From Vitrella brassicaformis CCMP3155 (taxonomy: Eukaryota > Protista > Chromerida): a stretch of 64,000 nucleotides of DNA. The notes below the pieces were generated by a model. That model ran no database searches. It saw only the letters and a program-made list of their open reading frames with translations, and was not told the DNA's origin. The stretch covers positions 1 through 64,000 of the forward strand of contig CDMY01000510.1 of NCBI GenBank assembly GCA_001179505.1. The letters are read 5' to 3'. Position 1 is the stretch's first letter. Each line of letters opens with the position of its first letter. Made by a program: the position numbers and the translations under genes. Shown here piece by piece: positions 1-64,000 of this stretch.

Positions 1-263
1 GCTGATAGAATCAAGGGATCGGTCAAGGGATCGGGATTTAGCCTTCTTGAGCACCAGGCGCAAATGAGTTTACATCCTCCGTCTGGGGGCGTCTCTTGGG
101 GAAGCGTCTCCTGCACGCGTGACAAGGGATGGATGGATGGATGGATGGATGGCCGCGGAGAAGCGGACGGCTACAGCCTGACTGGCCGCAACGGGGACTC
201 CTGCCTGAAGGTTGCTGTCCCTGATCTGTCCCACTATCTCCAAGGGGTTGCGCAACGTCCTGA

Positions 264-645
264 CACACCGAGCTGGGCTGCCTGCTGGGCAACATCGACT
301 CCGAAATGACCCGCCTGGCGCAGCTGCGGGTGGCCGCCGAGGTGCAGCGTGCGCGGACCGAGATGGCTGAGCGTGAGAGGGAAAGCGCCTGCATGGCCTG
401 CCTGACGGAGCCACGAGCAGTGGTGCTGCCATGCGGTCAGCAAGGGAGGCAGAGAGAGAGAGAGCGGTCCGTTCATGTGTGTGTGTGTGTGTGTGTGTGT
501 TGTGTGCGTGTCAGGCTGCAAGTGTTACTGTGGCCCTTGTCATGAGCGCATCGTCAGGGGCCGCCCAGGCGATGACGCCATGACCAATGAGGACGATGAG
601 CCAGAGCCGGTGCCCAGATGCCCACTGTGCTCCAAACAATTCTGA
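264..645 (+). pseudogene. C-terminal RING-finger (C3HC4-like) gene remnant; upstream frame broken
   Basis: Splicing 435|GT..AG|515 gives CMACLTEPRAVVLPCGCKCYCGPC...CPLCSKQF* (stop 643-645). There is an in-frame TGA at 261-263 just upstream of HTELGCLLGNIDSEM, so the 5' part is frameshifted or joined by an intron I could not identify. Confidence 0.55.
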
Positions 646-915
646 CCAGGGGCAGAAGGGAGGGGAGGGGAGGGGGCGGGCTGGCAGACTTTTTTCTGTC
701 TGGTTGCTTGTCGGATAGATTGGTGGCTGGCGAGCCAGACGTGAATTCATTCACAGTGTGTCTGTCGTTCCATGGACTCATTTGCTCGGCATGTACTGCC
801 CATGACTCACCCTTGTACAGTCAATGTTCTACGCAAGAAACATCGAAATATAAAACGTACGCAGCGATTGATCACCGCCGTGTATCATACAGCCAGCCGC
901 ATCTTACCCCATTCG

Positions 916-1851
916 TCACAATAGCTCATCGGCGAGATGCTGTGGCCGCCACCCTCGCCCCCTCCACCTCCCTCTCGCTCTCTCTTCCTCACATAAGGCT
1001 CTCCCTCCTCCAGCTGGATGACGAGCTGCTGGATGAGGTGGGGATTGGCGGGCTGGGAGGGTGTCGGTCGCGGTCAGACACGCGCACGACACCCCCACCA
1101 GGCCCGCTCTCACGGTTGCATCAAAAACGGAAGCGGCGCTGGTGGGCTTGGCGGGCTTGGCGGGCTTGGCGGGCTTGGTAGTGGTGGCCTTCTGCCTCAG
1201 CGTGCCTTCCCTCGCCCACTTCCGCCGCAGACGAGCCAGCTCCGCGTCGCTGTTGGCTCTGGCTTTGGCGACACCTGCCGCTATCGCCTCCGACTGCGCA
1301 AGCAAGCAGGCGGGAACAGGCAAAGATAATGACCTTCCTGTCCTCGACCGCTGTTTGGTCCATCGTTTTGTTACCGTCGCCCACATCCTGGCCTTCTCCT
1401 GGGGTGTCACCCAGTTCGCCAAATCCTGATGGACAGACACACAGTGCACCGCACGCAGAGAGTGAGAGGTGTGCTGCGCGAGGGCACATTGAATGCGTGC
1501 GCCATTGCTCACCTCCTCAGTGAGCGGCTCGTCAATTTGACTCGTAGTGATACGTCTCCATCTCTACACACTGGCGGGCCATCTCGTAGGCCTCCTGCAG
1601 TTCCTGGAACGCCTCAGTGGAGCCGCCCTTCTTGTCAGGGTGGCACTCCTGCATCACATTAGATATGCATCACATTAGATGCATGCATGCGTCGAATGGG
1701 CATCTGCCCGCCAACGTGAGCCCTCTCCCTCCTCATTCGCCAATGCGCTTACCAGGGCACGCTCCAGGAACCGCGCTCTCACGTCAGCCAGGGTCGGCGT
1801 GGCGGACGCGTGGAGGCCTAGGACAGCGAGGGCGTCAGGCGATGTCGGCAT
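916..1851 (-). pseudogene. J-domain (DnaJ-like) protein, copy 1, with an apparent 1-nt frameshift after the J domain
   Basis: MPTSPDALAVLGL...VRARFLERAL|ECHPDKKGGSTEAFQELQEAYE carries the HPD motif. The frame stops at 1532-1534. The shifted frame (WRRITTSQIDEPLTEE) splices in phase 0 to DLANWVTPQEK. The 3' end is approximate. Confidence 0.7.
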
Positions 1852-2476
1852 GGTGACAGGGCGTGACAACTCAAGGGGGAGCTGACTTGAAAGTCCAGCA
1901 GCAAGGGCCAGGGCGCTGCTGCTGCTGCTAGTGTGTGCTCGCACAGAATAAAATGGGCGACAAGACAAAGAAATAAAATGGGCAGCAAAAGACGCGCCCC
2001 ACGCGATTCTCGACTCGATTCTCGACAATTTTGATTCTCGACGCCGGTCATACATCGACAACACGCTCGCCAGCGGCCGGTGGCCGTGATCATCCTCGGT
2101 CGGGAATCGGGAATATCAAAGCGTCTCTGCATATACACAGTATGTCCTGCACACGGAATGAACCCTACACAGCATGAAGTGTAGCTATCCACACACACAT
2201 ATACGCACGTCGGCCTGTCTGTATGTGTCCATCTCTCCCGTGTCCATCCATCCATCCATCCATTCGCTCTTTCCCCCAGCTATAGGTAGTTCCCTCTTTA
2301 TCATCCTCTCGTCTGCCTGTCTGCCCCACTATCACATCGGATGACGCGCCAACAAGCCATGACGGTACCTGACAGAAGAAACCACACACAGACATGGACG
2401 CAAGCAACGGATGAATGAATAGCCGACAGACCGCCCCGTGTGTTTGTGAGAGAGCCCTCTCACCTTTAGAGTTTGC

Positions 2477-3414
2477 TCAAGGTCGGAAACGGTGCTTGGC
2501 CGCCTTCTCCTTCTGCTTTGCCAGCTTCTCCCGCTTGGCCAGTGCCTCCGCCCTCTGCTGCTGGTGGCGAGCCGACAGGCAGGTCGCCACTCGGGGCACA
2601 CTCGCGGCGGGCTTGGTTGGGGACGACGTGGTGGGAGTGGGCTTGGCGTCCTCGACCTCGTCCTTGGTGTGGGTGTTATCCTCCTCCTTCTTCTCCTCCT
2701 CCTTGCTAGCATCTCCGGTGACGAGCTTGGTGGCAGCCATCTTGGTCTTACCCTCGGCCGCAGTCTTGGCATCCGACTGGGCGGCCGCAGCAGCCTCCTC
2801 CTTCGCCTTCTTGCTCGCGGCATCCTCGGCCGCCTTCTTCTCCTTTGCCTTCTCACTCTGCACAAGGAAGCAGACGGGCACATCCAGGCAAAGAGAATGA
2901 ATGAATGACGCGTCCGTCTGTTGTCGAGCGTCGTCTGGTCCGTCAGTTCATTACCATCACGTACTGCATGGCCAACTCGTGGGGTTTGGGGAGCTTGATC
3001 TTCTGATGGACAGACGACACACACCGGACAGAGAGTGAGAGGTGTGGTGTGTTGCTCAAGGGCCCATTCAGCGAGTGGACTCTGCTTACGAAGGAGACGA
3101 GTTTCCAGACAGGCAACGAGTTCCGCCACTCCACATGGGCCCGGGCCACCTCATACGCCTCCTTGAGCTTATGAAACGCCGCGAGAGAGCCGCCCTCCTT
3201 GTCTGGGTGGCACTCCTGCACGCACAACACACATGATTCATTGCATGCCAGCGAGCATCGAATGAACTGCATCCTTCCGCCAACGTGAACCGTCCTCATT
3301 CGTTAATGTGCTGACCTGCGCGCGCTGCAGGAACCGTGCCCTCACGTGTGCGGGCGTGGTGGGCAGGCGAAGGTCCAGCGCAGCGAGGGCATCGGCGGGC
3401 GAGAGGCTGGACAT
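2477..3414 (-). CDS. J-domain (DnaJ type III) protein, copy 2, with a Lys/Glu/Ala-rich C-terminus
   Basis: MSSLSPADALAALDL...VRARFLQRAQ|ECHPDKEGGSLAAFHKLKEAYE; canonical GT-AG introns; the first intron is similar in sequence to that of copy 1. Confidence 0.8.
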
Positions 3415-3523
3415 CGCGGCTTGCTACGCCAAGGGAGTGGACAACCTCACCGGCTCGACTTGCTACGGCTCAGCCTGCATCCGCCCTCCTGGCGGTGCCC
3501 GCCAGCTTCGATCCGCTCAAAAC

Positions 3524-3531
3524 TGCGAGCT
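3524..3531 (+). promoter_or_regulatory. TGCGAGCT candidate promoter motif in the DnaJ2/def divergent spacer
   Basis: Exact 8-mer that recurs in several divergent intergenic regions of this window. Confidence 0.35.
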
Positions 3532-3559
3532 TTTGCGAATCTCAGCTCCCGACCCGTCG

Positions 3560-4940
3560 ATGCAGGAGCGTCGTGTGTGCAGCGACGTGTTCTCATTCGG
3601 ACTGATCTCATTGCTGATCTGTCTTTGGAAAGATTTCATCCTGGCGTCAGCCATGAACGGAGAGCGGAAGATGGCGACCTTTCTTTCGCTGAGGCCCACA
3701 GGCGACGGGCGGCCTCGTCGCTGGACGCACCTTGCTGCAGGTGGGCTGGCTGAATGAGATCTCCGGCTGCACTGTTCTCATGTGGGATGAATATCTGTGC
3801 ATGGTTTTGCCTTCAGGCAAGGGATTTGGAGGAGGTTTTGGGAGTGCCTCTACTGCAAAGGCATCATCACAAGCAGGCGCCAAGTCACTTGCTCCAATGG
3901 CCAAGAAGAAGATCACATTCAGCTTGGACGAAGAGGTGAGCTGGGGAGGGAGAGGGACGCCGTGCACAGCAAGGCGGGGAAGGAAGATTCGCCGCTCATG
4001 CGTGTGTCTTGCCTTCTGCACACAGGAGGTCGACCCTGGGGTGGTGGATGGCCTTGAGATCGTCAAGTACCCACACCCAGCACTACGGGCCAAGAACGAG
4101 GAGATCAGAGAATTCAGCACTGAAGGCGTCAAGGTGAGCATCCGACCACCATCTTGCATCGCATGTGTGCCACCGTGCTCGTGTGTTGGTTGCTTCAGCG
4201 CCTTGTCACTCGGATGTTCAAGCTCATGTATGCGGCAGGAGGGGTGGGACTGGCCGCGCCACAGGTGAGCAGCGAATACAGCGCTTCTCCTCAGTACACA
4301 GTCGTCAGCTTGCCTGTGCGTGCGTCGCGTCAGGTTGGCATCAACAAGCGGCTGATGGTGTTCAATCCGTCGGGGAGGATGCGGAGGAAAGACAGCGAAA
4401 TGATACTCCTCAATCCACAAATCGGTATGAGGGGTGGGTGGGTGGACGATGTGGGTGGGTGATGGCCACGCACACGCACATCCTTGAATGCGGCCACTTT
4501 GCTGCTGGTTGTTTGGTTGGTTGGCTCTGTGTGTGTGCAGTGGATCAGTCGCTTCAGAAAGATGTCATGGACGAGGGCTGCCTGTCCTTCCCCGACATGA
4601 ACGGCCCTGTCACCCGCAGCATGGAAATCACCGTCCAATACAACACCCTTGACGTGAGCGGCCTCACCTCACTCATCCGCAAATGCAGCCTAGCCTGACT
4701 TGCTCATGGATCTGTCTGAATGTGTGGGCATCTGTGTGTGTGTGTGTGTGTCAGGGCAAGTCGACCAAGCGGACGTTGAGTGGCTGGGAGGCCCGCATCT
4801 TCCAGCACGAGTATGACCACATTGACGGTGTCGTGTACATCGACCGGTTGCCGCCCGAGGCTCGCGAGCGTGTGCAGCCTCAGCTTGACAGACTGGTCAA
4901 GGACTATGAGGAGCGCACCGGCAAACCGGGGGCACTCTGA
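3560..4940 (+). CDS. def: Peptide deformylase, probably plastid-targeted, multi-exon
   Basis: All three PDF motifs are present after splicing: GVGLAAPQ, EGCLS, QHEYDH. A hydrophobic N-terminal leader (FSFGLISLLICLWKDFILASA) is followed by a transit-like segment. Confidence 0.95.
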
Positions 4941-5358
4941 TGTCTGTCTTTCTCGTTCCAGTGGAGGCGTGCAGTGATCTGGCTGTGACGAATATCTGAA
5001 GAAGTCGAGATGACTGATGGATGTTTGGTGGGTGGGGACCTGCAGTGTGACAAATCATTTGCCGACCTCTGATTCATTCACACAGAAGAGGTTGGTCAGC
5101 CGCCATGGACAGACACGTAGCAGCACGAATCACGTCCATGCGTCTACGCACACAGGAAGCTGTACAATCACCCACCCATGTGAGCATGTATACTGGCTAC
5201 CGTAAGCTATCCATCATATCGCCCACCGCTGGCTGGCTCGCTCACGCATTACACCTAAACAGAAACACGCACCAAGCCACAACAATCCGAACGCAAGACA
5301 TCTTTGAAGTACGGCTCCACACTGCATGTCTCCCACCCGTGATATGATACTTGTCCTC

Positions 5359-7292
5359 TCACGAGAGGGTCCAAACTTCCATCTCAGTGATGGTGAAGGT
5401 CATGCTGCCCGCCAGAGTCCCATCGCCCGCCGCATCCACCGGTCCCCGATATCCGGCCGGCAAGTAGGGATTCTTGACCATCATGCCGCAGCTGCTGAGG
5501 TCGGCAGCCAGGCCGGGCTCAGCATAAGCTAACACCACACCCGCTGCATCATCCACATAGATGGCCACCTTGGCGAATGGCCGCCCACCAAGCCACCTCA
5601 CCGCCCCCTCCCGCCCAGCGACCGCCACCGCCTGACGACCGTCGGGTGGCGTGTCGATCCTGGTGGGTCCGTCACACGCCCCGCTGATGCTGTAGACCCT
5701 CACGGGGCAGTCGGTGGTCTCGTACGATGTGGGGTCGGCGGGTGGTTCGAGGGGGCCGTCCACGAAGGCTGCAAATTTGTGTGTGTCGTTGTGCTGCACG
5801 ACGAACAGCAGATTGCTGACGTCGCTGACACAGTCGAGGAGACTGCTGTGACCGAAACCGTCGCGGCTCGACCTATCGTAAACAAGACATCCATATGCAC
5901 ACGACATTCTCCAACCCCTCAGTCGCCCATCCTTTCCTTCTGCGTGTCCGCGTACTTGTACAGCAGGGAGGGCGGCTTGCTCATTCGCCCCGTGAGCTCC
6001 ACCAATGACGCCAGGTGGTCCTCCGATGTGACGATGAGGTCGCCGCCCGCGCCCCATCGGTAGAAGGGCTGGTGCTTGAGGCCGTACTGACACAGAAAAT
6101 ACCGACACATGCCAGATGTCGACTGAAATAGCACCCACTCAGACAGACTCACCATCTGCAGGTCCTCTACAAACAGCTCTCTGCGCCGCTCGATCACAGG
6201 TGGGGCGACCTTCTGGCCGGCAGGCATGACGGCCTGGCGCCTTGCGAAATCCACAACACGCTGCAGATGCTCAGCTGAGGTCTGACGCACATCGGGCTCC
6301 AACTGGTACGTCCTGAAGACACACAACACACAGAGGAGAGCATTTGACAACCCATGTCGTCGTGCCTTTTCCGCCCTCTTCGTTGCCTACGGTGAGAATC
6401 TGTTGAGCAGTGGGCTGTTGGTGGGGCCGAGAGGCGACAGTGTCCGGCGCATGACCGACACCCTCTCCCCCAATATGGTGACGCTGAGCACCTCGTCCTC
6501 CTCGCTATCGTCCGTTTTCATGAACGGCTCCATCGCGCACAGGAAGGCCGCCGTCCGCTCCTTCTCCGCCTTGAGAGCCTCGTACGCACGCTCATACAGG
6601 CGGCGGCTCTCGTCAAACGCCGCAAAGGGCCCCGCTACATCCGTCTGCCTCTGCCCCTCCCCCTCTCCCATCTGCACATCGCCACTGCCGCTACTGTCGC
6701 CATCACCGCTGCCGAACTCCCTCATGAAGAGCGCGTGGTACTCGGCATACGATGGGTCGTTCTGCAGGGCGGCGGTCAGCTCGATGGCGTCCTCGCGGCC
6801 CCGCTCGACGAATGTGAGCTCGTTGAGGAGCCAGCGGAAGTATGCCGGGCAGCTCTCGAGGTAGGGCCGCTTCTCTGCGTCGTGGGGCAGGGCGGCCTCG
6901 AAGCGCAGCAGCAGCACTGACAGGTAATTTCGCACCATCGACGGCCGCATGAGGGCCGCACGCGAGACCGGGAAGACGGTGCCGCCGACGTTGAGAGTGA
7001 GAGTGCCGCTGGTCTGCTGGGGCTCCCGTGGGCCGCCCTTCTCGCTGATCATGGCATGCATCTCCTCTGCCAGCCGCTTGGCCTCGTTCTCCGCCGCCTT
7101 CCATCCCGCCAGTGCCTCGGTGAGAAGCCGCTCCAAAGACGATTGGACCGCATGGAGCCGCCTGTCGCCCTCGACGCTGCTCGTTGTGACGCCGTCGAGC
7201 GAGGAGGGGGGAAGGGGCTGCTCGTCGTCGAAGGGCAGGCCGAAAATGCCCTTTCGCTTCTTGGATGCGCCTGATGCTGCGGCCGCCGCCAT
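5359..7292 (-). CDS. BTB/POZ + second BTB-like segment + TLDc domain protein (family member 1)
   Basis: BTB start TLTLNVGGTVFPVSR; TLDc LLYK|SSRDGF...GDGTLAGSMTFTITEMEVW*; three introns with consistent phases. Confidence 0.85.
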
Positions 7293-7347
7293 TGCTATGA
7301 AGTGATGGGCGCTCAGACGGTCCCGTGTCGGTTGTAAACGCAGCTTC

Positions 7348-7355
7348 TGCGAGCT
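7348..7355 (+). promoter_or_regulatory. TGCGAGCT candidate promoter motif in a divergent spacer
   Basis: Exact 8-mer between start codons at 7292 (-) and 7445 (+). Confidence 0.35.
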
Positions 7356-7444
7356 GCAAGGAAAGGCGGAAATCGGTAGCGAGAGCTTGGACGATTCCTA
7401 GGCAGCTGGGACGCTTCCCTGCCACAGCGGTGCCGTTAGCCATC

Positions 7445-8154
7445 ATGCGGATTCGTTGGCGGAACAAAACGCTCACCGAGAGGGGAGCCAAGCTCATGGA
7501 GGAGGCCGTCCGATACGTTGAAGACAAGTATGACGCACACACACACAGGAACACCAGCGGCAGAAGAGCAAACCATTCTCCTGAGCAGCTGTCTATCGTC
7601 ACCTGTCTGTCTGTGTGATCGTCTCAGGATACGCCAGGAGGCCCACGATGCCATCATGAAGGACGAGAAGCCGCCGGGTGGGCACATGGGTGGGCAAAGT
7701 TGTATGGACGGGCAAGTCGACACCTGTATGTGCGTTAATCCGGGTTTTCTTGTGCTGGTGCGCTTTTCTGTGTGCGTGTGCAGAGCCTCCCCACCTGCCC
7801 ACGGTGATAAACGATCGTCTGTTCCCTCACTGCATCGCAGTGGCCGTCGTGCCAAACGCAGGTAGGTCAGTAGGTGGGTGGGTGTGGGCGGATGCCTCAA
7901 CACGCCAAGCAGAAACATACGCAGAAGAGAAGAGTCATGTCTGCCGGTCGTGTGTGTCGGTGATTCAACCTGGGTGTGCAGGTGAGGGTTCGTGTTTTAG
8001 AGGCATGGAGTGTGCACAGATTGAGACCATGGGCAAGGTACGGCGGCAATCGACAATTGACGGATGGAGGGGAGGGGAAGCGATGCGGTAACTGTGTCTG
8101 TCTGTCTGTCTGCAGGTGTACAATGTGGCTCTGGTGCTGCGGCCGGAACCGTAG
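7445..8154 (+). CDS. Small 5-exon hypothetical protein of about 101 aa
   Basis: Four GT-AG introns with matching phases give MRIRWRNKTL...FPHCIAVAVVPNAGEGSCFRGMECAQIETMGKVYNVALVLRPEP*. Confidence 0.7.
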
Positions 8155-8600
8155 CGCTCAGATATCGTATGTGTATCATGTACAGCAAGGTACGGATGGC
8201 TGGATGGATGGGGAAGGAAGTAGATATCTCTGCTCCCTCGCTCGCTCGTCGCGGGCTAATCGTCTCTCCTCCCTCCCTCCCTGCCGGCCTGCCTGCCAGT
8301 GCTGCCAGTGCGCCTCGCCTGCCTCTCTCTCCTGTGCATATTTGTCACAATCCTGTCTGTGATCATGATCAATCATGACAGAATAAGTGAATGGTGTACA
8401 TGGCACATTCGTGACATCGAATTCGTTCGCTCGGACGGGACGGGACGCTTTTATTTGATTGATTCGTGTGGAGTGAGTGAGTGGAGTGGATCAACGGATT
8501 GTCTGGACGAACCGCCGGCTGATCGGATCGATGATGACCTGAGACTAATTGCCTGTCTGTCTGTCGTACTGCTCGCACACATACACTCACGCGACACTTA

Positions 8601-8690
8601 ACGCGACAAATCGAAGACAGTGCCGCCGACGTTGAAATGAATGTGCCGCTGGTGTGCTGAGGCTCGGAAGTGCCGCCCCTCTCACTAAAT
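8601..8690 (-). pseudogene. Isolated frameshifted fragment of the BTB N-terminus of the 5359-7292 gene
   Basis: FSERGGTSEPQHTSGTFI[-1 nt]NVGGTVFDLSR aligns with ISEKGGPREPQQTSGTLTLNVGGTVFPVSR. Confidence 0.75.
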
Positions 8691-8713
8691 AAATAGATAC
8701 ATTCCAATCCCCC

Positions 8714-10329
8714 ATGCAGCTTAGCTACCGCGCAACTTGGCTGTCCCAGCGCATGGACACACGGACAATCATACCCTTAACCACCACCACCTGGCGCAAA
8801 CTTGGCGCCCATTCAGGGCGTTTTGGTGACGTTGCGACCCTCAGCAGATACCCTCCAGCTGTCAGTTTTGTCAGATCTCTCGATTTGTTGGCTCGGCTGT
8901 CGGCCTTTCTGGCGCTGCGTGGAACTTTTCCGCTTCCCATGTCAAGCAGAGATGAGCTGTGGCCTCCTAGGGACGTTCCACTGAACTTCGACTGCCGAGA
9001 AGCCTTCCCGATACTCGGCCAAGTGCTCGACTGCCCTACACACCAGCAGAGGGCCACATGCTGGGCCCACGCCACAGGGTGCGCCTACCTGTGCGCGGCT
9101 CAGCTGCAGCGACACTGTGCGCCAAGTGACCTTCCGGAGATCAGACGTCAATGCGATCCAAACCGACTGGCTCCTCTCTGCGGTGACGCAGAGACGTGTC
9201 TCGGAAGCGGCTGTGACCCCGCGATTGCGCTGGAGTGTCTCACCGGCAAGCCTCCAACTCGCATTGGACAGGGCCTATCAAATCTGCAGCGGGTGCACGA
9301 GATCTGTCGGTCAGCTGAGTGATGCACGATATCAGTTGTCACACAGAATGTCATCTGACTGTCGCTTTCCCTCATGTTCAGGTGGATCTACGAGAAAGGC
9401 CCTGTCGTGTCTGCAAGTAAGCCTCAATGGGCGAGCTCCTGTCAGCCTGTGAAGATGCCCATTCTGCTGTACTGCAGGCTTCGCAGTCCGGAATGACTTC
9501 ACTGGCGGCCGACGAGGACCGTACGACACGCAGCAGAGGCCCGGGCCCAATCTAGGCCGACATGCTCTCGTCATCATCGGGTGGAAGAAGACACCACACG
9601 GCGAAATTCGTAAGTAAAGCAAGAGAGACGGGCACACCCTCGCAGAAGTACCAAGCATTCCGCTGTCATTTCAGGTGGCTGGTCAAGAACAGCTGGAGAC
9701 ACTCTCACCTGACAGAGGAGCTTTTCGGACGCCAAGACATCGATAGCGAGGTGCTGGGGATAGACCTGAGCAACACTCCCGAGCGCGACTTCTTCCTGCC
9801 GAACAGCCCAGATGAATGGGCATTGATTCACGATGCACTTGACGGACCGTGGCGTGAGAGCGGTGGGCCTCTGTCATCGGCACACTTCTTCAAGTGCTTC
9901 ATGAACAGGCAGACAACACAGCTGCGCTTTGTCTTCCAGTGCCCGGGTTTGTTCTTCGCTCAGTTCACGAGTGGGAACAGGCAGGCAGGTCTTTACAATG
10001 GAAGAGCGCAGTTGAGTAGAGCTTATGTGGAGGCCAGGGGCCTGTCCTCTGTGGTTGAGGTTAATGGGGCGGGGAATCAGATCAGAAGGATGCCGGTGGT
10101 GCTGCGTCAGAAAGGAGAGCACGAGCTGAAGCTCTCGTTCGAACAGCCAGGCGGAGACTACCGGTCGTTCGTTTTTGAGCGAGTGAGGTCAGTGAGCGGG
10201 CAGCCTGTGCGTGTGCATGAGCTTCATGAGTGCGAGGATGAGTGTTCTCTGCTGTCACCGATGCTGTGTGATTTTTCAGCTCTGCACTCATCCAGCTGCT
10301 CTGCTGTGGGGGTGTTTGGGTGTGGGTGA
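8714..10329 (+). CDS. Divergent papain-family (C1A) cysteine protease with a C-terminal extension
   Basis: After removing three introns: PLNFDCRE, QQRATCWAHA (catalytic Cys), ICRWIYEKGPVV, GRHALVIIGW (His), WLVKNSW (Asn). The start codon is uncertain. Confidence 0.8.
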
Positions 10330-10940
10330 GAGGTGTTTGCGTTTGTCGGCCAATCGTGTGCCGACCCACCTTTCTGTTTATTTCGGTGATCGACTGCCGA
10401 CTGACTTATCGCATGAGACCGTGTACAATAGGTGTGCGTCAAAACCATGGTTGCAAGCCGCCCGACCGACAACACACACCTCACAAATTCAAATGCGTGT
10501 GCTCTGCCTGACCCACCAACTCACACCCATCAGTGGGCACGCTGTAGCTTTGAGTAAGCATGTTGGAAGCGGCTGGACTACACCCATGACATGCAAAGGC
10601 TGGTACACACATTGATGCATCAGTCCGGCCGGCGGCTGGGTGACGCCCCTCTCTGCTGATCGAGGGCGTCACTGCTGGCCCTGGCTGCTGGGCACATAGC
10701 ATCACACAACACATGGCATGGGTGTGCATGGGATGGATGGCATGGATGTCTGTGTGTGAATCGCATGACGTCGAACGCCCCTGCCTGCCTGTCTGTCTGT
10801 CTGTCTGGGTGGCTGTCTCGATGACGTACTAAGTAAGTAAACACATTTCGACACACATACATGACTGTACACACACCTTCACTCGAATGCACTCACTGCA
10901 CCCATCGACTGCACACGTTCAGACGATCGGGTTGATTCAG

Positions 10941-13900
10941 TCACAGACAGACAGACCTGCCTTCAAGACGCCCATCCACCAGCTGACGCAGAGACCAGGC
11001 CCCTCCCAACGTCTCCTCCACCTTGGAGAGCCCAACTTCTACGCCACCATCACCGTCCTGTGTGACGAGACACTCCCTCACCGCAGTCAGGTAGCTCTGC
11101 AGGTCTGCCGACAGTGGACACGCCACACAAGTGTCCTGACGGAGCCAATCAACACACACACACACAGAGGGGACATCTTGCGTCTGCCGGTGTGGACACC
11201 GTGATGGTCACCTACGTCGAAGGCAAGGAAACACGCGTGCAGGAACTGTCGAGGGCACCGGGACGAGAGAAGCGCCTCCAGTGCCGCGTCGCTCTCCGCA
11301 TCGCCGTACATGGCGTCGCCCACCAATGGGAAGCCCAGAGTGCTCAGATGCACGCGGATCTGGTGCTGCCGGCCTGTGGCGATGGCCACAACCGCCAGGG
11401 TGAGGTTGCGGCCTGCAGCCGCGTATCGCTCGACTGGCCAGCAAAAGGTGAGTGCCGGCCTTCCAGCCGGGCTGACGATGGTTGTGCGGCCGGTGACCAT
11501 CAGCCGACGGCGACCTGATGTCAACACGACACACGCACAGCACAGGTGCAAAGGTGCGTTGAGCATGCTGGTCGGTCCAGTGCTCACACGCGAAAGGCCG
11601 GTCTGGCAAGCTCCCGTGGCACAGACAGAGGTAGAGCTTGGTCATGCGCCGACTCTCCAGCAGCAACTTCAGCCGGTGGTAGGCGGCATACCTCTTGGCC
11701 ACCAGCACCGGCCCAGACGTGTCCACGTCGAGACGATGCACGAACCCCAAAGACACCCTGCTGTCAGACTGCGGGCACGCTGCATCCGACCGCCCCTCGG
11801 CGGGCCTGGCCTTGTGGACGAGGTCGGCAATATCCTCGACTGTGTTGCTGGCGAGCATCTCATGCGGCGACAAGTCGTTGCGGGGTCGGTAGGGGACTGA
11901 GGGCGGTCGGTCAGCCGAGGAGGGAGGGGCGCACGACCATCTGGGAGGCTTGTACAGCACCTGAACGCCGCAATGGATGCATGACGTCGGCCCTTTCGTC
12001 TGTCTGCTTTCCTTACCATGACATCTTCCGTCTCGTGCAGCACGAGGGGCGCCTCTTTCCCAAGAGCAGCGGCCTCTCTCCCGTTGAGCTCTCCACTGTC
12101 AGTCTCGGACCTCTCGTCATCTCGCTCACCTTCGCTGCTGATGCCATCTTTCCGGAGCAACAGACCAGACAGGCTCTCAACCTTCGCGCGGATCATCCTG
12201 AACAGCCGCTCATCAATCACCCCCATGAGAGCAAAGCTGCTCGCGAGGGAGTAAAGAGCCAGCCAATCGTCGCCCCACTGATCACCGTCACAAGTGCCGT
12301 CACTTCGGCCCTCCAGCCGGCGAATGACCTCTGTCTTGACAGCATCGGCCAGCTGCCGGCTGGGCAGGGAGGCGTCAGTTGGAATGCCGAATGATGGTGT
12401 GGGGGCGTCTTGGTCGCTCATGTAGATGACGCCGTCGGCACCCTGTGCTGCAGCGGCAGATGTGAGGAGGTCCATTGCCGCATAGGCCAGGTTGGCGAGG
12501 TGCTGGGGCGTGAAGGCTGGCCACGGGAAGCCGAAGGGCGAGAGGGGGCTGTCATCGCTGCCGGTGGGTTCGGCATCGTCGTCACCACTCGGTGCTGAGG
12601 TCCCCCTCTCTATGACTTGTTGGAGCAGGTCTTCCGTCAGCTGCCCACTCTTCGCAAACCCCCACAGCAAGTTCGTCACATCCAGCGGTCCCAGCACCAG
12701 CGGCGAAGCACCGTCTGCTGCCATGGCTTCCTCCTGCAGGAACGCTTTTCTCAGGTCGTCGACGAAACTGTCTGGCAGCATCGGTGCCGCATCGATCGCC
12801 GCCATGGCCCACGAGATGACGGCGGCATCCATGGGGCCAAGCCTGCCGCGCCGATGGTCGATCTCGTGTGCGAGGGCAGCGAGGAATGACGGAAGAAGGG
12901 CGGGCGTTTCGTCGTTTGTCGATGATGTGCTGGTATTGGCCGGCTGGGGGTAGAGGAGGTCAGGGCGCATAGGGAGGAGGGTCGCCAGGCCCCACACTGA
13001 ACGAACACCCACCACATTGATTGCATCCATCTGCCACAATCGCCTTCCGTCCAGTCATCCACATACCTGTGTTGCATACGTGTTGCTCTGAGAAGGCCCC
13101 CAGCCTCTCTGGCGCAGCGCATTCTCTCATCGCAGCGGCGAGGAGGCCACGATGGGGGACGCCGACGGAGGCGAAGCTCCAGCACAGATTGCTGATGTCC
13201 TGACAGACACACGGGTGACGTGAGAATGTGGATGAGTTGCACATCGTCTTTCGGTGTCATTCATCCACCAATCAATCACCTGTGGTTTGGCCTGCTGAAT
13301 GCGCCGTGCGCTGACGCTTCCCAGGGCGTCGAACACGTCACGCCTTCGCACATTGCACTTGGCCAGGGACCAAGCAGCCAACGCGAGAGACTGCGAGTGG
13401 GATATGGCGTTTCGCATTTGGTACACGTACAGGTGGGTGTTCGTGTGCATTGTGGTAGGGCCGCCTTACGTGCCTGCATCGGGAATTTCTGTGCGTGGCT
13501 GACGATGAAAGAGCACATGCCGCTCAGCATCGCGGGCCAGCTGGGGCACTCACCCAGCCGTCCATGCATCTGCACCAGCCCACCCCCACACAGGCAGGTC
13601 ACACGAGGAGAGCATTTAGTATCCCTGGCTCATGTTGCTGCTGTTGCATATTGTTAACGCACTTTGAGTGTCACAAGTGCCCACAGCGCTTTGACAGCTC
13701 CCTGTGGGCTGAGACCTCCACTGTCTTCATTCAGCACCGCCACCAGACGACCCACCAGCAGCTCAGCCGCCTTGTCGCTGACAGCACATTTCTCCATCTT
13801 GGTGATCCCCCATAGCACGTTCGACAGGGCCCACCCACTCAGCCTCGACGCCTCCCCAGCCACACGCTCGCACAGCTCCCCAACACACGCGTGCTGACTG

Positions 13901-14738
13901 AGAACATCCGGCTGCAACCCCATTGCATCAAAGGCCATCCCATAGTCCTGCTCGGTCAGGCCGGCGCTGCTGCTGCTGCTTCTGGCACGTGAAGTGAGCT
14001 CGTGAATGAGGGCGTCGTAGACACATTTGTCACGGACACCTCCTTTTGCAAATCCCCAGAGCAGGTTGGATAGCTGTTGGTTAGACATGGATGGTAGACG
14101 AGATGAGGTGCAGATCTCTTCTGCAACGAGAGAATAGAGAGGCCGCCACTCAGAAGATGACGCGGGAGCCTCTAGGCGACCTGATCAAGGAAGCTTGATA
14201 GAGAATTAAGTACGGCTCTTGGGTGTCTACTCACCGAGTGCCCAGATGATATTTGCCAGGTTGACATCAGGGAGCGATTTGATTTGGGAGGGCAGCTCTT
14301 CCATCAGCCGGTGCGCCAGCCGCTCCACCGTCTTCCTGCCTCTCCGGAGGTCCGTTCTCAGCAGGTTGGCGAGGCTCTTCCCATCTGCACGTTTGGCCAC
14401 ACGATGAAGGGCCGTGATCAGATTCAGCGAGTCGAAGTCCTGAACAAGGCAAGGAGAGGCAAAAGGAAGACGTCTGGATGATCTGTGTGCATGATCGCAT
14501 CACTGACCTCCAGGTGGTCCTTCATGATTCTGGTGACGTGATGCAGCTTCCTGGCGTCCGCAAGCTTCCTGTTGAGCTGTCGCTGATCAGGCCCGCCGCT
14601 GTCTGGGTCCTCCACCGCTGAGATCTGCAAAACCTTCCTCTGCGCAAGCAACGAACGCCACGTGATCGGGGCGATAAATGCGGCGGCCGGAAAGATACAG
14701 ATGAGGCTTGTGAGAAGCCCAATGTGATAAGATCTCAT
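10941..14738 (-). CDS. Plastid-targeted FAST/HPR/OPR-like helical-repeat protein fused to an RluA-family pseudouridine synthase
   Basis: Leader MRSYHIGLLTSLICIFPAAAFIAP; repeats such as NLANIIWALG, QQLSNLLWGFAK, WALSNVLWGITK, QDISNLCWSFAS, LDVTNLLWGFAK; a phase-0 intron joins ETEDVM|VLYKPP; RluA motifs VHRLDVDTSG, KLYLCL, TGRQHQIRVH, PLVGDAMY, QFLHA. The 3' end is approximate. Confidence 0.85.
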
Positions 14739-14843
14739 CGCCGCGCGTCTCCGCGTCCCTGTGTTGAGAGAGCGGTTTCACGGAAACGCGAGCTAAGCTT
14801 CAAAACCGACGCGAGATCTGGGCTATCGGGCGCTTCAGCGAAG

Positions 14844-17816
14844 ATGGACAACCCTGCAGGTGGCACCGGTGAGAAGAAGCGCAAGGCTTCCGACGTGGAC
14901 ACCTTGCGTCGTGCTGCTGGTGGCATCGACAGTGCAGTCGACCGGTTTGCTTCAAGCACTCGACAGCGCATCATCGCAAAGGGCGGAACATGCACGGTGG
15001 GGACGGTGAGAGAAGACCTCCAGCTCAACGTTGGTACGAACCAGCAAAGTGAAGGTGCCCATGTGTGTGTGTGTGTTTGTTCATCAGTGGACCGTTGGCT
15101 TTGCCTGTTCTGTTTGTTTGCATGAATCAGGTGGCAGAGTGTTTCCCGTTCCCCGTCCGTCTCTGCTGAAGGATGGAGTGAAGGACACAATGCTTGCACA
15201 CCTGCTGCTGCACTACGAGGACGGCCTGGCCAAGGACGAGGACGGCAGACCCTTCCTCGACGCTGATCCCATTTGGTTTGAATGGTCGGCGACATAGTAC
15301 ACACGCTCAGACAACACCCCGCAGAAGCGCCGTCATCCCCATCGTTCCGATGCATCCCTCCCTCCCTCAGGTTGATGGATGAGATAGCGGGTCATGAAGG
15401 CGGCGAGATCGAGCTTCACAGCGGCCACGAGAGCGACGCATCTTACACCTTCTACCAACCCATTCTCCTCGCCAAAACAAAGCTGCAAATGGACATCGCA
15501 CCCCAGCAGCAGCAGCAGCAGCAGCGCGATGACGGCATGATGGACATAGATGGAGCACAGCCGGGGGCGGAAGAGGGGAGCGACGGGGGAGAGAGCGGCG
15601 CGGCCCTGAAGGCCATACAGCAGCATCTGTCCCGCGCTCAGGCCGCCGTCAGAGCGCTGGAGGAGACGGCAATGGAGACGGAGAAGTTCTACGAGGCGAT
15701 GGGGCCTTTCATGCGGTCTGACGATGGCGACGGTGGTGGGGAGGGCGACAAGGTGCTGTCGGTGACCATTCTGGGCAAAAGGGTGTCGACACTCGAGAAG
15801 ACGCTGACATACTTCGGCCCCCACAACGCCCTCTACAGGCGCTTTACGACGTGAGGAAGGGAAATGAGGGCGGGAAGAGAAGCCAGGCAGGGGCCAGCAG
15901 TTGGTGTGTGGTGCGTGCTGTGTGTTGTGCAGGTGGCCCGGGCCAATTTTCCCACACGAAATCGGATCACTTCATGAAGATAGGTACATACCGACACACT
16001 CGCCGTGTCAATAAATGCGTGTTGCGGCACCTGTCTGTCTGTTTTCCCCTTCCATGTGTCAGTCGATTTTGCGCGTCGTACCCGTTTCACCCCAGCCAAC
16101 GGCGTCGTCGACCCGCCAAAGGCGCACAACCAGGTAGCTAGGCGGCCTCAGCTGACTGACGCAGAAATGAATGTCCAGAAGGAGTGTTGTCACTCTTATG
16201 TGGCTGTGCTGTGTGCGCCGCCAGGCACAGCTTGCTCGCGATGGCGAGATGTATGGCCTGAAGATCGAGAAGGTGTACAAGCCCATATTGACTGACGAGG
16301 ACATGCAGGCGGTGATCGACATGACCAACAAAAGACAGCCGACCAAACGTCTGCTCTACAAGTGAGCCGACAGACACGATGGGCATCGACTTAGCAGGGC
16401 TGTGCTGACTCACGTTCATCAATATATCGTCTCTTCGTCGCAGGTCCAGCCGTGACACGTGGAGCTTCGGCAGCTTGCTGGACAGTGTGGGCGATGCCAG
16501 CGGCTTGCTTTTCGTCATGCAGTACAGCGCGACCAACAAGTCCGGCTTCTTTCTCGACGGGCAGCTCAACCTCCCGCCCAAGCCAACCGGAGAGTGAGTG
16601 ACGCAGACATTGACGGATGGATGAGTGGATGGATGCACGGATGGACTCATTGATGTAGGATGAAGACCTACTGCCCCATTTTCTTCTACTCGGCCAGTGG
16701 CCCATACCAAACTGCGACCAAGGTTCCGATCCCTGAGGACGCACAGGCGGTGCTGGTGGGTGGTCGGCTAGGGGCAGTGATGGACAACCTCAAGAGGCGC
16801 GTCGCCAATCTGTTCATCGGGGGCGACAGCACCGACTCAGCAGGCCTGTGGCTTGGCTTTCAGCTCCCCACCGACCCTCGACTCTCCGACGGCCCAGCTC
16901 CCGACCTGAGTCACTACTGCACCTGGGTCAAAGAAGGACATCTTCCGGAGGGTTACACGGGCAGTATCGACGAGGATGGCGACGGCACGCTTGCAGGGGC
17001 CGAGATACCGCCACCTCTCGAAGGACTGGAGGTCTGGCAGGTATGTCAAGGGCGGGTCTATCGCTGGGTGGGTGCGGTGCGGTGCATTGTGTCGGTGGAG
17101 TGCTGATCGAGTGTGCTGTGCGTCCTCAGGTGTCGGGCGAGTATGTGTTTGAGCCGATCCTCAGCGACGAGCAGATGCAGGCCGTCATTGCCATGACAAA
17201 CCAACCCAGCCACACCAGAGAGCTGCTCTACAAGTGAGCCGAGACAATGCCAGGACGGTTTATGTAGCAAGTTCATGTGGGCTCTCTCTCTCACACACAC
17301 AGGGCGACGAGAGATGGCTGGAGATACGGCAGGTTGATCGACTCTGTCGGCGACGCCAGCGGCCTACTGGTCGTCGTGCAGCACAACGACACACACCGAT
17401 TCGGGGCCTTCATCGACGGCCAACTCAAGCAGCCCAGCGACCCCACAAAGGAAGCGCAGTCCGAATGCCGCCTCTTCTTCTACTCGGTCAGCGGGGCCTG
17501 CGGCAATCCCACCCCCACCAAGGTCCCCATCCCTGAGGAGAACCGCTCTGCGGTGTCGGTGGCCGGTCGGGAGGGGGTGGCCCAGGGGAGGACGTATCTG
17601 TCCATTGACGCCTGGGACTCGGCGTACCTTGAGCTGGGGTCGAATGACCACGATGTGACGGGCCCTAGTGGCGATCTTCACCGCTGCAGAATGTGGATCA
17701 GCAAGGCCAGCTTGCCTGCGGGATACGTGGGACAGGTGGATGCTGACGGTGATGGGACGTTAGCAGGGGCGCAGATGTTCACTGCATCTGACATTGAGGT
17801 GTGGCGAGTGGGCTAG
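14844..17816 (+). CDS. BTB + BTB-like + two tandem TLDc domains (family member 2)
   Basis: LQLNVG|GRVFPVPR BTB; TLDc-1 at about 16240-17040 (GDGTLAGAEIPPPLEGLEVWQ) and TLDc-2 at about 17130-17816 (GDGTLAGAQMFTASDIEVW*). Confidence 0.85.
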
Positions 17817-18217
17817 ACTGCTCGTCGTTCGTTAATGGTGAGTGAGGTGTTTTGCTTGCTTGTCAGACGATTCGTACGCATTTTTCGTTTGTATGACCCA
17901 TCGGTCATTCACGGTGACGTTCGTTAATGAATGCTGTGGTGCCGACCGTCAATGGGCATTCCATCATAGCGTGAGTAACCACACCGTTGGTGTCAGAACC
18001 AAGGGAGCACGAGATTATTTGACGTCTCTCTGTCACGAGACCACTTATTCGCGGCAAACTCCTCCTTAAAAACGTCCATACGTGCACACATACGTATACA
18101 CATACGAGCTGAAAAATGAATGCATTGAAGCCAGAATCGATAAACCAGGCACCCGTCCACATCCTCCCATCTGACCCGCGATGTGCAAAAATCAGCCAGC
18201 CACCACCCAGGCTAAAA

Positions 18218-20883
<2,666 letters not shown>

Positions 20884-21244
20884 GTGTCCTCTGTCTGTCA
20901 GGCTAGATCTGGCAGAAAAATTGACAGAGCGAAGATGACACACAACAGGGCTGCTGCAGGGGGAAGGCACAGCACTCGCGAGCGATGGGGAAAGGTGCAA
21001 GCTCACGTTTGTGAGCTGAGCGCGCAGCCGCCCTCGCCTTGACGACGCAGCTGTCTGACGACGAGGGCCCTGTGGAAGCTCCCTCAGGGCGTCGACCGGG
21101 AGAATCTCAAGTTGTGACCTTCGATAAGGCAATAAATTACGCAGAAGGCGCAATTTCACTCCGTACGTGATGCCGCGCCGCCGCTCCTATACACACGCAT
21201 GCCTTTCCATCATACAAGCGTGCCTGTGTCTGCAGCACCGCCCG

Positions 21245-24200
21245 ATGTCCGAGTTGGAGCGCGCCAAGGAGGTGGAGAGCATGAAGGAGAGCCTGGCTGA
21301 CATGCTGACGAACGCGCACGGCCTGAGGCGGCAGAATGACAAGGAGCGTGCGAGGCTCACCGAAATGTGGGAGTACTACGGTACGAATGCCTTGTAAGGG
21401 GGGAGGGGAGGGAGGGGCGGGGTGATGGACGAACGGGGAGACGCCTTCCTTTCTCTGTGTGTCGACTGAGTGCAGATTGCAAGAAGAGAGCTTTGAAGGC
21501 AGCACTCGAATTGCAGGAGGTACGTCGAACGAAGCGCAGTCACCTCACAATGGCATCATCCACCATGCCCTCTCGTTTCTGTCAGGATCACCGTTATCAG
21601 TACGTCCAGCTGGACCGTGAGGTGCAGGCCATCAAGGAGGCCGTGCACAAGGCAGAAAAACAACTCAGAGACGAAGACGTCCGGCTCCGTCAGTCCGTCT
21701 CCGCCCGCCAGTCGGAGCTCACGACTCTCCGCCATCGGCTGGAGGAGCTGCAGCAGCAGATAGAGCAGCGCAGGAGCCAAAGACACGAGGCGCAAAACGA
21801 CACCGCAGTCCAGAGGAAGAGATTTGAGTTGCGTGTGCGTCATCTGGAGGAGGAGCTGCAGCTGCTGGGAGAGATCGCAACGCAGCGGAGAGAACAGCAG
21901 CAGCAGCAGCAGACGGACGGTCAGTCAGTCAGTCAGTCATGAGGGGACGGGCGGGCAGCGCATCCCAGTGAATCGGTTTGCCTGCCCTTCCTCACATCTC
22001 TGTTTTAGACGCGACAACCACGGGAGAATCGCCGGTCGTGCTGCGCGAGAGATACCAGGTATGGATCGGATCCATGCGGCTCTGGCGGCGTAAGTGTGTA
22101 GACATATATGTGTGTGTGCACAAATCGGTGTGGGTGCAGATGCTTCAGGAGGACAAGGCAATGCACCAGGCTCTCATCGCTGAAGAGGACCTGAGACACA
22201 GGCTGCTGGTGGCGTGGCGGGAGCGATGCAAACGTCTCACGCTGCACCTGCAGGCACGCAGACGCCTCTATAGACTGGTACGGTACCTACGTGTGGCAGA
22301 CAGCAAGCTTCCTCACTTGGCTGGCTCTGTCATCTCTCTCGCCATTCCCTCTGTTCCAGGCTCTCGATCGTCTCAAGGGTTCTCCAGGTCACCCGGCCCT
22401 CATCACGTCACCCTCACCCACACACACAACCACAGCGATCCCGCCCCTCCTCACCATCACCGGGCCAACCCCTCACTCTTCCTCTGCTCGCCCGGCATCC
22501 AGCCCACCCGAGCCCCCACACCCACACTACCCGCGGTCGACCCTGCTGCCTGTGCGGCAGCCGAGAGACCACCCCACACAGAGGGGGCAGGACTACCAGT
22601 CGCTCCATCCATGTGCGTCGGGGTATCCCAAATGGTCGCTTCGTCAGGGGTTTCGTTCGGTGGACGGCACTGCGGGCGCCCCGATGCACATCAGAGCACA
22701 CCAACGCTTCATGGGGGGCATGTTCGACTCACCAGGTGGGCAGTGCAGTGCAGCTGACGCGCCAGCCCTGGATTGGATCTGTGCATATCCCTTTGTCTGT
22801 CTGTTGTGATGTGCAGGTGAGAGCCACTACCCTGCTCTGGACACCATTCGGTGGCGTTCGATGCCCAAGCCCGGTCTCGGTGCGCCTCCTGCTCCCCTGC
22901 CCGTCGTCCCATCGCTGTCGCCATCACCCGAGTTCTTCAGTGCCGTAGAGGACAGCGAGTGGGCCAGAGAGCCGCCGACAGCCGCAATGTCAGTCAGCTG
23001 ACAAATTTGGCACACACGAGAATCCTCTACCATCGAACGTGAACACCGTGTGTTTGCCTTCCTTTTGCTCGTTCCCAGAGCACTATTGTCGCCGCCATCT
23101 CCGGCCGCATCAGCACCTCTGCAAGGCAGCAGCGTCGAGCGCTTCTCCGCCGCCCTGGAAGAGATGGCCTCCCTCGCGCCATCGCCATCGACACTCAGGG
23201 AGCCGCCGTCGCTGCTGAGCGGGGCCGAGGGGTCCAACGACCCCAGTGCCCCTTCGCCGAGCATGAGGCGTGACGAGGCTGCCGAGTGGGCGGGGTGGGG
23301 CGAGATGAGCCGGGAGGTGCTGGTGGGGGAGGTCGAGAGGTATGACCGTCTGATCGGGGGGCTCAAGGCCGCTGAGAAATACCTGGCCACATGGAAGGTG
23401 AGGATGACGTTTGAACGAGGGGGTGGCAGAGATGCGGGCAGGGAGGATGTTGCTGTCTTGGTCTGCTTGGTTGTCTTTGTGTCAGGGCAAGAGCGAGGCG
23501 CTTGAGCAGAGCATCCGCACCCTGGTCAAGGAGCACAAGCCGTCGCCTTTCTTCCTGGTCAACACACTCACCACCGCCACAGCCACAGCCACCATCGACA
23601 CAGCCGCAGAGCCCACCCCCCCACCCACATCGCAACCTGAGCCCCTGCTCATTCGGCAGACAGAGCAAGCTGAGCCGAGTCCGCTGACCCGGATGCCAGC
23701 TCCAGCTCCCCGCGCCGCCGAGCCACCGGCATCGCCTGACGCCTCCCCGTCTGTCCGCATGAGTGCTGACGACATCGCCCCTCAGCTGCAGCTGTCGTCA
23801 TCCATATACTTGCCCCACGGCGACACACCGATGGGCGCAGACCAGCAGCGCCGGCCGTCTGTGCGCATGGAGTGGCCCGCGACACCTCCTGCCTCGTCAA
23901 GTCGACTGGGGCTCCTCGACGGTCAGGACAGTGGGGCTTTCCTCGATGCGGCCGAGTCGACAGGCGACCCTGCTGTGCCACACGTTGGCGGCATGGGCGC
24001 GGGCAAGGCCCTGGCTGGCTCGGGGAAGTTCCAGCTGCTTCAGGAGGAGGTGACGGAGGTGGATTTCGACTCCCCCTCGCCCGGCGTCTCCGCACGGTCC
24101 TCAGCTGAGGCGCTTAGCGGGCCCCCTCCCGTCGCCATGCCAGTCAAGATCACCACAGCAGCAGCAACGGGAGAGGCGAGGAGCGCGCCATCGCCTCTGC

Positions 24201-25129
24201 CGTCGCCGATACAGGCGCAGACGGACAAGGCACTGGCCGAGGTCCAGGGGCTCGCGGAAGCCCTCACCGTGACAGAGCGCTACTTCACCCAAACGGCCAA
24301 GCCGGTCCCCGCCTCCTCCCTGATGCCGCCCTACAAGCACCAGCGTCGAGCATCCGACGTCGCTCCCGCCACGCTCCCACGGTCGGCGCTGCTGAGGAGG
24401 GAGGGGGGCGACACGGCCGACGCCAAGCTGGCGGGCACCGCAACGTCACTCCAGCGATGGTTTGAGTATGAGGAGAGCCAACGGGCGGCGGAGAGACACA
24501 TGGACGACCTGCCGTCAGCCTCGTCCAGCATCTACCTTCCGCCTGCAGAGGGGCGACCCAGCCAAATGGCGCCAGTCATGCCGCCGCCAACCGTGCAGCA
24601 GCCGGAGCCCGCCCAGCGGCAGCCAGAGGCGGCCGTGCACCACGTCAGTCAGGAGGTTCAGCCTGCCGTGGAGGCAGGGAGGCCGACGGAGGAGCCGGCC
24701 AAGACGACCACCAAGAGCAAGGGGAAGAAAAAGGGCAGCAAGAAGGCAAAGAAGACCGACGCACCGCCAATAGAGGCCTTCCAGAACGGCTTCGACATGC
24801 CGGCGTTCGGCGATATGTCTGCATCCGCAGCAGCAGCAGCAGCAGCAGGAGGGGGGTTTGAGCATGGCGGTGTGGACTCGAGTGCTGCCGCGTTTGGCGA
24901 AGGCTTTGCGGCCTCTGGTGCTGACGCCTTCGGGGGCGGATTCGGACAGGTGGGTGGGGCGGGAGAGAAGGAGGGAGCAGACAGCCACAGATACTCACAC
25001 TGACTCCTGGATACCTGTGCTGTGTCTTATCTCTGCTGTTCGTTCGATCAGGGATTCTCGAGCTCGTTCAAGGGCGGCGGGTTTGACTCATCTGCTTTCG
25101 ACCAGTCGTTTGCACAGCAGGGCTCCTGA
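21245..25129 (+). CDS. Hypothetical protein: N-terminal coiled coil plus a long Pro/Ser/Ala low-complexity region (could be two genes)
   Basis: Spliced exons with heptad-like E/Q/R/L composition, long ORF 23411-25003, last exon ending GFDSSAFDQSFAQQGS*. Confidence 0.55.
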
Positions 25130-25648
25130 AGGAACGAGCCATCGATCGAGTGATCAATGAATTGAAGAGGGAGGGAGGCAGAGAGGCAGGGCTGGGCTGG
25201 GCTGGGCTGAGACGTTTGCAAATGTTGCTTGGTTGGCTTGCTCTTCCTATGACGTTTGCTGCTGCTGCCGTTTCTGCGGTTGGTCGAGCGAATGAACGAG
25301 AGTCTGTCTATTGGTGGATGGATGTGGTGTGCAAGTATGGGCTTCTGAAGGCTGGTCGGCTTGGTTGACTGACGCTTGCTTCAAGTTGCTGCATCACACC
25401 CACCCAATTCACCCTAATTCACCTCTCACGCGACTGGCTGGTTTACTCGACTATCAATCAGTACTGACATGAGTCATCAGATCATTCAAGTGGGAGGTAG
25501 GGTCGGATGAAAGTCCTATGCAGACGCACGAACCGTTGACTGACCATCACTCACATGACCATCACGTGTATGACACCGTATTTATTATGTACACTCCACA
25601 CACATACGCCTCGGCTGCCGCTACGCTGTCCGGCCGGTCGGCCGGCAC

Positions 25649-26436
25649 TCATGCTCCCTCCTTCTGCTTCTCCTTGCCCGCGTCGTTGTCGCCTCCCCTG
25701 CCGTCGTCCTTGCCCTCCACACCCTGCACTCGGTCAGGCATCACACACACACTCACACGTACGGGTGCCCAATCCATTGATTGATGCCTCTCCCCCTATT
25801 GCCTTTCTGTTGTGTGCATGTGTGTGCGTGTGTGTGTGTGTTCTCTGCTCGCTCACGATTTTGTCGACGTCGACTTCCATGCCGCCCTCGGCCATCCGCT
25901 TCCTGTAAAAGATGTCATCTGCCCACACTGCACACACACACACACACACACGGACAGACAAGACAGACATGCACACGCGTCGCCGAAGCACCCTTGGCGG
26001 GAGGCAGCGCATCCGGTACCTACCTGGTCTGGTGGCCCTTCCCGTCTTGGCGTTCTGTGGCGCCCTGGACTTGTTGACAGTGATGACCTTGCCATACAGC
26101 TCACTCTCGTTCATGTTGTCTATCGCCTCCAAAGCGTCGCCCTCGTCCTCAAACTCCACAAACCCAAACCCGCGATGGTTGCCTGCATCAACACACACCA
26201 CACCACACCACACCACACCACAGCACACCCACAGAGATGCATGAAATGAGCTTGTGAGAAGAGCGTAGGCAAAAGGTACAGTACCGACCTGATTTCATGT
26301 CAAGAGGCATCTCAATATTGCGGATCTCGCCGAAGGGGATGAATGCGGCGTGCAGGGCGTCACGTGTGACGGTTGTGTCCAGGCCGCCGACGTACAGCGT
26401 CCGCTCCAGCCGCGCATCGCTGTAACCCGCCAACAT
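25649..26436 (-). CDS. Stand-alone RRM protein resembling the RRM of cyclophilin E (PPIE/Cyp33), without a PPIase domain
   Basis: [27 protein letters not shown]...[34 protein letters not shown]...VWADDIFY. Confidence 0.85.
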
Positions 26437-26586
26437 CCGCCTCACTCCGATTTGTCGACGAAGCTCGCCTTTTTTCAGGACAGGCAGCCGGCGTTAAGTG
26501 GTGCCTCACTTTCTCTGTTGAATGCAAGGCGAGTGTGCCCCAAGATCTCTCAGCCTCCTCACGTTACACCTCGCACCTTGCGGCTA

Positions 26587-26594
26587 AGCTCGCA
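26587..26594 (-). promoter_or_regulatory. TGCGAGCT candidate promoter motif in the RRM/YTH divergent spacer
   Basis: AGCTCGCA on the + strand; a second near-copy AGCTCGCC lies at 26462-26469. Confidence 0.35.
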
Positions 26595-26631
26595 GACGTC
26601 GGAATCTGCGGCTTTATCAAACGCTCTGAGG

Positions 26632-29600
26632 ATGTCGTCCCCATCGTCGCCAAGTGCGGCGCAGCGTCGCTCGTCCGGTCTTCGCAATTTGCGAGTTGCA
26701 TGCCCCGGCTACAAAGCCCCGAACACCACCAACACGCGCTTCTTCATCCTCAAGAGCCGCTCCATGCTCAACCTGCTCGTAAGAAAGACAGACAACAAAA
26801 CAAACGACAAAGAGAAACAGGCAGAAATACATGGCGGACTTCTGTGCGAGAGTGCCACGAACGGGAATGCGCTGTGGTGCATGCAGTTGTCGTTCAAGGA
26901 GTCTTGTTGGGCTTCAACACCCGACAACAACGAGTAAGCGACTCGATGAGCCCACGAGCTCGTGGTGTAGGTTTGGGCTCAATGCATTCAATGCATGTCC
27001 GCTGTGCCCCATTCGTTCGCCTGTGTCTGCCTGTGCACCTGACGCAGCTTCTTGATCCAGGCGTATCGCACGATAGAGCACCTGATTCTCATCTTCTCGG
27101 TCAACGATGCGGGGTGCTTCATGGGGTGAGCTCAGCACGGCAGAGGGAACCCGACATGACCTGTTGGTCCTTTGACCTGATTGATTGATTGTCTGTATGT
27201 GTGTCTGTCCGATGTCCACACAGCTATGGCCGCATGTGTTCTATCTCCGACAGCACCTACAAGAAGGGCCTCTGGTAAGCTGACTGAGGCGGATCATGCC
27301 AGGCCACGTGCCTGCAAGGCTGTGGGGGGCATGATGGTCTGTCTGTCTGTTCAGGGGGCCTGCGTATCGCTTCCTCGGTGACAACTTCCGCGTCCAATGG
27401 CAAGCGCAGCACGGCACAGCACAGCACAGCGCACGACAGCTCACATCCGGTTTGATATCTGTGTGTGTGTGTGTGTGTGTGTGTACGTCAGGCTCAAGTC
27501 GTGCATATTGAATTACGACGACTGTCGGGGCATCAAGAATGAGCTCAATGATTTCTGCTCATGTGGCGGTAGGTGAGCCAGCGCTGACGGCACCATGTGT
27601 GTGGGGGCTGCACTCATTGCAGGAAGGCATCATGTGCGTGGTCTCGGCTGCCTGTGTGTTTTCCAGTGGCTCGAGACGGCCAGGAACTCGACTCCAAAGC
27701 AGGCTTCCAGCTGTGCGAACTAATGGACAAACAGGTCCGTCCATCCATCCATCCGCCCATCCATCCACCGAGGGATGCATGCAAAGGAGATACAGCACAG
27801 GTATCACTCTTCACGATCTGTGTGCAGGTGGACTGGGATCACAGCTACGGCACCGAGCTTTTCGGCACCATCCCATTCTTTGAGTCATACGCCTCCCCTC
27901 CACCAAACATAGCCCCTTTGCAGTACACCGTCGTGGCGCGCGAGGTGGCGGCCACCGAGGCACAGCAACGCCTTCTTGCCGTCGAGAGGGAAGAGAAACG
28001 GGCAAGGAAGCCTGAGCCGCCCCCCGACTTCTCTACCGAGTCTTTCCCATCCCTCGGTGCAGCAGCCCCCGCCCGGCAGCCATCGAAGGGCACGAGTGGC
28101 GAGATGACGACCACATCGGTGCCGCCAGTCACTCCCCCGAGCCCAAAGAACAACCAGGGGCAGGCCGGTAGTTGTGGTGGTGTTGGTGGCGGTGGTGCAG
28201 AGAGAGTGAGTGGTGGAGGTGCCGGGCGGGATGCGATCAGGCCGGAGCTGAGGGGTCACAACCTGTCTCTGGATGCGCTGTGCGCCACATGCAGGTCAGG
28301 TGACGGAACACAAAGCGAGCGAGCAGGCGGCTCTTTTTTCATTTTCATTGTGTCGGTATCGGTGTTGGTGTTGGTGTTGTGGTGTCGTCTGGTCTGCAGG
28401 CTGATTGCAACCACCCCTGGTCTCACGGTGTTCTCCAGCAGCGACAGCGGCTGTTCCTGCGGGTCCTACCACTCACTGCGGTTCGCCCTTAGCGACCAGG
28501 AGGGATCGTCCCCTCCTGCTGCCCCCAAGGCCGCGCCCGCGTCTCCGCCCACCACATCGACAGCTCCCCCCAAGAGCAAGGGCGGCTTCAGCGTCCGCAG
28601 GGTGGACCGATCCAAGCCCAGCGAAGCGTCGCCGCCCACCAAAGCCAAACAGATTAAGAAGCAAGAGAAGGAGGAGCCACCAAAGGAGAAGAGCTCCATC
28701 CCTTCCTCCGTCTCAGTGCCGGACTCGCCGCAACCACTATCGGCCCCACCCGAGCCGCCTCAGTCCACCGACTCGCCTATTGTCCCCTCGGCCCCCACTA
28801 CTGCTCATCAGCCGCCCACGCCGACCAAGGCCCCAGTGGACCTATCGAAGGGCCTCATGCCGGCTCCTGCGGGCATGCATCCCTTCCCGAAGGCAGTCCA
28901 CTCGCAGCCGCGCTCGCCCGTCAACGCCTTCCACTCGCCGTCTCGCGTGCCGCTCATCAATCCCTGGGGCTACAACGGTCAGACTGGGCAGACTTTCGGT
29001 CCTGGGTGTGGTTATCAGCCGGCAGTGCCGTACCAGCCGTTCGAGGGCGGTGGTGTGCCCATGCCGCCCCCGCCCCCACCCCCTCCGCCCGATATGGACC
29101 CATCGATGTGGCAGGGGAGCAACATCTTTCATCCCCCGCCCCCGCCAATGCCACCACCCCAACACCACCAACAATTCGAGCAGCAGCATGTGGCTCAGGC
29201 GCGACCGCTGATGGGCCATGGTCAGGCAGACGAGAGGACGGCCGCCGCAAAGAAGAGTGCAGCTGGCTTGAACTCGATGGCCCCGCCGTTCGTCTGGCGA
29301 GAGCACCAGCTATCGCAGCAGCAGCAGCACATGGCGGGGGGCAGGGAGGGGTCATGTGAGGAGCCAGTGCCGGTCAACTTGGACTTCATCAACAGTAGTG
29401 GTCTCAACCTGAGTAACGGGTCAAGCGAGCAGAAGGCCCAGCCAAGCGGTGAGGGCGGTCTGGAGCAGTCTGGGGACGCTGCGCCCGTGTCAGTGGGCTC
29501 TGCTGATGTCTTGGATGGGCGTGTGGATGGTGTTGGGCCGGGGGCGACGGTCCAAGAGGCTCTCAAAGTGCTAGCCGTGAGTTGGCAGATAAAGCACACA

Positions 29601-29850
29601 GGTTGTGGCAATGTGCGTGTCGATGGGTGTGCGTTGTTCTGTTCATGCATCTCCCCAGGAATGTCGTTTGGAGGGTTTGTCCTGCAAAGAGCTGGACACT
29701 CTCGAGGGCGGCCTGATTGAAATCCTCTTCAAAGCCAGGTGGGCACAGCACCGCCTGCCGTGGCCTCCCTCGTCGAAACATGGCCGGCCCTGTCTGGCTG
29801 TCTGTGCGTCTTTCAGGCAGACGAAGAGTGCCAAACTTCGTCAGGAGTGA
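26632..29850 (+). CDS. YTH-domain m6A reader with a long disordered tail containing a PAM2-like motif
   Basis: TRFFILKSRSMLNL|LSFKESCWAST..., HLILIFSVNDAGCFMG|YGRM, KGLW, FRVQWLK, RDGQELD; GLNSMAPPFVW resembles PAM2. Confidence 0.85.
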
Positions 29851-30210
29851 CCGGCTGATGATGGTATGACGTTCCTATGCCGATGGCCATCAGGGCTTAG
29901 AGCGTAGAGTGGCTGTGGAGTGTCCGTCCTGCGTTCGTTTTTGTGCTAGTGAATCTCTATCGCTCGCTGCATGCACGCAACGCCGACGCTACGTTGTCCT
30001 GTCCCGTGTCAAGCGCAAACGACTTACTTTAACTGACTGATCTCATTCTCTGGTGGACGGACGCATGAATGAGCTGATTGTGTGCGTGTGGGGGAATGTT
30101 TGTTTGTATCGACAAGCGGTGGTTGACGGACGGACCAGCATCAGGAATGAATCAAGTCATCCATCAGCATACAATGTCACTTCCCTCGCTGTGTCTGTCC
30201 ATCTGTCTGT

Positions 30211-30844
30211 CTATAGTACAGGCCACTTGTACTTCATGTGGAACCAGTTGAGGTCTTGTCTGTCGAGGGCCTTGAGCAGCTTTCCCAAGGCATGCTCCTC
30301 ACGAACCTCACGCGAGATGAATGCCTCACGGTCACGCAACGCCAGCTGACTCGACGCACTCAACGCATTGGGATCGCCCTGATGACAGACCATACATCAC
30401 ACAGACAGACAACACAACACAGACAACACACACACTCACACGTGAGAGCTCCCTCCACTCCTGTCCTCCCGGTTGCCCACCCACTTATCCAGCTACCTGA
30501 TGGTGCCACGCGAATTGGCACTCGCAGAACGTCTGAGACGACATAGAGCCGAGGACGGCACTCATGACGGGCCGTGGGTCCTTGACGTTGAAGAAGGTGA
30601 ATGAGTATCGGTAGTCGCTGAAGACCCAGTGGCGGTAGCTCTTGGGGTGGAAGGGCCCCTTGATGTAGGTCACGCGCCACTGCCGCCGTGCTTGGCGCCG
30701 GGGGGTGGGCCAGTCGATGTGGTGCTCCGCCTTGGCCCACTCGATGGTCCGCCGCAGGTTGTCGATGGTCTGGTTCAGCTGGTGCTTCTCGCGCGCTGTG
30801 TAGATGACACGCAGACGCGTCAGCTGATAGTCAGTCGCCGCCAT
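30211..30844 (-). CDS. Probable mitochondrial ribosomal protein uS10m-like, 2 exons
   Basis: RLRVIYTAREKHQLNQTIDNL and PTPRR...RVTYIKGPFHPKSYRHWVFSDYRYSF follow the uS10 pattern; a phase-0 intron joins HHQ|GDP. Confidence 0.6.
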
Positions 30845-30934
30845 GAGGCAGAGAGAGGGTAAGAAGAGAAGAGGTTGCTTCTATGTCATTCTCCTCGGCC
30901 GCTGCTTCTGGGAAGCTGAAATGCGAAATGCGAA

Positions 30935-31120
30935 ATGACGACCCAGGGTGGTGTGGTGCTGTTATGCAGCTCGGCGATGTAGAGAGGTCGACGGGTGCTA
31001 GCTCACCAAAGAAGTTCCTCCAGCGCAGATCTCGTGGCTTATGCCACAAGTCTGGAGTGCGACAGCACGGCTCCATCGAGCTGACTGAATGGCAAAGAAA
31101 AGTCGAGGAGAATGCGAGCT
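30935..31120 (+). repeat. Direct repeat, copy A (about 190 bp)
   Basis: Shares long identical blocks with 34946-35140, for example TGCTAGCTCACCAAAGAAGT, TTATGCCACAAGTCTGGAGTGCGACAGCAC and GGAGAATGCGAGCT. Confidence 0.9.
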
Positions 31121-31180
31121 GAAAACGTCCCAGACCAAGTCTTTGCCATTTCAGTCAGGTCGGCGGAGCCGTGCTGTCGC
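31059..31180. repeat. Imperfect inverted repeat or hairpin, arms about 40 bp, loop about 43 nt
   Basis: 31059-31097 (GCGACAGCACGGCTCC...TGGCAAAG) is complementary to 31141-31180 with about 3 mismatches and one bulge. Confidence 0.85.
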
Positions 31181-31270
31181 CTTCCTCTGTTTGGAATAAG
31201 AGATCCGGTCTGGACTGGACTGATCTGCTGGAGCTACTCCGGCTGATTTTCAAAAGCATCAGTTTGTGCA

Positions 31271-33082
31271 ATGTCGTCCGAGAGTGCTGACAAACACTGG
31301 CGCTATGCGGCTTTGGCTGCTGCTGCCCTCGGCACATCCTCAGCACTCGTCTATCTCGGCAGCAAATGGTACGCGGATGGCAAAGGCACACACAACATGC
31401 TTTGTACTACTGCTCATTGACCTGACCTGCAGGCGTGCTGCGAAGCGGGAGGAAGAGAAACTGATGGAGTACAAGATCCTCACGCCAGCGGCGCCGCCAG
31501 CGGGAGAGTTCGGTGCTGTCGACGTGAATCTTGACCTCTGCTGCGGATTGGGATGCTGCCGGAACGCATGCCCCTCTGTGTTTGGGGAGGCTGCGCTATT
31601 CCGTAACACACGGCCACAGTGCAGCCAGCCGCTGTGTCGGTCGCATGTGGCCGTGTGTTATGCAGGTGCATACGTCAAGAAGCAGCCCTCCACGCGCGAA
31701 GAGTTCATTCAGACGAGACGAGCAGTGAAAAGTAAGAAGATCTCTCACACACGAGCACATTCTTGTACCAACACGCCCGCCGACACCACCACACTCGTTC
31801 CCTCGCTAACGCTGTCAGGTTGTCCCCCGAAGGCCATCCACTGGACCAAGCTGCCCGCCGGCCTCATGAAGGAGACCAGCGAGTGGGAGGGCTTCCCCGA
31901 GCTCATCGACTCGGGCGACGGCTATGAGTTCTACTGCCTGGGCGCCGTCACCCACACACTCGGCACAGAGAGCTACCTGATCGTCCGTGAGGGTAGGGGC
32001 AACGTCATGGTGGAGCCCGCCAGTCACACCAAGCAGGTGGTGGACTTCGTCATGCAGCGGGGCGGCGTCAAGTACTTGGTTCTGACACACAGGGACCACA
32101 CCAAAGGACACAGCTTCTGGAGGATGCAGACGGGCTGCAAACGTGTACTACACTCAGACGAGGTGCGGCCAGCTGATGCATGCAGATGTGTTCACATCAA
32201 TGCATCCGTCCGCCCTACGTTCTGTTCATCGCAGATGTGTTACCTGTCTGTGGGTCCGTTCGAGTCAACTTATGGCTTGGAGCACTGGGTGCGTGGCAAG
32301 GGGCCCGTGTCGTCCCTCCCCGACGGCGACCCCGACGTCAAGCTCATCCACACGCCGGGACACACCAAGGGGCACCTGGTGAGGGAGTGGAGGATAGGAC
32401 GCATTCAAATGGACAGACAAAGAAGGAGCCGAATGTCTGTGTGTGGTGTGTGTGGTGTGTGCAGTGTGTGTTGTACAAGGACCGTCTGTTGATGACAGGC
32501 GACCACCTTTGTTACTCGCACCGCGTCAAATCCCTCATGTGTATCCGCGCTGTGTGCTGGGACAACTGGCGCACACAGGTGGGTGGGCTGCTGATGGGGT
32601 GGGTGCAGCAGATCATTGAGGTCATGTATGCGGTGTATATCTCTGTGTGTACGTGATGGGTGCAGCTGGAGTCTGTCAAGATGTTGAAGCAGTTCTCCTT
32701 CCTGTGGGTGCTGCCGAGCCACGGACAGAGATACAAGTGAGTGTCATGTGCCAGCAGAGCCGCTCGACCACACTGCCAATGCACACGTGTGCTTTCATAT
32801 GTTCTCTGGCTGTTGTTTCAGGGCTCCGTCTGTGTCTGCGATGCGCGGCCAGCTCGACCAGTGCGTGAGGCTCTGCAGCGCATACCCACCTGGTACGTAT
32901 GTGTGTGTGTGTGTGTGTGACTGAGGGACAAGACGACACACTCATCCTCTCCTTGTGTCTGCGTGCGCCAAGGGAAAGAGCCCACTCCTTTCGGCCCCAA
33001 CGATGTGACCAAGAGCTTCTATCGCCATCGCCCATACGACCCACCGTCCGCTGAGAGCGATGAAGACTCGCCCGTCCAGTGA
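31271..33082 (+). CDS. N-terminal membrane anchor + ferredoxin-like domain + metallo-beta-lactamase-fold hydrolase
   Basis: YAALAAAALGTSSALVYLG anchor; CCGLGCCRNACPSVF...CPPKAI; LVLTHRDHTKGH, HTPGHTKGH, MTGDH, WVLPSHG. Confidence 0.8.
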
Positions 33083-33777
33083 CGCTTGTGTCTTGTCCCA
33101 CGTGTGGTGTGTGGAACACCTGGATGGACGTGCACGCGTGTGTGCGCTTGTGGCGCCCGTGGAAACCATCGGTTCACTGACAGGCTGGCTATTGTGTCAT
33201 ACTCGCTGTGTCTTGTGGGTGCCACCCATGCGCCTGGGTGAGGGCTGATTGATGAGCCAGCCAGATGTGTGGCTGGGCTCTCGGTAGATGTTAGTGATGT
33301 ATACTAGGAAGCCCCGTACACATGTGCGTTGTGATGAGAGAGGGATGCGTGGCAGCAGGTGTGTGGCTTCGTCTCCGCGCAGCTTCAGATACATGAGTAC
33401 GTGCCGACAGTCAGTGGGGTGTTAGATGGCCAAAAGGATGGGTATGCTCTTCTTGTTTCGGTGGGCAGCTGGCTGGTGGTCATGGTGGCCATGGTGACTG
33501 TTTGTAGCAGCCTGATGGACGTGCTGTTTGTTGAGAAATGGTCGGATGATGTGTGGCTTTATGCGTGTTTGCGCGGACAACCGACACTCACGAGCAATGA
33601 ATACAATCATGTCCGTCCGTCTGTCCTGACACATACATCTGTCTGTCCACACGAACGAACACTCCATTAGACTGCCCCACTGACACTGAGATGCACAAAA
33701 TCCCTCCCTCCCTCCCTACCTCCCTTGCTGCCTGTGCGAGCACCCACCCACCAGCCATCCATCCATCCAGCAACTGT

Positions 33778-34899
33778 CTAAGGCCACTGCAGGAACCTCT
33801 CCAGGTAGGGGTGGTTGCGCTTATATCTGAGCGCGTGTCTGGCCAAGGGGTGGTATGCCACCTGCTGCAGGTTGCGCACGAACGACTGCACCACGAGCGA
33901 CTGCAGCTTGAAGGCCTCGACTTCGTCCGTCTGCCCCATGCTCTCGTGACACATGTCCACCTCATCGATGTGCACCCGCACCAGCGCCGTCTTGGTCTCG
34001 AAGCTCTCGACCATCTCGCTCACGATCGTCGGATTGAGCGACTCCACACCGTAGGTAAACCGGGCCCGGGCGTTGGGGTAATCGACCTCCATCTTGATTG
34101 GCTTGGGTGGCTTGGCGTCGTAGGCGTCCGCCCAGTCGCGCAGATACTGCCGGATCGTCCGGATGCACGGCGAGCCGAAGGGAACGGGGCCGAGCGAGAT
34201 GCGGATGGTCTTGCGCTCCTGTGCTGCATTGGCATTGATGCGGCCGGCGATCAGACAGGTGAAGAGGGCCATCTGAGAGAAGCAGCGGAAGTGGGCAGAG
34301 GTCCCCCGACGGACGGGCGGGTCGGGGTCGGTCACGTTGTCCAGCTGAATGGGATAAGAAGTGCCGTCACCGAGCGTCATCTTGCCCTCCCCCTTGCAGT
34401 CGATGTCAACCGCCGGGCCCCCCAGCAGCACTTCCAGCTGACCAACCGCCTCAGGCAGCTGGTCGAAGCGAGAGGGGTCGAAGTACAGCGCGTCGGAGGG
34501 AATGACGCGGTCGGCGAGCGGACCCATGTTGTAGACCTGCAAGAAGCCCTCCCACCTCTCCCAGTTGCCGCTCTTGGCCAACAGCAGCAGCACTTTCGCC
34601 TTGTGCGCCGGGTCGGTCACCTGCACGCCGAATCGGGTCCCCGCCAGCCACACAACGTCCTCTCTCTTCTGTACTGCCTTCGGGACAGTCGCATCGCGGT
34701 TTCTGGGCTCCAGTGTTGGCACGTTTCGCTTGTGCTGCTGTCCTGACGAGTCGAAGGGCCACAGGAAGCCGAAGTTGGCGAGAGAAACGATGACGGTGCC
34801 GCCTGCTGGCAGTGTGGCGATGGCGGTGCGTGGCCGCGTGATGAATAGAGGGATACCGGGCCGCAGGCGCTGATAGATATAGCGCATCCATGACGACAT
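33778..34899 (-). CDS. Hypothetical protein of about 370 aa in one long exon, with a possible mitochondrial presequence; 3' end uncertain
   Basis: Long ORF with typical coding composition; N-terminus is Arg-rich and lacks acidic residues (MSSWMRYIYQRLRPGIPLFITRPRTAIATLP). Confidence 0.65.
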   Translation of the reverse strand: MSSWMRYIYQRLRPGIPLFITRPRTAIATLPAGGTVIVSLANFGFLWPFDSSGQQHKRNVPTLEPRNRDATVPKAVQKREDVVWLAGTRFGVQVTDPAHKAKVLLLLAKSGNWERWEGFLQVYNMGPLADRVIPSDALYFDPSRFDQLPEAVGQLEVLLGGPAVDIDCKGEGKMTLGDGTSYPIQLDNVTDPDPPVRRGTSAHFRCFSQMALFTCLIAGRINANAAQERKTIRISLGPVPFGSPCIRTIRQYLRDWADAYDAKPPKPIKMEVDYPNARARFTYGVESLNPTIVSEMVESFETKTALVRVHIDEVDMCHESMGQTDEVEAFKLQSLVVQSFVRNLQQVAYHPLARHALRYKRNHPYLERFLQWP

Positions 34900-34945
34900 C
34901 TCTGCCTTCTCATCTGCTTCTCTTCCACAGCCGCAGAACAAACCG

Positions 34946-35140
34946 ATGACGACCCAGGCCGGTGCTGTTATGCAGCTGTTCTCGCCCGATGCGAGGGGCG
35001 GCTGAGAGCGACGGATGCTAGCTCACCAAAGAAGTCCCTCCAGCGCAGGTCTCGTGGGTTATGCCACAAGTCTGGAGTGCGACAGCACAGCTCCACCGAC
35101 CTGACTGAATGGCACACAAAACTCCAGGAGAATGCGAGCT
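34946..35140 (+). repeat. Direct repeat, copy B (about 195 bp)
   Basis: Homologous to 30935-31120, same orientation. Confidence 0.9.
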
Positions 35141-35342
35141 CAGCTTGCAGACCCTTTAGCTCGCAATGGAATCGAACCCTATAAACCGAACCCTAAAGCC
35201 TCCCAGTGGTTTTGAGGACTGCCCGTGTGAAAGGCGCGCCATTCAGCACGCCCTTCTGCCCACTACCAACGTCTTTTCGCGTTTCCCCCTCGTCCAGCCG
35301 CACTCCCCCCTTATTTCCCCCTTCCTCCTTCAACAACGAGCG

Positions 35343-36287
35343 ATGGGCAGCATTTGGTGCTGCAACCTGTGCCAACAGAACAAGGAGTCGACCGATGAGG
35401 AGGTCCGCATCCGCAAGAGCGTCGAGGAGAAAATCGCCATGGAGCTCATCGGCAATGAGGTCCACCGCAACCCTTCGCAGAACTACCTGCACGGCCTCCT
35501 CAACTCCATGCAGGCCGACTCACGGTTCGGCGCTGGCACGGCAAGCGAGAAGGCGGGCCACGTCAAGCACGCCACCCCCCGACAGGCGGAGCTGCGCACC
35601 CAAATTCAGCTGCCGCCATCGGACCTCCCCTATCCCCTCCCGCCCGTCGGCTTTCCCACCAACAACCTCTCGGACAGCGAGCAGCGGTACCTGCTCATCG
35701 AAATGTACCGCGACTTCATCGTCGAGCTCTACAGAGGGGTGTACGTCACCCAGCTGACCAGCGCCCGGGACTACTCTGAGATCCACTGCCAGCTGAAGGA
35801 CGACCTCACGACACTGACGCTTGACCAGAACACCGGTCGGCTGATTGAGTTTCCCCTCAAGAGCGCCACACGCGTGTACCAGATCTGGCGTCGCGACGGG
35901 CGGACCCACGAGCTGACGCACCGGACGCTGAGCGAGCGGCGGCACGACCTGATGGACGGCTCCCGGCCGCAGGACTTCATCGTCATTGTCGAGTTCCTCA
36001 AGAGGAAACTCGCCTTCGTCTTCCGGGACACCAAACAGGCCGATCGATTCCTCGTCTGCATGGAGCTGCTCATTCAAGAGGTCAGCCTGCAAGACGGGAC
36101 AGAGAGGGACGGAGGGAGGCAGTCGTGTGTGTATGGATGGTGTGGTTGGTGGTGTGTGTTGTGTTGTGTGCAGGCGCGTCAGCCCAAGCCCTTTGGGTAT
36201 CTGTTCGGCACCCCCGGCACCTCCAAGGTCTCCTCTCGCGTGCCCACGGCCCGACACAGCCCGACGGTCGGTCTCACGCCAAGATGA
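35343..36287 (+). CDS. Alveolate ISP-like (IMC sub-compartment protein, PH-like fold) protein with predicted N-myristoylation and palmitoylation
   Basis: MGSIWCC N-terminus (Gly2 plus a Cys pair); compact domain ELYRGVYVTQL...IHCQLKDDLTTLTLDQNTGRLIEFPL...KLAFVFRDTKQADRFLVCMELL. Confidence 0.6.
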   Translation: MGSIWCCNLCQQNKESTDEEVRIRKSVEEKIAMELIGNEVHRNPSQNYLHGLLNSMQADSRFGAGTASEKAGHVKHATPRQAELRTQIQLPPSDLPYPLPPVGFPTNNLSDSEQRYLLIEMYRDFIVELYRGVYVTQLTSARDYSEIHCQLKDDLTTLTLDQNTGRLIEFPLKSATRVYQIWRRDGRTHELTHRTLSERRHDLMDGSRPQDFIVIVEFLKRKLAFVFRDTKQADRFLVCMELLIQEVSLQDGTERDGGRQSCVYGWCGWWCVLCCVQARQPKPFGYLFGTPGTSKVSSRVPTARHSPTVGLTPR

Positions 36288-36772
36288 GCCTGCCCATGAG
36301 CCATCCAACCCACTCACCCACTCGCTTCATGCGTGCCCCCTCATTCACACACAAATGACTAGATTGACTGACTCACCGTTTTCTATAGCCAGCCGCAAGT
36401 AATCGCAAACAAGCCAGACGATGTGTCCGGCCGTTTTGTAATTCCCGAGAGAGACCGATCGCTGCGTGAGTGGGTGTGTGTGTTTTCTTACCTGCGTGAG
36501 TGGTTGGTTTTATTTGTCATTTGGGCGTGGCGTGTGAGAGAGGGGGAAGCGGAGCGGACGACCTGCCGTGCCGTGCTTTAGTGAGTGCCGTCTCCCTCCC
36601 TCTCTGTCTATCTGCATACACATCCATTAGTGTGAGGGCGTGTGCGGCGCGATGTGGATGGATGGATGGATGGACGTGCGGCCGTATTAAGCAAGCGCCT
36701 GGTGAGTGACGGGCCTGTTTGTCTGAGAGAGGTGTGTGAGTGTGTGTGGATGGCCCAGTCGAATGTGGCCAT

Positions 36773-37114
36773 CTGTCTAATGAACGACGACTTAGTGAGG
36801 CCTTTCCTTTCCTTCCTTTCTCTCTCTGTTGGCCGTGGGTGGGTGGGTGGATGGCTGCATATTCGTGTGAGTGTTTTATAAACCAGTATATAATGTATGT
36901 GATGCTTTGACACTGACACTGTCATGTATGTGTGTAATTGCATGTGGTTGATTGAATGAATCACACCCTCGTCTCTCCACATGTGTCGACACGCGTGCGT
37001 CACATCGCGCTTTGACATTCACGCACAATCGATGCCGTCGAAACTAACCTGCCACACACAATATCCACGCGAACAACATACCGGCAGAGCATCCAGGCAG
37101 GCAGACAGGGAGGC
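36773..37114 (+). repeat. Direct repeat of about 340 bp, copy 1
   Basis: Homologous to 38182-38516, with a 72-bp identical core at 36956-37027 matching 38352-38423. Confidence 0.9.
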
Positions 37115-37202
37115 TCATCCTCTTGCGACACAGATTTACACATTTACGTTGGACCTCTGGTCCCACTTATCTGCCGCTGAGCCTGACAGTGATTCGGCGG
37201 AT

Positions 37203-38185
37203 ATGCCTGAGGAGGTTGCGGCTGACCCCGATGAGGCGCGGCGCCTCTGCACCTACCGGCCGCCAGCACCTCCTGACCCGGTGGCCGGTGGGCGGTCGGG
37301 GCTGGAAGCGCTGCAGCTGGCATTCGAGCAGCACAAACAGCAAAGTCAAGGGGTACGAGATCCAGCTGACGGATGAGCACATGGACTCAATTTGACGCAT
37401 TCTCTTTGTATGTTCAGGAGGTGCGCAGCATGAAGGAGCGCTACGACAAGATGGCGGTTACCTATTGCAAGGAGATGAATAGCATGAGGGCGCTGCTCGA
37501 GCAGCAACAGGAGGTGCGCAGATCAGACACCACAACAACAATCTGGGCGCCGTGTCTGATCTCTGTGCGGCCACGCAGGAGATGCGTAGCATGAGGGAGC
37601 GCCACGACAAGATGGCGCAGGAGTTTGCAGAGAGAGAGGCTCGCCTCCGTTCTCGGCTGGAGCGTGAGGTCGCTGCCCGCCAGGCACTCGCACAACAAGT
37701 GGAGGTGAGAAAGGGGCCAGCCGATTGAAGGCCAAAAGGTGTATGCGTGTGGTTGCGTTGTGTGTCAGGAGCAGCGCGAGTTTTTGGTTGAGGAGGTGTC
37801 AATTGACGTGCGCACAGAGTTCAGCGACGAGATCAAGGACATGAATTAGCAGATGAACCAGAAAATAGACTCGTTCAGCGCCAAAATTGACAGCTTGCCA
37901 TCGGTAAGATGAAGCTGAACACAAACCTCATGTGTTCAGGCACTCATTGACGTGTGCTGTGCCATTCCTGCCTCTTGCATGCAGCATGCGGGTGTGGAGC
38001 TCATGACGGCCTCTCACCACATCTGTACACCCGGCCAGCAGGTAAGGAACAGATAGACTGACGGCCGGAAATCCTTGTCTTTACGGCGTATGTGTTTGTG
38101 TGCGCAGTTCGTGTGTGTGTCGTCGCTGTGTGGCAGGTATCGCGCGCTGCGTGACTGGCTGCGTCGCTATATGTACATCAGCTGT
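37203..38185 (+). pseudogene. Truncated inverted paralog of the coiled-coil/TLDc gene at 38576-40416
   Basis: LEALQLAFEQHK, HICTPGQQ and RYRALRDWLRRYM match LEALQLAFDQHK, HICTPGQQ and SYRALRHWLSRYM. There is an in-frame TAG at 37847-37849, and the gene is cut off at the start of the TLDc domain by repeat copy 2. Confidence 0.75.
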
Positions 38186-38516
38186 CTAATGAACGACGAC
38201 TTAGTGAGACGTTTCCTTCCTCTCTATGTTGGCGCGTGGGTGGATGGATGGATGCATCCCATGCATGCATATTCGTGGGAGTGTTTCATAAGCCAATAAT
38301 GTGGTGCTTTGACACTGACTGGCACGTATGCAATTGCATGTGGTTGATTGGATGAATCACACCCTCGTCTCTCCACATGTGTCGACACGCGTGCGTCACA
38401 TCGCGCTTTGACATTCACGCACAGTCGATATCGTGGATGGATGGAAGGATGCCGTCCAAACTTACCTCCCACAGACAAGATCCACGCAGAGCTTTCAGGC
38501 AGGCAGACAGGGAGGC
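38182..38516 (+). repeat. Direct repeat of about 340 bp, copy 2
   Basis: See copy 1; it lies about 60 bp beyond the stop codon of the minus-strand TLDc gene. Confidence 0.9.
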
Positions 38517-38575
38517 GAGCAGGCAGGCATTGTGTGCCCCTCCCCTCGGCTGTCTGTGTCCTTGCTTCCCCTCAG

Positions 38576-40416
38576 TCAGCTCGCTAGAAGCCACACTTCC
38601 ATCTCAGTGATGGCGAAGGTCATGCTGCCCGCCAGTGTGCCGTCACCATCCTCATCCACCTCCCCACGATACCCGATTGGCAAATAGGCCTTCTTGACCA
38701 TCATGGCACAGCCGCTGAGGTCGGCAGCCGGGCCGGACTCATCACGGCCTAACACCATAACTGCTGCATCATCCACACCGATGGCCATGTCGGCGACCGG
38801 CTGCCCATCAGGCCCCCTCACCGCCCCCTCCCGCCCAGCGACCGCCACCCCCTGTGACAGCTCTGCCGGCATGGGTATCTTGGTGGGTCCGCCACACGCC
38901 CCGCTGATGCTGTAGAAGGAAACGGGGCAGGGGGTCTCCTTGGCCTGGGTGGGGCTGTCGGGCTGTGCAAGGGGGTGGTCCATGGTGCACGCGAAGAGGT
39001 GTGCGGGTCCATCGCGGATGAGAAACAGCAGCCGCTGGGCGCCGAGAGTCTTGCTCAGGAATGTCGAGTACTTGAATCCATCACGTGACGACCTGAAGGA
39101 ATGGAAGCCATCTGATGTGAGTGTGTGTGTTGTGTGTGTGTGGGGGGGGGAGCGTCAGTACTTGTAGAGTAGCTGCATCGATTTGATGCGCATGTAGCGG
39201 CTCAGCCAGTGGCGCAGCGCACGGTAGCTACCATAGTGCGACGACAGGCGCACAAACTGCACACATCAGCGAAACATGTGTCGGCAGATGGTCACGAGCT
39301 GGCTGTCCTTCAGGTGAAGTCCCTACCTGCTGGCCGGGTGTGCAAATGTGACGAGCGGCCGCCACCAGCTTCACACTCTGATCCTGCAAGAAGAGACAGG
39401 CAGGCAGGCAGACAGGCATGCCACGGATGAATGGCCGGGTGTCTGGTTGTCTGACGGACCGATGTGAGGTTGTCCATGATGGCGTCGAGCGAAGCGGCCA
39501 TCTGCCTCAGCCCCCTCTTGTCGTCATGGAGGTCGACTTGCACAGCCGTCGTCACGTCGTCAACCACATGCGCACGCAGCCCCTGACATTCACACATGGC
39601 ACACACTGTCTGTGCAAACGTGCAGCGGCTCGCGTGGCCCCTTTCCTGTCTGATGACTGACAAGAGATACCTACCTGCACTTGCGCAACCATTCCTCTCA
39701 TTTCCCTTATGGTAGTCCCCAGTGCACCCTGCAGCGACTTGATCTCTTGCGCCGCCTCACGAGAAGTCGCGTGCATCTGCACAGTGCACATTACACGACA
39801 CGCAGATGGATGGAGGCGACTTCACGTCCGTCAGCTGTCCAGGCACCTACCTGCTGAAGGTCCTCCTTGTGCTGGTCGAAGGCCAGCTGCAGCGCCTCGA
39901 GCTTCTCACACACCGCCGATATGTCACTCTACGACATCCATCCATCCATCCACAGCACACACACGGACACAGGCACACATCAGCAGCACCACTAGGTACC
40001 TGCAGCTGTTGCTCGAGCGCCCGCTTCGCACCACGCAACGCCGCCAGCTCCTGCGCATGACCGACAAGAACCACATGGCATCCTGTCATGGCGCTGTGCC
40101 TCCCTTCCGCGTACCTGTGCCTGCTGTTGGAGAAGGGCCTTCATGCCATCCACCTCCTGGCGAAGAGCCGCCTCCATCTGCACACACACACACATCACGG
40201 CATATCACTGTGCGTGCTGAGTCGCTCTCTTCCTTGCCACTTCACCTGCAGCGCCTCGAATCTCGAATTCTCACGCAGCCGTCGTTCGCCAGGGGTCGCC
40301 TCACCATCAGGGCCAACAGTTGTCGAGCCTGAGGCGGTCGCCAGGTCCTCTATGCTCATAAACGTGTACATTCGTTCATTATCTGCAAGCTCAAAAAATT
40401 CGGCCCGAATGGCCAT
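38576..40416 (-). CDS. Coiled-coil + TLDc protein (family member 3, no BTB domain)
   Basis: Several short coiled-coil exons, then MQLLYK|SSRDGFKYSTFL...GDGTLAGSMTFAITEMEVWLLAS*. Confidence 0.8.
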
Positions 40417-40564
40417 GGTCAACCTCGCCACAACAAACCCTACCCAAGGCTCCTTTCATTCAACGTTTCCTGTGTCCTTTCCTTCAGGCAGAAGCCCACT
40501 CGCAGCGGGATCTGTTGAAGATCTGTCCAAGATCAGTCGTGCAAGGCTCCACGGGAGGCATACA

Positions 40565-41267
40565 ATGATCATGCTTCTTTTGCCGCTCTCCCTCGCTGTC
40601 AGCAGCGCGTCAGCCTCCCGTCTACGGCATCAGGCCCTCCAGCCCGCATTCGTCCCTCCTCCGCTGTCCTTCAGCAGCCGCTCTGCATCATTCCCTCACC
40701 CCCTCCGTCGCCCTTGCACATCCCTCTTCGGCCTTCTGGACGGGCTGCAGCCCACTGACAACGTCAGCCAGCTCAGCGATGAGGTGCTCTCGGGCGCCCA
40801 GCTGTCACCCGAGAGCGTCAAGAAGGTGTGTGCCTTCTGAAGCAATCAGTCCAGAGTGTGACACCTACGGCCATGTGTCTGTCTATGTGTGTGTGTGTGT
40901 GTGTGTTCGTCGGTGTTGCCTGCAGTTGCTTGCCAATGGCGTCAAGAGCGTGCTCAACGTGAGGGCCGCCATCGAGCCCGGCTACAGGGACGACAGCGAG
41001 CTGTGTGAAGGCGAGAACTGCGGCTACTTCCACTCAGCAGTGACGCCATTTGACTGGTCAAGGGCCAAAGTGGACGGCATCCTGGCGACCGTGGAGGCCG
41101 CGCCCAAGCCGATCTTCATCCACTGTGCCGCCAACATCCGTTCGGCGGCAGTGGCGGTGCTGCATGAGGTCAAGAGTGGGAGGCTCAGCGAGGGCGACGC
41201 TGTGAGCAAGGCCAAGATGATCAACGACAGGGCGGGCGGCCTGGTGGAGAGATACCTCAAGGGATAG
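40565..41267 (+). CDS. Plastid-targeted DUF442/Blh-type phosphatase-fold or sulfurtransferase-like protein
   Basis: Signal peptide MIMLLLPLSLAVSSASA with an AFVPP motif; GAQLSPESVKK|LLANGVKSVLNVR...PKPIFIHCAANIRS (CX4R). Confidence 0.75.
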
Positions 41268-42128
41268 CTGTATGAGGGGGGGTCGGTGATGGGATCGCTG
41301 AGAGCCTGTAGGCTGTGACGTGAGGCTCTTCTTGTGTGGCGCCGTCCCCGTGGGTGCGTTCGTGCTCAGGTGTCAGAGCTTCGCACATGTGCATGTATGC
41401 TGCTGCCTCATTTCAGAAGCCGACAGGCAGTCGTGTGTGTTTCCGTGAGGGAGCACGCGGTGGCCGTGGGACCGTTTTCTGATTTGCGTGTGAGGCCTTT
41501 CTGGCTCTGTGCTGCTGGCAGATAGTGCCTTGGTAGAGACAACGCGACTTACTGTCAGCAAAAGGATGAAACTCATTCATTGAATGAAGTCGTATCAAGT
41601 CGGATGAATGCATGCAGTCAACACATCTGGCTTTGTTTGTAGAGTGTCTGTGAGACGTGCTCAATCTTTTCCAACATCCATCAGCCCCCTTCGGTCAGCT
41701 GTGTGCAGCTAGTTACTCATCAGGATGGCCGGCGACTGGAGGAAACAGCTGCAGCTGTGACGCTCTGATGCGATAAACGAGAGCGGCAGTTTTGCCCGCC
41801 CAGTCAGTCAGCGTGTGTGGGTGATGTGATCCACATACACACAAACATGGGTCATCCATCAGTCAGCGGTGTTGCAGCCAGGGAAAGTAAGTCTGTACAC
41901 ATCTATCCACGCCTCTCTCACTCTGTCAGTCAGTCAGTCCGCCAGTCAGTCACATCTATGCTATGCACACACAGCTGCCACCCACCCACCCACCACACCA
42001 CACCCGCCCCCCAACATGAATGGCTCGTCTATCGGCGTGTCACTCATCCAGCCGCCAGCATGTGACTCTCGTGCGTCGTAGCACCAGACAAACAAGTAGC
42101 TCGTTAGCAACATGGCCCCGCCCCGCAC

Positions 42129-45100
42129 TCACAGATAGACGTGTCGTGTGGCCGTGATGGCCTGTCGGCACCGCGGACACAGCCGCTCGGCCACTGGTTT
42201 GGACATCAAGGCCGTCGCACACGCACCGCACAAACAGAAGTGACGCTGCACACACTCAAACACACATACATGTGGGCAGCGCGTGGTGCCTGTGAGTTGG
42301 CTTACGCAGGGAATGAGTACGATGGACTTCTTTTCGGCCATGCAGATGTCACACTCAGTGCTCTCGCGCTCCTCCTCCAGCCTGCAGACAGCAAACCACC
42401 CACCCATCAGACGCTCATGAAAGAGGGGTATGCAACCACTGCACTGCAGGTGTGTGGGGTCTCCTCACGTACCTCTTCTTCTCCCTTTCTATGGCCTCCT
42501 TCTCCAGCCGCATGGCCTCGAGCTGCTGGCGCAGCGCATCCAACTCACTAACCTCCCCACCACACCTGCTCTCACGCAGCCACACATGGAGGGAGGGGTA
42601 GGCACAGTGACCGTTGTCTGTCTGTCTGTCCATCGATACGTACCTGCCTTGACCACTGCGGCCCTCCACCTCCACCGCCCTCTCCAACGTGCTACTGCTA
42701 CTGTCCCCGGCTGCCAATGGGGCGAGGCCATGCTCGTCAGAGCCACCACGGCTACTGGATGGTGCTGGTGTGGGTGTGTGTCGGTTGGGAGACCGGGAGG
42801 GCGGGACGGCCGGGCGGGGAGCCAGAGGGAAGAAAGGCGGCGCATGGTGGGGCCCGCCAGACACAGACGAGTGCGATGAGGATGGCCGCGTCGACTCGGA
42901 AGAAGACGAAGACGGGAAGACTCTCGAGCTGAACACACAAGCACACCGGAGTTGTCCCTGCTCAGTGACTGTGGTGGAGTGCTTTAGTCGGCCTTACTTG
43001 TTGTTTGCTTCGTCAGCTGTGTTGGTCTGCTGCTGCTGCTGCTGCTGCAGTGCATTGCCGCCTTTGCCGCCCTTCTTCTTGCGGCCGACCGTGATGAACC
43101 CGCCGCCACCATCGCCACCACCACCCGTTCCTTGCTGCTGCCCACTGCCGCCCCCCACCGAAGCAGAGCTTCCACCAGACACAGCCGACGGCACCGATGC
43201 AGACGATGAGAATGAGCATGAGGGTCGGGGAGGGGAGGGGGGCGACGGGCTGGGGGGACCTGGAAGGCCATGGTGGTCTTCTGCGTCCTCATCGGGCTGC
43301 TCGCTGTGGTCTTCGGATGTGCCAATGGCACCACAGCTGTCGATCGGCACACACAGACACACACGCATTCCCTTCACTTTTGTGGATGCGCTCTTTCCCT
43401 ATCTGGCGGTCACCTGGATGGTGATGCCGACTCCTTGGTAGAGGCTCCCTTGCCGCCCCTCTTGCCCTTGGACCTCTTCTTGACGCCCTTGCTGTCGTTG
43501 GTGTCCTCGGCCCCCTCCTGTGTGCCCTCAATGTCAAGCTCTGCGATGATCTTCTCGGCCCGCTCGTTGGCCGCACTCTCGATCTCGTCAAACAAGTACA
43601 ACAACTGACACACAACACGTACAATGGATGGACACTGCCCGTGTGAGCCGTCACGTGGGCATCATGAATGTTCCACCTTCTTGGGCACTGTTAGCTGCTC
43701 CTGATGCTGACGGTTTGCCTTTCGTCGCCCTTTCGGCTGCCGCTCGGCTGCGCGCATCGTCTTGACCGAGTCGTGCTGCAGGACGGCCTGGGTGACGCCA
43801 TTGGACCGGAGGACGCCGCCTCTCTTGCTGCTCACTCGGTCGCCATAGCTGCACCGAGAAGACATCCACACGCATCATCTATCCCCCACCACAGGCGTGT
43901 GTGTGTCTGTGTACCTGACAAGTGCGCGCAGGGTTTCGACGGCGAAGTCTATGAAGACGGCGAAGTCGAGCTGGCCGTTCTTGATGCAGGCCATGGCCAC
44001 GTCACACAGGGCTACGGGAAGGCCGGCACGTACAGCGATCTGTACATGACCACCGCACCGCAGAATGACCATGGACGCATCCATCCACCCATCCACTTTT
44101 TTATCCATCCGTGCTGACCTTGGCGCCCATGTCAGTGAGGTCTGTGTCGCTTCCGACGATCTTCTGAAGAGCGGCCGCACAGTAGGCCACCTCTTCCACT
44201 GACTGCTTGTCGAGGCGCTTGACGATATCCGACGCCATCGAGATGCATCCAGAAGAGTACACGGCATCACGATGTCCACACACTGCAGACAGACATTTAT
44301 GCAGCACACCCACAGGGAGGGAGGCATTGGTTCATTCACTTCCCTCCCTCCCATGGCTCCCTCCCTCGTTTGATTCCCTCCCTGACCGGCCACCATCTCC
44401 AAAACAGCCAGGGGGAGCGTGCCAGTCCTAATCGTAGAGGCAAGGGTATTGGCGGGGCTCTTGACGGCCGCGACGTACGCCTGCAGCGCATTGGGCGCTC
44501 TCATCAAACGCTGGACGGGCCCGTCGGCATCACGGAAGTACTCGACATCTGCACAGACGCACACAAGGACGGACACACGCATTCAGCAACTGAGGCAGGC
44601 CACACTCCCACACGGAGCGGGCCTGTCTGTCTGTCTGTCTGTCCCTCCGCCCACCAATCTCCGTGGCACTCTTGAAATCGCAGCAGAAGCCGAAGATGCA
44701 CTCGAGGCAGACGGCGGCCCCCCCACGCATCCCCTTGTCTGCGGCGGAGGATGTCAGGGTGGCCGCCAACGTGTCGACGAGGGGGTAGATGTCCTCACGG
44801 ATGGCAGCCAGGTACACAGCACGATCCGCGTCTGAACCCGACCCTGCGCCAGCCGACGGGCGACAGTGAGTCAGGTGGCGGAAGGAAAAGTGGTGTGAGT
44901 TTGTTGTCTGTATGTCTGACTTTACTACATGTACCTGTGCCGGTCACGCGGTGGATGTGGTGGCGGACGAATGCGGTGGCGTGCTCGATACAGGCAGCAC
45001 TGAGGCGAAGCAGCCATAAATGAACTGTCTGTCTGTGTGTGTGTCATCCATCTATATAGTCGCTTACAGCGCGTCCCGAGTTGCCTGGTCCTCACACGTC

Positions 45101-45771
45101 AGGACGCGCACGATTACCCGGAACATGCCCACCCACACCAGGGGAGGCACGGCAGAAGGCCCGGGGAAGGGCGGGCCGAATGCACGTTCCCTCGAAAAGG
45201 CCGACAGCAGGAAGGTGATGATGGGCGACTTGCTGCACCCACCACCGGGGATCTTGTCCAAAAGCGCCACTGCCTTGCCGAAGATGGCGGGGTGGTGCTG
45301 TACACAGTGGTCTCGATAGTCGGCCGCATTGCCCTCAATCCGGCCCTTAATCATGGCGCCCACCAGCAGCGCGAATGCGACGGCCGCAACGGTGTCATTG
45401 TCGGTGTCTGTCAGCAGTGTGGCCAGCCTGCTGATGAACCGTTGAGGCGACCCACACAGCGGGATAGTGTGGTGTGTAACCTCACGCACCACCTCTGCCC
45501 TATGGTTCAGCACGGCGCACACCAGCACATTTGCCGCGTCGTCCTGGCGGGCCGTGTCGACGCTATCGGTGAAGGCATCAAACACACGCTCCAGGGATCG
45601 CCCATTGCGGAGATTCTTCCGCAGGGCCTCGCACCCCCCCTGGTCCAGCCTCGAGTTGCCCAGCGTCTTAAGGCTGCCCTCGACGAGATCCTCTTGCAGC
45701 TCCTCTGGCGACGAGAGCAGACGGATGGCCGCGTCGACGACGGAGGGCGGGGGAGGACCCAAGCTGGTCAT
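42129..45771 (-). CDS. Helical (ARM-like) N-terminus + low-complexity linker + C-terminal C3HC4 RING; putative E3 ligase
   Basis: CDICMAEKKSIVLIPC|RHFCLCGAC...CPRCRQAI at the C-terminus; Leu/Ala/Val-rich helical exons upstream. Confidence 0.75.
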
Positions 45772-46185
45772 GACTCAGACCCCTTGGCGTGGATCAGCCC
45801 TCATTCATGCCGTTAAGGAGGCTGGCCGACAACACGCGCTGCCACATGGGAGGCCGACGCCAGATGGATGGCAGGATACCAGCAGGATACCTACAACGAG
45901 CAGCGCAACAACCCAGCAGCACAGATATATATATGGCGCTTCTCGATGGTTCTTTTTGTGCTTCTTTCACCTCTCACCCTCGGAAGTGGTACACAGGACC
46001 TCTGGGCGCTACTGTTAGGCTGCCGTTTTTCCCTCCGCCAACCTCTTCATAATTGCGAGCCTGAATCCCGATCGCCGGACGTTCGTTTGGTAGCGTACGC
46101 GTGCGTATCCTGCCGTCGTTGCCGCCATTGCTTCATCCGGCCGTAATTGACGGCAGATCTCCGCTGCCGGCCTGCTGTGTTGAGG

Positions 46186-49100
46186 ATGAGTGAGCCCACG
46201 GGTGTGCAGCTGAGTCTCCGCAGGAGCTCACCGACGAAGCTGTCCGTCAACCTGGAAGGTGAGCGGGCAAAAGAGCCAACGAGATGAGTGAAAGGCGAGT
46301 GAGTGCGGCAGCGGATCTGATGATGTGCGTTTGTTTGTGTGTGCTGTGTGTGCGGTGTATGCGCCCGTGATCAGGGCCTGACAAGCCAGGGTTCCTGGAG
46401 AAGGTCATCAGCTTCTTCACCAAGAATGAGCTCAACATCATCGACGCTAAGATACAGGCAAGACAAACAGAGCACTCACAGACGCACACACACAGGCACA
46501 GAGCCCGTTCATCCATCCAGCTATCTGCCTGTCTGTGGTGTGCCCTGCCCGCATCTGTGTCTGTCAGAGCAAGAATGGCCAGTTCCGCGACAGCTTCATA
46601 GTGGAGCGCCGGACGACCGAGCCCATGACCGACGCCTTCATCTTTGACCTCGAGACCAAATCCAGAGAGCTCACCGGCCTCCCACCACCACAGCAGCCAA
46701 CCAGGTCAGTCACCGACCGGCCCGAGTCGGGACCCCTCACCCTCACCGTGCCCTCACGCGGACCGCCAAACTACCCGTCCGGCACCCTCTCCGACGGCGA
46801 GCTCTCGCCATACTGCCCGTCGATGCTGCCCGGTGGCATTGGGGACGCCAACGACACTTTTCTCGACATGAGCGCGCCGGGCGCGGTGGAGGGGCGTGAG
46901 GGTGGGGGGTGGGGTGAGGATGCGGGCGGCGGCTTGGGAGCTGGGATGGGTGGGGGATGGAACGGCCGAAGTCTGCCTCCGCGGTCGTCGTCTGACCCGC
47001 ACCTGTCGCTCGGCGGGGATGCCATGCTCGCAGCTTTCAGCGGAGAGGTGAGGCGCAGGAAAAGAGCCGTGTGTGGCGAGAGGATGTATGGGCATGTGTG
47101 TGTTTAGGAGTTCAATCCGTCGCCAGAAGGCCCTCCGAGGATCCTTGTGGTCAGCCGGAGGCACCTGAGAAAGGTATACACACGGGCAGGAGGGAAGCGC
47201 CACAGACGTCACATGCAGCAGATGAGGTCTGTGTTGGCTGCGTGTGTGACACAGGGGAAGTTCGTTGACTTTGTTGGCGAGTTCCACATCGACCTCATCA
47301 ACCACTTCGGAGGTACAAGACACACAGGGAGGGGTCCGACTGCCTGCCTGTGCTGTGCATATCCATCTGTTTGCTGCTGTTCTGGTCAGGTGCTGCGGTT
47401 ATCGTACCGAGGCAAGAAGACTCCCACCCAGATCAGATCACCTGTGAATGACGTGTGTCATGCTGTCTCTCTCCCTCTCTGTCTGCAGGACCTCGGGGAC
47501 GGTCTCATGCCTCGACACCTACATGCCCATGGTCGGTGTGGAAGGAGCCTTGAGACGCACTCTCATATATGTGGCCACACACCCCCTGTCCGTGTGCAGG
47601 ACGGCTTCCTAGTTGTCGAGGGCAACGACATCTCACCAGGCAAAGCAAAGACAACACGCGCGGCAAATCAATTACAAGTGTTCGTTGGTATGATTTTTGT
47701 GTGGTGTCTTTGCCTGGTGTGTCTGTGTGTCACAGACTACAACCCCTACGAGCGCCAGACGTCCATATCGTCCCATGCAGCAGCCGACGACAGCACTGCA
47801 CCCACTCCCACGGCCGCCGAGGGCGGCGGCGGCGGCGGTGGTGGGGGTGACCACCACAAACACACACAACCCCAACACATACCGCACGTCGACAACCAGC
47901 TCGTGGAGGAGATCAGGAAGGTACGCCGGAGGGGAACAAGACACAAAGAGGCAGTGGCGCACACCCGCAGAGATGCATCCATCGTGTGATCTGTGTTCTG
48001 TTGTTATGTGTGCAGAAACACGCCAGCGATATGGTGAGAGAAGGAGGGAGAGGATGGGATCATCAGCCACGTTCCTCGACTTGCACGTGTGTTGATCTCT
48101 CTCCTTTTCTGCTGTGCACCCGCCGCGCAATTCAGGATTATGATCCATACAAGGTACGTCACCTGACTGACCGGAGGGAGTGACGGTACCTGTTTGCATA
48201 TCTCTCTCTCTCTCTCTGTGTGTGTGTATGTGTGCGTGTGTGTGTGTGCAGGACAAGCTGGAGTGGGAGCTGCTGCGTCGTGCGGTTCAGCTGGGTGTGC
48301 CCTACCTGGGCATCTGCAGGGGCTGCCAGCTGCTCAACGTCCAGCTCGGCGGCAAACTCTTCTTCGATGTCGTCAGTGAGGTGCCGAACGCCGTGCCACA
48401 CATCGACTATGGTGCGCATAAGAGACACACACGCAGACACACTCACACACACACCTACACACCTGTAGACAACTACGACGGCTATCGGCACCCCATCCGG
48501 GTGCTGTCCAACACTCCCCTGGCCGAGTGGTACAGCGACACTATCCAGGACTCACAACAACCAGTGCTGCGCGTCAACAGGTGGGTGTGGTGTGTCCACC
48601 TGTTGGTCTGTCTTCTACAAGCCTGCCTCATCTCTCTCTCTTCCTGGCTGTGCGCGTGTGTGGTGTCGACGGACGGATGGTTGAATCAGCTACCACCACC
48701 AGGGTATCCGCAAGCTGGCGCCCAACTTCCGCCCGATGGCCCACAGCGACGACCTGCTCGTCGAGGCATTCTACGACCCGCAAAGATACTGCCCGGTGGG
48801 TGGCTTGCCACACACGAACCTCTCTCCCCGTCCTCTCTCTCTGTGCGTGTGTGTGTGTGTCTGTCTGTGTGTGTGACATTTTTGTGTGTTGTGCGTCTCA
48901 GGAGGAGGGTCGGTTCCTCGTCGGTCTGCAGTTCCACCCCGAACGGTGCGCCACCTTTTGACACACACAATCGGTTGCACACGCCGGCCGGCCGTCGTTG
49001 ATCGACCCTTGTATGTGGCTTGGTCAGAATGCTTGACGAGTACCCCGGCAACAGTCGGTGGGTGACACACGCACATAGACACACGCGACTATGGCAAGAG

Positions 49101-49222
49101 GCCGTCCACACACGACATATATGTGTGTGTCTGTGTGCAGGGTGTACGAGGCCTTCATGCTGGCCTGCAAGAACTTCAGAAGGAGACGACTGCAGCGTGC
49201 CAAGACCATGATGGCCTCATGA
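46186..49222 (+). CDS. ACT domain + peptidase C26 / class I glutamine amidotransferase (PuuD / plant GAT1_2-like)
   Basis: GPDKPGFLEKVISFFTKNELNIIDAKIQ (ACT); VSRRHLRK|GKFVDFVGEFHIDL, PYLGICRGCQLLNV (catalytic Cys), NSYHHQG, VGLQFHPE (His-Glu). Confidence 0.85.
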
Positions 49223-49873
49223 CCGGCTAACACGGCACACACAACACAAGCACACACAGACATCACATGGCCCGGCCCGCCCATTTGTGTCAATTGTGTT
49301 TTCGCGTGCCGGGTGGCTTGAGCGTCGATCCGATCGGACCCTCACACGCAGTGAGTAAGGGTATATGTAGCATAGTGTTCGACCCACACACAGCAGTATG
49401 TAGTGAGTGTGTTGGAGTGTTCGCACCCACACACAACCAGTTTTCTCCTTTAGACACACAACACACTCCACAGACAGACAGACAGACGGATCGCTGGACA
49501 AACAGAACAACCCTATTCGCCAAGTAGGGTTTAGGCGAGCGAGGTGAGAGCGCATGTGTGTGTGTGTTTGTGGTGGTGGTGCCTTCGTTCGTGTGTTCGG
49601 GGACATTTGTTGGTGCGTTTGTGTTGTGCCATTGAAGACACCGACACCAATTGTATGTGAGTGATGCAGCTGAATGAACGCACTCACTGTCATCCGTCAC
49701 CATATCGACACACAACAGACACACACACACACATCTTAGTAGTATCCACAGCCAACTAACACAACCAACAAATGCCAGGCCGGCCTCGGGCGCGCCGCGC
49801 CATGACTAACTCGCACAATGGCTCTATGCGCTCGCACCCATCATCCTATCGTCCTACATGTCTGGATGTCTGT

Positions 49874-49989
49874 CTATCTGTTGAACATGAATTGGTAGAG
49901 TATCTGCAGCTTGGTCTTGGGCCGGCCCTCAAAGGCCACCCACTGCCGCTCCACCTCGTCGTCGTGCACATTCAGATACTGACACAGTG

Positions 49990-50021
<32 letters not shown>

Positions 50022-51578
50022 GGACCGTACGCACAATGACCCACCCCTGCTCACCTTGGCCTTTTCCCACATGCGCCACGCCAGCCGTCTCAGCGCCTCC
50101 CGCCTGATTGCAATCAATGCCCCCACACACATCCATCCAGACGGCCAAGTGTGTGTTGTGTGTGTGGTGTGGCTGGCGCACTTGGCGTCGGTGAGTTTGG
50201 TGAGGTGTTTGTCGCGTGCGATTGCCATGGCCATGCTGGCAGCCTTGACCATCTGCTCCACGTCGGGGTCGTCAACACTCTCGTAGCGCCGGTCGAAACT
50301 GAGTCGGTGGCATCCAAACACACAACACACACCCACACACACACGCCGTGTGGGTATGTGTGTGTGTGTGTGCTGGTGGTTGGCTGACGGACTCTTCTAG
50401 TAGTATGATGATCATCGGGAGCTCCTGCACGCGGCCTCTCGTCTGGCAAAGACGGACACACAGACAGACAGACAGACAGACATGAGAACCGTCCCACCTC
50501 AACGTCATCGTTAGTCTCGCTGACCTGGTCCAGGTAGAGGATGTAGTCGACTATGTACCGAGGACGGTTGCCCCGAGCCTGACACACAGTTGTCTGTGCG
50601 GTCGGTGCAGAATCTCTCTCTCTCTTTCAGGGTGTGTCTACTGCGTACGTAGTCGTAGGATTTCTTCATGTACTGGTAGGCCTCCTGTGGCTTGCCCAGG
50701 TCGAAGTCAAGATACTCGCCGTAATGGTGCACCACATCTGAATGAGCCCGGGGGGACAGAGCAGAGAGGTGCCAGAGGTGCTACTCGTGTGTGGTGCGCG
50801 GGATGGAACCGCTCTCCCTCCCTCCATCTCCCATCCCCTTGCTACCAGCATCGGTCGGGAACTTTTCCAGCGCCTGGTGGTACAGAAAGGCGGGAACCGA
50901 CGCGCCCACAGGGTCCTGGGGCAACACGCAACAAGAAAGAGGATCGTGTGATTGACTGTCCTTTAAAGCTTTGCCGGAGGGGAGGTGTCTGTCTGTCATG
51001 TGTGTGGTTCGGCTCACTCACCCCTGTGTGTGAGTAGTGGTCCAGCCACACCCGCGCGTATTGCGCTATGTTGAGGCCGCAGTGGGGGTCAGTGCGCAGG
51101 CAGTTGTTGAACCACGGCAGCCACGATTGCGGGTCGCCCAGCTGACACACACACACACACACACACAGAGAGAGAGAGACATGGGTGTGGTGGCGTCCCG
51201 GGGTCTGCTCTGCTCGCCCACTCACCGCTTTGGTGTAGTTGAATTGGTCGAGGGTGAGAGCCGGTCCGGTGATGTCTTGCTGCGGCTTGGCGGCCAACAC
51301 GGCGTACCTGCCATTCCTGTACACCATCTCAAAGTGGCTGGTCTCCACCTGCAGACGGATACAGCACCTGAACACAGCACACACACAGAACAGAAGGGTC
51401 AGTCAAGTGTGTCTGTCTGGTGTAGGGGGATTGCATGTGTGCCTTTTGAAGAATGGCACGTTGTCGGGGCATCTGTATCGCTTCTCGTCCAGATGAGCCG
51501 TCACGTTCAACACCGTTATGGCAGACGAGTCGCGCGGCGCTGCACACAAGACAAGACAACACACACGTGGAAGCTCGC

Positions 51579-51610
<32 letters not shown>

Positions 51611-54600
51611 CTTCACGCACTAGAGCATCTGAAAATGTTGAGCACGACATAGGGGTCGGAGTAGTTGTGTGTGACCGTGTGCCACACCTCCTCTATGGGC
51701 GGGCACGCACTCAGCGCGTAGTAGAACTGCACGCGCCGCCTGGCCTCGACCGACTCGTACTGGGGGTTGACCACTATGGGGTTGCGGGTGCCCGAACGGA
51801 TTGATGACGACACTGTCATGTCGCCCAGGAGGGCGCGATCTGCACACACACATACGGATCCATAAGTGGGTGGTGAGACAGGGAGAGAGGGAGGGAGGGG
51901 GGGGGGAGGGNNNNNNNNNNNNNNNNNNNNNNNNNNNNNNNNNNNNNNNNNNNNNNNNNNNNNNNNNNNNNNNNNNNNNNNNNNNNNNNNNNNNNNNNNN
52001 NNNNNNNNNNNNNNNNNNNNNNNNNNNNNNNNNNNNNNNNNNNNNNNNNNNNNNNNNNNNNNNNNNNNNNNNNNNNNNNNNNNNNNNNNNNNNNNNNNNN
52101 NNNNNNNNNNNNNNNNNNNNNNNNNNNNNNNNNNNNNNNNNNNNNNNNNNNNNNNNNNNNNNNNNNNNNNNNNNNNNNNNNNNNNNNNNNNNNNNNNNNN
52201 NNNNNNNNNNGGGGGGAGGGTGGTGGGTACCCCACCCGTGGGTATGTGTTTGTTGATCCATTGGACGAGCCTGATGACATCGTCGTTGGCATTGTTCTCG
52301 GGAGTGGGGTTGGCCGCCATCTCCTGTGTGCAGTGCATGGGATGGATGACACACAGACAGCGGAGGGAGGCAGCTGCTTTCCGTCCTCTCCCTCTCTCTC
52401 TCTCTCTCCTTTGTCTGTGTGAGTGCGCCTGCCGTCCAGGGCATTTTGAAGACGAACGGCATGATGGTCATGCCGACCACCACGCAACACAGCACGCACC
52501 ACATCACACGGCGACGCGCAGCCCAACACCTGACACACGACATTTCATTCACACTCATACTACAAACACCAGCCAGGCATTTATAGAAATGCGCACCGCC
52601 ACCTGACTGACCTGGCAGTGTGGCAGAATGCCGTGCGTCCAATCGCTGAAGCGAGCAGCCCACGGATGAAGTCCACAGGTTTGGTGAGCAGCCAGGGGGA
52701 CACCATGGTGCCACCGAGAACACACAGCTCGGGCAGGGCCAGCACGCGGAGGCTGCACGCATGGATGGATGGATGGATAGGACGTCTCTGTGCCGTACTG
52801 TCATTGCGTGTCTTACCGTGCTACAAGGTACGCCGCACCGACAAAGAGAATGGTCTGCAGGACGGGATGCATCATATCATCGAGACACAATCAATACAAA
52901 GACACACGATAGATCCATGTATGTCACGTGCGCTGCGCACACATACAATCCACGTGTGATTGGTGAGCTCCCCCACCTCACCTGTGCCAGGTGGTAGGCC
53001 AGCTCCGGGTGTAGCTCCACCACTGGTCGGTCATCCCCACCACCACCACAGCCACCATCCCCACCAACACCCACACCGACGGCTTTGTCATCCCCCTCCC
53101 TCCTGACCGCTGTCCTGCCATCGCCGTGAGCCTCCCCCTCTCCCTCTCCCTCCCCCTCCGCCCGCCGGCCTCTCTGCCGCATGCTACTCTCGCCCTCCTG
53201 GCCATGACCACCCGCACCTTCTCCCGTCGCCTTGGACAGCGTCGATATCGTCGAATCCCCGTCAGTCGTCGGCCGCCTCTCCGCGGGGGCGGCATCCTCC
53301 GTCTCTTTGTCTGGCTGCTGCTGCTGCTGCGATGCGACCTTGGTGGCCGGTGGTGGGATGTGGTCAGTGCTTGGGGGGGTCAGCACGGCCATGGTTGAAT
53401 CGAGCAGGGAGTCGATGAGGCGTTGTTTCTTGGCTGTTGCTGCGGCTGGTCGTGGCGTTTGTGTGGGTGTGGGTATGGGCATGGTTGGGAAGAGGAGGTC
53501 TTGTATGGCGGTGGAGAGGTAGATGAGGGCCGCGGGGATGGCGAACCAGTGGAGGCGGGACGAACGGATCATGTCGAGCATCCACATGGGGAAGTAGTGG
53601 AACTCCTGTGGCATGTGACGTGACGACACACACAATCGACCAGAAGAGTCAGTCCTCCATGCCTTCCTTGGTTGTGTGTCGTGTCGACCGACCGTGCCGC
53701 CCATGAGGTATATCTGCGTGTCGAAGTTGGGCGGCCCCAGCTGGAACTTCTGCATCAACATTGTCCACACATGAGTGTCGTCAGCCGGGATCCTGCAAAC
53801 ACACACGCACACGCACACGCACACGCACACAGAGGGAGAGAGAAATGCACTCAATGCTGGAGTCATCCCACCTCACCCACCCCACCAAGACACAGCCTTC
53901 CGCAACAGTGCGAAGAGCACGAGCGACAGAAAGCCCTCACAGAAGTTGGGGAAGAACCGGCCCGCCCACACATAAAGCGACGAAGGCATCCCTAGCACCA
54001 CCACCTGGTGCTTGGCAGACCGCACGGGCAGCAGCCTCCGGCGGACCATGTGGGCAGCGAGGATCGATAGCGTCACTTGTGGGAAGAACGAGAGCAGCTG
54101 AACAAACAAGACGCCAACAAAAGCGGCGTGCAGTGCAGTGCCCAGGCCATGACGCTGACACTCCCTCCCTGACTGACTGACCAGGATGCGCGGCCCGAAC
54201 TGGAGCACGAAGGTGGTGGCGAAGGCAGCTGCCGCCGTCATGAGCACTCGCGTCATGAGGTCGGAGATGGGGTAGCCCACAATGTACACGGCAAACAGGG
54301 CCGCCATCTGCGGCAATGGAGCAGGAGGGAGGGAGGCAACGGCCATATCCATCCACACAGACGTGCAACCAGGTCACTGGCTGCCCTGCCCACCTGTGTG
54401 GTGAGGGCGAATGGCCCGAACTGCCAGAACAGCGTGAACAACACCGTCGACACGTAATAGACCACCAGCCACCCACGACCAACCTACACACACGCAGGCC
54501 ACAACACATGCAGCAAAACCCTACTTATAATACCCTCCTTTGACCTCCGTTGGCTGACCTTCCTGTAGTTGCGCAGCAGCACCGACAGGGCGAGCATGTT

Positions 54601-55252
54601 GGTCCACAGGAAAGGGGTCGCCCAGTTCTCCCGCAGCGGGACGGCACTGATCCGCAGAATCAGCCGCTTCTCGAAGTTGCCCAGGAAGAAGCCGAAGCAG
54701 GCCAGGCCGCACCCCCACCACCCGCCGATGTAGCTGGCCGTCGCCACAACCACCCCAACACCGGCAGCCACGACGGCGAACACCACTGACGCGTAGAAGT
54801 TCCAGGCCTTGACGGCGTATCGCCGGCTGAATGGGCGGATCATCTGGTGGGTGGTGCGGTAGGCCAGACCCGTCAGCAGCTCCTGGTAGACGTTGAAGCG
54901 CTTCAGCGCGTTGACTACAGCCGGATACTCGGAACGATGGTCAGATCTGCAGTCCACTCACACACAAACCAAACCATAACACAAATTCGGCTGCCGCCTT
55001 TCATCCCATGGGCATCATCCCTCCCTCCCTCCCTGTCGCATACATGAGTCTCTCGAGGCCGTCCCATCCGCTCGGCGCGGTGACCACATCGTTGTAGAAT
55101 GAGTAGTAGAAGGCCGACTCGGAGAACATCGATAGGCGCTGCTCCTCCGATGGCCGCCGGAACATGTAGCGGAACCGCCGGTGGAGGAAGCAACAAAACA
55201 CCAACGCCGCCATGACGCCCACCAGCAGGCAGCCTCTCCGGAGCCCTGCCAT
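49874..55252 (-). CDS. DPY19: DPY19-family protein C-mannosyltransferase (multi-pass membrane protein)
   Basis: SESAFYYSFYNDVVTAPS, SEYPAVVNALKRFNVYQE, LRENWATPF, several transmembrane segments, and C-terminal NPQYE and VVNP motifs. Confidence 0.85.
51911..52210. other. Assembly gap (300 N) inside a DPY19 intron
   Basis: The N run is flanked on both sides by GGGGGGAGGG. Confidence 0.95.
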
Positions 55253-55432
55253 GATATGCTGCAGAAGGAATGGAGGCTCTGGTGTGGGTGATGAATGACG
55301 AGTTGCTGTTCACATCAGATCTTCGTCAAGATCAAGCAATGACAGCGTTCGGGACAGACAGCTCGGTCGGTGTTCTTGGACGGCTGCCACGCCAATTTGC
55401 ACCAAGTAATCTCCTTCCGCGGCGAGCCAAAA

Positions 55433-55440
55433 AGCTCGCA
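55433..55440 (-). promoter_or_regulatory. TGCGAGCT candidate promoter motif in the DPY19/hypothetical divergent spacer
   Basis: AGCTCGCA on the + strand. Confidence 0.35.
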
Positions 55441-55529
55441 AAAACAGGAGAGAGGAAAAGAGAGACCCGAAAAAGAGGCGCGCCATGCGGTTCTGTGTAC
55501 GCCATGCTGCTGCAGACAAGAGTTGATCG

Positions 55530-58500
55530 ATGCGGTCGTTGTTAACACGAAGCACCGGCGCCTTCGGGCGGAGAGGGCGACAGGACAATGCAGGAGCAGC
55601 CGCCAGCAGCCATTCCGTGGCCTCGTGTAGCAGCGCCGACAGCTGGGTGCGGTTCATCTGCCGACTGGTCGATGAGCGCCATAGCGACATCCAGGCGGAA
55701 GATGGGCTGGATGTCGGCTACCATAGCGGGTGGGAGAGGGCTTCTCGGCGACTGGAGAGGCTGGCGGCGCTGCCCTTAGATGATGGTGGGCAGAAAGGCG
55801 AATAGAAATGAAAGTCTTGCTCGCATCTCTGTGTGTGCGCTGTGTGTGTGGGTCAATCAGTTGTGGAGCTGTTTCGGGAAATAGGCGGGCATCCCTCGAT
55901 TAGCGATGGTGCCGCCGAAATGGTCATCGAGTGGTTTGGCAGGTGGCTAGAGCAGACGCGGCTGGTGCACATGTACGCCACAGCCGACGAGCGAGCAAGA
56001 GAACAGCCACTGCCGGGGCAGCCACAAAGTCAGTCAGTGAGAACCACACAGCAGCTGAGAAACCTTCTTTTCACTCCCCCCCTGTTGATCCATCCACGCA
56101 TCCTTCCCTCGTCTGTCTGTCTGTTGTGTGGTCAGTTCCTCACTCATTAGTGCTTGCGGCGGCGCGTGGTTTCTTCTCTCCCACCCGGCTGCTCCTCTTG
56201 GCGCTTCTTCGGGCCATCTACTTGTCATCGGCCCACCCGCCAGGCTTCTTCACCCCCGAGCCATTCGACATGGAGTTGCCAAGGTCGGAAGGGCCATCAG
56301 ATGAGTTGAATCCCCCGCGCACTCACGACGGCAGACGTGACCCCAAGCGGCCGCCATCGCCCCCCTCTCCCCTTCCACCCTCCTCCCCGCCGACCAAGGG
56401 CGGCGCCGCCAGTGAGCCGTCAGTGCCCTACCGCCCCTCTCAGTTCATCAGATGGCTGCTAAGCATAGCGGAGGAACAGGCGCTCGTTGTCGACTACCGG
56501 CCGCAACCGAGAGAAAAGGAGAGGGGCCCGACTCGGAATCCGGGGCCGCCACCACCAGCAGCAGCAGCAGCAGCGGCGGCGGCTGCAGGGGCAGCTAGCG
56601 AGTCGGCCGGGTCTGTGTGTCGGCATATGGGGGCCCTGGACCTGGGCGACGACTCGCGATCGTCGAGCGGACGGGGCCTGGCCGTCTGCTATGCGTTGAG
56701 ATGTCTGAGCGAGCCGGGTATGGCGATAGCGACACTGCCCTCCCTCTCCTCGCTCATCGCATCAGCCGCATTCAGCTCATCGGCCATGAGCGACACCCTC
56801 CCCACATCGCCCCTCCCTCCCCCATCCAGGCGGCCGTCGCGGCTCCACACCGCACGCTCAGCGCCGCCTACCCGCCCTGACAAGGCCAGCACTGCTGGTG
56901 AGGACTGCCCGATGCTTCAGGCACAAGAGAAGCAGCCCCAAGACCTGCCGCCACGCAAGAGTGCCGGCGTGGCGCGGGCGGCGGCCGGGAGCGGTGCCCT
57001 GCCCCCCATTCCCCCCCTCCCCCCTTTTGCAGCACTCCAGGCAGAGGACGGTCCCGATCTCGGCGACCCCTGCGTGTCACCCGAGCGACGTGATCGACGG
57101 CCAGGTCGCGACGAGAGCCTCGGACGGTCGTCGCTGCCGCGAGAGGGGCCGGTGAAGCCGCTGATGCTGCTCATGGGTCTCCTCATGCAGTGGCTTGAGT
57201 CGGAGAGCGAGGACATCGAGATCACCGGCAGGGGGCAGGCCAGATGGCTCCGCGACAAGGGCAAGAAGGGCGGCGGCGGCGGCTCGGATGCGTCCCCGCA
57301 GCAGATCATGGCCCTGTGCAGCGCCATGGCGTCATCGTCAAGCTGCAGCGACGGACGGCGGGTCCTCCACGACGCGCAGCAGATGCTCTCGGCCACTGCC
57401 CAGCGATACGCCCAATACGAAGACGACGAACAGGAGCTCTCCCACGGCAAGAAGAAGAGCAGGGCGGCAAAGCACAAGGCGGCCTCGTCCGGCAGCCCAG
57501 AGCCGCGGCCAAGGGGAGCCCATCTCGCCGACGATGCCCGCACGGGAGGCGTCTCGGTGTCGCAGCTTGGGCAGACGGCAAAGCAGCTGAGGCGGGCTCG
57601 ATACGCTGGCTGCGGGGTGGTTGTCGGCAGGAAGGGCGGCAAGGGCGGCGGGGGGGACGGCTACTACGCGCCGCCGGAGGAGAGCGAGGCCCTGTGGGTG
57701 GCGGTCGCCACGTGCCTGGCCAGACTGGTCCGGATGGCACTCAGGTGAGAGAGAGCGATGGACGACGCACAACGCAACACGATCGTCCTTCGTGTACACC
57801 CCTGCCTGCTGTGCGTGTGTGTGTGTCCTTGTCAGCCGTCGTGCTTCGTCTGCCGACAGTCGCCTTGAGCGTCACGTGCTGCCGTGTCTAGAGGTGTTGT
57901 GCACCATGCTGCTATCGCGCGAGGACCTGCCCGTGGCCGCCGTGAGGGCCTTCGTCGACAGGCTGGCGGAGGGGGCATCAATCGCACTGAGGCTGGGAGA
58001 GGTGAGCCACACAACGAATCTTGACAGACGGATGTGAGAATTGATGTGGCGTGATTGATGTTCTGTGTGTGTCGGGTCGTGTCGTGTCTGTCATCCATCA
58101 GAGTGTACCGTCGCTTCGTCGCTGGCCGGCACTGGAGGTCCTGCTCGACAAGCAACGTTCCCATGTCCTCACACGATGTTTCAGGGTACGCACCACATCA
58201 CATCACATCACACCGCTGCCCACCCCACACACGTCATGCATGCCTCTGTCTTTCTTTCTGTGGTCGTCCTTCAGACTTGGTGTGACGTGCAGTTCTCCCT
58301 CTCACAGATTTCCCACCCCAGCCGCTCCTCCCACGAGGCCCGTGGGTTCGTCCACGACGTTGCACAAGACTTCCTCGCGCCACACATGGCTGCCGTGCTG
58401 CGGCCGGCAAGGAGGCGGGATGGCGACCAACCACACCCAGCATCGCAGTCAACGGTCCCCGAAGAGGCCCCGGACGCCGTGGCGCTGTTCCTCAACACCT

Positions 58501-61500
58501 CGTGCCGCCCGCCGCTCGTCAACCCTCAATCGGAGCCCTCTGAGGGCCTCCCGTCTGAGCCCTCCCGGTGCTGCTGGACCTGCCTCGTGTGGACGCAAGC
58601 CGTCCTCAAGCTGCGAATGGCGATCTCCTTCTCTGCTGATACGCAGCCCGGTCTTCCGCGCGGCGCGGGGCAATCGAGAGCGCCTCACGACGACCCGATG
58701 TCCATTCGGCTGACTGACTGCGACATTCGGTTCCATCAGCAGCGGTCAGCGCGACATTGTCACGTGTCGACACGCGAGACGGCCGAGGTTCCCACGGAGC
58801 TCGCGTGGCACACCTTGGGCGAGCTCTACAAGCTGTTGCACGAGGTGGCGCCCCACTCTCTCTCCCCCCTGCCGTCGACGTGGCGCCGCAGGCTGCCTCT
58901 GCCACAAGGGCATGGGCCGTTCTGTGCCGAGCTAGCCCGTGCCCTGGGCGAGGTGCAGAGGCGGCGCATGGCTGCTGAGATGGAGCTGATGGCCATCGCC
59001 ATCCAGTGCCTGGCGACCATCCACGGCGGCCGCGTGACCATTGACCCTCCCACCAGCCCCCTCTCCCCCCCTCTTGGTCCCAGCGACGCAGCGCAGACAG
59101 CGTCCATCAGGGTGTCCCTGCCCGCGACCCCTCCCCTCACCGTCGGCTGCCTACCGTCCAGCGGCTATGTGGACCACGTCGCGCGTCCCTCCCGGGCCAA
59201 GGCGGCACGGCGGGGTGCGTGGGCGAGCAAGTTGGCGCAGGTCAAGAGGGAGGAGGGTTTCTCTGAAGAACGGCTCGATCGCATGATTGCCCGGCTGTGG
59301 CGGGAGGCGCCTGACGCGTGCACGGCGCTGAGAGATACCGAGGCGGCTGATGGCGTGGAGGTGTATGAGGGGCTGGAGGGGGGCGGGGGGCTGAAAACAA
59401 TCGTGGGGCTGCTGTTCGCCGAGATGGCCACCGATGAGGCGCTGCTGCAGGAACTCAGAGACCCTCACAGACTCGTTTACAGGTCAGTTAGGGACAGGAC
59501 ACTCGAGTCGATGCACCGATACTTCTGTCGATCCTCACTCTGCAGAACGCTTCTCGTTCGTTGCCTGGCGAGCCTTCTGGCGAGCGGTGCTGTGGATGAG
59601 GGCAGTATGTGTGACGCCATGCCCCAGGTGCCCCGCCAGACGTCGGACCACGACGGTGACGAGACCATGGATGAGGACGGAGGCGGCCAGAGATTCAGAC
59701 ACGGCCTGATGGGCCTGGCGCAATTCATCTCTAGGTCAGACTACCCGCATCACGCGACCGAACTAACTGACTAACTAACTGATCTCATGGCCTTGCCCGT
59801 GTTGTGCTTCGACAGGGTGCAGAAGCTCCTGCTGTTCCGCCTCCAGTGCTGGGTCTTCGACAGGTCTGTCGTCCGCCACTACAGCACACATGAGGATGAA
59901 GACGACGACAACGCCACCATACCCGAAGACCCAGAGGACTCGCAACCAAACCACCGCCCACCACCCACAGCCCCATCCCCCTTCCCCAGCCCCACTCCTC
60001 CCGTCCCATCATCATCCCTTCTCGCCCGCGACACTGACGGCAGCAGGCCAGCTGACCAGCACAATGAAGACCCCTACGCGCGAGAAGGCCCCTTCACGGC
60101 CAAGCTGGACTCGGCGAGCCCTGCCATCCGGGAGGCGGGCGGGCTTACAGCGGCTATCTGCATCAACAGCCTCCTGTCGCTCATCGAACGGCTGATGCCG
60201 CTGTGCAACGAGGGTGTGAGGGCCCACTGCAACACGTTCCTCAAGGACGTGCTCAAGGGATGCCTCCCCGTCCGCTCGGCCGCCTCCGACTGCCGCCGCA
60301 TGTACCGCACCATGCAGGCCAGGCGGTCGTCTGGCGGGCCGCCCAGGGCCCTCCCCATCAGCACCAGCAGCCCCTCTCTGCTGCTGGGCGGAGGGTTGGA
60401 GGGGATGCCCCCCACCAATGACAGGGAGAGCGACACGCTCATCAACCTCGTCGACGACTCCTCCGAGAGCCTCCCGGCCGACCACCAGCCATTCGCCAGG
60501 AAGAGCGCCCCGAATGCCAAGAAGCGGGCGAGGAGCCAGGCGTCCCGTGACGACGGTGGCGGTGGCGATGGTGATGCGGACGGCGAGGAGGTGGACGAGC
60601 AGAGGAGAGGGGAAAGACGGCTGCTCAGCTTCGGCTTTGCGGCGGTGGGCGATGGGTCGATTGAGCTGGAGTGTGCGCCCGTGTCGGTCAAGACGGGCAA
60701 CGCGTGGCTGGAGGAGGGCTTCGAGGCGGTGCTGCGGGACATCGTGGCGGTGTGTCTGCGGCACCAGCCAGTCAGGGAGCTGCCGGAGACACTCGGATAT
60801 GTCATCTCACACGCGGCGCTCTGGTACGTGTAGGAACGACCGACAAGCGGGCGACACAAGCGACACACCTGCTGTGGCTGTCTCCCTTTTTCTTCGGTGC
60901 TGTGTCCACAGGACGGGCCGGTCTGCGGTTCTTCACCGTGGCGTGCAGCTGGAGGTGTTGGAGTTCGTCAGTGCTGTCCTGCTGCAGCAGCACATATTCA
61001 GGTCAGCTGAACACACAGACACGCTCAAATGCAGATGCATCCATGCCACTCTCATGTGTCGCGTCCGTGTGTGTTCCCATCCCAACAGCCGCGTGCACAC
61101 CCTCGACGCCCACGGCCGCCCCCTCCTGTCTAGCCTCTGCCTGGCATTCGTCGCCAAGCAGTCCGGCCCCGACATCGACCCGGCACACCTCTTCTCACTC
61201 AGACAACAGAGGAACAACAACAACAGCAGTCGACCGTCACGGTCAGCCACATCGCATCAACCCGACAGCAGAGGGAGAGGGAGGGAGAGAGAGCCGCGCA
61301 CCACGGGAGAGGCTTCCCAGGCCGCCGAGTCGCTCGACATGGACATCTTCAAGAGCGCTGGGGAGCTGCTGCAGGGCGTGGCGCAGATGACCTGCTACGT
61401 GGGGGCTCTCTACCTCCGAGCCGACTGCCCCGTCCCGTCACGCCAGCGGTCCATCGGCGACGGCTGGCGGCGCCCTGACGGGACCACGGCCAAGCACGTG

Positions 61501-62649
61501 CGGCAGCGGTGGGTCAAGGCGGCCCATCTGCTGGCGCGGAGAGCTCTCAAGGCCTTCCCTGACTCGGGCGACGGGCTGACCCCTGCGGAGCTCCACACCC
61601 ACCAGATGCTGCGCCGGGCCGCCAACCAGCTGGAGGACTGTCTCAAGACCCTGGCGCCCCATCCCCCACTCCCTCCCCCCGCCCCCCCTCCCCCTCCTCC
61701 TCCCCCACTTGTGCGCGATAGGGAGCCACGGGCGGACTCCCCAAGCCGTACCCTCTCTGACACACCCACGGGCACAGCGTTCTTCTCTGACCTCGACAAC
61801 CACCCGAGAAGGGAGAGGGGGGAAAGGCCACAGGCGCCAGACGACGGTCCTGACGGGGACGAGGCCATGGCCCCAGCAGCCGCAGCCCCAGACGGCCACC
61901 CCGACAGCGATCCGAGGGAGATGAGGCGGGAGAGACGAGCGGCTGGCATCCCTGCGCCGATCCCCGATGACCCTCCAGAGTCCCCAGACAGACGGATGAG
62001 AGGCAGGAGTGCGCACGAGGACGGATCGGTCTCACCGCCTCCCTCGTCTGTTGCGCGCCCCGCCCGCAGCGAAGGCGCCGCTGACAGAGGGCGGAAGAGC
62101 AGCAGAGGCGGCCGAGGGCGGGGCAAGTCCAAGCCAGGCCAAAGGGGCGGGGCGCGGAGAGGGCCCGGCAGGCCGCGTACAAAGAAAGATGACGACGCTG
62201 ATGGGTATGAGGCGTTGCGTGGATTTCTTGACTATGAGGGCAACGAGGAGGGCATGCTGGCGAGCTCGGGGTCGGACTCGGGAGGGGAGGGGAGGGCCAG
62301 GAGGGGAAAGAAGGCGGGGGCGACCGATCCTGCGAAGGCCGAGGTGAGTCGAGAACCCAACAAGGATGTCACGCGGACACTCTAGGGAGGTGTATGTGTG
62401 TGGTCAGGATCCGGTGCGTGTGTTCAAGAAGGCCCGGATGTCTTCCCACTGGAGCACATTTATCGACTCGCTCACAAGATGACGAGCAGCGGGGATAGGA
62501 AGGATGAGTTGGTTGCAGTGCAGTGGGATCATCAGCGGCCGGCCTGTGGTTATCATATCGGGTGTGGTGTTTGGTTGGTGTATTTGTTTCTCGACAGACA
62601 CGTGATGATGCATGTATTACTGGATGTGTGGACGTACAACGATGCCTGA
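55530..62649 (+). CDS. Very large multi-exon hypothetical protein (helical blocks plus low complexity), possibly nuclear
   Basis: Chain of long + strand ORFs (55931-57748, 58065-59774, 59787-60833, 60418-62385) linked by GT-AG introns; basic tail with GPGRPRTKK. Start and end are approximate. Confidence 0.6.
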
Positions 62650-62958
62650 CGCGGACCACCTGATTGTGTGTACGCTAAGCCTATATTTGTGCAACTCGGT
62701 GTGGTGTGGGTCGATGGGATGAGAGTCTCACGCACTCGTTAAGATTTGTCCATCCATCCATCCATCCATTCACCAGGCAGTATGCAAAGTGCCGTGTCTA
62801 AATCCGCTGCTGTTGCTACACTCGCTCCTCCTCTCACTCATCCCGATTTCACCTGAGGTTCACAGCACGCAGGGACGTAACGTCTCAACCCATCCTTTCA
62901 CCTCCCCTCGGCACTGATCCGCCCACCTGGTTGATGGTGATCTCCTAGGACACCTCAC

Positions 62959-64000
62959 TCACGCAGTCGTCGCAGCGCCGCCCGTCACGTGCCATATCTC
63001 GATCTCCTTCGCTGTGAATGTGTTGCTCGCTGCCAGCGTGCCGTCGCTGCTGGAGTTGATGGTTCCCAGATATCCTTGCGGCAGGTCGACCTTCTTGACC
63101 CAGTGATGCATGCTGCGCAGATCATCTGCCGGGCCGGGCCTGGCGAAAGCCAACCACAGGTACCCACGGCCCAAATGCAACTGCACACAAGACGGACATG
63201 TGACAACCAGTCAGTTGGTTCAGTGCCATTCATTGCAGTGACAACCGTTGTGTATACCCGCCACCCACCTTGCCACGTGAGTCCACATTGCCGGCCGTGA
63301 TGGATGCGCGCATCCATCCATCACGGCCGGCGACACTGACCCACTGTCTGGCCTCGGGGATGGGCACCTTGGTTGGCCGAGAGTATGCACCGCTGATCGA
63401 AATGAGGCAGAGGGGCAGCTTGTATTCATTGGTCTGTGTGGGGTCGGGCGGCTTGAGTTGGCCCTGGAGGAAGGCGCCGAATCGGTGTGTGTCGTCGTGG
63501 TTGACGAGGAAGAGCAGACCGCTCGCGTCGCCCACCTTGTCCACCATCGTGCCAAAATCGCCACTGTCACGAGTCGAAGTGACAGAGAAGCAGGGAAACA
63601 GAACGACGAGAGATCAGAGTCGTTTCTGCGTACCTGTAAAGGAGCTTGGGTGTGGGATTGGGCACGTCCGTCATGGCCACCACCTCGCGCGTCTCGTCGG
63701 TGTTGAGTATTGGGGAGAGGGGCCGCTGCACGTCCTCCATCTTGAGGCCGAACATCTCAACGTCAACCTGCAACCGCACACACAAAGCACAAGAATACCA
63801 ATGATGAAGCACAAGGCGACGCACATGACCACATGGACCTTGAGCTGGTCCATATCACGGGCTGTGGGGTGCCTGACAACGCTGCCAGGACGGTTCTCAA
63901 ACCGCAGTCTACGGGCAAAATCGACTACCTGAACGGTCACCAAACGACAACAAGCAGGCTCCCTGCCACATGCCCCCTCTCCCCCCTCCGCGTGTGCCCG
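62959..64000 (-). CDS. 3' part of a BTB-like/TLDc gene (family member 4), continuing beyond the window
   Basis: VDFARR..., PKLLY|RSTRDSGDFGTMVDKVGDASGLLFLV...DGTLAASNTFTAKEIEIW. Confidence 0.85.
63290..63331. repeat. Perfect 17-bp inverted repeat inside a TLDc coding exon
   Basis: GCCGGCCGTGATGGATG (63290-63306) pairs with CATCCATCACGGCCGGC (63315-63331). Confidence 0.9.

What the first reader, a model, noticed from the sequence alone, without database searches (positions are those of the whole stretch)
10941..14738. Plastid-targeted helical-repeat RNA-binding array fused to an RluA pseudouridine synthase: a candidate protein-guided RNA modifier
Seen in sequence: a signal peptide with an AAAFIAP cleavage motif, about 9 degenerate repeats of the type L-x-N-hydrophobic-hydrophobic-W-(A/G/S)-hydrophobic-(A/S)-K, and a complete RluA catalytic domain (HRLD with the catalytic Asp). 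A phase-0 intron rebuilds VLHETEDVM|VLYKPP, so this is one gene. Established knowledge: FAST/OPR/HPR-type repeats are modular organellar RNA binders in algae and alveolates, and RluA enzymes pseudouridylate rRNA and tRNA. Inference: the repeat array may choose the RNA target (fragmented or divergent plastid rRNA, or mRNA) and the catalytic domain writes pseudouridine, analogous to PPR-DYW editing factors. I cannot confirm whether this architecture has already been described.
Basis: partly seen in the sequence, partly recalled or inferred. Interest (0 to 1): 0.8.

Follow-up and report, generated by a model that had tools for sequence, protein, structure and literature searches.

The report
Helical-repeat array fused to pseudouridine synthase
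One expressed gene of the alga Vitrella brassicaformis joins a plastid-type address tag and a chain of organelle-type RNA-gripping repeats to an apparently working enzyme that turns uridine into pseudouridine. Dinoflagellates hold well over a hundred unstudied relatives of this design, which looks like a protein-guided RNA modifier.

Summary
Window 14738..10941 (minus strand) is one 10-exon gene encoding 1046 aa. All nine introns, including the predicted phase-0 intron, are removed in spliced contigs of 3326 and 3329 nt from two runs. The organism is Vitrella brassicaformis (protein CEM18906.1).

The protein has four parts:
- a hydrophobic signal peptide ending AAA|F;
- a short basic stretch;
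- about 11-13 degenerate FAST/HPR-type helical hairpins (aa 83-714, all-helical in AlphaFold2);
- an RluC/RluD-like RluA domain with every catalytic residue intact.

The architecture is not unique:
- A Vitrella paralog has it, and this scan noted at least three other such loci on other DNA of the same genome.
- Dinoflagellates have about 60 HPR-RluA and 60 PPR-RluA protein clusters. The catalytic Asp, Tyr and Arg are invariant in all 124 domains examined.
- The RluA domains of the Vitrella and dinoflagellate fusions group together, with moderate support.
- I found no paper describing the fusion.

Best reading: a plastid-imported pseudouridine synthase whose repeat array, replacing the bacterial S4 domain, selects the organellar RNA, most likely rRNA. 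Localisation, RNA binding and activity are all inferred. This is a new variant of a known kind.

The parts
10941..14738 (-). Whole CDS, 1046 aa in 10 exons. Exons: 14738-14508, 14439-14235, 14180-13663, 13569-13474, 13390-13280, 13199-13067, 12996-12017, 11960-11588, 11514-11216, 11135-10941. The transcript extends at least from 14763 to 10821.
   Evidence: Spliced contigs in runs X5, X6 and X1; boundary placement; translation. Identical to annotated protein P0001 = CEM18906.1 through aa 1041.
14676..14738 (-). Signal-peptide-like N-terminus (aa 1-21): a short charged start, a 15-residue hydrophobic core, then AAA with Phe22 directly after the predicted cleavage site.
   Evidence: Sequence; hydrophobicity comparison. 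Chromerid plastid proteins keep Phe just after the signal cleavage site (PMC6668581). No dedicated predictor could be run.
12149..14424 (-). FAST/HPR-type helical-repeat array, aa 83-714 (the span includes six introns). About 27 helices form about 11-13 hairpins with the L-x-N-h-h-W-(A/G/S)-h-(A/S)-K motif.
   Evidence: phmmer with exon 3 gives 583 hits, and the top ones scanned are FAST_1+RAP proteins. FAST_1 scores 28.5 bits on aa 80-740. Unit HMM against shuffles. AF2 is all-helical here. Foldseek and the array profile hit RESC6, T. gondii mitoribosomal RAP proteins and FASTKD4.
11961..12016 (-). Phase-0 intron (56 nt, GT..AG) between the array exon and the first RluA exon.
   Evidence: Joint 11958/12015 in runs X1, X5 and X6; boundary placement; exon phases.
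11067..12058 (-). RluA-family pseudouridine synthase domain, aa 745-1005, spread over four exons. The span contains three introns: 11961-12016, 11515-11587 and 11136-11215.
   Evidence: Pfam PF00849 E 5e-16. TIGR00005, RluC and RluD models on the exon pieces. PDB sequence hits to RluC and RluD. Foldseek to the RluC catalytic domain, target TM 0.84.
11727..11729 (-). Codon GAC for the catalytic Asp836 of the HRLD motif.
   Evidence: Sequence. Invariant column in 37 and in 124 fusion-family domains.
13391..13473 (-). GC..AG intron (83 nt), the only non-GT donor in the gene.
   Evidence: Joint 13390/13474 in runs X5 and X6; boundary placement.

Best explanation
This is an expressed nuclear gene of Vitrella brassicaformis for a three-part organellar RNA-modifying enzyme.

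Proposed mechanism:
- A signal peptide followed by Phe sends the protein through the ER route into the complex plastid.
- An alpha-solenoid of about 11-13 FAST/HPR-type helical hairpins binds a particular organellar RNA. This is most likely plastid rRNA during ribosome assembly, less likely a tRNA or mRNA. The array takes the place of the S4 RNA-binding domain that precedes the catalytic domain in bacterial RluC and RluD.
- The tethered RluC/RluD-like domain isomerises one or a few nearby uridines to pseudouridine through Asp836.

Shown here: the gene structure and its expression, the domain identities, the intact catalytic residues, the helical-repeat fold in a predicted model, and membership of a large fusion family in dinoflagellates and Vitrella.

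Inferred: plastid import, RNA binding by the array, target choice by the array, and enzymatic activity.
For: - One mRNA with nine introns removed.
- PF00849 above threshold over the full profile.
- Catalytic Asp, Tyr, and the Arg and His-Gln-Ile-Arg motif present here and invariant in 124 family domains. This argues for selection on catalysis.
- No S4 domain found.
- Array homologous to FAST_1/RAP/HPR proteins: 583 phmmer hits; FAST_1 28.5 bits; family profile against RESC6 at 1.6e-38, T. gondii mitoribosomal RAP proteins, and FASTKD4 at 5.9e-8. Several of these chains are parts of mitoribosomes or of the trypanosome RNA-editing substrate-binding complex.
- AF2 pTM 0.71: helical hairpins at aa 83-714 and an RluC-like fold at the C-terminus.
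- Arrays diverge faster than catalytic domains: median pairwise identity 22% against 46%. That is expected if arrays carry target specificity.
- The signal-peptide-like core is unique to this member among 20 compared, and Phe at +1 fits chromerid plastid presequences (PMC6668581). The plastid stroma is the only RNA-containing compartment behind the ER route (my inference).
- Precedent for the partnership in trans: FASTKD2 works with RPUSD4 and RPUSD3 in the human mitochondrial 16S rRNA pseudouridylation module and was proposed as its specificity determinant (PMC5737537; PMC12687428). The OPR protein Raa1 and the pseudouridine-synthase-like Raa2 share a chloroplast complex (PMC7912774).
Against: - No localisation predictor or experiment was available.
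- The stretch after the predicted cleavage site is only weakly basic (net +1 over aa 22-80) and contains acidic residues.
- HPR proteins are described mainly as mitochondrial (PMC6212722), and most relatives have mitochondrial-looking or unclear N-termini.
- The repeats are degenerate. FAST_1 is below threshold on the full-length protein (25.1 against 27.4 bits).
- The second half of the array is acidic (pI 4.25, net -26) with low-confidence loops.
- No recognition code is known for HPR repeats.
- No target RNA, RNA binding or pseudouridine site has been observed.
Confidence: 0.55

Rival explanations
1. Same enzyme, but it works in the mitochondrion, or in both organelles. There it would act on the fragmented mitochondrial rRNA pieces that HPR proteins are thought to bind.
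For: The HPR family is expanded in taxa with fragmented mitochondrial rRNAs, with 70 members counted in Vitrella (PMC6212722). The closest structural and sequence matches of the array are mitoribosomal RAP/HPR proteins. Many dinoflagellate relatives begin with Arg/Ser/Ala-rich N-termini.
Against: This member has a classic hydrophobic signal-peptide core with AxA|F. That is the plastid route in chromerids (PMC6668581). It is not an amphipathic mitochondrial presequence. The N-terminus is fixed by an upstream in-frame stop and by the transcript 5' end.
Confidence: 0.15
2. The array is a scaffold or ribosome-assembly anchor and not a sequence-specific guide. The protein docks on a pre-ribosome or on protein partners, and the RluA domain finds its uridine by its own local RNA-structure readout, as bacterial RluA, RluC and RluD do.
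For: HPR/RAP proteins are structural parts of the T. gondii mitoribosome (PDB hits; PMC11652630 abstract). RluA-like proteins sit in trypanosomatid mitoribosome assembly intermediates (rows 18, 19 and 24). Half of the array is acidic.
Against: The family has about 120 clusters with fast-diverging arrays and slowly diverging catalytic domains. That is hard to explain with a single docking site. PPR arrays, which are known sequence readers, are interchangeable with HPR arrays on the same catalytic clade.
Confidence: 0.2
3. The RluA domain is kept for RNA binding or chaperoning and not for catalysis, as proposed for Chlamydomonas Raa2 in psaA trans-splicing.
For: Raa2 is a pseudouridine-synthase-like splicing factor that works with an OPR protein (PMC7912774).
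Against: All catalytic residues are intact here and invariant across 124 paralogous and orthologous domains. That is not expected of a pseudo-enzyme family.
Confidence: 0.07
4. Gene-model artefact: two neighbouring genes (a repeat protein and an RluA enzyme) read as one.
For: None beyond the general risk in intron-rich genomes.
Against: Single spliced contigs span both parts in two runs, and a third run shares the junction intron. The reading frame is continuous over all ten exons. The same architecture recurs in many species.
Confidence: 0.01

Closest known systems
FASTK / RAP / heptatricopeptide-repeat (HPR) proteins: human FASTKD1-5, apicomplexan HPR and RAP proteins, trypanosome RESC6
   Same: The N-terminal array is homologous. 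It has the roughly 37-aa helical hairpins with the conserved Trp/Ala motif, a FAST_1 match, and an alpha-solenoid fold. These are nuclear-encoded proteins aimed at organelles.
   Different: The defining C-terminal RAP (PD-(D/E)XK nuclease-like) domain is absent, and an RluA pseudouridine synthase sits in its place. This member carries a signal peptide, whereas the family is described mainly as mitochondrial.
Bacterial RluC / RluD and human RPUSD4 (RluA-family rRNA pseudouridine synthases)
   Same: Catalytic domain fold and all catalytic motifs. The best sequence and structure matches are RluC and RluD.
   Different: The bacterial enzymes use a small N-terminal S4 domain. Here about 640 aa of helical repeats precede the domain, and a roughly 50-aa low-confidence insertion lies inside it (aa 772-825).
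Human mitochondrial pseudouridylation module (FASTKD2 with RPUSD3, RPUSD4, TRUB2, NGRN, WBSCR16)
   Same: A FAST-type repeat protein and RluA-family synthases cooperate on organellar rRNA. FASTKD2 was proposed to give the module its RNA specificity (PMC5737537).
   Different: In the human module the parts are separate polypeptides. Here they are one chain, a 'Rosetta stone' fusion of the two functions.
PPR-DYW RNA editing factors of plant organelles
   Same: By analogy only: a modular helical-repeat array is fused to an RNA base-modifying catalytic domain, with a large lineage-specific expansion of paralogs.
   Different: The repeat family differs for this gene (HPR, not PPR), as does the chemistry (isomerisation, not deamination). 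No recognition code or target sites are known. Dinoflagellates do have true PPR-RluA fusions on the same catalytic clade.
Chlamydomonas Raa1 (OPR) with Raa2 (pseudouridine-synthase-like) in the psaA trans-splicing complex
   Same: A helical-repeat protein is partnered with a pseudouridine-synthase fold in a plastid.
   Different: Raa2 is TruB-like and acts as a splicing factor; here the domain is RluA-type with intact catalytic residues. The partnership there is non-covalent.

Membership tests
RluA-family pseudouridine synthase (Pfam PF00849 / TIGR00005) | Family profile match above the curated threshold over the whole domain | tested here: met
   PF00849 59.7 bits against a cut-off of 26.8, profile positions 2-151 of 152. 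TIGR00005, RluC and RluD models hit both exon pieces.
RluA-family pseudouridine synthase (Pfam PF00849 / TIGR00005) | Catalytic Asp in the HRLD motif, plus the conserved Tyr and the GRxHQIR Arg motif | tested here: met
   H833-R834-L835-D836, Y868 and R931/H933-R936 are present, and are invariant or nearly so in the family alignments.
RluA-family pseudouridine synthase (Pfam PF00849 / TIGR00005) | Pseudouridine synthase fold | tested here: met
   The AF2 model has pLDDT about 85-94 over most of the domain. Foldseek matches RluC 1xpi/1v9k with target TM 0.84, and also RluD, RluA, RPUSD1 and RPUSD4.
RluA-family pseudouridine synthase (Pfam PF00849 / TIGR00005) | Uridine-to-pseudouridine isomerase activity | not testable with these tools
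   Needs an enzyme assay.
HPR / FAST-type helical-repeat proteins | Tandem helical-hairpin repeats of about 37 aa with the conserved motif, more than chance gives | tested here: met
   Unit HMM: 8 sites, 4 above 3 bits, against 0.02 per shuffle. Motif spacing is 37-45 aa in the best part. The repeats are degenerate compared with Polarella P0042, which has 12 units, mostly 35-40 aa apart.
HPR / FAST-type helical-repeat proteins | Pfam FAST_1 match at the gathering threshold | tested here: inconclusive
   25.1 bits on the full-length protein, below 27.4. 28.5 bits on aa 80-740 alone.
HPR / FAST-type helical-repeat proteins | Sequence homology to recognised members | tested here: met
   Exon-3 phmmer gives 583 hits at E<=0.001, and the top ones scanned carry FAST_1 and RAP. 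The array alone hits RESC6 at 1e-4. The family profile hits RESC6 at 1.6e-38, T. gondii RAP proteins, and FASTKD4 at 5.9e-8.
HPR / FAST-type helical-repeat proteins | Alpha-solenoid fold | tested here: met
   About 27 helices at aa 83-714, with pLDDT above 90 for aa 300-440. Foldseek matches RESC proteins, T. gondii, Polytomella and Chlamydomonas mitoribosomal repeat proteins, and PPR10. This is a predicted model only.
FASTK family in the strict sense (FAST_1 + FAST_2 + RAP) | C-terminal RAP domain | tested here: not met
   No RAP or FAST_2 hit. The C-terminus is RluA. So the gene is not a FASTK/RAP protein proper, only a bearer of the same repeat array.
HPR / FAST-type helical-repeat proteins | RNA binding | not testable with these tools
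   Only the charge could be computed: aa 80-440 has pI 8.9 and aa 440-745 has pI 4.25.
Proteins imported into the complex red-type plastid (bipartite presequence) | N-terminal signal peptide | tested here: inconclusive
   The h-region hydrophobicity (2.58) and the AxA site fit by simple rules. SignalP and ASAFind are not available.
Proteins imported into the complex red-type plastid (bipartite presequence) | Phe at position +1 after signal cleavage | tested here: met
   AAA|F22. The motif is documented for both chromerids, though it is less conserved in Vitrella (PMC6668581).
Proteins imported into the complex red-type plastid (bipartite presequence) | Observed plastid localisation | not testable with these tools
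   Needs microscopy or organelle proteomics.
Repeat-guided RNA modifiers (PPR-DYW type), analogy only | Target site specified by the repeat array | not tested
   No targets are known. The only indirect support is that arrays diverge faster than catalytic domains (22% against 46% median identity).

The most novel reading that the evidence does not exclude
HPR-RluA and PPR-RluA fusions form a protein-only, repeat-programmed pseudouridylation system of myzozoan organelles. Each paralog's array would read a short RNA sequence and place one pseudouridine. That would parallel PPR-DYW C-to-U editing and replace guide RNAs. The Vitrella gene would be the plastid-directed member of an ancestral family that exploded in dinoflagellates.
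Probability: 0.35. Interest if true: 0.85.

Novelty: new variant of a known kind. Interest (0 to 1): 0.65.

Why it matters
Site-specific pseudouridylation is known to be directed in two ways: by guide RNAs (H/ACA snoRNPs), or by stand-alone synthases that read local RNA structure. A family in which modular helical-repeat arrays (HPR, and PPR in dinoflagellates) are covalently joined to active-looking RluA domains would be a third way.

It would also give direct support to the old suggestion that FASTK-type proteins bring RNA-modifying enzymes to specific organellar sites (PMC5737537).

It makes three things testable:
- what the many HPR proteins of alveolates recognise;
- whether dinoflagellate and chromerid organellar RNAs carry many programmed pseudouridines;
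- whether such arrays could be re-aimed as guide-free pseudouridine writers.

For Vitrella, the gene is a candidate plastid ribosome-biogenesis factor.

Tried and rejected
Explanations rejected:
- Two-gene model: rejected by spliced contigs that span everything.
- The joint 11166->15060 is not a splice. It lies at (TG)n/(CA)n microsatellites, has GA..CC ends and carries extra letters, so I treat it as an assembly chimera.

Limits of the searches:
- Searching with exon pieces in the word-index tool was pointless because of its length filter. I therefore used the exhaustive search once, with exon 3, to recover the full-length annotated protein P0001.
- The strict 37-aa unit HMM did not detect the repeats of paralog P0156.
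- I looked for the fusion in Perkinsus, in the unnamed eukaryotic relatives of P0156, and for any Chromera or apicomplexan hit. None had a detectable HPR array or was listed. This is not proof of absence, because the word index is limited.
- RluC-type and RluD-type could not be told apart: the scores are nearly equal.

Literature: seven searches combined HPR, FAST, RAP or PPR with pseudouridine synthase. None found a paper on the fusion. The supplement of the HPR paper is not held, and the Fussy et al. supplements do not mention this protein.

Not used: the second structure job and the VIA-align searches. The full-length model already answered the fold question.
Full report
**Gene structure**

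The region lies in an intron-rich eukaryotic genome of about 60% G+C. Reads were laid from four public runs. Two runs, X5 and X6, each hold one spliced contig (3326 and 3329 nt). These contigs lie colinear on the minus strand from 14763 to 10821 with nine short gaps of 54-93 nt. A third run, X1, shares three of the joints.

Allowing for the positional ambiguity of each joint, eight gaps are GT..AG introns and one is GC..AG (13391-13473). Joining the ten exons gives one open frame of 1046 aa, from the first ATG of the transcript (14738) to a stop at 10943-10941. An in-frame stop lies just upstream of the ATG.

It joins ...EDVM to VLYKPP.... The 'two separate genes' alternative is excluded.

**Identity**

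An exhaustive phmmer search with exon 3 (172 aa) returned a 1047-aa protein, P0001, at 1.6e-111. It is identical to my model through residue 1041. It is CEM18906.1 / A0A0G4FW72 of Vitrella brassicaformis CCMP3155, annotated only as an 'RsuA/RluA-like domain-containing protein'. The public model differs in the last 5-6 residues. Contigs from four runs read straight through that place without a splice, so my C-terminus is the one they support.

**The catalytic domain**

- Pfam PseudoU_synth_2 covers aa 757-940, nearly the whole profile, at E 5e-16.
- NCBIfam places the exon pieces with the RluC/RluD-type subfamily.
- The best solved relatives by sequence are RluC and RluD.
- No S4 domain is found upstream.
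- The HRLD motif with Asp836 (GAC, 11729-11727), Tyr868 and GRQHQIR are all present. Across 124 related domains these positions are invariant or nearly so: Asp, Tyr and the Q-I-R residues are invariant in all 124.
- In the AlphaFold2 model the domain is confident. It superposes on the RluC catalytic domain with target TM 0.84.

I therefore regard it as a probably active enzyme. Activity itself is untested.

**The repeat array**

- The exon-3 search gave 583 hits at E<=0.001. The top ones that I scanned carry FAST_1 plus a C-terminal RAP domain.
- On the full protein FAST_1 is just under threshold (25.1 against 27.4 bits). On aa 80-740 alone it passes (28.5 bits).
- I built a 37-aa unit HMM from canonical units of dinoflagellate relatives. 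Its consensus has the same L-S-N-L-A-W-A-F-A core. It finds eight sites in this protein, four above 3 bits, against 0.02 in shuffled sequence.
- A profile of 41 arrays of this fusion family hits solved chains by sequence: trypanosome RESC6 (a RAP protein) at 1.6e-38, several T. gondii mitoribosomal 'RAP domain-containing proteins', green-algal mitoribosomal repeat proteins, and FASTKD4 at 5.9e-8. The Vitrella array alone reaches RESC6 at 1e-4.
- The full-length AlphaFold2 model used 37 sequences and has mean pLDDT 73 and pTM 0.71. It shows about 27 helices between aa 83 and 714 and nothing but helix and loop there, with pLDDT above 90 for aa 300-440.
- Foldseek matches this part to RESC proteins, T. 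gondii, Polytomella and Chlamydomonas mitoribosomal repeat proteins, and PPR10.

Counting motif-bearing helices gives about 11-13 repeats. The array is uneven. aa 80-440 is basic (pI 8.9). aa 440-745 is acidic (pI 4.25, net -26) and carries disordered acidic loops.

**Targeting**

The first 21 residues form a short charged start, a 15-residue hydrophobic core and an AAA site followed by Phe. The hydrophobic core is the strongest among 20 family members compared; most others start with Arg/Ser/Ala-rich or unclear N-termini. Fussy et al. report that plastid proteins of both chromerids keep a Phe just after the signal cleavage site, less strictly in Vitrella (PMC6668581).

An RNA enzyme entering the ER route has, as far as I know, no RNA substrate before the plastid stroma. 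Plastid import is therefore the best inference. No predictor or experiment was available, and the stretch after the cleavage site is only weakly basic.

**The architecture is a family, not a one-off**

- Among the 150 best array hits, four other proteins carry an RluA domain. Three are Polarella glacialis proteins and one is a Logan assembly, and all have FAST_1 plus PF00849.
- A word search with the Polarella catalytic domain returned 120 proteins of 543-1727 aa. Nearly all are from dinoflagellates: Polarella, Symbiodinium, Effrenium, Durusdinium, Cladocopium, Alexandrium and Yihiella. Their RluA domain follows either FAST_1/RESC6-type arrays or PPR arrays.
- By BLAST labelling of all 139 RluA-domain proteins fetched by then, 63 have HPR-type arrays (including P0001 and P0156) and 65 have PPR-type arrays.
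- Vitrella has at least one paralog, P0156 (831 aa). Its N-terminus is a degenerate HPR array and lacks a signal-peptide-like core.
- Notes of this scan report at least three further HPR-RluA loci on other DNA of the same genome. I did not examine those loci.
- Other RluA fusions also exist in alveolates and other protists, with LRR and WW domains.

**Phylogeny of the catalytic domains**

In a FastTree of 124 domains the dinoflagellate HPR and PPR fusions form one supported clade (98). HPR forms are basal and most PPR forms are nested inside, which suggests that arrays were exchanged on one catalytic lineage.

In an IQ-TREE with more outgroups, the two Vitrella HPR fusions group with all dinoflagellate repeat fusions (SH-aLRT 92). 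LRR-, WW- and S4-bearing RluA proteins and other eukaryotic RluA proteins fall outside. One protein without a detectable array, P0304, also falls inside this clade.

This fits a single fusion before chromerids and dinoflagellates diverged. Support is moderate and the sampling was shaped by length-filtered searches. I found no member in Perkinsus, Chromera or apicomplexans, which is not evidence of absence.

**Mechanism**

The most economical reading is that the array replaces the S4 domain as the RNA-binding module and brings an RluC/RluD-type synthase to a particular organellar RNA.

Three observations fit target specification by the array:
- Arrays diverge much faster than catalytic domains (median 22% against 46% identity).
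- The family is very large, with invariant catalytic residues.
- PPR arrays, which are known sequence readers, can stand in for HPR arrays.

Two known partnerships in trans point the same way:
- Human FASTKD2 works with RPUSD3 and RPUSD4 on mitochondrial 16S rRNA, and was proposed to give that module its specificity (PMC5737537; PMC12687428).
- Chlamydomonas OPR protein Raa1 shares a complex with the synthase-like Raa2 (PMC7912774).

The main rivals are a mitochondrial site of action, a scaffold rather than guide role for the array, and a non-catalytic role. None is excluded. The signal peptide speaks against the first and the invariant catalytic residues against the last.

The paper I read links fragmented rRNAs to the mitochondria of these lineages (PMC6212722).

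**Novelty**

Seven full-text searches combining HPR, FAST, RAP or PPR with pseudouridine synthase found no paper that describes the fusion. The HPR founding paper and the RAP survey do not mention pseudouridine.

The proteins are in public databases under generic names. So the architecture is visible but apparently undescribed. It combines two known families in a way that parallels PPR-DYW and HPR-RAP. I rate it a new variant of a known kind.

The library searched lacks most subscription journals, so a description elsewhere cannot be excluded.

Noticed in passing
window 10941-10960 (3' end of the CDS): The public protein model (P0001) ends ...EGSSQGQQ, which implies one more splice. Contigs of four runs read straight through 10821-11134 and give ...EGRSVCL-stop. 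The annotated last 5-6 residues are probably wrong.
   Followed up: partly
window 14763-14816: A divergent neighbour gene on the + strand starts at or before 14812-14816 (contigs of 4167 and 1868 nt, with a GT..AG intron at about 15033-15129). The two transcript 5' ends are only about 50 nt apart, which suggests a very compact bidirectional promoter.
   Followed up: no
window 11146-11170 and 15060-15081: (TG)n/(CA)n microsatellites, one of them inside an intron of this gene, produce chimeric contig joints (11166->15060, with extra letters) and many loose ends in all four runs. These are assembly artefacts, not splicing.
   Followed up: partly
window 10772-10820: A (CAGA)n-type simple repeat in the 3' UTR. 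The reads tool skipped it, and the contigs continue 43 nt beyond 10821.
   Followed up: no
proteins P0170-P0284 (dinoflagellates): About 65 clusters of PPR-array + RluA fusions, nested within the HPR-RluA clade of the catalytic-domain tree. This suggests arrays were swapped on one synthase lineage. An ESM Atlas cluster of RluA proteins, commonest in Chlorophyta, also has PPR_2 in 13% of its members.
   Followed up: partly
proteins P0157 (Noctiluca), P0292, P0169, P0318, P0332 and P0164 (Vitrella): RluA domains in alveolates and other protists are also fused to LRR (RNI-like) repeats and WW domains. Vitrella P0164 (1188 aa) has the RluA domain in the middle of the protein. Earlier notes of this scan mention chromodomain-RluA genes in this genome.
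   Followed up: no
window exon 3 piece (13663-14178, minus strand): The array piece weakly matches the NCBIfam model of the bacterial XopAD/skwp repeat effectors (E 1.8e-7, far below that model's cut-off) and PRK09169 repeat proteins. This hints at a distant kinship between HPR/FAST repeats and these bacterial repeats.
   Followed up: no
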